From Utricularia gibba (lineage: Eukaryota; Plantae; Magnoliophyta): a stretch of 64,000 nucleotides of DNA. Below the pieces are notes generated by a model, which saw only the letters and a program-made list of their open reading frames with translations, ran no database searches and was not told where the DNA came from. Shown here piece after piece: positions 1-64,000 of this stretch (position 1 is the first letter of the stretch; every line of letters starts with the position of its first letter). The stretch lies in assembly GCA_002189035.1 (NCBI GenBank), contig NEEC01000017.1, positions 1,178,001-1,242,000 on the forward strand, written 5' to 3'. Both the position numbers and the translations under genes were made by a program.

Positions 1-2104
1 TAAAAGGTTATCTAAGCCAGAGATTGAGGTTACTATAGTATTTCTAAAAGCATGGGCAGAAGGAGCTTCACCAGAGCAAACATGTCCTGCCGACTCACTC
101 TGGACAACTATCTGACTTTTGGTGGAGTGCTGATTCACATCTTGGGTTGAGGAACTACTTCCAATGCCTTCTCTAGAAGAAGAAGAAACAACATTCAACT
201 GCCCAGATGCAAATTTTAGATGATATTCTAAGAAGCTTACATGGTACCACATGAAGAACTCGTCAATATAAAAATGGAATGAGGTTAAGCTTTTCTGGGA
301 TTTTTTCCACTGAGAAAATGAGTTCCTATTGAAAGAAGACCGCACTGCATTGTCTGGAGAAACAGACAACATGATTTCTCGAACATTAAGAGAGAAACTG
401 CGCTGTAGAAGACCATTTTCAGGAACAGAGCTAGCATCCGGCGTACTCATTGGAGAAGTAGACACACCCTTGTGTAGAAAGAACACTTTCATGCAGGAAA
501 TAAACAAAGACTTTATCAGTCGAAAAATTAGAAAAAGGAGATGGAAAAATTTCAAGACTGGACAAGCAACCAAAGGCAAGGGAATTTTTCCATCATTCCT
601 AGGTTCAATGGATGCAGTTCTTGCACGAATTATTCTTCGAGCCACTGCAATCGCTTCCAATGGTAAATATTTTTCAAGATCAGAAATCAAATCCCACTGA
701 GAGCTGACATGCCTTGAATATGCTCTGTCCTGGGACATTAAAAGCACAGATTTTTTCAATGCATCTTGCGTAGGATATCCTACTCCCAGAAGTAGAGACT
801 CATAAGTCTTTATGTACCGCAGCCACATACATGCAGTTTGAATTGTCCTAACCAAAGACTGCTTCGAACCTGGAATCAGAGAGCTAATTCTGGCTGACAC
901 TATGCTCCAAAGCAGTTTTCCGCTTCTAGCATGTTTACGCTCCAATGAGAAGAATTCATAGAACATGAGCAAAGCTGAAAGGTCCAGTGGAGACAAGACA
1001 ACTTTTATAGAGGGAATATCAGTGCAAAAGGCTGTAAACTGAAGATAATTCAAATTAAGAAGATTGACCATACTGGCCACATTGACAACACAATCTGTTC
1101 CTTTTTCACGGTTCAATGCAATCTGAAAGCAGTCAACATCAACAAGCAATGAGCTTTTAGGAAAAGCCACAAAAAATGAACCCATGAGACCCATGATAAA
1201 GCATTCTGATTTAATCTGTGATGTGGCTCCGAACCGTTTCACGTTCAATGAGCATGAAAAAGGATCTTGGAAACGAGGAGATTTTAGGATCACCCGAACA
1301 TCATACAACTGCAAGCAACCATGCTTAATGACAGCGTTCAACAAAGATGTTCTCCACGTTTTGACGGTAATCTGCGAAATGTTCTGTATCGAATCATGCA
1401 GAATACAACCCTGAAACCATAAGGAAAAGTCTCATTTTGTCACCAAAGGAATTTTCATCTCAAAATAAAAAGGGATCATCTTACAAAAAATAAAATAAAC
1501 TATATCAAATGGAAAAAGAATGAAGAGTGAATCCGGCCTATCAAATTTCACTACACTCGCTTTTCCACCATCTCCCCTCCCACCCAATGCGAATCCCTGC
1601 CATCAACGGTTGCAAAGACTGAAAAAGAGGTACAATTACGGTACCTCAGGGTCAATCTCTCGAAGAAACTTTTTCCGTTCCTCCACCGTTTTGTCTCTCC
1701 ACTTGCACCTCCATTTCACTCCAAATTCATCCTCCTCTTCTCTTTTCCAATAATCCAAGACACCCATCAGCTAAAGCAACAGTTACACAAGAAAACTCAC
1801 AAACGGAAGAAAACAAAGCATACCCGAGTGAAAGAACGACACGCAGACCGCGAACTACGAGCGTGAAAGCGGAAGATGAGAAGGGCGAGAACTGGAGACT
1901 CAAGTGTTCAATAGTAACCTCCTTGAAGCAGAATCTGAACGGGTCGTCCAGTAATTCGTTGAGTGCGGAGGAGTTCAAAGTGACGTTCTTGAGTTCCCCG
2001 GTCGATCGGAAAAACCCAAGACTGAGTTCTAGATTTCGGTCGTCTCTCAGCCATGGCCGCAGAAGAGCTTCCAGCCGACACCGAATTAAACCATCGAACA
2101 ACAT
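1..2104 (-). CDS. VPS13: VPS13-family lipid-transfer protein (At3g50380/VPS13X-like), 5' part; runs off the window start
   Basis: Exon 1 2104-1824 MLFDGLIRCRLEALLRPW...FTLVVRGLRVVLSLG resembles the At3g50380 N-terminus. Exon 2 1741-1645 (...KKFLREIDPE|GT). Exon 3 starts at 1410 (GCILHDSIQN...) and was open in every stretch translated down to position 1. Confidence 0.8.
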
Positions 2105-3936
2105 ATCCGTTGCTTGATCGCTTCCTCTCCCTTCACGTTTTCGCCATTTTGAAGAAAGCGGTGGAAGTTTCCAAAGTGATATATATCAAAATTTTATTTT
2201 CCTACGATAATAATAAATAAATATACATAAATATAATAAATGTCTATCCGAAATGCACGAAAAATCTCAAAAAAATCAATTAATCTATAAACCAATCATT
2301 AATTAGTTAATTAATAAAATATTCTGTAAGTACTCATACTTGCATTTATCTAGTTAGAATACTTAATTCTTATTGATGGAGTAAAAATAGGATATGGTTA
2401 ATAGGTTATTGACAGTTTGGCATCGATCGAAAATCGATAAATGTCAAAAATTTGATAGCAGCTGTCGTTTTGCACAGTCTTAAAAGTGGACGAAGTACGA
2501 CAGAGCAGATTGTGGTTATCTGAAAAGCAAAACCGCAGTACATATTGCAGGCACAGAAAGCAACTAATATCTACAGAATTCAAGATTCGGTTAGATCGAC
2601 TTCTCCTATAAGTGTGAGAAATTCTTAAAAGAAAAAGGTTCGACTCTAAGACCTCTAATGTGTATTTTTCTCCCCACTTTCATCAAATGAGAATATTTTT
2701 CCGACAAGCTCTGATAACTCTGTGATTTTTTCATTTTCCGACGATTTCTACGTTAAAATCTCGATCATCTTTCATTTTCAGTTAACAAGAACACACCACA
2801 CATAACACCAAAACCTTAACCGGATATGGCACCCTCGCCCACATGCACAACCTGAAAATTGACCCTCACTTTAACATCCATTTTCAATCGCAACACTTAT
2901 GTTTTTTGTATTCTTTACTTTTATTAAAAATACTTTATAAAATATTAAAAGAATACTTATATTTACATCTTTTTTCTTATTCATACCCAATGTGATATAC
3001 TGTCACTAACTACTAGTATCACATATTCACGCACCACTAAATATATTGAATTTTTTTCTTTTATATATAATACGTAAATTATTCTTTTGATCTTCTATAT
3101 AATTTCTAATGTGTAATTAAATTCTTCTTAATTTACCGATTTTATTATTACAGCAAAAACTCCGAACATGGGGGGGAACACACATGAGGTACCAGAAATA
3201 ACGGTCTCCCTTCCCTCCGACTTGACAGTTGGATTTTTTTATTTCCCTGATGAGATTGAAAGGCGATGATATGAAGGGCAATTAGGGAGGTTGGCATGGA
3301 TTCCAGTTCCGGTAAGGAACGCACCGCGCCTCCAAGGTCTGCACACGGTGGAGTGCGCTGCCTCTGTTGCCTCGGTTCCGCCGGCGTGAGAAATTCCGGC
3401 GTTTCCTGTAACCAAATGGGCGTGTTCGTTTCACATGGTGGTACCTGAATTTCTATCTTCCTCCTCCCTCCTAGTCGGGGAGGCGGATCCTCTTGCCGTC
3501 ACGCTTACAATTCTGTACCCTCGTAAATCAGAGCAACTTGGGCGGCTCCTCTTGGAACACGTCGAATTTTGCACGGGGGATGCGTGTTAGAAATTGACGT
3601 TCAATCCTACGAGAAAATGGAGAACTTTGGGTCACATCCAAACCCTAGTCAAACAAAGCCGAATTGAGTTAACCGCACCCAAGATTCCAAGGCAATTTGG
3701 AGACAACCCAATGGGAAGTCGAGCACAGGAGCACTTTAATGGCCCCCATTAACATTTCGGAAGAGGAGGAGGAATTTTCCGACAATCTGCTGGATGTACG
3801 GATGGCAGGCTTGGCCGGCGCAGACGTCATATGAGGGTAATGACTTCGATATAATTATATAATAAAATATTCCGTGAAAAAGGAAAAACAGCTTTTGTTG
3901 AAAACTCAAAACTGCCCAGTGCCCATAGGAAAACTA

Positions 3937-3948
3937 GCCCCCGGTTTT
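3937..3948 (+). promoter_or_regulatory. Hypoxia-responsive promoter element (HRPE), ERF-VII target
   Basis: GCCCCCGGTTTT matches the HRPE consensus GCCVCYGGTTTY 12/12. It lies 130 bp upstream of the ATG of a PCO1/2-type gene, a class known to carry the element. Confidence 0.75.
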
Positions 3949-4077
3949 TCGATGCTGCGTTGAACTTTTAATGGCCTACACGACATCACGTTGTAGGATA
4001 TTTCTTAATCCTCTCGCTTTTCCTTCCCGGATTGCAATTCCCATCTATCTGCATTTCCGGCAGGTTTTTTTTGGCAG

Positions 4078-5487
4078 ATGGGTGTTGAGGAAAACGGCAG
4101 CGGGGGGAGGAAAACGCCGTCGGAAAGGACTAGGAGGCGGCGGGAAAGAGTTTCCGCAGTACAGATACTTTATGAAACTTGCAAAGAGGTTTTTGCAGAT
4201 TGCGGTCCTCATGTTGTTCCTTCACCTGAAAATGTTCAAAAACTTGCATCTGTTTTGGGTATTCATTCTCAAATCTCAATCTCCCTTTGCTTATATGACT
4301 CGCTCACAAGCTTTTATTGGGTTTAGTTGTCGTTTTCATGCTTCTTTGAGGGTTTTTATGGGATCAGCTATTTGATCTGTGAACCCTTTGAACTGCTCGT
4401 GATTCTGGATGCTCGAAGCCGTTAAAGATGAAAGCTTTAGTTTGATCTTCTCTGATTTGTTAGGCTGAATCCTATAGTTGAATTCGAAGAAAATGTTTAA
4501 ATGGATATTTTGATTTCCCAAGACTCTAACTTTATGAGATGGGTTCCACATCCATCCACTTCCCATTACTCTAGGAAGAGCCTTCATGCATGCAAAACTG
4601 CCTGTGTCCATGTATTTATTTTGTCTTCAGATCTGCAATTTCTAAACAAAACATTGACCGATTTTGAAATGAATCGATATTGTCTCAGATGGAGTGACTC
4701 AAGAAGACGTTGGTTTACGGCCAAATATGCCGTTTTTCAGCAGCGCGAGATCGCCAGTGATCACTTATATGCACATAGCCGAATGTGACAAATTCTCAGT
4801 ACGTAGCCTGAAAAGCTTGAACTTCTGAATGTGAACTTAAATGACTGATTAGTACTTGTTGGATCACGGCAGATTGGGATCTTCTGCTTGCCACCAAACA
4901 GCGTAATCCCGCTTCATGATCATCCTGGAATGACAGTTTTCAGCAAGCTCCTATTCGGAACAATGCATGTCAAAGCTTATGACTGGGCTGAAGGGTTGCA
5001 TTCAGGAGTCACTGTTCCAAAGGGTATGTTTACCTTGCACGCCTTGATCTGATTCTTCAGCGTGCTTGATGTCGATCCTCGATGCAGGGGGGTTGAAGCT
5101 AGCGAAGCTCAAGATGGACACAAACCTTAGCTCCCCGTGCGCACCCTCCATCCTGTATCCGAATGATGGTGGAAATATGCACCATTTCACAGCCAAAACA
5201 GCCTGCGCGTTGCTCGACGTCCTTGGCCCTCCGTACTCCGACGACGATGGTCGCCATTGCCAGTACTTCTACGAGATCCCGTATGAGGCACATCCAGCAG
5301 GTATACTCCATGATGAAGAAGAAGCTCGATTGCTCAACACAGATTTCGCCTCAATTTTCCCCATTTTGCAGGACTTCATGACGACAAAGAGGAATATGCA
5401 TGGCTCGGTGAAAAGGAGAAACCGGAGGAACTTTCCGTCGTCGGAGTTGCGTATACAGGTCCCCGAATATCCACAAAAAGAAAATGA
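4078..5487 (+). CDS. PCO: Plant cysteine oxidase, PCO1/2-type (5 exons)
   Basis: Exons ~4078-4255, 4689-4798, 4873-5023, 5088-5300, 5372-5487, all GT-AG. Motifs [50 protein letters not shown] and EYAWL; basic Arg-rich N-terminus. Confidence 0.93.
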
Positions 5488-6379
5488 CGAAGAAGGCAGA
5501 TACTGATTCCCCTTCACACTCCCAAGAAAACGATGTTTGCTCTGTCCCCGCGATATGTTTGGTTTCTCTCAGACTGTTTCCTCCCTCCCTTGGCCAAGAA
5601 GACGATGTGGATGTACATACATGCAGCGCACACGGTGAATACAGACTGCATTCTCGCCCACTGAAATGGTGAATCAGAAAGCTCCAACTCCTCCTCAGTG
5701 CAGCCAATCTCAATATGCCACGTGGTGCTGCCACGTCCCCCTCCGCTTTTTACATTGATTAAGATGTTTGGCAACCTAAGATTAGAGCCACGTTTACGGT
5801 TTTTGTGGGGGCTGTGGGGCCCCCATTCTATTTCAGCAAATAATATCTCACGGGAAAAAAGCCGTTTTTTAATAGTATGTATTCAAATAAATAGGAGAAG
5901 AAGCGGCAAAGGTTTCTATTTACGTACAAAGCCTCAAAAAACCCATTTCCTAAACATAGAAACAAAAATTCAAAAGCTCTCGGACCCACTGGTCGTTCTT
6001 CCTCTACTTCCCGGCATGATTGGGCCTAGGCCCACTATCAGGAAGCCTCAGGCCCGGCCCAACAGGAAGGACCACTCCATAGTCCATAGCCCATCCCCTC
6101 TACTGCGAATGCGATGCGGTGGCGTCAAGGCATTGCAACACTTAGGTGGATGCTTAGAATGTTGCCACCCTTGCGGTTAATTTATTTCATCTTCTGACTT
6201 CTCACAAAAAGCAGATAAATAAAGGATGTTGGCCCACACTGTAGATAAATTATGTCTAGTTTTTAAATAATGAAAAATGAATAATATACAATTTGGGACT
6301 TATTGTTTATAATTAAAATAAATTTACATCAGATTCATTCATTAACCAACAAATGATTTGATGGGTTTACTTTTCATTA

Positions 6380-6632
6380 GTGTTGTTTGGTTGATGGGAA
6401 TGAGATAAAATGGGTTTAATTTAACTATGTTTAAATAAAAGTTATGTAAAGAGATTAATTTTTTAATTAGTGTGTAGTTATTTAAATTGAAAATGGAATT
6501 AAGTAATTTTAAATAAACTTAAGTATATGTGATTAAAAAAAACTCGTGTAATTTCAATTTTATTTAAATTTATTAATTAAATATCTTATAATTTTCTTTT
6601 TAAATCTATGTAATCCTATCAACCAAAAATAT
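6380..6632. mobile_element. Degenerate Tourist/PIF-like MITE
   Basis: Imperfect terminal inverted repeats share TTTGGTTGATnGGA (left ~6385-6400, right ~6612-6628) around an AT-rich interior. No clear TSD. Confidence 0.4.
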
Positions 6633-6928
6633 AATTAGGATCATAGGATAAGATTTGGGTGAACTGAGTCAAATTCAAAAACTTAAATTTAAATCTTAGA
6701 TTGTTCTAGAAAATTCTTGCAACTTATTTTTGCTTTGTCTAAAAAATTATGAAAATAAAAATAAAGTTGTGAATATTCTGTAAACAAATAAAAAATAATA
6801 TAATAAATTAAAAAAAAAAATCTGCCAAGGTTGAAAGGTCATGTTAGAGGATAGCCCCGCGCTGACGACATCTCCCCTTATATAAACCCTACAACTATTC
6901 CCATCTGAATGTACACACAAGGAGAAAA

Positions 6929-7370
6929 ATGCTGAGGCACACGATGAATCTTCTAGCCATCGGCGCCATTGCCGCCGCCGTCGCCGCCGCCGTGTCCCTC
7001 GCTGCTGCCGCAAATCCGATAGCCGAAAGCAAGACATTCGGTGGCCCTCTACAAGGCTTTCTCCACTGCACACAAGGTGACCATCATTTTCTGCATCCAT
7101 ATTTTCATTTGTTTGCATTTCCGCTGACACCCGACAGCAGATAACGAAACCGGAGCATTGGGACAGCACAAGTGGAAGCTCTGCGGCGGCCTGTGCGTGG
7201 ATCTGGGGCGGAGCCGTTTCAACTGCGGCGCGTGCAGCAACCATTGCGCTCAGGGGACGCATTGCTGCGGCGGCGACTGCGTGGATCTCCTGACCAACTC
7301 CAGCCACTGCGGCTGCTGCCACAAATCCTGTGAAGGAAATTGCACCTGGGGAATGTGCAACTACGCTTGA
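6929..7370 (+). CDS. STIG1-family (stigma-specific/GRI-like) secreted cysteine-rich peptide, 2 exons
   Basis: Ala-rich signal-peptide-like exon 6929-7076; 64-nt GT-AG intron 7077-7140 with CTGAC branch-like site; exon 2 stays in frame. STIG1 Cys pattern CVDL..RFNCGAC..HC....CCGGDCVDL...HCGCC..SC...CTWGMCNYA*. TATATAAA at 6879-6886. Confidence 0.85.
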
Positions 7371-8744
7371 AGAAGAAAGAGCAGAACAACATATCTTATA
7401 CTTTTAAATTCATAAATAAATGTATCCTATGTTGTATTTTTTAATCTGATAAGCAAAAGGAAACTTTATGGGATCTGACTTAACAAAAAAAATGAGAGTT
7501 ATAGGGCGTGGGAGCATGTAATAAAGAGGTCGTATTAAATTATGTGACACCCACATCATTAATCTAACCCCAAATACCTTAATTAACCTGTCCAGTTGAT
7601 TAATTAACTCACTACCATCTTCAAACTCTCCTACACTACTCATTGAAATACGCTCCCTAACCGCATAGCATAGCTTTTGGACTTTTAGGCACACCCCCAT
7701 ATCCTACACCAAAAAAAAAAAAAAAAAAACAAGTCCCAAATAAATTTATTTCAATGAGAAAACTAAAAGGAAAAAATTAAATAAGGAATCTATTAGGTTA
7801 TGTTTGGCATGTTGATTTAATTGTTTGAATATAAATGTGTTGATAATAATTTATGTTTTATAAACTAGTTTAACAATACAAAACAGTTGTAAAACACTTC
7901 AGTTGGAAATTTTAAAACTCAACTTTGTTAGATAAGTAAATATTATTTAATTTAAATATATCTATTAAATATAATATATTTTAAATACATATATGTAAAA
8001 ACTATATACCAAATAAAATTCAATTTTAATCACATAGTAATTTAAATATACTATTAAATAAATTATACTATCAAACACTTCCGTAAACTTTATTTTGAAA
8101 AAAAAAATTGTTATAATTCTAGTACTGAACATTAGTAATTTTTTAAAAAATTCAAAATAACTCAAAATAATTGTGGAAGTTTTGTAGGTTCCAAGTACAA
8201 TCTTATACTTTATGAATAGAGTTACTTATAATCAAAGACTTAGTAAATGGGCAGGCATTGATGAGGCGCGGACCCCAAAGATGAACTCGAAGACCTAATC
8301 TTGTGCCTGGACAAGAAAATAAATGGACAAAGATTGTGTTTTGTCCAAACCTTGTAAGCCTACTTCACAGCTGATTCGATACGCTTTTTGGAGATGAAAC
8401 AAAAACGTACGGTTTTGGAAGTTGTGGCGGATCGATCGCCTGCGGTGTGGTTGGAGACGCGGGGCGCCTGCATTGGTGGAGTAGGCCTTTCGTGTTTCGT
8501 TAGCTTGTATGGTTTAAGTGATTTTATGTGGAAGAAGCAGAAGAAGAAGAAGGAGAGAGTTTGGGAAATCAGCTTATATAAGCCATAAGCTCCAAGGGAA
8601 CACAGACGGGAAAAGACATAGGTTTTGGATAGAAGTTAAAGGAAAGAGCCAAGGTCAAAGAACTTCTTCCTTCGTGGCTCTTCCACTGCCTCATTCATCT
8701 CAATGGCAGTGTGTTATCCAGTTGTCTTCGGCTCTCCGGATGAT

Positions 8745-11700
8745 CTACACCGTGTAGTTTTGCTGGATGGTCTCGATGTCGAGCCCCTTGAGCTTCACGA
8801 CGGACTCGACATGGCCCTTGAGTGTGTGCAGCTCACGAAGTCTGCAACCACCACAGTGTGTTTTCACAAGAAGAGATTTTATGGGTTGTCTAAAAGTAAG
8901 GATTTTGGTGTATTTGGTACCTTGCGATCTCAGCTCTTCTCTTTGCTTGCTCCGCGATTTCGGAGAGCTCTCTGTAGCTATTCTTCTCGTTCAGTATGTT
9001 AGCAGGCTCTGCTGTTTGTAGGCCGTGTAAGGTTCTCTGAGCGAGTGCCCATTGAGCTTCTCTGTCTTCTTTGCCGTAGTCTTTCTTGGTTGTGAATGCA
9101 GTCTGTTGGAAAGACATGGAAATGCTTGGAATCCATCAAATGTGATAAGATATGATGCACCTCTAGCAGCAGTAGTAGAGTACCTTATTCTCATAGAAGT
9201 TGGTCCAAGCCTTTCCACTGAGGATGTATCTGATGGCAAACTTGATGAAATCCAGTGGCACGTAGAAGACGACACTGTAAATCCATATAACGCCGGCCCA
9301 TCCCCATCCACATCCCCTGATTCTTGCGAATCCCCAGTGTGCATATACAGCGATGAATGTGGCAACCTAACAATACACAGAGTTAGCTGTTTTGCTGGTT
9401 TCATGGTTTGGAGTATGGCCGGAGACTTACAAGTTGGGCGATGATGAAGGCGGACATCAGAAGCATGCCGGGTCGTTCTACGTACGACCAGCTCCGGGAC
9501 CTTGTAACGAAGATGAGAGCTTGGCTGACAATGCTCACTTGCAAGTACAGAGCAGCCATCATTTGTGTTTCATCATGTCTGATGTCTCTGACTCCGAATC
9601 TCGACTGTTTCAGGCAAGGTTTGAGCAAACTCAGGGATTTGAAATGAAAGAAGAAGGACTGTGTTGGGTTGTTCTCTTACAGGAAAGAAGTCGGTTTTGT
9701 GCATCAACCAAAAGAATATGACAGTCATGAGAGCAAGGTAGCCTCCAAGAATGACGCCTGTAGCGAAGATTTCTTTCAGCTTCCAGCTATCTGGGAGGGG
9801 GGATGGCTTCACTCTATCCTTTGAAATGGTCATGATGGTACCTGAAACCCCACAGCTTCAAGATCATCACCAATACAGAAGCATCCACAGAGAAACAGAT
9901 ACGAGTCGTTACCGTCGTTGAGTATGGCGATGATCAAAACCATGAAAGGTGAAAAGTCGAACTTCCATATCAGAGCAATGAGCATGAAGCCAAACTGCAA
10001 AGATGAAGTGAGTCAAAAGAGTGGAATGGGAGGGTCTGGTTCAGGTTTATGGAGTAGATTCCATTATGATCAACTTACAACAATACGGATAGTGATGGAG
10101 ACGGCGTAGATCTGCAAAAGAAGATTTCACTCCTTACATGATCATGAAAAGAAAAGGAGAAGGAATGTGTTGAACGAACGACACTCACTGTGTAGTTCTT
10201 CATCCTTTGGAAAATGGCTCGGCTTGTCAAGACAGCACTGATGATAACGCTGAGACCGGGTTCTGTAAGCACTATATCCGAAGCACTTCTTGCAGCATCT
10301 GTGGCATCAGCAACAGCAATGCCGATATCAGCCTTCTTTAGTGCAGGAGCATCGTTGACACCATCTCCTGTCATTCCCACAATGTGTTTGCTCTCCTGTA
10401 ACTTCTTCACGATTTCATACTTGTGTTCTGCAAAGGACAGCATATGAAGTATGAGAATATATGCTTGATGATTGTCACTTTATGAATAAACGAAGAAGCA
10501 AGTGACCTGGAAACACCCCAGCAAAACCATCTGCCTTCTCAATGAGCTCCTCAACAGGAACCCCAGCTATGGATTCATCCTTGTGTTGCCCGAGCAACGA
10601 TGCTGAAGGATACATGTTTGCTCCCATTCCGAGCCTTCTCCCTGTTTCTTTGGCAATGGCGAGTTGATCACCTACACAAGCGTGTGTCAGTTTGATGGGA
10701 TGTCTCATCTTATTCTCGAAGCTTTTATATTACCTGTGATCATCTTAACATTAACACCAAGATTGAGAGCTCTTCGAATTGTCTCGGCACTGTCGTGTCT
10801 GGGGGGATCAAACAGTGACAGAAGACCAACAAATTGCCATGGAGCACCAGCAGATTCCTTGCTTTTCTCTGGAACTTCCTGTAAAAACATGAAGCATTTG
10901 ATGATCATCAAGCAAATGGAGGAAACAAATGGTATTGCTGTAACGATTTCACACTTGTCTGGACACCGCCAACGATCGAAGACCACGCTCTGCAAACTTA
11001 TCAATGACAGCATGAACCTTCTTCTTGAAGTCCTCTTTGCAGTTGCAGAGGGTGAGGATCTAATTCCAAAAAGATAATCCATAAGATAAATGTAGATAAA
11101 TGTAAAGCAATCCCCATGATGTACCTGCTCAGGGGCGCCTTTGCTTGCTCGATGCCATTTTCCATCAGAATCAACATATGTGAGTGCTGTACGCTTGTCG
11201 ACAGGGTTGAATGGGAAGAAGTGCACTTCCCTTATGCCAGCTCTTGCCTAAGAAACAATGAAAAACTTACTGTGAGAAAAAGAAACATAAGGAGGGGAGA
11301 AAGATGAAGAAGAAGCAAACCTCTTTGGGATCAGCAAGAGTTCCAACAATGGCAGCATCTATGGCATCTTGATTTTCGGTTCTCGATGCTCTGGCAGCCA
11401 AAAGAAGAACATGGTCAGGATCCACTCCCTTTGCGAAAACTTCTATCAAACCCTTGTCGACTGTGAGCTTGTTAAGAGTCAGAGTTCCTGTTTTGTCACT
11501 ACACAAAACGTCCATTCCAGCCATTTCTTCAATAGCAGTCATTCTCTTAGTGATTGCACCTTGGGTTGAAAGCTTGTGGGAGCCAATGGCCATTGTAACA
11601 GACAACACCGTTGGCATGGCGATCGGAATACCACCGATCAGGAGCACCAGGAGGTTATCAATACCTTGTCTATACGGCCTGTGTTGAATCGGGTACATCA

Positions 11701-13282
11701 CTATGATCTCAGTCAGCATTCCCACTGCAATGGAGCAAATACAGAAGTTTCCAATGGCTGTGAGGACTTTCTGGAAGTGACCAACTTGGTGAGTGCTGTC
11801 AACAAGATGAGCTGCCTTCCCAAAGAAGGTGTGCACTCCAGTAGCTATGACAATCGCTTCGATTTCACCCTGTTTACACGTCGATCCGGAGTATATTTCG
11901 TCTCCAGGATTCTTTGTCACAGGAAGGGATTCTCCAGTCAGTGCAGATTGATCAATCTTCAAAGGATCACCTTCCAGAAGACGAGCATCGGCAGGGATGA
12001 TGTCTCCAAGTTTGATGCTTATAATGTCTCCCGGAACCAAAATGGCTGCTTCCTGTTCACTCCATTTCCCGTCCCTAAGCACCTAAACTCCATAATCATC
12101 ACATTGTTATCATAAATCATCGAAAGTGGAGAGGAGAGTGTTCAGCTTGTGATGTTCAGAAACTTCACCTTTGTTTTGGGAGCAAGACCAGCCATAAGAG
12201 CAGCAGCAGCGTTTCCAGCATTGTTCTCTTCAATGAAACTGATGGTAGAGTTGATAACCAGTAAACACATAATACCCACAAAGTCTTGCCAATCCGGTGG
12301 CTTCCCTCCGCCGTTGGCCAAAGCAATCGCCATGATGGCGGCAGACTCCATGACCCAAGAGAGTGGGTTCCACATAAACCCCAGGAACTTGAGAATTTTG
12401 CTTTCCTGCATACACAGAAACATTAAACACCTGGTACTGAAAAAAGCCATGGTTAGCAAAGAAAAAGCAACCTTCTTCTCTTCCAACTTGTTGAGACCAA
12501 AAATCTCAGTTCGGTTGGTTGCCTCATCGCTTGATAACCCTTCTGGTGAACATTCCAGTAGCTGGAACACCTCCTCTATCGGGATCTTAACCTGTTTTTC
12601 AATAAACCCATGTTGATTATAGATCTTTGCAACAAACAACACTCTCGAATCACGTAAACCATGACACTAACTCCAACAAAAAAACAACAAATCCAGAATA
12701 TGTCCTTTGGTCCACGTGGCCTTGTGATGGCCAAAGTTGACTCAAGGTGGTCTCCACTTTGACTTATCTCCAACTCCCAATCTTACTATTTATTCAAAGG
12801 TACAGATTTCAAGGGGAAGCTTACCCACCTCTACAGATTAGGGAGGATAGCTTCTAGGGTTTCCATTATTACAAATCTAATAACCAATCCCCCACAACAA
12901 CCCATCACAAAACGATCAACTGAAACTTTGTATTACAGACACAACAGAAGACAATCAAATCTTCCTCTTGCATCACACACAGTTTTGTCCAAATCTTCCA
13001 TGAATAAAGAAAGAAGAAGAGACTGAACCATACAAACTGCCCTCAAAACAAGAAGTTGGTTTCTGAAGCATGCGCATCAGAACCCGCAGAAACTCTACCC
13101 CTCTGCGCAGTTCTACCCACAAAAGTAGACCCTGAAGCTCATGGTGCGAGCCCATGCAAGTAGTTGACTACTCTAAAGCAGGTGTTTCCAGACACAGAGA
13201 CTGGAGCATGAAACGAGAAGGGGGGAGAAGAGGGGTTTACCAGATCGACGGACTCATTCTTGATGTGCTCGAGGTTTCCCAT
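8745..13282 (-). CDS. AHA: Plasma-membrane H+-ATPase (P3A), AHA1/2/5-like subfamily, ~15 exons
   Basis: Start [14 protein letters not shown] (13282-13241). Motifs CSDKTGTLT and [13 protein letters not shown], autoinhibitory [16 protein letters not shown], and the C-terminal 14-3-3 site QQNYTV* (stop 8745-8747). TATAAAT on the minus strand at 13377-13383. Confidence 0.97.
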
Positions 13283-13721
13283 GGCGGGGGCTTCAGCAGC
13301 TTCGCAGGAGGGAGGGACGGCACGGCACGGAGTGAAGGAGTGAATGAATCCAAGAGAAGTGTGTCCTGCTGCTTTTATTTATATGCAGTGCCAGCAAGAC
13401 AGACGCCATTAATGGCTAAGCGTGATTACTTGACAATCCGATTGCTTGATTCGCCCATCTTGGAAGCATTAAGATCGGGATTGAATTTTCGTCATTTGTA
13501 TGTTTACCCCTTCAATCAAGTGGTGCAGGTTCCTCCATTTTTCCACAAAAGGAAAAAACATTGCTGCTCTTCAAATTGTGCGTCTCCAACCACAAACGTA
13601 CCATTACACAGGACACGGCGCTGACACTCCTCCACCACCCTTTGAACACATCACTTTAAATTAATTTTATTTTAGAAAATTCAATTTTGTTTAAAAAAAG
13701 TCTGCATAGTTATAATCTATG

Positions 13722-14158
13722 ATGCACAAGTACGGATTTACGAAGATGGGGACTCATGAAATTTAAATTTATCCATATTTAAAATAAAAATATTTATTAA
13801 AAATATATAACTTTTTTACAAAAATTATATAATAAAAATAATTAACTTGTTATATAAACTTTTAAATTTAATTATTAATAATAAAATAGTAAATCAATAT
13901 ATAAATATATAAATAACATATTAATCAATATTTAAAAGAGAAACATAATATTCGAAATATCAAAATTAACATAATTTTAAGCTCAATGAAAAAAGTTAAT
14001 CCTTACAAGCACTAGTAAAATAAAATAAAATTATAAATATAAAATTGATTGAGTAAATAATAATATTTTATATATATATTTTTATTTTTCTTTTTCTTTT
14101 TAATAAAAAATTATTGGATACATATACATGAATCCCTACATATACCGTTAATCCATGT
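13722..14158. mobile_element. Possible degenerate fold-back/MULE-like MITE
   Basis: Imperfect inverted ~35-bp blocks (GGATTTACG...GGGACTCATG vs CATGAATCCC...CGTTAATCC) bracket a very AT-rich interior. No TSD found. Confidence 0.3.
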
Positions 14159-15199
14159 GTCGAATACATAAATTTATATAAAATAGGAGAATTTATGCAT
14201 CATATCTTACAATTTCTATTTTATAATAAATAATTATCTAAAATCATTTTTCAAAATTTTTTTATTTTAAAAAATAAAATAACTAGATATATTTAATTAG
14301 AACATGAATTCTCTTACTCAGTATTAAAAAAGAAATAAAACAATAAATATTTTTATATTAAGTTTTTTTAATTCAAAATTAAAAATTAAAGCAATTTGAA
14401 TTTAAGTATTATTGAAATAAAATATTTTGATTTCATTATAATATATATTATTATACTAATATGCTAGTTTGGGGACAATTTAGGTAATAAGGGGCTGAGT
14501 ATACCATTTTTTTTCAACTTCCCAGGAGAAATGACTTGTCTTTTTCACTGTTGGGACCACTAGATGAGATTAAAAAAAATAAGTTCTTGTAATGGCCATT
14601 GCAAAAAAGCAGCATAATATGTTTTTTTTCTTTGTTTTATTTGACCTAAAATAAGCAAACTTTTATTGATTATTTTTTTAAAAAAAAGCAAAAAAAAGCA
14701 GACACATCTGTATGATTTTGATCTTCAAGAATTGAAGACGTGGGCTGTCGTCAAATGACTTTTCTCTCCTCTCTATAATTTCAATAAAATTTTCTATGCA
14801 TTAGGGCTTAGGCTTTAATTACCATAATTAATTCCATGACATGGTCAGACCATCTAAACTCTGTTTTTTTTCATATATTTTGTTTTATTCTATTTTTCAA
14901 AAATTACTTTTTAATAAAATAGAAGTTGATTTTTCCGTGTTTCCAAATTTCTGATCTTTTTTAAAATAGAAGTTGTTCATGTTTGATAATAAATTTTTTT
15001 TTGAAGTGTTTCTACGAGTTCAATTGTATATTGGTTTCTTATCAAGGGTATCATAGGGTTTTACTTTTGTTTTTTGAAGCATGGTCTCCTCTACTCAAAA
15101 AAAGAATACTTTTTTGGAGTTATTTTGAGCATGCAAGCACCTGGGACTTGGAAAGTCATGATCAAGACTTCAAATTTAGGGTTTCAATCCAATGATAGG

Positions 15200-16600
15200 A
15201 TGATGTTAAAAACCAAGAACGTCAAAGACTCTACAAAATCTACACTTATCATCCCCATTTGCAATGCGGTGGTTGCACCAGGCCAAGTTGTGCGTATCAA
15301 AATGTCGTCATGAAACTGGGACCAGTTCCATGTAGGATCACGTTAGCAAATATAGCGTAGCTGTTTTTTTTTTTTTTAGTGTGTTCTTCTCTTTGCTTGT
15401 GTCCCTCCTCTTCCTGAGTCTCATGTAGAATCGAAAGTGTGGATGAGAAGCATTGATCGAGAACCAGGGAGCTCTGTTCTTTGTTGATGGAACAGAGACT
15501 TCAAGTATCGGTATTAGCTCTGTTACAGCAGCCCCTCTGTGGGAATAAGGCAGAATCTTGTTGTGTTCTGAAGCCTGTTTTGGAATTGTAATTGTTCATG
15601 TAAATCATATCGATTATAGTGAAGTTTTCAGCCTAGCCTGGTGTGGAGTACCCGAGGTTTTCTCCTGAAAGGGTTTCCTCGTTGAAAGTTTTGGTATTCT
15701 AGTCATTCCAATTTCGATTCCATTGCTCACAGGTTTAACAATTAGCTGAGTAATACACTTGCAGACTTATATTACATTGTCAAAGATCCTATCACAGAGG
15801 GTTTAGTGATGAATTGGATGATTGTGCGAGTGTCCATTGTGGAATGGGAAGAAAGCAACTTGTGAACAAGCTGTAAATGGCTGAAGGCATGAGATAAAAC
15901 ATTCGAAGACACAGCAGCAAACTTGATAGGAATGTTGGAAGAAGTGGATGAACAACTCACGAAACACAGATAAAGGGCTGTAAGAACAATGATAAATCTG
16001 GAAGTATTCTCATTATTTCTTCCTAAAGCTATTACACATTTATAAGGATGGATAATCCTTATCCAACACTAAACTGCTGTGGACCAGTTACAACTTCATA
16101 TTAGTAAATTAACTAACTACATACGTTCAACTAACTTCCAGAAGCATCTGTTCGACTTCTACCATATCCCAGGCTTTCTGGTTGATCAGCCAACAAGGAA
16201 AACTTAGACAGATGGCGAGAATTCAGGGAAAGAAACGAGTGGACGGACACAGCTGATGACTGATCACGGGATCATGTCCTCGTTTGCAAGTTCTAGACTC
16301 TTTCTCTGCATCATGATTCGGTTGCTGTCTGCAGGATCTATGCGGCTGACATAGTGGCTTCTGAGCCGCCATCAACTCGTTCCAACATCACATAGCACCT
16401 TAGAAATGGTTTCGAGGACAGCACAATAAATCCCTGTATTTCACTCGCACGATGGGATGCTGCAAAATCTCCGGATCAATCCGGACAAGATAAATTTATT
16501 TCTCTTGGAAATCACTCAACTCCCACGGAGGTTGTATTGTTTGCTTTTGGGTTCTTGTTGGATAAATTCATTTTGTTGAAATTCAGGATATAATGTATCG
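15200..16600. mobile_element. Degenerate LTR-retrotransposon (copia-like) LTR fragments
   Basis: Plus-strand U5-like text (GTGGAGTACC...GGGTTTCCTCGTT...TTTAACA, ~15640-15740). Minus-strand LTR-like block ~15935-16140 (TTAGTTAGTT, TATAAAT, ends CAACA). No intact PBS, PPT, TSD or coding domain found. Confidence 0.4.
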
Positions 16601-17887
16601 TGGGAACGCACACATGAAATCTAAATACACAATAAACATGAATTATATTAGAAAAAATTAGATATAACCAATTAATTGTGATTTATAGTTTCTTATATAT
16701 TAGACTATTTTCGATGTTAAATTATGTATTCTAGCACATTTAAGTTAGGGTTACCGAAGAATCGGAAAACTTGTTTTTTGGATGCACGTTGTACAGTACC
16801 TATGTAATGCCTATCTTCAGTTCAATACCAATCTATCGCCAAGGTTGTTGTCTTTTTCTTACATAGGTCACTATCCTCATGTAAGAAAATCTCAAACAGA
16901 TTGTGGGCCAACTGCTCATCTTGCAATCATGGCATTTGTCTAAGCTTTATCCAATTAGCAAGCTGGAGGATGTTGATGGAAATTGCATGGGGTATTTGTC
17001 TAAGGAAGCCAAGGTGGTTGAAAAGGTAATGATGATTTTAGGACAGATTCTAGGCAAAACTGAAGCTGTTCCAGGAGTAAAAAATATAGATTATAGCAAT
17101 AACTAGTGTTATGGAAAATTTTTACGGTTTAATTTTATTTATGTAGAAATAAAAGTTATTTTTTTTATAAAAAACAATTAATTTTAAAAATATTTTTATA
17201 AAAGCAAAAGTAAACTATATCATAGAACATTACTTATAATTTGACCTTTCTGGATCTCAAAGCTAATCTACAATTTTCCAGGAAAACGTATGGCTTTGGC
17301 TTTTGAAAGATATTGATGGTGATGAAAATTCAAAGGCAGAAATTGCACTTGTTTCACAACTCAAACACTCCAATGCTTCAACCGATTGAAAGTCTTAAAA
17401 AAAGAGAATGTATTTTAATTTTTAAAATACTTTATTTTTAAATAAATAAATAATAGTATACAAATTAATACAATCATAAGTAAAATAAAAAACAACACAA
17501 TAAAAAATATTCACCTTGCACACGCCCTGTGAATCATGCACCCAGTACATACCACAGCAACGTTCTTTAAAATTTTTAAAATCTATTTTAATTTTTCAAA
17601 AATACTTTAAATAAGTAAAAATAGTTGATAGAAATAAAAAAAGATTGTAAATATTCTAGAAAACTGTAAAAATAGATACATAATAACTTTTCAAACCAAA
17701 GAAATAAATGAAAAATAAAAAGAAATATAAATATAAATATAAAAGTAGATCATTACTTATTTTTTGAAAAGTAATTTTTGTAATATATTTTTAAAATTAC
17801 TTTTGATAGAATTATTTTTATAATTGATATTTTTTTAGAATAAAATTATTTTTATTTTTTGAAAAGTAAAATTTTCCAAAACACTAC

Positions 17888-18264
17888 GGGTGCATTTGGT
17901 TCATGGGATAAAGAGTGATAACTAAATGGTATATCGTTATACATTGTTTGATTACGAATAATGAATTAATTATCTCCTATTATATGGATATTTTATCCCA
18001 CAAAAATGGGGTAAAATAATCAAGGATTATTGGGTGGTATTATTTAATCCGCCAACAATATCATAAATGTATTTTGTTTTTTTATAGAAAACCCAATTCA
18101 GAAAAATAATGATATTTTCATCATTTTAACTATGCAAACAAATATCTTATCCCAATTATTACAACACAAACCAAATACATTAAAATACAATTCCATCGAA
18201 TCCTAATTCACTATCCTACTTAATTTTATCTTATGATAACTTATCCTACGAACCAAACGCAATC
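17888..18264. mobile_element. Tourist/PIF-Harbinger-like MITE, 377 bp
   Basis: TIRs GGGTGCATTTGGTTCATGGGATAA and the reverse complement of the right end, GATTGCGTTTGGTTCGTAGGATAA (19/24 identical). Flanked by a 3-bp direct repeat TAC (17885-17887, 18265-18267); AT-rich noncoding interior. Confidence 0.75.
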
Positions 18265-18438
18265 TACATGAATTTCAAAGAATCGTAGTGAATCGTGGAA
18301 CGTCGTGCCAAGTCCGAGTGCCAAGTCTAGGTCACTCTTTGGCCCATTAGTTATAGACTCATGGATTGGATTGGGCAGCGTTCTACGTCGCATTTCCTTG
18401 GGATAGGGCTTGCTAGGTGGGGTGGTTGGGTCTCCCAT

Positions 18439-18455
18439 GGGGCGGGTAGGGTGGG
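18439..18455 (+). other. Canonical G-quadruplex-forming motif
   Basis: GGGG-C-GGG-TA-GGG-T-GGG, four G-tracts with 1-2-1 loops. Confidence 0.7.
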
Positions 18456-19818
18456 CGAGGCAAGTGGTATGCCTTTTTTGTTGTGTATTTTAGTGATATT
18501 AATAAATAATTTAGTAATTAAGGGATATGTAATTTTAAATATTAAATAATACTTTAAAGTATTCATATGAATAATTTTAATATAATTATAACATATCTTG
18601 GATTTATTGTTGTAAGCATTTTTAATTTTAAATACATGAATATATAAATATCATTAAAATATTACATATAATTAATTAATTTGTAAATAAATTAATGAAA
18701 AGTTCAAAATTAGTTTCAATATTTTCAATTCAATCATAAATTTGTAAGATAACAGCATTTTAAAATTATTTATCCAACTCTATTACTGAAATAATAGCAA
18801 ATTATCAATTTTTTATGTTAATCTTGTTTGAAATTAATTATATAGTTAAACAGTTTTAGATTCCTTTTTTCAAGAAAAAGCACAACTTATGATATATAAA
18901 AAAGAAATTTTCTATTATAATATTTATCAGATTATTTATAGTTTATATTTAATTTTAGATATTACACCTAATTATATTTAAAATTATTTATATTATTCAT
19001 TTAAAGTATTTTTTAATAATTACGTTTTCATTTCGCTCCTAAATTACTAATGTATTCTTTATTATTGTCCAATTCCCAGGATCTGTGTATTGTTTACAAG
19101 TGGGCTATCTTTTGTTACAATTATTAGAACAAATAATACTGCATCATGTTTTTAAAATAAAATAATTAAATATATAAAAAATTGTATATTATTAATAATT
19201 AATTAAATTAAATCTTTTTAATATAATCTATATTTTTTGTGTAATTGGATTTCACGTGTATTTATATGACCATTAGATACCTAATTTCAACAACAAATTG
19301 ATACAAAACATTGATATAACTACTCAAAATGTAACACATAAACCGTATGCCCCTAAGATCTGTAAGCCGACATCATGACCAAACAATCGATCTTCATAGT
19401 AAGCACGTACGGATGCCTTTGTCTTAATGGGACCGTTGATATGTTTATGTTCCTACAGCCTAAACACAGCATCATAGCGGTATGAGCAACGTCAGCCCGA
19501 GAGTGGAATGCGTACTGATTTTTTGGTTGAAAATTGATCGTGGGTTCCGTACAATCATCGATGTAGTATCATTATCATTGAATCTGCATCTATCACTGCG
19601 AGACAGGTTCATGGGACGTACAAGAAACATACTGTCGATGTTAGAAAATCAGCCTTGGTTCGAATGCAACGCCCCATTTCTTGGACTGTAGAGTGTTGTT
19701 CCCTGCAAACACAGTGGCTCGGCGTTGCCGATCCAACAGCAGCATGTTTATCTATTGAGGCAGTCACAGAGCAACAACAGGCAGAGAAGGCGTTGAGCAG
19801 TAAACGCAGGAGGAGGAT

Positions 19819-19833
19819 GGCACGTGACGTGCC
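19819..19833. promoter_or_regulatory. Near-palindromic double ACGT element (G-box plus ABRE-like)
   Basis: GGCACGTGACGTGCC contains CACGTG and a second ACGTG and is an inverted repeat around one central base. It lies ~1.1 kb upstream of the IMA-like ORF. Confidence 0.4.
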
Positions 19834-20670
19834 CGTGTCTCCATCCTACTTTTGGGGATGTGGGAGACGGGCCACGTTGAGGTTGGCAGAGGAGGGCCAC
19901 ACCAGCAGCTGCCCGCTCCAACCCCATACAGGATGGGGTTGTGTGTTGTAAATGAGAAAAAATCAAAATCTAAGTCACTTAAAAAGCTTTTAAAGTATTT
20001 TTGGATTCCTAGAGATTCAAAGTTCTTTTCTATAACTGCTCTATTGATCTTAAAAATCAATAGAACATATACGTTTAACCTTAAACTCTAATGATCTCGA
20101 TACAAAACGAAGTAAAATGGATAAAACTTTGGTTCGTACATATGCGAGAGTCTTTTGAGTGGGTTTGACCTTTATGTGCGTAGTTTTGTTGAGTTTTGAG
20201 ATACTTCAATCCAACTCAATCTAATAAATTAGAATTCTATGCATATATGAACACAACTTACTATCAAACTCTCTTCAACTAGTAATGTGAGATAACAATT
20301 TTTTCTCTAATACAATAAATTCCAACATTGTGTTCTATGTGCCTGAGGGACTGTTCAATTCCTCGTATCATAGCATGGAAAGATGGACAAAGTGTGATAA
20401 GCTGAGAAGTTAGAATGCAGCCTGCAATTGGAAATCCTTCCAGGGTTGCCAAGTTCAAGTTTAGAAGTCAGAAGCCATGGAGATTATGCAGGCTACTCGA
20501 GTTCAATTGTTACTTAGTCTTCTCACACAGCCAGAGCTTAGAAAATCATAATGTTATCGCTGGTTTGGGACACAAGATAATGCAAGAGTGACCCAAAGGG
20601 TGTACTCGCCAGAGCAGCAAGACATAAAAAAAGTCTAAATCCTGCAAGGTGTAAAGTGAACAAAGAAACT

Positions 20671-20848
20671 CCACGTGGATTCTGCACTCAACCTCCTGCA
20701 TTCCACACGCACGGCACTCGCCTCCATGAGCAAAACTCATGCAGTAAAGGGATGGGAAACAACGCACATGAAAAATCCCATCAAATTCTTACAACTTTTG
20801 CTAAAAGCAAATCCTTCCCATTTTCCTTCTTCTGGAGCACCTATAAAT
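20671..20848 (+). promoter_or_regulatory. Proximal promoter of the IMA-like gene
   Basis: CCACGTGG G-box 20671-20678, CATGC (IDE1-core-like) 20738-20742, CACATG E-box 20765-20770 and TATAAAT 20842-20848, which starts 74 bp before the ATG. Confidence 0.65.
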
Positions 20849-20915
20849 TCCACTCCCTGGATACCCTGATCCCCGCATACAACTGAGCCCACGTTCCGTG
20901 ATTAACAACCGGCAA

Positions 20916-21056
20916 ATGTCGATTCCCGAAGTTGCAGTTGGACTCCGATTTGAAGTGGGGTCCGTGCTCATGGATCGCGGTGCATCTCGCCGAGGAAACG
21001 AGGGGGACGACGACGACGACGACGATGACGGACCAAGCGTGGCGCCGGCAGCCTAG
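20916..21056 (+). CDS. IMA: IRON MAN / FE-UPTAKE-INDUCING PEPTIDE (IMA/FEP)-like peptide, 46 aa
   Basis: Translates to MSIPEVAVGLRFEVGSVLMDRGASRRGNEGDDDDDDDDGPSVAPAA*. Matches the IMA C-terminal consensus G-D-D-D-D-(spacer)-x-x-A-P-A-A-stop and the typical ~50-aa size. ATG context is GCAAATG with an upstream TATA. Confidence 0.85.
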   Translation: MSIPEVAVGLRFEVGSVLMDRGASRRGNEGDDDDDDDDGPSVAPAA

Positions 21057-21959
21057 AGCTGTCTCCATCTTCTTGTTTTTTTTTTTCCCCTCTTCATGGG
21101 AGGAGTGCGTACTTATCTATATCTGTGTTGGTTTCGAGGTTGAGGAGTATTAGGGTTTCAGTCTCACCAAAGTGAGGCTTTGAATCCCAAGAATACTGAA
21201 AGGGGTTGGTGCTTATGTACTTCTAGGTTTTGAATCCTTTTACAGTCCCACTTCAGAACTTGGTTTCTTCTTCAACATTGTTCACAGTGAAGGAAGTAGC
21301 CACTGAAGCAGACAATATCCAATCCAAATCTCCATTGAATCTTCTCCATTTTAATATAAAACCTGTTCACGTTTGTGAATGGGGAAGGCCCCAGCTCCTT
21401 GGAGGATGCGAAAGTGAAACCCCATTGCAAATTGTTATGGGGATTTCTGTAACTATTTTATTGGCTTTTGTACTGTCTGATCACAGTCAATGATGATGCC
21501 ACAGATTCTAATACCTTTTTTTTTCTGCTTAAAAAATAATATTTTACTCATTTTTCTTCACCCATTACGTGAAAACATGTCAGAAAATTTCTATGTAATT
21601 CCTAAACCCTAAAAACACAAAATCTGGTTTGGACCCGTCAGGTGTTGGAGTCCAATTTGTGTAATTTATATGTTGAAAATACTGCTGTGTCTAACATATG
21701 AATATACTTGTGTCAGAATAGTAAAATTTGCAAGACACCGGTGTCTATGAGAATATTTGTAAAATACCTGTAGTTTATATATTTATAAAATATAGTTAAT
21801 ATTGCTTTGAAATAGATTTTGTTATAAAATTCAAAACAAATCAGCCAATGCTTCGAAATTCATTTCATTTGAAGGTTTCATATATAGCGAGTAGTTAACA
21901 ACATACTACCAATTGCAAAGAATTTGAATAAACAACATGTGACAGATTTACGTATATTT

Positions 21960-22300
21960 GAAGAATGTAAAAGATGTGAGAAATAAGTTCATCATGCTTT
22001 GATTAAATACAATGAGGTAGACAATTTTTGGAATCATGTAAAAGTATGGTGTTATAGCATACTTAACCCACATTGGAACAAGATAATATATGGATATGGT
22101 TATTCTTTTCTGTACAATTCACACCCACAACAATTAAAGGAGCTATGAAAATTGTGTCATATGTTGCACTTTGGATTATATGGAATGGAAGAAATACCAA
22201 ACGTTTCAAACATATTGAATGGTTATTATCGAAGTTATTGGAGAATCAACAATTTATGAGTTAACAATATGATATTAAATCACCTCAACTTCATATGTTT
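21960..22300 (+). mobile_element. Degenerate LINE (L1) ORF2 3' fragment
   Basis: ORF 22073-22264 contains ALWIIWNGRNTKRF, the W-x-I-W-x-x-R-N-x-x-x-F motif typical of the C-terminal region of plant L1 ORF2. Confidence 0.55.
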
Positions 22301-22862
22301 GTAATAGATGGGTTTAATTTTTTTATAAGAAAATGATTTTTTTTATTTTTTTTCTATGAGGAAAAAAAAGAAATATATTGCATCATTCCAAAACAGGTAG
22401 TATAAATATGATAATGTGCGATTATATTGTACTTCACAAATTATAACAAGCACCGGGTTATTGTACATGTGTTAGGCAGTGTTACTGCATTTTTTAAATT
22501 ATGATAAACATTAGTTAGAATACATGCAATATTTATATTTTAAATATTCAATTCGGGTCAATTCATGATACGGGTCAAGTTCAGATATCTAATTCGTTGG
22601 CTCATGATTTAACCAATTATGTGTTTTATCTTAACTAATCTAGCACAAATCCTTATTTTAATATATTATTATTACATTTTAGTTCAAATGGCGAAAAAAA
22701 AAAGGGAAATGATGATAACGGCAAATGCACAACGGTCATATAATTTGAAACTAGAAGCCAAATTTCAAAAGGGGAAGCGCTCGAAGAGAGCATAAAAGTG
22801 GCGGATTTCTTCGGTTTAAGACAGGAACAGCGAAATTCTCGTAGACCCAGTAGCCAACTACC

Positions 22863-25800
22863 ATGGAAGACGGAGAATCTGAGAAGAATCTTGGAACCCA
22901 TGGTGCTTCTTCAGTCGTGGGTGAAGATGAAAATTTCGATTCTTTAGCTGATTCAATGATTTGCGATTCGGATTCGAAACTTGTGTCGAGGGGATTTTCG
23001 CTTCCTAATTTTCCAGGTTTGATTTTTCTGTTTTATGAGTAGTGTGGATTGTGGGTAGTGCATTCCACAGATCCCATGAATTTTTGTGACTTCGTTGTTT
23101 TTCGCTACAACAGAGGACATTGTGCTTTTTATCAACGCCGGTGCCTCCATCTCTACGGAATTAGCATCCGGTGTAAAGTTTTTGGCTGACGAATTCTTCG
23201 AAGGTGGGAACACCTTTCAAACAGAGGAATTCATCACAGGGGGCGGGGACTGTTTTTTCATTTATCAGTCAGCGAGATTGGGGAATTTCTTCTATCGCAT
23301 CCAGAATCTTCCACCGGGGACTATGTTGTTGATCTGCACTTTTTAGAAATGATCAATATTCTTGGACCTAAAGGGATGAGAGTGTTTAATGTCTATATGC
23401 AGCAGGAAAAGGCATGTCACCTTCTCAGATATTTTGTGTTACGAAAGTGTTGTCAGATATCTGCACTTCTTATTTAAGGGATTTTCTATCAACTGCAGGT
23501 TTTGGATCATTTTGACATCTACTCTGTAGTTGGGTCTAACAAACCCTTACAATTGGTTGGTTCCCGAGTGTTAGTCAAGGATGATGGAGTTCTTATCTTG
23601 CAATTTGAGGGAGTACTTGGCAGCCCACTAGTGAGTGCTATTTGCATTAGGAGAGCACCTAGGATGTCAGGTATTTCATTTTACATATTGTATGAGTGCT
23701 TGTGAATGTTTATAGAACTTCAGCTCACAATATTCATTGGTTACAGGCTCTCATCAAAACCGTGGCTATGTTGTTTGTAAGAACTGCTCAGCTGAGATTG
23801 AATACCCTTTAACACAGGTACGGAATGAAATCAATACTGAGCCACGTATTAGGCTGGTTAAGCTGCAATAATTGAATGTTTTACTTTGTTGATATAGATG
23901 AATGATCATAGAATGAAATCAGTTGCCAAGTACGAGAAAACTGTTCAAGATTTGAAGGATACACTGAAAAAAAGACTGATGAATGCTATCAATCATGGAT
24001 GTCATGGACTTCTGCTAATGAGGAACTTGAGAAGACAAGAACGGAGCTCTTCAACAAGACATTCCATGCAAATTCTCTAGGTGCCATTTTCTTGTAGTTA
24101 CTAACCTCATTTACTTTAACTGAACATGGAGGTATCTTGTTTATCCTAAATTTGAAAATTTTGTTTGCCACATTTCTGGTATACTGGCTTAAATCTAGCA
24201 GCATAAGCGAGTTAGAAGAAGACTACTTATCTTTCAATCTCTAGTCATCATAGGGCTTCGATAACATCCTGAACACTATTATATAACATCATCGCACAAA
24301 TTTTCATGATGATAACACAGTTTTTATTTTTCTTTATTTTTTTTTTATCTTGAACAAACTATCATTTAGCATGTCCACTTTTCTTCCTGCAGAACAATCT
24401 CTAGAGAAGCAATCCGAAAGGCTTAAGGATGTCTCTGCCAAGTATGATCATGACAAAAGGACTTGGACCATGGCAATCGATGGTTTAGAACAAAAAGTTA
24501 AGGTGATTCCCCAATTTCTAGTTTGATACATCAGATAGCCCTTTTATTTTGAGAATCCTATGCATTAATATTTGATGAAATAGGTGATGAAGCGACAACA
24601 CTCACAGCTTTCTCAAGATGCACATGATTGTATAGACACTATTCCTGATCTGAGTAAAATGGTTTTTGCGGTTCACACACTTGGTAAGTATACACTGACA
24701 GTTGCTATTATTAATGGTGGTAGTTGTTAATGTCGATTGTGGTCAATATGTAGTTGAACAGTGCGATCATCTCAAAATGAAGTGCCATGAAGAGCAAATG
24801 AAGAGAAGAAGGCTTCATAATGAATTGCAGGAAGCTAAAGGTTAGATACTAAAATCTTACTGTAGGTTATTATTCTCTTCTTCGTTCTGAGCATGGTCTT
24901 GAATTTCAGGAAATATCAGGGTGTTTTGTCGTTGCCGTCCTCTTAGCAAAGCAGAAATAGAATCTGGTTGTGTGTCAGTCGTAGATTTTGATGCTGCAAA
25001 GGATGGAGAGCTCGGAGTACCTGGAAACGGATCCTCTAAGAAGACTTTCAAATTTGATCGTGTTTACACACCAAGGATGATCAAGGTGTGTGCTGAAAGT
25101 GCTTCAATTGAAGATTTGTACAAAATTGTTTAGAAATTAACTGACAATCTGTTCCACTTTGTACAGTTGAAGTTTTTTCTGATGCTGCACCTATGATCGT
25201 GTCGGTTTTAGATGGATACAATGTCTGCATATTTGCTTACGGACAAACAGGAACAGGGAAGACTTTCACAATGGAGGGTACAAAAGAGAATAGGGGTGTG
25301 AACTATAGAACTTTGGAAGAATTATTCAATGTTGCTAGTGAAAGAGCTGAAACCTACAGTTACACCATTTCCGTTAGTGTGCTTGAAGTCTATAACGAAC
25401 AGATAAGAGATTTATTAGCTACAGAAACAAGCAAGAAGTAAGTTTTTATTTAACTTCAAAATTCTTGTGTTCTCTTCAAGTAGCTTCTTATGTGGTGCTA
25501 AAACCTCCAGGTTAGAGATAAAGCAAGCTCCTGAAGGATTCCATCATATTCCGGGAATTGTGGAAGCCAATGTTGAAAACATACAGCAAGTCTGGAATAT
25601 TCTTCAGCAAGGAAGTCGTGCTCGAGCTGTTGGATCAAACAATGTCAATGAGCATAGCAGTCGGTCTCACTGGTAAGTGGCTTTATTATGTAACATTCCC
25701 TGGTGCACCTGCGCAAGCTCTTATATTATCTCTACTCATTTGTGTTCCCTTGTTAGCATGCTCTGCATCATGGTTAGAGCCAAGAATCTCTTGAATGGTG

Positions 25801-27596
25801 AATGCACCAAGAGTAAACTTTGGCTGGTGGACTTGGCTGGAAGTGAGAGGCTCGCCAAGACTGATGTGCAAGGTGACAGGCTCAAAGAAGCACAGAATAT
25901 AAATAGGTCACTTTCAGCTCTTGGAGATGTAATATCTGCTTTAGCGAATAAAAGCAGCCATATACCATACAGGTTTTGTTCATCATTGTCTTGTTCTGAC
26001 CTTCATTTATTTATTGATATAGACATGGAGCCTAATTATTATTTTTTTTTTCTAAATTCAGGAACTCCAAGCTAACGCACGTTCTTCAGGATTCTTTGGG
26101 TAAATAACATGACTGGGCTTTAGTCATCTCCTTGAGTATCTGTTAGCATCTTTAGTTCTGCCTGTGAATATTTTGCTGATTTTTTTGGGGTTGATAGGGG
26201 GTGACTCAAAAACTCTGATGTTTGTTCAAATTAGCCCCTCTGAACAAGACTTGAGTGAAACTTTGAGTTCTCTGAACTTTGCAACGCGAGTTAGAGGGGT
26301 AGAGTTGGGTCCTGTTCGAAGACAAGTTGACACGGGCGAGCTTCAAAAGATGAAAACAATGGTGAGCTAAAACGAAACCAAGTACTTCTTTTTCCGGATT
26401 CATGTTGAAGAAGTATCTGATTCTTTTTGCAGCTTGAGAAAGCAAAGCAGGAGTCCAGGTTGAAAGAAGAGTCACTGAAAAAGCTGGAAGACAACTTGCA
26501 TATCCTAGAAAACAAAAGCAAATCGAAGGATCAGAATTACAAGAGCCAACTTGATAGGATAAAAGAGCTTGAAAGCCAACTAGAGCTAAAGGCTTCCCTT
26601 CACTTGCAATTTGAGAAACAAGTTTCACTTCTTTCTGAGAGGCTGAAGCTCAAGGATGCCTCTTGTTCCCATCTTCAGCAAGAGGTAGGATACATACACA
26701 CGGACAGGAAGATTATTGACAATTTGTTAATGTATTATTTTGCTCTTTTCTCAAAGGTGATGGATTTACAGTCCAAGCTCAAGGATAGAGATGTACACTC
26801 GGCAGCATACCAGAATAAGGTTCTTTAGACAGTTTTTTTTTTTTTTTGTTTCTTTGTAAAACGAGAACAAATCACTGTGACTTGCGATTTTTCTCTTGCA
26901 GATAAATGACCTTGAAAAAGAGCTGAGAGAGCGAATTCGACAGTCCGAGTCCAGCTCTCTTGTCCTTCAACACAAGGTGCTTAACATTTGCAACAAACTG
27001 TCGTTCTGTAGTCACTTTGTTCTAACCTACCATCGTATTTTTCCAAGATTAACGAGCTTGAAGGGATGTTGAGAGAGCAGCAAAGGAACGTAGAGTTGAC
27101 TTCGCAGGTGACCCTTCTTTGTTTGAATCCTTGGACAATGCGAACTTCCAAATGTTGGTATTTTTATATTACTATCCCTTCGTTGAAGCAGTCAGGGACT
27201 AAAGAAGTGGAAGATAAAGTCCTGGAACATGGAAAACTTCCTGTTCCTGTAGTTGTCTCCGGCTCAGCAAACTGCTTAAGATCAAAACCACCGTTGTCGA
27301 GAGATGAGACGGCAGAGATAGCAGAGCATCGCATTTTGAGGAGTTTAAATTCAGCTCGCCGTGCGAGTCAGGGGCCTGCTCCACTGAATGAAAGTGAGTT
27401 CCAATCACGAAAGAAGAGATTATCAGGAACCACTGAGATTGAGAACAGTAAGTCTAGGCATTCTGATACTCTGAAGGCGGTCCCACGAGCTATGAACCCT
27501 GCACAGCGAGCTGCCATTAACCGTCTCAAAACAGCTAGAGACCCAGTGCAGGGAATCAAAGAGAAGGATAACAAGAAGAGGATGTGGTCAAGGTGA
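22863..27596 (+). CDS. Malectin-domain kinesin-14 (At2g22610/MDKIN-like), with three apparent -1 frameshifts
   Basis: N-terminal [12 protein letters not shown]; malectin exons (LFINAG...YQSARLGNF...VFNVY); coiled coils; motor motifs [27 protein letters not shown] and [10 protein letters not shown]; ends KKRMWSR*. Frame breaks at 23316-23319, 23967-23973 and 25073-25076; GC-AG intron 23412-23498. Confidence 0.93.
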
Positions 27597-27798
27597 GTAG
27601 TGCTGTTCTATAAGTTAGTCATCTTGTTTCCTCCCCAATTTCTGTGTTGGGCCATTTGAGTGATGTCAAGGAATTTTATGAACCAGTAAAGTGAAAAGTC
27701 AACTTCCTCAACAACGCACTAGAGAAATCACAGCACTGAAAATGCTAATGAAAATGTTCTCTTATTTCATAAATCATCACCGCGCAGCAGCACTGCTG

Positions 27799-29274
27799 TT
27801 ACTCTGACTTCAATGTGTTGGCAACGTCGATCACGAACCGGTACTTGACATCAGATTTCAGCAGGCGTTCCATTGCAGTGTTAACATAATCTATCGAGAT
27901 GACCTCCACGTCGGGCAGAATGTTGTTCTTTGCAGCAAAATCAATCATCTCTTGAGTCTCCTTCAGTCCTCCAATTGCACTGCCTACGACTGCCTTCCTC
28001 CCTGTCATTCATTCACTAGGAAAGCTTAGTGTACTTGTTTTGAGCACTCGATTAAAAAGTTTATATAAAGACAGATTCATATACCCATGATTATCGGAAA
28101 GACTGGAAGTTCAAGGGGCTTCTCAGGGGCACCGACCATGATAAGGTGTCCATGAGGCTTCAGCAAACTCAATAATGGCACAAGGGGGTGAGTTGCGGAT
28201 ACAGTATCTATGATACCATCTAAAGTTCCTGCAGCAGCCTAGTAAATTTCACAAAAATTAAACCGTGCTATGATTTTCTGGGTCATTAACTATAAAGGTT
28301 CAGTTCAACTCACCTGCATCTGCGCAGGGTCCTTGCTAACCAGGAACTCATCCGCACCAAGATTCTCAATAGCTTCTTTCTTCTTGCTCAAAGATGTACT
28401 GATCACAGTCACCTTAGCCCCAAATGCCTTCGCAAACTTAACAGCCACATGGCCGAGCCCACCAAGACCGACTACTCCGACGTTCTTACCAGGCTTGTCC
28501 AGATTAAAGTACCTCAAGGGGCTATAAGTTGTGATCCCAGCACACAGCAGAGGAGCACCGAGAAGTGAAAAGTTCTCGGGCCAACGAATAATGAAATGCT
28601 CATCAGCAACCATGAGGCCGGAGTAACCACCATAAGTAATAGTTCCATCAAGGTACGGCATCCCATAAGTAAGTATCTGTTTGGCGCAGTAGTTTTCTAA
28701 ATCACTCGTACATTGGTCGCATTGGCGGCAAGATCCAACCAAGCATCCAACGCCTACTTTATCACCAACCTTAACTTTCTCAACTTTACTACCCACTTCA
28801 GTCACAATACCAACAATCTCGTGACTGCATCACACAGAAAGAAACAAAAATTGATTATTAAAGGACCCTTTTCAGATCTATAAAATAGAGTATGTTTGGA
28901 TGCAGATCTGTCAGGCAAGCACATGAATCTACAAGATCCCGACAAAAAAGTAGAAAATCATAAAAAAAGAAAACAATCTTACCCAGGAACAATTGGATAA
29001 AAGGTGAAGCCCCATTCATTCTTGATCATGTGGAGATCTGAATGACAAATGCCACAATAAATCACCTTGAACTGAACATCTTTCTCTCCGGTAGCCCTGC
29101 ATCGCCCCAAAAAAAAAAAAAACACATATCATTCAAGCGAAACCATCATAACCCATTTTAGCATCAAAACGATTGATGGTGTTACCTTCTTGCAAAACTG
29201 AAAGGAGAAAGAACCCCAGAAGTGTCTCTTGCAGCCCATCCAACTGTCTTAACAGGGTGCTCTGGTTGCGCCAT
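27799..29274 (-). CDS. CAD: Cinnamyl-alcohol-dehydrogenase-family (ELI3 class) MDR, 8-hydroxygeraniol/geraniol dehydrogenase-like, 5 exons
   Basis: [17 protein letters not shown]; catalytic-Zn motifs CGICHSD, GHE and LLCAG; structural Zn CRQCDQC....LENYC; GLGGLG; ends [13 protein letters not shown]. Confidence 0.95.
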
Positions 29275-30165
29275 TCTCAGACTCGGACTACGTAGATCAC
29301 AAAGCAATCACGTCGTTGCTCTAATCACCCCCTTTATAGCTAGCGACGGAGCCCGTAAATGCCATCCATCAACTCTTCTGGTGGGCATTAATCGCGTAAG
29401 CAGTGACAAGCGCCGATCTTTCTAGAAGCGTACATCATCTTGCTTTGCTTCGGCCCACCGGCGTTTGAATTTGAAGTTAAACCTACCTACTTCAGCACTT
29501 TCGTCATCAGGAGAGACTATTTGATGCCGACCACAACTTCAGTCTGCTGTCTGTTTGATCTGATTGGCGGGATTAATATAAAAATAATAATTTATTCTAA
29601 GTGCTGATACAAATAATGTAAAAACATTAATTCTTTAATATTTAAGGGGAGAAAATTAAACATTAAAAATAAAACATATAATTTAATATCTTCATTTTTA
29701 ATTCATTTAATCCGAGGGATTGACTGATTACGCCACTTACGTAACCGCTCCGGCGGCGGCGTGAATGTCCGGGCAACGGTGCTTTCTTAGCCAACCGGCT
29801 CTAGGTTGCATTTTCGATCACAGATTAACCGTGTCGATCGCATGTTTGGGGAAACTGAGAGCAGGTAGTTCTAAGCAACTAGAAAATTTTCAGCTTTGTT
29901 CGCACTGTCTCAGTATGTTGCTTTGCGTAAATTTTCAGAGTTGAAAATGGAGGTTCTTGCTTATGCTGAAATCTTTCCACTCTTCGATTCTCACGCGGGT
30001 GAAATGTGAGGTATTGTATTAAGTTGGAACAGGCCTTCACTTGGCGTAGGTGCACTGATGATATTTCTTTTGATTGTTGGAATTTGGAATAGGCATTGTG
30101 ATAATTGAAACCTCTTTGCATCTAGCACGTGGGAATCGGCATCTGAGAGATGGTTATGTGTTAAG

Positions 30166-32700
30166 ATGCCTCAGATCCTCTTGATTTAATCCTGCAACTG
30201 AAGGCCCGCAGCAGGCAAGCTAGTCCCTGGCTATCCTAGGGTCCCTTCCCTACCATCTATTTCTTCCATCAAAGGTGTATCCGACACCTCTCCATAGGAT
30301 ACTCGTTGCAAAAATAGTAAGGGAAGACTCCTGAGAGAAGCGAGATCCACCTTATGCTTATGTTGTGGTATAGACCTGATGATGACTTAGTTCATGGTTT
30401 TCTTCAACCACTGGTTATCAGTGGTTGCTTCATGCACTGAAGCTCAAAGGAACGATATGCTTTTAGGTCTTCTGCCTAGTTCCTGTATTTTCTGGAATTT
30501 GGGTTACTCTTTTTTTAATCATATAATATAACAGCGTTAGAGAGTTTGCTCACTTCTAATGCTTTTTATGGTTATAATTTTCTGTATTTTAATGTTTGCG
30601 ACGAATGTTGAGAGATGGATTCTGTGTTTTAACTCTTTGAGATAATCAAATCAATCTTTCAGGAAATGGTTGAAGGGGACAAAATATGATCAAGATGAAG
30701 GTCAGAGCGCAAGGAAATCCTGCAAATCTTTATGTGATTTCTCAAATCTCAAGATTCCATGGCGTGCATCTGGATTTTCACTAGGTATTAGATCTTCTGA
30801 AAATCAACTATCAGAGAATGAGGAACCTTTAACCATAAATGTAGTAGATGCTAAAACGTCCTATTTGGAATCTTAGAGTACTGTGTTGTTGCTTACAGCC
30901 GTCGAATAGGACATAGTGGATGGACAAGATTTTTTCCGTTCCTTCAGGGCCTGTAAAAAATTGCAATCTAATACATCTCAAAGGTTATCTACATGGAAGG
31001 CCAGTTGACTTGTTGAAGAATGGAAGCAAATCAATCTGACAATTCTGAAAGCAGTCATGGAAAGGACAAGCCATTTAATCCTTTCCCAAGCGCCTCAGAT
31101 AGATTTGAGGATATATTTCTCAAGTCTGTAAAATGTAATGGATACAGAAACTTAGATGTTGATCTGGGTTCGCATATTGATCTGTTTTTGGATACAGGGA
31201 TGTGAATGACGGGAAACAAACCATAGCTTTGGGTTTTCTACAGAAATGAATTTCTGAAACACGGATGACTGGCAGAATCTGAAGTTGAATGCAGCAAACA
31301 CTGATTGTGATTTTGATCATTTCAGCCGTGTTAACTTTGGCAAGAAGGATGATCATGCCCTTGATAATTTTAAGGATGTTTCCTCAAGTGCTGATTTGTT
31401 GATATCTTTTAAGTATTTTTTTTTTCACCTGCTGATTTGTTTCTAGTTTCAGAAGATCTGCAGAATCTGCGACCAAATTTATCAAACATTGATGTTGGTT
31501 TTGATGCTTTGGTCAGTAGCAATGATGACCAGAAGGACTATATCTTGGATGATTCTCAGGATTCTTCTTCAAATGCTGACTTGTTTCCTGGTTTCAATAT
31601 GACACCCAATATCAAACGCTAATGGTTTGCATTTCTCAGCAGAATCCATTTAGACAAGAAGCGTCGTGCGTTGTATATTGTCAAGGTTTTTTCTCAAGTC
31701 GTGATTTGTTTCAAGGTTCAGATAATTTCCAGAATCTGAGCCCAAACGCGAACGGTGGATATGCTTTTGTTGATTTCCTCAGTGAGAGCCAGGGCAAGAA
31801 GGATGACCCTGCCTCGAATAATTCCAAGGGCTTTTCTTCAAATTCTGATATCCTTCCACGTTCAGATGCTTGGTAGAATCTGGATACAAATGTAGCATGC
31901 AGTGATAATGGTTTTGATGCTTGTCTCAGTGGAAGCCATTACCAGAGGGATGAGCATACGCCTTGATAAATAAAAACAATTTTTCAAGTGCCGATCTGTT
32001 CCCTGGTTCAATTTTTTAAGGCCAACTGGTTCTGATTCCGAAAACAAGCATGGTGATGATATTTCATTTGGTCACCTTCCCAGCATCTGCGGTGAGGTGG
32101 GTGATGAGTTCTTCAAGTCTCAAAAATATTTGGTGGGGCTCCAAACTTGGAAAATTGTTCTTTATCCGCATGGTGATTTAGGAATTGGAAATCCAATCAA
32201 CCAAGCCACCATGCCTACAACATTTCATGATGTTTGGAAGAATTTGAGTCCCATATCCAAAACCGTGGTCCTGCTTCTGATGGCAGCACGACGGATAGTC
32301 ACAGGAGTGATCATTGGTTCTACCCACTGCTGATTCCTTCCATACCCCCGAACATAGGCAACTGACATCGCATACTTAAAGACCCATCATTCAACAGATG
32401 AATGGAGCGGTTTTGTGGGATGGACCAGGTTAGGAGATCCTCCAAAAGCTGCCCCAAGTGAAAACAAGGATTGTGATGATACATCATCTGACCATCTTCC
32501 CAAGTGCCCACTCTTTTTCTGACTTCAAAACCCAATCAACCGTCACTGCCAATTCTGATAAGAAGCATCAAGAGCAGACAATGGATGATGAAACTGATTA
32601 ATGGGATGATTTCATAGGGCCAATCATCTAGCCAGAGGCGTTACTTCCTACCAAAATGCTTGGGAATGAATTATGAAGTTTCAACCTCGGATGAGGACGT
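30166..32700 (+). pseudogene. Pseudogene of the At4g20720/At1g05090 'dentin sialophosphoprotein-related' family
   Basis: Collinear fragments in shifting frames: MPQI.LDLILQLK, SLPS...SP*.RCKNSKGRLLR...CLCCG, FSSTTGYQWLLHAL, EMVE, LCDFSNLKIPW and VDLGSHID. In-frame TAG at 30295-30297; donor reads AT instead of GT at 30455; many further stops. The 3' boundary is approximate. Confidence 0.72.
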
Positions 32701-32974
32701 CTGAAACTTCCCTACCTCAAGTCTTTTGTGTATGCGTTTCTTGCAGTCTGAACTATCCAGTTTCCTATCAAATTCTTCCGCAAGTTCTGAATACCAGAAC
32801 CCATCTCCATACATATGCTGTGTGCTGGTGATTTACTGTTGCAAAAAAAAAACAGTGCTTTATGCATTTCGCTAATACACAACATTCAAACAGGCCTGAG
32901 TTATACAATAAAAAGAAAAAAATGAATCATCTTCTTGATGACGAAGAAGGTATACATCCGCAAGAGAACAACCA

Positions 32975-35900
32975 TCAAGATGAGGCCTGGATGCGTGTAT
33001 GACCTGAACCAAATCTATTTACAAGAAGGGATTGTAGTTTAGCAATTTGTTGCCAGAGAGGATGATGTTTCCAAGACCACGATGGCTCATTCAACGCTCG
33101 GATTGAATTCAAACAAACCAGAAGAGTTCCACCTTCATGAAGAAGAACCTACACCATAAAAAATACCAATTATAACCACCCCTCCATGTCTCATCTCTGA
33201 GTTCTAGCTCAAAACTGTAAAATCGAATTGAGGAGAGAATACATTCTAATACATGGTCTCAGGAGTTTTTTTTTTCTTTTGAATTACCGTGAGCCATAGT
33301 GGTAGAAACCCAAGAACCGATGTAAGGGAGGCGAAGACGATGCTAGACAGTGCCAATGCAACATTCTGCTTGACCTGCAGGTGCACATCAAACTTAAGAC
33401 AACTGACATGGGAAGACAAGAAATGTAAGCAGCATTTAGGCGGGGGAGAACCAGTGATGTGGTTTGACGAGATTTTGCTATGCAGAATGGAACTCCTGAA
33501 ATGTCGTCTTGCAACAGAAGCACATCAGCAACACCTATTGCAGTTGCACTAGCACGCTCAGCAAGAACGATGCCCACAGTTGCAGCAGCCAATGCCGGGG
33601 CATCATTAATTCCATCCCCCACCATTATAAGACCACCACCTGCACATTTACATCAAGCCAACAACAAGACACTCTAACATACGTTCACACTAAATCTAAG
33701 GAGCTGAGATGCTATTGAAAGGACACAACGACCTGTGTCTCTTGAAATGCGTGTCACATGAAACAGCTTGTCCTCAGGCTTCAGACTGCAGTAAACTTCT
33801 TTGATACCCACTGCATTTGCAACACGCCATGCACTTGATTCATGGTCACCGGTTAACATCATTACACTAAGTTTGGCATCATCTTGTAATGACTTTACGA
33901 CATCTAGTGAGCCTTCCCGTGGCTTATCTTCGAAATGAAATAGAGTTACCTATAAAACCGAAGGAAGGAGAACACTGCTTTGTGACATTGCCTACTCGTA
34001 CATTTTAACACTTGATCGAGTATTCATACGGAAGTATTTGGAAAATCATCAACCACTCACCTTATGGTCAACTGAGAGTGCAGCATGTACGAAATCACCT
34101 CCATAAGAAGAGGAATTCAGAGCATCTTTGATCTTTTTTGATTCATTTTCTGATGTAAAGAGAGAAGCAATATACTCTAGGGATCCAATGGAAGCTTGCA
34201 AAGGTTTATGGTCTCCAAGTCCTGGCTATAGAACACAAAAGGAAAGCGCACATTCTTCAGCATTTACAAAGAAATAGGCACCGTGAACTATTAGTTAGAA
34301 TATCATCTGCAAACTTCCTGGAAGAATAACTCCAGTACCTGACTTTTGGATATGGTTGCAAAAAGTCCTCTGCCAGGCAGATTCTCAAAACTTTCAACAG
34401 AAACTGGAGGCAAATCCTTTCCAACACTATGATCTACTACAGCTCTGCATCATCATAGAGACTAAGATCAAGAAATAATAAGGCACGCAGCCCAGATGCT
34501 TTGTAAGTATGACCTAGAAATAATTAAATTGGATTGACCATAGGTGTACTCAGATGTACCTTCCAATTGGATGAGTAGTCCCCTTTTCCAATGCAGCAGC
34601 CACAGCAAGTGCTTCTTTCTCGCAGTTGGGTACACAACACGAAACTACTTGTTTCTCATTATTGATTGCATGCCCATGTATTGGTTCAATTGCCTTGCAG
34701 ATGAACTCTCCAGTTGTCAATGTGCCCGTTTTATCGAATGCAATATTCTGACATGAAGCTAAGGCATCCAGGACATTGCCACCCTTAAGCAAGATTCCCT
34801 GTTAAAAGGATGGTTGGAATATGTGTCTTAGCGAGTCAAGAAAGCAGATGGGGATTTCAGTCTCTCTCTCTCTCTTTTTTTTTTTTTTTCACACATCTCT
34901 ATCAAGAAAATGATATAGATCTAAACATTGTCTGACAGCAAGGCTACTTAAAAATACAAGCTCCAGAGGAGGTGAGCTCAGAAAATGTACAGGAAAACAT
35001 TACTTAATATTAGGGGATTATGCACCAGTTCACTGTAATACCTTCTTAGCACAAGCGCTAACTGCAGTTGCATACACTAATGGGGCCACTGCCAACGCAC
35101 AGGGTGAGGCAGCAACCATAAGACCCAAGGCCCTGTAGATTGATCCTCTGCAAACTGATGAACAACATCAAAAATTAACTCAATATTCATCTAGTAAATC
35201 GGGAAGGGCCTAACTAAAAGTAAAAAAAGATTTCAAACTTGATCCAAAAGTTATCAAACAATCCCCATTTCTGGTCATAATTTCTTTTTGGTGTTATGAC
35301 TGAAATACACAGCATAAAAAATACATAATACAAACTAAATTTCGGTATACCTGATGTACTTAGATATGGCCATTTAAAAAGGAAAGGCCCCAACAGTGCA
35401 ATAGCAACCGATAAGGTAATCACTGCTCTGCTGTACTGCTCCCCAAACTTATCTAGCCATCTTTGAAGCTTAGGTTTACTTTGCTGTGCTTCTTCAGTCA
35501 ACTGCACGATTCTGCTCAGCATTGATTCGCTCCATGTCTTTTTTGTCTAAATTAAGCACACCATTTCAGAAAATATCACTCCAAAAGTTTCAGAAGGGAA
35601 CAAACGACAAGAACTAAGTCTCTTTTCTTTGAACTCCTGTATAAGAGGATTTTCCAGAAAATCTACGAAGGAAAACTGAAATAATTCAAAATGTTTCAGG
35701 CTACAGCTTCTTCAGATGGATGATAATCATATCATGATCGACTAGTGCATTATTCTACATGGTGATCTCACATAATACAGGCGTACTTACTACATTTTGG
35801 AAGTAAGATATAATCTGACAACATCAATAGATAACCTTTACAATCATCATCCCATCCAAGTTACGCGCTCCACCAGGAATACTGTCACCAATTTTCCTGT

Positions 35901-37036
35901 CAAGAGGCTTCACTTCCCCCGTCAAGTGCTCTATGGTAATTGTCGATCTACCTAGTACTACTTTGCAGTCCACTGGTACTGACTGCATGAATATTCTCCA
36001 AATTAAAGTAACATCAAAGTAAAATGAATACATGGTATAAAGGGGCTTCTAACATAAGCATTCAAAACAAAAAATTCAGGAAGATTAGCGGATATAGGCA
36101 GCAAAGATAAACCATTTAATGAAGTACGGACCTCACCAGCTTTGACCAGTATGTAACATCCGACTTCTAACTTATTCACCGGAACCTCTTCGTACTTCAT
36201 GTCACTAAAATTTGGAGGCTTTCCACTCTCTGTCTCCAGGACAAGTGCGAATTCCGGATAATTCTCTTTCAATTCCTTGACATCAATTCTAGACCTGCTG
36301 GTAAAATAGTCCTCAGCGATATGAGCCAAATTAAACATGGCCAAAAGCAGTCCACCTTCCAAGGAGTTTCCCATAAATACAGAGGCAAATGCTGCCAAAG
36401 CCATGAGTACATGGATATTGATTTTGCCTCCAAGAATTTCCATGATGGCATCAAATGATGCTGATATCTGCATTTCAAGGAAACATAATGAAGCAAAGAA
36501 TTAAAAAGGAGTAAAAAAGGTTAAGTAGCTGTTAAATAGCAAGATACCCCAACAAGCGGGAAAGCAATGAGAGCGCAGGCTAGCTTAAAGGGCTTAATGG
36601 CGGGTTTGGGAACCAAGTATGAAGAAGCCGCGGCAGCTAAAAGCAGAGCCGCTGCACAGCAACAGAGCTCAAAATGATTCCTCAAAAAGTTCGCCATGTC
36701 AGTCCACTTGAAGAACCTCGCAATGCTCAGAAAAGATTGCTGGGATTTGGTCAAGGGAGCATCATAATGGTGGTGATGGTGGTGATGGTCATGATTCTGA
36801 CCATGATGATGATGATCCCCATGAATCGCATCGTGATGATGGACGTGGCTGTCTAGAGTGGCGTTATTGGCATGGTGCTCGGTGGAGCATCTGACGGCGA
36901 TGCGCAAGTTGGAAGGCGCCGAGCAGCCGGAGATTGAGATTCTGGGTTTTGTTGGGTAAGACAAGTTATGGCTGATTTTGAGCTTCAGCCTTGTGATTTT
37001 GTTGATGGGGGTGAATTTCAGACGGAGCGACTCCAT
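32975..37036 (-). CDS. HMA1: Chloroplast P1B-type heavy-metal ATPase HMA1
   Basis: Transit-peptide-like N-terminus followed by a His-rich stretch; HMA1-diagnostic SPC (VAASPCALAVAP); DKTGTLT, GDGINDAPALA and LLHEGGT; stop 32975-32977. Confidence 0.96.
34861..34889. repeat. (TC)n microsatellite followed by poly-T, inside an HMA1 intron
   Basis: tctctctctctctc followed by a ~15-nt T run. Confidence 0.8.
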
Positions 37037-37914
37037 CACTGAGTCCGAGGGGAAGAAGAGAAGCAAATGCGAAGAATTGCCAGATCCTTCAGACCAAAAG
37101 TATCTAGGAAACAAGTGGTTACGGTTCACCAATTTGGGAATACAGACCCCATCTGTTTTTCCCCCCTTCAAACAGAACACTTCATTTTCCGGCCGACCGT
37201 TTAGAATCCATGAGACAGTAAATTTTTATTCTTTTGGGTTAAGAAACCCATTCACAGAGATCGCAAATCACTATGAATTGAATAATGACGCCCATTCATC
37301 CCTGCCAAGTCGGTATTCCGGCCCATCAATTTTCCAATTCTGCGATATCAGATCAGGGAAGCTCAACAGCAATGAACTGCAGCAAGATTTGATCTTGTTG
37401 ATGATCCCACCCTAATTGTACGTGCGGTGGCGAAGGTGGGTGGGATTATATAGAGGAGCAGACTGATTGAAGCATCACGGGACGACGGATTTGGAGAACT
37501 CCCGCCGCAGCCGTCATCGGTATTTTTTGTACGCCGGCGTGCTTTGCTCGTCGACGGCCTTAATTGGGCTTAGTCTGGTTGAAGGTTGCACTAGCGCTAT
37601 CACTTGTACCCAGCATGTGATTTGTGACCTGCCTGATTCAAGGAAAAGAATCCAGGATTCCTCCATTTGGCACACGAAAATCATCATCATCTTTCCTTCT
37701 CTGTACAAACAAATTTGCGCACTGTCACTAAAAAAAAGAGATAACACATTGCTCATCATCTCTTGTTGAGAGCCGACTCGAAAATATACACTTGTAGATG
37801 CACTGCACTGGAGAATCAGTAAACAGAGACATAATGCTTCTCTACGTAGCATTGAGTGATACAGAGGCATCATACCAGGGAATCCTAAAATGCCTTTGGA
37901 TTGCACACAAGTTG

Positions 37915-40900
37915 TCAATCTGCAGAGGAGCTTAGTGCGGCAACAACAAGACCAGTAGTCTCAAAAGTTGAAGCCACATCAGGGTATCCTTTCCAGGAAG
38001 TGTTGATCTTAAGAGAGGGATACAGCCAACTTCTCATGGAGGATATGAATGAATTGGGGTCGGGCTCAAGGATGGCTTCCCAGTCTACCTGAAAACCTTC
38101 AGGAATGGTACCGGTGAATTCCATATTAGAAGCAAGGAGGAGTCCGAGTAGCACAATAAGCCCAATGACTGCAGACCCTCTTGTTAGTGGCATGAAATTG
38201 TACCTGAGATGAGGGGAGTGAATAAGAAAATGTTAAAGCATCAAAAGAAGGATATTGAAGTGTGTTCAAATTTTAGCTTTCTCATGGAATAGTTCAAGGC
38301 TGTTCTCACCAGTAATACGTCATCCTTAAAATAGCCTGTCTCACATTCTCAAGTGCATCAAAATCTGTTGTCCCAAAACTCTCACCACAGACAGCTTGAC
38401 ATACTGCCTGCAACATGCAATGACTTTTTCAATGTTTCCAGACGAGGGCACCTAAATTTGTCACAATGTTTACAACAATTCATGTAATTAATTCAGGTAA
38501 GATTTTCCTTAAACAGCTATTGAGGCACCCATCACCAGTACGGTTTGAACATTTGATATCCCTATACGAGATGGAGGGACATGGCATTAAGCCACACAAA
38601 CATGGGAAGCTGCAAGGACGCTATTGTTTAGAAGGTGGCTAGGGAGGATACGATGCTTCACAAGAGAAACTGGCAAGGAGGCTATAGTTTACGGTGTAAT
38701 TCACAAGCCTGCCAAACGCTTAATAACTAATCCCTAAAAACAGAGGCATTACACAATCAGAGAACAAACCTCCCACGCACAAGACATCTCCTGTTCGAAG
38801 TCCTCCCACCTAGAAGGTGGACTAGGTGTCCGAATACAAAAATCAAATCCAGTTTCGCCCCTGAATAAGCATGTCAAAAACATAAACAAATAAGTGATAT
38901 AAGAAAAGGAAGCACTGAGATACTGCCCACGTAACAACAAATAGTAGTGGGGAGGCAGCCTACGATTTTGTGAGGCAGATCCTAGTTCCATCAAGACGCT
39001 TGCTGTTCAAAAGTAGTTTTGATGCGTTAGATGAAGTGTCACTATTCAAGAAATTATATTCTTAAAACATGAAAAATCATACCCCTCGAATTTCATACTA
39101 TTGCACCAAGTAGCCAGCCAGAAGTCCTGACCTACAGCTTTGTAAAGCTCAGAGCATGATTGTGCATTTATTATCTGGGCAAGCAAATAAGTGCCATTAC
39201 ACAAAGTCCCAAAAACACAATCAGCAAAAAGAAGCCGGTCTCTTCTCCCAACACCAAGGCAAGCAAGAAGAGAGTATGCGATAATGAGCATTAATATGAG
39301 CTGAGAGAAATTAAAAATGTGAAGACTTCTTCGTGATTGCCATACTTACTTCAAGCAGTTTTGCTTCTTTCAGGAAGATTATGCTATCTGTCATGTCGTA
39401 CACATACTTATTTTCCTTCACCACTCCTTTGGCAATATCAAACACTCTGCAGATTACATAGATGAAAAAATTACTGCAGCGGTTCTCTTAGAATTTGAAG
39501 GGGATATGCATGGAGATCATGTAAAGCTTTACCTCTTATAATATGAAAAATAACGTGCAACCTTCGAATGACCGAGCACTAGAGGATTCTGGGGTCCAAA
39601 TCCTGAACTGAAGTCCTCGCTGAAGATCAAGATGGCCGATCCATTAGAAATCAGCAGGCAAACTTTTGCCATATACGAATGAAGTAAGATTTTAATTCCC
39701 ACAGGACGTCATCAGGTCAAAATTGTACCGTGTCTAATCTACAGCTGGCAATCCCAATTTGAGTTTGAAAAACATTCATAAGCAAACAGGCTATTTCAAG
39801 TACCTTAACTTGTTTACCCAAAAAACTGGGTCACATGGTTCAGAGATCTGTCTCCACTTGATGGCAAACGAATAAACACTATGCCATGGTGAAGTAGGGC
39901 GCTTATATGACCCATCTTCAGCAGCATTCAGTGAAGTGGATGTTTCAGAGAACCTGCTAGTGCTGCACCCAGCCCCTCCCCTATTTTGAGATGGAAGGTT
40001 GAGCATTTCCTTTCTCCGGACCTTCTTGGCATGCTTTTGCAAACCTTTAGATGAATTTTTCCATTCAGTTTGAAGAGAACGCCAAACCTTAACAACCTTT
40101 TGTGCAATCTCAATAACAGCCAGTCCTGCCATTCGGTACTGTTCAAGCCAACAGTAGATTATTAGTAGGTAGATACAAAGGCTATAAATGTGTTCGCTAG
40201 AGCAGGGAAGACTATGATTATTTCATTGAAGGTCATGATTATTTCCACCCATGACCAATTAAAGCATCATCTACAGTCACCTGACGTTTATTGTGCAAAA
40301 ACCCAGGGGCACTGTACTGGATCTTCTTGCCGATGGTATCTGCAGCATGTAAAAGTATTGTCTTTTGTTTTGTGGGAGAAAAATCCTGCTTTTTCAGCTT
40401 CCCCTTTCTTGCAGAATCTCTCAAAGGAGGTTGCCGATATACTTTCTCACATACGGCTTTTGGATGGAGCTTTTTACACCAGTATTCCTGGGGCGGGAAC
40501 AGAAAATCGCATGGCTCAGGACAAAGAGTGTCCATTGAGTTCAGTCTTTCCCAACACACCATTGCAAGTAAACAAAAATTAATTATTAAAATTATGTTGA
40601 AACACTGAACGATGGTTCACCAGGAATGAAACACAAACCATGCTGCCAGCACTGAAATTCATAAGGGTATACATTGAACAGCTTGAGATCAAGCACCCAT
40701 CCAAGTGTCTGTTGGGCCCAGAAACATACAAATTTGAATTATGATTCCTAAGCACTACACAAATCATGAAACCAGGGATACTAAGCTGACAAAACAATTA
40801 AAAGGTCTAGATGAAATCACCATTTGTATTTTACCTTAAACAGGGGGTCTATATCGCCATCAAGTTCAAACCAGGAAAATTCTGTGTTAAACTTTGAGGC

Positions 40901-43900
40901 AGTGTATAGTGCAATTTCTTTCTGCAAGTACAAGTTGTCGACGAAAATATAATTATACCGACATCAGAATCTATGTAAAGAAGGATTAAGCTCATGAATA
41001 TCAAGAGAGATTAGTACCAACAAGAGCAAACTCCCAATCATACATAATTTTAGGAAGCAAGTTAGATAAATAGTGAATATCTTCCATGATTTATCCATAT
41101 GTAACAAAAAAGTCGGCCCTTCAGTAAACCATCAATTGAAAAAACAATTAAAAAATTCACTTTACTCAAGGGCAGCAAACAAACAATAAACGAAATGACT
41201 TCTGAAATTAAGTCATGAAAGAGAAGAAAAGGAAAGGAAGGGAAGCTTGTGAGATGATAACCTGGTAGAATGCTAAGCATTGGATCACGAACTTCTCCAT
41301 TGAATCCAATTCAAGGTCCAATGCAGCATCATAATCTTTTATCTACATCGTATAAATGGCTTCATTAGTGCAACTTTGGTAAACCTATAGAATGAAAGAA
41401 ATATTAATGTATCAAAAAGACTCACCGCCTCTTTAAATTCTCCAATAGCATGATAACAAGAGGCTCTTAAATATAGGCATTCAATATTTGAATCTTCGAT
41501 ATTTAATCCATTAGATAAATCCTTGATTGCATTCCTGCAGACAAAAATTACAAAAATAATGAGATACAATGATGCTGTAGAATAGTATAGGTATTGTAGT
41601 ACAAGAATTTCCAAAAAAATCAACAAATGAATTACAATACCAACCTATGCTCACCCATCCCATGGAGGAGAAGTCCACGCAGGTGATGTGCCTTCACTGA
41701 CCTAGAAAAGACATCACAGAACTCTGAATACCGTCTTGAAAAAACTAAGATAACCTACTGACCATTATGGGGAGAAGTAGCATGTATTGACCACAATCAA
41801 TACCTGTGATCAATTCTTAGAATCTCATGAAGACACTGTAGAGCCCTTTCAGAATTTGCCATGTCTTGATAAAACTAAAAAATGACCAGCATTATCCTAA
41901 AATTGGTTTACATTCAATACAGAGCACGGTAAACTTTAAGCCAACCATAATCTTGTAAGCTCCATTTACCCTGAATTATCTCATGTATTGTTGGTTATAT
42001 AGATTAATATGTCATAAAATTGGCATTGATCCCCAATCACATAATTTTGAGTCACATATTTAGCAACCAGAACTTAGCAAAAAACAACAAAGCACTTTCG
42101 ATTTAACATAAAATGATCTGGTGAACAATGAAAAAACGTAGCATAAGCCACACACTATTCGCTGATGGATACCTGAGCTAGATGAGTCCAAGCCTCAAGA
42201 AAGCTTTTGTCAATTTGGATTGCTTTCATATGAGCTTCTTCAGCACGTTTATAGTCACCAATTGAAAATAGAGCCAAACCCTATCAAAACAAGTTAGATC
42301 AACACAAATCATTTTTGGTTCTCCTTCAGTTGTATTGCTGCATCTAAACAAACCTAGCTGCTCGGGACTCACCAAGTATGTGAATGCTGATTTGTTATCC
42401 TTCTCAACCTCTACACAAGCTGATAAGTCTTCAACAGCAGCTTCAAAATCCTTGAACTTAAAATTCACTATTCCTGCGTGAACAATTATAAGAACTCTTC
42501 AATACATATACAGCACTAACTAGTATAATAGGGATGAAAAAGGTACGAAAATACCACAACAAAAATCCAGAATTTCCACAAGCCTCACAACAACAACAAC
42601 AAAACCAGAAAAAATCCTAAGAATTACAGAATGGAGACACTGGCGTTTTAATGACCCCTCAAACAGAATTCTAAAAAACCATATCAATCCAAGTACCCCG
42701 TTCATGCAATATATCAGCGCACTTTGGCTCAAACTCCAATGCTTTTGTCAAGTCTGCTATTGCCTGTGGAAAGAATATGATCAGAGTTTCTTTTGTTGTA
42801 AAGCTAAAGCAGAAATTTTCCCAGCACTATACAATGCAACCTTCCAAAAGTGTAGCTTCAGGGGTTCCAATGCAATTTAATTAAATATATCTTTAAAGGA
42901 TATTATCACTTCTCTTCAAGGCCAAATCCGACACAGTAATAACAGAAATATTTTTCTCACATTATTTACTCCAAAAAAAGCCTCTTAGTGTGAATAAACA
43001 GTCTATTGCGTTCAAGTGGAAATCAAGCTAACGGTAGTCCTGGAAAAAATGCTTTGAACAACTGACATGAGATTGGACAGAGAACATGAAAAAAAATCAA
43101 TACTTGTTAGGCAGGTAATACAAAATATGAAACTCGTGATCATATGCAGTGAGAGATACTCATGACTATGATATGGTATGGAGCTCATAATCATGACAAA
43201 ATATCCTGTTGTACCAACTTGAAGGTAAAAGGGCTTATGTGAAAATTAACTGATCGGGAGATTTAAGACACAACAGAGCTCTTGAAAGAGTTAACACTAT
43301 ATCCAAAAAATGCATCTAGATGAGCCGCGGCCTTTTCACTTAAAAAATCTAAATTGATGCATAACCAGACTGGCTGACTGCCACGATTTTTTAGGGAAAA
43401 AAAAACCTTAGCTGATTCTCCCAGTGCAGCTTGGGCTTGCCCCTGCGCTTCCAAGCCTCAGCAGCTGATGGATTAGATTCTATAGCCTGCAACATAATCA
43501 TCTTCAACTTCAGGAACCAGAAACAGGGATGTGTCCTTCGTGTGGGATTGCTTCAACCATTACCCTTGAGAAATCAGCAATAGCAGCATGCAGATCCCGT
43601 TGAAATGCATAAGCTGTACCTCTTCCAATTAAAGCCTCAGGGTAGTCAGGCTCCTGTTCTAGTATCTGTATAACAAACAGATGGATCAAACATGTCAATG
43701 TAAATACGGGCAGCTTTTATATAATTTAATTCTCATAAGTCTAGAATGGACACAATATAGAGCCATCCACCTTGTCAAAAATGGATATTGCATAAGCGTA
43801 TTTCCCATCGTTGACCTGGAAAGAGTGATTCATGTTACTTGATTAAGACAATTGCAAAATCATGATTTTTTATTAAAAAAAATAGAGATGGTTTACCTGG

Positions 43901-44985
43901 GCAATACCTCTGGACAATCTGAAATCCACATTAACAGACTTGCTTTTTGAAAAACTGAGCCTTTTATTCCCACTGACCTTCTCAAGTAATTCATTTTCAA
44001 GTTCAGACAAAGTTAACGACTCGCAGCTTATATCATTGAAGTCAAAGGGTTCATCTTCATTTGAATCGGATGAGTCACTCAACAAAGACTTCAACAAATT
44101 ATCAGTCGCCTGACTACCTACAGATAGAGCACTTTTATGGCTTTCACTTGGCTGACTTACATAGTTTTTATCCCCTTCCACATTAAGACTTGATTCAGAT
44201 TGCAACTCAACATGGGAATCCACTTTTTCACTTAATGATCTTTTTGATGTCCCATTAGATTTGCAACAATTGTCAGTCATTCCATTGGACCTCAAGCAAG
44301 AAACAGACTGAGGTGACTCTATATGCTTCTCACAAGAAACAGAACCATTTGACTTAGAGCCTCTCAGGAACTCTTCCAGCTCCAGAAGATGCTTAATATC
44401 TGCAGATTCTTGAACAGCATGCATGTAACCTTTCTCCCAGACTGAGATTGCTTCTTCCTTTCTTCCTAGAGCGGACAGAGCACGCCCTGAAATAAAGATA
44501 ATTCCTGTCATTTTCCGCACCCCGCAGCTCTGAGCAGAGTCCGAAAACGAGAAAGGAGTTACAGGGATTCAAAAAGTGATATTCATTAAAATTTTGAAAA
44601 TTTTAAAACTCAAAAGTCCGAGTCGCACTTGATCAATTTTCAGCTGCCACCAAGTCACGGCATTAGAAACAAACCTTTAAGAATATAGGCCTGCACAAGC
44701 TTCGGGTCGAGCTGCAGTGCCTCATTACAGTCTTTGATGGCATGCTTGTGCAGCTCCAACTGACTATAGCAAAAAGCTCGATTGCTAAACACCGAAAAAA
44801 GAACACACATTCGTCAGAAAAAAAGAAGAAGAAACAAAAGAAAAACAATGAGAGCTCGCATACCATAGATCCTGTATGGCGTAAGATTGGGAGAGAAGGG
44901 AATCCAAAACTCGTATAGCTTTGGACCAATCCTTGGAGCCGCAGAGCCTAGCGAGCTCCATCCGCTCAGCCACCCCCGTTGACAT
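37915..44985 (-). CDS. SRFR1: SUPPRESSOR OF RPS4-RLD 1, TPR protein (multi-exon)
   Basis: MSTGVAERMELARLCGSKDWSKAIRVLDSLL; TPR exons (NRAFCYSQLELHKHAIKDC, EALIGRGTAYAFQRDL, EAWKRRGQA); C-terminal YYWYNFMPLTRGSA...DWEAIL...SWLYPSLK. Confidence 0.95.
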
Positions 44986-46146
44986 TGAAAGAAGAAAACA
45001 GCAATTGGCACAGAAAAAGCGAAGACTCCGATCGGAACTTTGGTCAACAACCGATTAACGGATCCGTGTGCGAGACGCCGGGAGATAGGAAGGCGGAGAC
45101 GGAAAACCCAAAATAGGATAACAGACTCGAAATTGAAATGGATTAACACTATTGGGCCATTCAATGGCCCAAATCTTTCAAGAGTTCCAGCCCAAGCCCA
45201 TAAATTATCAAAGAATGGGTATTCTTGTAATTGCACCGGAGCATACACCGTGGTCCACCATAACAAAGGTGGACTGTCTGTGCTTCTGCTTTTTGTTTTT
45301 TTGTTTTTTTTTTAAATATTAGAAAAGCATTTATTCGTTGCACGCTGTGATCGTGTCTCACACGCCTGCCTCCCGACACGAATTCAACTTTAGGAGGGTT
45401 ACACTTTCCTTTATTACACATAAATACAGCAACGTGCAAAAATATAAATTGCTGTCATGATTCTTTCATGTAACAACATCTTAAAATCTAATATGATAAC
45501 ATACTTTGGTCTGAATTATTACATTAAATAAAATATATATATAGAGAGAGTAGAAAATATTAAGGGTTTGTTATTTATAATTTTATGAATTGATTCTATT
45601 TAATTTTTTAAAATTCTAATATTTAATCATTTTGTAGTAAAATTAAAAATTTAAATTATTAATTAGTTTCAAAAATTATTTAATTTATTAAATTTTTATT
45701 TTATTAATTAAATAATATATTAACTATAAAATTTTAATATTCAATTTTTATCTATTTTAAAAATATATTTTATATTATAATATATAAACTTTATAATTTA
45801 ATATATTAAAATTTATAATAGATATTTTTAATTTATTAAATTTTATACTATACCAAAAAATAATTTTACAATTTTAAAAATTATTCTATTCATATAATTT
45901 AAAATTTTATTTTATTTTACATAATCTAAAACACGATTCAAAATTATAAAACAAACCCTGATATCTAATTTTATTTAAACATCAAGCTTTGAAATTAAAT
46001 ATGTCTGATACAAAATAATATTTTAGTAGAGATAAAATACATAATTTTCATAGAGATTAAATTTACGTATGGACCATTCGCCCAAAGTCCAATTTCATAA
46101 AATAAGAGAAAAGAACTAGAGAGAGAAAAATACTAAAAATTCCCTT

Positions 46147-46911
46147 TCATGGGAGATGCTTTATCCATTCCAATGTTCTTTGACGAGTGAGCTGCGTTTT
46201 CACCGCCGCCTTTTTCGCGATCGCCGGCTGCTCTATTTCCCCGCCGTCGCGCTCGCGTCGGAAAATCATGACTCTTGAAGTTGAAGCCAGAGTGTCAACT
46301 GCGTCGATGGAGCAGTATCTGCATCCAGGAAGAAATGTTGCTCTAATTTTCTTCGTCCTGACGCTACTGGCAGAGCTTCCGCGGCTGCTGGTGCTGTTCC
46401 GGCTACCCGAAATCCTGTTCCGATGCCTCGGTTTAAAGTCCTGGAACGTCAACTCTGGCGGCGGCGTGAATAATCCCAGCCGAAAAATGTTCCACGATGA
46501 CGGTTTCTGTGGCTGATGAAGATTCCACCGGATACTCTCACGAATTCTCGGCGAGGGGCTCGGGTGTGACAGAAGTTGGTTCCACGTCCGCGGCGGTCTG
46601 AGAGCGTAATTGTTGCTGGTTCTCGATGAGATAACGGAATGGTCGAGGGAATGGGATCGGGAAACTGGGCGGCAGCGGGATTTGTCGCCGGAGCTGTAAG
46701 AATGCCGGAAAGGGACGATCCTCCCCTGGAAAAAGACTTCATCGGCGGTGCACATCTGGGATTCTCCCAACACAGAACCGAACTCGAAATCATCGGGATT
46801 CTGCAGCTTGGATCCTACTGAATTTTCAGCGCCGTTTGCTTGCGAATGCAGAAGAGGGAGATCACTTAGAGACAAAGCATCATCATCTCCTTGTTCTGCT
46901 CCATTCCCCAT
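46147..46911 (-). CDS. At5g67350-like intronless protein (motifs shared with BKI1/MAKR-like proteins), 254 aa
   Basis: DALSLSDLP, DFEF, MCTADEVFFQGRIVPFRHS, HPSPSPRIR, WNIFRLGL and the terminal RQRTLEWI match recalled At5g67350 blocks. The start is taken at the ATG at 46911. Confidence 0.8.
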   Translation of the reverse strand: MGNGAEQGDDDALSLSDLPLLHSQANGAENSVGSKLQNPDDFEFGSVLGESQMCTADEVFFQGRIVPFRHSYSSGDKSRCRPVSRSHSLDHSVISSRTSNNYALRPPRTWNQLLSHPSPSPRIRESIRWNLHQPQKPSSWNIFRLGLFTPPPELTFQDFKPRHRNRISGSRNSTSSRGSSASSVRTKKIRATFLPGCRYCSIDAVDTLASTSRVMIFRRERDGGEIEQPAIAKKAAVKTQLTRQRTLEWIKHLP

Positions 46912-48705
46912 GAGTTCCCAGAGAAGACTCGACTCCAAAAGCGTGTAACAGAAAGAAAGACAAGAGAGCTGGTGGTTGCGGGATATAAATTGCAACTGGA
47001 GGAGACAGACAGGCAATGGCCTGGCCTTAGTGCATGCTGCTGCTGCTGCTTTTATTTCGTTTCTTGATGGCTCTACAGATTTGAATCCCCGACTGATGGC
47101 CAGTCCTCGTCCTTCTCTCCTGTATGCTTCCTTTGCGAGAATCAATGCTGTGTGCCCCCTTTTGTAAGAATTTCAAAAGAAGAAAAATTATTTGCCAAAT
47201 AATGCTAATTTCAAAATATGATCATAATATTGTAATGTTTTTAAATGTGCGTAAACAATATATAAAATGAATTATATTAAATGATAATAATTTTCACTGA
47301 TTGTAAAATTGGATAACACGATGGAATTAGTAAGTTTAGATCATGATATGTTACTAAAATACTCTCACTCAGTTAATTAACTATTTCCAGCAATTTTATT
47401 TCAAGTTCGCCACATTTGGGCACGATTGCAGACTTTTAAATGGTGGTCCGATGCCAAGATTTGGGGGAAATGGTGTGGATAGCAACGGTGGATTGCACAA
47501 GCATGCTACACTTTAAAAGCATTTTCAACGGTTTTTATGTAAGTCTACGAGATAATTTCGTTTATTAGATTTTATCATTATATGGATATAGTTTTGTTTC
47601 TGGATTTTCACTAAATGGAATTTTTATTTTCATTATATAAATCCATTAAAATGAACACAAAAAAATATGATATTTCAATTTCTAGAAATGATTTATGTTA
47701 CGAAAATGATTGTAAATAAAATAAAAATTTAATAACTAGATTTCTGAAAATATAGTAAAATTAACTTTTCTATCTACACTATGATGATGAATTATTCATC
47801 GATTTTGAAGATATAATTATGTTGATGTTAAGGATATCTACATCGATATGTTAGATATGAGCATTTTTTTGTTGTAATACGTTCATGAAATTGATGTTTT
47901 CTATGGTTATAAAAATGTCTAATTGATTAATGTATGGATAAATATTGTTAAGAGTATTAAAATAACTTATTGTAGTCTCCAGTTACTAATTATGCCATGT
48001 GATCAAATTTTACAATCAGTAAAAATTATTATAATTTAATATAATTCATTTTATACATTGTGACTGCACGTTTAAAATAAATCAATCGCGGTGAAATACA
48101 AGACTTTTTAAATGGCCACTTCTTCACTCAATACAACAAAAGAAGCAATGATCCCAGGGGTACTACATGCAGGTATTGAATTGTGTTTGGGGATTTGAAT
48201 GAATAATAAAATTACAGCTCTTGATCAATCGCTGTTTCTGAGGCCTGAATCGCCCGCAGAGGATTCATTTCTCCACAGTAATTTTTGTATGATGAAAACA
48301 GAGGAGATGGTGGAAAAGGGAAAATTGGGCGGTCGGGTGGAAAAAGTTGGAGTAGCAGCATTGTGGATGTCGGGAAACGCGTTCATTTTGTTCGAGGACA
48401 GTCAGCATTCAGCAATGTCATCATCTTCACTGTTCCGACACAACCTCGTCTTTAACACCCATGTTACAGTTCTTGTTTCTGCAATCACCACACGCTTGAC
48501 CGGAATTTTAAAATGGAAAATAATTAGAAAGCCCAACTCGTCCGCGTCTGGTTTCCGCTTGTCTGAGATGGATTTCTCCTGTGAAATGGGCCAACCGTGG
48601 ACAGCGCTAGATTTTTAGAAGATGGGGGTCATCGGAATTCGGAACAAGGTTCAGCCCAGCCCCATCTGGGTTTCAAGCTTGCGCACCCGGAAAAGGTCTG
48701 CGCAA

Positions 48706-50816
48706 ATGTCACCGCATGGCCCTGGGACTATCAGCCGGCTTCTGTATCGCCGGCGTCCTCCAATCGCATTATTTCTGGCAACGGGTATTCCGGTGAGCTC
48801 CGATGGATCATATCGAAGTTCCCTTTTCTTCTTATATCCGTATTTCTTGACTACGCGGTGGCTGAGCATCAATTCCGAGTGGCTGGATCCACGTGGATTT
48901 GGTGGAATGAACGCCTATGACGTTCTCGGGGTATCTCAGACCAGCTCCTTTGAGGATATCAAGGCTTCTTTTCGAAAATTGGCCAAGGAGACACACCCTG
49001 ACACGGCTAAGTCGCGAATACACTCCTACGATGCTAAGAAATTTCTTCTAATTGTCGCTGCTTATGAGGTAAACTCATCTTCATCTCATCAAAGAAATCT
49101 TAGCTTTAGTAGACGGGAAAAGCGGTTTGTTTGATGAAATGAGACATTTTCGTGAAAGTTGCGATTTTTCCGCATGCTCTTGCGGGTATGAATGAAATTA
49201 GGGCCAGGATTTTGGTCGACACTTTGATTTTTATGATTAATTTGATTGATTTCAGGTTCTTTCAGACTCCACAAGGAGAGCTCATTATGATCGTTACATT
49301 TTGGCTCAAGGAAATATTGGTCAGAAATTACCAGGACAGTATGATACTAGTTTTAGTCACAATTCTTGTAGAAACTCTTCGGATGAGGAAGTAGTTGAAT
49401 GGATGAAATGGTACAGATACACAATCAGGGATATTTTGTCTGAAAGAAGAGTGATTGCTGGATCTGGATATTTTGATGTTTTGGAGAGGAATTTTTATTC
49501 AGCTCTTCATGCTGCTTACTTTGGACCTAACATAGATCCTATTGATTTTCTTCCTAACTGTTTTGAAGCTGAGGAAAGGTCTACGCATTCTACATCAGAG
49601 GTACTACACCTGGTTTCAGGTCGATACGTGTTTGGAATGGTTTGCCTAGGTCGACATGAATTAAAGGAGAAACTTGAATCGTCTTCAAGGAGTTCCAAGA
49701 ATTTGGGTGAGACCTTGTCTACTCAACTTCAATTTGATGCAGCTGAAAGTAAGGGTCCGGATAAGCGATTATCGTATGAGGAGTGCAAGTCTTCCGATGC
49801 ATACAGTGATCTAGAGTTACTCATTTGTGGGAGAGTTGTTGCCAAAGCTAGAAGGGTTCTGTCTAAAGAACATGAGGACTCTGAAGACCAAATTTCTGTT
49901 TTTCTCAATGTGCAAGACGGTCAGGCGAATGCTTACTCTGGAGATGAGAGTTCTCCAGGTGGATCAGGGGATCCACTTGGGATCATTAAAGGCTTGGGAA
50001 CTTCTTCAGAAGAAGCAGCATGCTATGTTTACAACTCGAATGGCATGAAGACCCACATGATCATGAAGCATAGGACATTCCTGGTCAAACAGCTAATCTC
50101 TGCATTCACGTGTGGATCTTTGTTTTCTGATTTCCAGCATGTGGAGTGGAGTTACTCATAAATGAGATTCATGTATGCTTCAGGTGAAGCACTTGCACTG
50201 GTTTCGAATTGGGGACAATGTTTCAGTTTGTGAATGCAGATGTAGTCGGGCCCGTTTGCCTCCAAGCAAGTAAGTGGCTAATGCTACTGAAGTTGCGTTT
50301 GATAAAATTACTTTTATGTAAATATTGCTATACTTTGAATCTTTCTTCAAAAATTTTCAAACCACTACTCTCTGAACTGCCAACTCAATGCACTCTACTT
50401 TCTCTGCTCAAAGGTATTGGCTCTTTGAGCCACGCAGTGCCATGCATGATACGGGAGGATGGTATGTTGAAACATTTGGAAGAGACTATGAAAGAAATAC
50501 TGTTCCATCCCAAAGGCGCTGGAGTGATTTTGATAATACTGAGAAGTAAGTTTTTGACCAAATTTAAGCCATTCTTTGTTCTGTTCTTCAGAACTCTTGC
50601 TCAAATTATATTTAGAGGGGTGCCTTTCAGCTTGGTTATCAGAAAACTTATTTTTCGAAGTGTCATCACAGGAGACTTCACCCAGCTATCTACCTGCTCA
50701 CTTTGGCCTATAGGACTCTTGATATTGAACATGCTATCAGAACAAAAATGTCAATCAAGAAAAGAGTCGAGGAAAAGATGTCCAGGGCTTTCAGCTGGTA
50801 CAAGAAAGTTTCCTAA
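48706..50816 (+). CDS. DnaJ-domain protein (At4g37480-like)
   Basis: J-domain NAYDVLGV...FRKLAKETHPD...AYE|VLSD..RRAHYD; later exons CECRCSRARLPPSKYWLFEPR..MHDTGGWYVET and RLHPAIYLL..AYRTLD; stop 50814-50816. An alternative upstream ATG is at 48622. Confidence 0.9.
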
Positions 50817-51785
50817 TTTGCTCGTCCAATTTCATGGATATCTTCCAGGTTTACTAGAGCATCAGGATCACTCCATTTCCTGTCCGCTGCATCAAAAAAT
50901 GATGTAAATAATGCTCAAATTACAGAAGGTATACATTCATAAACTGCTGCTGTTTAAGTGGCCGGCGTCCTCTAGATTTGGTAATGCTGGAACTGTGTTG
51001 GGTGTACAAGCGTTTTATGTTCTTTGTTTACGTGTAAATATGAAGGCTGGTCCTGAACCTGGGATTACTGCTCTAATTATCTCATCATTCCAAAAGGAAA
51101 AGCTCCATTTATGAAAAAAAAAAACTCCAAGTTCCATTGCTCATCATCATGTCAATCACCGCTGGGGCCATGAACCCACCTGTTTTTTCTTCCTCTTCAA
51201 CAAAAGTGTAGATCTTGAATAGACTGTACAACAGAAGAGGGCCCAAGCCACATTGTCTCACTGTTGCCTCCTCCTTTATGGTCTTCGATTCTGCTTTACT
51301 ATGTTGAAATAAAGCATCTTTATGATCAAGTGTAAGTACAATAATCCAAACACTTGTAGCTGTTTCATTCCTGCAAAGGATGTTGCCTTGCTTCTCTTGG
51401 GATACAATTTTTTATGCATTGCCTTTCTAGGATACATGCGCAATTCACTATTTGATTTATCAGCTCAACTGGCGATCAGGAAAAGTCCAAAAACATAATA
51501 GCTAAAATGATGTGGAACTTCTTTGGCAGCTGGCACATGTGTTACCCACCACACGATATGTTTCATACCCAATCTTCTTAATATTCACATCCCTAACCTG
51601 CAGTTCCGTATCCCACCAGATATTTTCTTAATCTTTTTGATATTTCTGAGGATTGCAATTAGCGCTGATGATAATATAGTTTATTGACATGTGTGTGAAC
51701 CTGTGGACTAAGATTCTGATCAGCAGTGGTTTCATGGAAGGAATTTTGTGGAAGTGGCAATGAATAGAGGTGGATAAGCAGAGAG

Positions 51786-62106: not shown

Positions 62107-64000
62107 CGTCCAGCCAATCACTTGATTCCTTTGTGCCACCAGAAACCTTTGCTTCCGCATCTTTAGGAGACTTGCCCAGTTGAACCCATTCCCGAGCACC
62201 TCTATCAGAACTGGTGTTCGACTCCCTGAGGACGGTGGGGGCTTCTCCGTCCTCTTCTTCGAGATCGCTGAATGAAACATCATCATCATTGTTGGTGGGG
62301 ATGGACTCAGAAAAGGTGACACCAGGTTCGGTTGCCTCATCCCTTAACCAGTCATCTACATCCTCATCAGGGAGAAGATTGGCAGAGTTATGTTTCTGCT
62401 CATGGATTTGTAGCTTGCTGGCATCCTTCTCCTCGATGGCGGTGCTACTAATGACTGCAGGTTTATTTTCCTGGACTGCGATGTCAGGTGATTCTGAAGC
62501 AGCTGCGGGAGATGATTTGTCGAGGTTGGGGGCGGGAACAGGAAGGGGGTGGACATGATGAGAAGATGCAATTTCTTCTTCCAGTTCAGGAGATTTGGTG
62601 CTGAGTGATTCATCTTGTGTCACTTGATTTTGAATCTTTAATTCAGTTTCCAGCAACGCCCTGGCTTCCATCACCTGCAGAGGAAAAGAGACGTAGGTCT
62701 TGTGGAGAATCAAAAGTTGATAAAAGTGCAATAAACCAGAAACTTGAGAACTTTGCTTTCATTGACTGAGATACAGCTGTATTTTCATGAAGGAAATCAG
62801 GACAGCAACCATTTTCTCATCTTGCACTAAAAAATGGTAGTAGTTCAATGGCTGATTATTCACCATATGACGGAAGGACATGTTGAAGCAGAGTAAACAA
62901 AACTTCCAGATGAGCCATGATTGTCAAACAATATGTGAGATGTTTCAAAAACAGCTAACTTGTTATTGACAGCTTTCAAGATCGGGGAAGTTATCAAGGA
63001 ACCATGGAGAATGAACGGCCAACCATTAATAAAACCATAACCAGAAAAAAGCATAAGAGGAGGGAGCATGACAATGTATAAGAACCTGGGGTGTAGACAG
63101 AATCAGGGCATCTTCCTTGGATAGCCTAGTGTGAACGAGCACAAAATAAGTCCTCCAGAAGCGAGTCTCACTCATGTATTGAGGGGACAGTTCCATTCTC
63201 AATGCAGATAATCTCGGTACAAGGCGCTCTACAGCTAATGCATGCTCTTGTTGCTCATCAGAAATATCAAAATCTGAAATCAAAATATTGCACAGTTGAA
63301 ACGTCGCCCATGACACTTGCGTTCCTCTTGTAATAAACTCTACCGATGAAAAGCACCAACATCTACTCAAAATGCTTAATTATAACCACTTCGATAAGAA
63401 AGACAGCAATGTTCAACACAAAGAAACTCTTCAAGCTGTCCATTTTTTTTTTTTTCAAATTCAGAAATCAGGGGAAAGACGCAAGCTTCTCATACTCATA
63501 AAATCAAGTGAGCTAGAATCTCTAATGACTTCCTTACCGCAAATATTCACTAATGACCCATAGTTAAACAAGATCCTGGACATTGATCAATACAATTAGC
63601 GATAGTTACCAAATGAGGAGAATCACTGAAGCATACCATCTTCATCTTCATCCTGCACTGGTCTCTGGAAATCCAGCCAAATCTCTGGGTGCGTAGATAT
63701 ATCAGAAGCAAAATTCACCACTTCTGTGGTCACGCCCACTGCCCCATATTCCCGGAAGTGAAATATTTACCATTCCCTTGATCCACATTCTCATCATCTG
63801 ATTCCAAATGAAGAAAACTAGATGCCAGTTTGGTAATCTCTGAGACTTTCATGTTATTCGACAGCCGAGTAATTCCGGTCCTGAACCTTCCCCCAATCTC
63901 CGCAAAATCATCACGGATCCCCAAAGAAGGATCTTTATCCGATCCAGAAACATCAGTATCTTCAGATTTCTGTTCCGCGGAGGAGGCGGTGCAAGAAACG
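62093..64000 (-). CDS. BSD-domain protein (At1g10720/At3g49800-like), 5' end outside the window, one apparent frameshift
   Basis: AVGVTTEVVNFA..I.THPEIWLDF; BSD core EHALAVERLVPRLSALRMELSPQYMSETRFWRTYFVL; acidic tail DDVDDWL, DDVSFSDLEE and SSDWLDV. Frame break near 63761-63763. Confidence 0.88.

Follow-up and report, generated by a model that had tools for sequence, protein, structure and literature searches.

A probable IRON MAN/FEP-type iron-signalling peptide gene, apparently missed by annotation, in an AT-rich interval of a plant genome

The short open reading frame (ORF) at positions 20916-21056 (+ strand, stop codon included) of the window, by which we mean the whole 64-kb stretch of DNA analysed here, is very probably an IMA/FEP gene, a transcribed gene for an iron-signalling peptide of known family. 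It was apparently missed by annotation and appears to be an ordinary member of its family, representing no new kind. A first-pass annotation of the same DNA had already read the ORF as an IMA/FEP gene, and this reading is now supported by a discrete mRNA, a match to a profile hidden Markov model (HMM) of relatives, a synonymous-biased pattern of sequence change, a promoter module shared with related genes and an angiosperm host.

IMA/FEP peptides act as master positive regulators of iron uptake, are candidate handles for biofortification and are encoded by genes that gene callers routinely miss, these being tiny and conserved at the C-terminus only. The name IRON MAN/FE-UPTAKE-INDUCING PEPTIDE reportedly belongs to the work of Grillet et al. 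2018 and Hirayama et al. 2018. Members are about 50 aa long and have in common a 17-residue C-terminal motif that is both necessary and sufficient for the activation of Fe uptake (10.1101/351635). All eight Arabidopsis IMA genes respond to Fe supply (10.1101/351635, PMC10167411). Traits by which the family is recognised further include strong induction under Fe deficiency and a rise in Fe/Mn on overexpression.

The open reading frame and its peptide

The ORF opens with an ATG at 20916, closes with a TAG at 21054-21056 and encodes a product of 46 aa, close to the ~50 aa typical of IMA/FEP peptides; both the frame and its translation are exactly those given in the first-pass annotation. Translated from the + strand, the C-terminus of the product is GDDDDDDDDGPSVAPAA, and the tail can be summarised as G-D8-G-P-S-V-A-P-A-A-stop, with G30 followed by D31-D38. 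The C-terminal 17 residues (G30-A46, encoded at 21003-21053 on the + strand) form the presumed BTS/BTSL-interaction and metal-binding motif. Here the G-D-D-D-D element is present as an Asp stretch ahead of the terminal motif, which runs ...V-A-P-A-A with Ala as the last residue and is followed directly by TAG. The eight Asp residues had been ascribed to a (GAC)n repeat, and such a trinucleotide repeat does encode the tract (21006-21030, + strand, period 3, 8.3 copies).

The strict pattern published in 2018, G-D-D-D-D-x(1,3)-D-x-A-P-A-A, is not matched by the peptide, position -6 being Ser41 and not Asp. The last 17 residues of AtIMA1 are ENGGDDDDSGYDYAPAA (10.1101/351635), so the earlier comparison, in which PSV takes the place of YDY of AtIMA1 and the consensus Asp is replaced, is correct. 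We kept the family assignment despite Ser at -6 because the pattern is a consensus of 132 sequences (10.1101/351635) and no tested requirement, because the residues found to be important in experiments (the terminal Ala, the PAA tail and the Asp stretch) are present, and because other species have peptides of the same gene and promoter architecture in which -6 is Ser or Lys.

Across all six frames of the whole 64 kb, APAA followed by a stop and a run of at least five Asp each occur solely in this ORF, which is thus single-copy within the window, as had been proposed. The GC content of the coding sequence is 62%, versus 41% for the 3'UTR. A Pfam scan of the peptide returned no family, and neither the exact 46-aa product nor the 52-aa product of a GTG start occurs among ~15 billion proteins, which is consistent with the apparently unannotated status of the gene.

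The 46-aa peptide contains no Lys (a count of 0), so BTS could not ubiquitinate it on Lys. Judging from its composition, a Lys-free IMA of this kind could bind BTS-type ligases yet escape Lys ubiquitination; the question of Lys ubiquitination likewise stands for AtIMA3 (PMC9483112).

Transcript structure and allelic variation

The gene is transcribed. The stretch is represented in nine public RNA runs, which come from three studies of this organism, and four of these were placed on positions 19200-23200. Their contigs (X1, 20843-21491; X2, 20873-21497; X5, 20877-21511; X9, part of the stretch) delimit an mRNA of ~635 nt at 20875-21511 on the + strand, comprising a 5'UTR (20875-20915), the coding sequence (20916-21056) and a 3'UTR (21057-21511). 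No splice joints were present in the contigs, and the gene is therefore intronless. Contig depth for the transcript in the RNA assemblies is substantial, while coverage drops to zero over 19200-20807 and 21612-23200 in each of the four; these silent flanks argue against carry-over of genomic DNA.

Both ends of the transcript are defined by the X5 contig, where position 20875 is preceded by a non-genomic leader of 23 nt with GGG at its end, and position 21511 is followed by an A21 tail. The leader resembles a template-switch adapter and, together with the tail, fixes the strand (+) as well as the two ends, and the mRNA is discrete and polyadenylated and looks capped. The mapped 5' ends (20875-20877) lie 33-35 nt downstream of the first T of a TATA box, TATAAAT (20842-20848, + strand), which stands 74 nt before the ATG, where the first-pass annotation had located it.

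The context of the start codon had been called good; with C at -3 and T at +4 it is only moderate, yet the ORF opens at the first AUG of the transcript, is its longest ATG-initiated ORF and is preceded by no upstream ORF in the mapped transcript. Folding of the transcript gave a z-score of -2.4, which is uninformative.

A divergent allele represented in X5 and X9 differs at eight positions and by two UTR indels, and keeps the ORF. One of the differences, T>C at 20985, results in S24P in the variable N-terminal part of the peptide, and the two indels are 3'UTR deletions of 5 nt and 1 nt (21083 and 21176). The X5 contig spans 635 reference bases but is only 626 letters long, and the deletions listed outside the masked repeat account for just six bases. 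From this contig arithmetic the GAC repeat of X5 is probably 3 nt shorter, in frame, giving seven Asp as against eight.

Relatives and conservation of the C-terminal motif

A word-indexed homologue search with the single peptide gave no candidates. One credible match was obtained by phmmer against 1.84 billion representatives (P0002, E 1.8e-5), namely KAG5596419.1 of Solanum commersonii, a 'hypothetical protein, partial' of 102 aa that contains two IMA-like units. Another phmmer match, P0001 (4,133 aa, 0 aligned stretches), was taken as a low-complexity Asp-rich artefact. With a three-sequence profile, four peptides of 45-49 aa (P0003-P0006) were recovered from public transcriptome assemblies, all of which end in D6-8-G-x-[KS]-V-A-P-A-A. 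A further candidate, P0007, ends in ...GPQMPL and is not an IMA.

Among these relatives, P0006 shares 17 of its last 18 residues with the window peptide and likewise has Ser at -6. At the genomic level, a Solanum commersonii locus (L009, CM031112.1:40577222-40592071) contains four tandem IMA-like ORFs of 46-49 aa inside 10 kb (1284-1424, 5986-6132, 8707-8850 and 10821-10970 of the locus), two of which are wrongly fused across 2.7 kb in the deposited model KAG5596419.1. In the Solanum relatives Lys-Lys stands directly ahead of VAPAA, while the window peptide is without Lys. A profile search with conservation in relatives had been named earlier as a check on the IMA reading; the APAA-stop tail is found in P0003-P0006 and in the four ORFs of L009. 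The first-pass annotation had also called the gene divergent. The replacement of Asp by Ser at -6 is real, but it is not peculiar to this gene, the relatives having Ser (P0006) or Lys (Solanum) at that position.

Eight independent IMA-like peptides, some from Solanum commersonii and the others from public transcriptomes, served to build an HMM without the query, which we compared with the 2,023 stop-to-stop ORFs of the window. The IMA ORF was the sole match (28.9 bits, E 9e-8; the next-best ORF had an E-value of 0.11), where the eight source peptides are themselves uncharacterised predictions tied to the experimentally studied IMAs by the motif alone. The model aligns with the last 21 residues, and its end coincides with the end of the ORF. 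By both the HMM and phmmer, statistically supported similarity is confined to the C-terminal motif, and the N-terminal half has no similarity to the relatives. Nearest clusters in the ESM Atlas are unnamed Streptophyta proteins of 49-54 aa with scores of 0.85-0.89, which we regard as a lead only. A literature search for KVAPAA or SVAPAA tails found no relevant paper.

At the nucleotide level, BLASTN of the locus against the loci of relatives aligned only a 58-nt stretch coding for the motif, to L001, the closest relative and itself a distant one, at 84% identity. Over the last 19 codons the two differ by eight synonymous changes and one non-synonymous change, and in L001 GAT and GAC codons are combined differently in the Asp tract. 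This synonymous bias and the different codon mix imply that the peptide sequence, and not a microsatellite, has been conserved, and the codon comparison indicates that purifying selection acts on the motif.

A candidate promoter module

A G-box, CACGTG, is located at 20672-20677, 244 nt before the ATG, where bHLH IVc/URI-type factors may bind. No other CACGTG occurs in the 1 kb ahead of the gene (the 64 kb has 13 in all), and the sequence flanking it, CACGTGGATTCTG, is similar to CACGTGTGGATTGTG in Solanum-type IMA promoters. In Arabidopsis, IMA1 and IMA2 are direct targets of URI/bHLH121 (PMC6911256), and bHLH105 and bHLH115 bind the IMA3 promoter (PMC9483112).

A second element, the palindrome CCATGAGC-N4-CTCATGC (20724-20742), lies 52 nt downstream of the G-box and 192 nt before the ATG. 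The exact palindrome has one match in the window, with 0.08 expected even when two mismatches are allowed, and the looser form CATGAG-N5-CTCATG had no match in 200 shuffles. L001 and L002-L005 also have the palindrome ahead of their IMA-like ORFs (at 22-40 in L001 and 491-509 in L003). L009 has exactly four palindromes in 14.85 kb, one ahead of each of its IMA-like ORFs (1050-1068, 5482-5498, 8198-8216 and 10500-10516). Only a degenerate palindrome was found in L007, and none in the 405 nt on hand for L006. We found no paper describing the palindrome.

Several copies also carry a G-box with the similar flank CACGTG(T)GGATT(G/C)TG, usually 20-50 nt ahead of the palindrome. The pairing of palindrome and G-box is common to the window gene and IMA-like genes from three other sources, and the G-box keeps its position relative to the TATA box, with 170 bp between them in the window and 168 bp in L002-L005. 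The remaining promoter sequence does not align among the IMA-like genes compared.

We tentatively suggest, with somewhat less than even confidence, that the G-box and palindrome constitute an undescribed IMA-specific cis-module, conserved across the Lamiales-like species of the window, Solanum and a third species, and that the peptides with Ser or Lys at -6 form an asterid subclass. If so, one or more factors conveying iron status to IMA transcription would dock at the module, possibly a partner of bHLH IVc/URI proteins or a CATGC binder of the B3 type. In that case the subclass of 'G-x-[KS]-VAPAA' peptides would have its own preference among the BTS/BTSL ligases. Its presence upstream of most of the IMA-like genes inspected makes the palindrome a concrete candidate route from iron status to IMA transcription.

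Genomic setting and host

The IMA gene stands alone in an AT-rich interval of ~12 kb. No ORF of at least 120 aa occurs between 13624 and 25677, in agreement with the earlier description of an apparently empty gap. A search for repeats and terminal repeats around the gene revealed only AT-rich chance matches and no transposon structure, and an Rfam scan of 14-28 kb gave no match. A scan for bacterial-type promoters and terminators was also empty, which is irrelevant for a plant gene.

Neighbouring genes are typical of plants and include P-type ATPases, NPH3, SAGA-Tad1 and GRAS. Two separate P-type cation ATPase genes with E1-E2 ATPase domains flank the IMA gene, at 8991-13624 and at 56926-58902 (- strand), the second having a 658-aa exon with N-terminal, actuator and hydrolase domains. 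An intact intronless GRAS ORF at 59666-61090 (- strand) is a SHORT-ROOT orthologue, with best named matches (60-67% identity) in the Lamiales (Perilla, Handroanthus, Buddleja, Paulownia, Olea and Salvia); other asterids come next, and rosids after them. A top identity of 60-67% suggests that the species and its close relatives are absent among the named proteins searched. From these matches the host is a core eudicot, most likely a lamiid asterid. IMA genes are described as occurring in all angiosperms and were not found in gymnosperms, ferns or algae (10.1101/351635); because the SHORT-ROOT orthologue matches the Lamiales best, the host is an angiosperm within the range expected to carry them.

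A GC-rich island at 19700-19950, in AT-rich surroundings, contains a distal palindromic double ACGT element, GGCACGTGACGTGCC (19819-19833), with two overlapping ACGT cores. The element is 1.1 kb upstream and its link to the gene is uncertain. RNA contigs did not cover it in any of the four runs, and the island with its element may be either remote regulatory DNA or a relic.

Proposed mechanism and alternative explanations

The gene is predicted to be iron-regulated and translated, and its peptide to bind BTS and to have a physiological effect. By analogy with the Arabidopsis and rice IMAs, bHLH IVc/URI-type factors at the G-box would switch the gene on under Fe deficiency, and a further factor at the palindrome would perhaps join them in driving the ~635-nt mRNA. 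The peptide would then occupy BTS/BTSL, the E3 ligases that sense iron (HRZ in rice), by attaching its D8-GPSVAPAA tail to their C-terminal region. Deletion of the last seven residues abolishes IMA binding, and the last Ala is essential for binding to BTS/HRZ (10.1101/2022.03.11.483574, PMC9226616). The bHLH IVc factors have a similar C-terminal tail, PAA or PVA, and competition by IMAs shields them from BTS-mediated degradation (PMC9226616, PMC9483112, PMC8933713). The bound peptide may likewise compete for BTS/BTSL with bHLH IVc factors, whose PAA tail is similar, so that these would be shielded from degradation and the iron-uptake programme sustained.

Two of the eight Arabidopsis IMAs have been reported not to induce Fe uptake (PMC10167411, PMC9483112), and, as the main alternative, the present gene might likewise be an expressed IMA paralogue with lost or weakened canonical activity, comparable to AtIMA5 and AtIMA8. 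Ser at the off-consensus position -6, or the unusual N-terminus, might then impair BTS/BTSL binding, with other IMA copies in the genome carrying the function. We consider this rather unlikely, given that Ser or Lys at -6 has been retained across species while synonymous sites diverged, that the terminal Ala and the PAA motif, the needs mapped by experiment, are intact, and that the promoter module is conserved and the depth of the RNA-assembly contigs substantial.

It is improbable that the peptide, instead of being a decoy of BTS-type ligases, is mainly metal-binding and buffers or shuttles Fe2+/Mn2+/Zn2+ in places such as the phloem. In Arabidopsis and rice, activity follows the C-terminal residues and the last Ala (10.1101/2022.03.11.483574, PMC9226616), and an Asp-poor artificial IMA made from a bHLH C-terminus still raised Fe (10.1101/2022.03.11.483574). 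A metal-buffering role would fit the Asp stretch of IMA1, which binds Fe2+, Cu, Zn and Mn in vitro (10.1101/351635), the extension of the tract to eight Asp in the window peptide, and the Asp-rich relatives from Citrus styles, which were described before any link to iron (PMC3305554), but the two roles can coexist.

That the ORF is a product of chance from a GAC microsatellite in a non-coding RNA, or that the signal stems from a transposon fragment or DNA contamination, is most improbable. In favour of such a reading, the Asp tract is a trinucleotide repeat, the peptide lacks a Pfam match and the runs are labelled RNA or DNA by guess only. Against it, the HMM match is unique among the 2,023 ORFs, L001 encodes the tract with another GAT/GAC mix and mostly synonymous change, and the motif abuts the stop codon exactly as in the IMA family. 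The runs that cover the gene show no coverage of its flanks, a poly(A) tail is present on one contig, and the surroundings hold no repeats, terminal repeats or Rfam match.

Significance

Recognising the IMA gene at 20916-21056 corrects the annotation of this genome. The peptide, whose transcript ends are defined, also varies naturally from the family in having Ser in place of the consensus Asp(-6) and in lacking Lys, and as such helps to map the residues that BTS-type ligases read. The motif variant itself is minor and shared with relatives, and the IMA family is already well known.

Comparison with known systems

Arabidopsis IMA1/FEP3 to IMA3/FEP1 and rice OsIMA1/2 resemble the window peptide in being ~50 aa long with a variable, unalignable N-terminus, and in the bipartite arrangement of Gly, an Asp stretch, a short spacer and A-P-A-A at the extreme C-terminus, with Ala last. 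A small intronless transcript, a G-box-bearing promoter and an angiosperm host are further points of agreement. In contrast to these peptides, the window peptide has Ser for the consensus Asp at -6 (G-P-S-V here versus G-Y-D-Y in AtIMA1), a longer Asp tract of eight residues and no Lys.

The peptides of Solanum commersonii and P0003-P0006 belong to the same length class and to the same subtype, E-[GN]-D6-8-G-x-[KS]-V-A-P-A-A-stop, and they share with the window gene the promoter order of G-box, CCATGAGC-N4-CTCATGC palindrome and TATA box. The N-terminal half of the window peptide, however, is unrelated to that of these relatives and is missing the Solanum block ...ISFCLNRE.... In Solanum the copies form a tandem cluster, in contrast to the single copy of the window.

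The Asp-rich proteins described in 2012 from stylar canal cells of Citrus clementina are short (44-94 aa), contain poly-Asp/Gly and end in ...APAA (PMC3305554). They are evidently of the same family, described before IMAs were named, and were tied to pollen-pistil interaction and stress, not to iron (PMC3305554). Unlike the window peptide, they carry the motif YDYAPAA, sometimes repeated within one protein (PMC3305554).

The bHLH IVc factors (bHLH105/ILR3, bHLH115 and OsPRI1) differ from the window peptide in being several hundred residues long, with a bHLH domain and no Asp tract. They share with it the form of the C-terminus, ending in PAA or PVA with a last Ala that is needed for BTS/HRZ binding, and it is this BTS-interaction tail that IMA peptides are thought to mimic.
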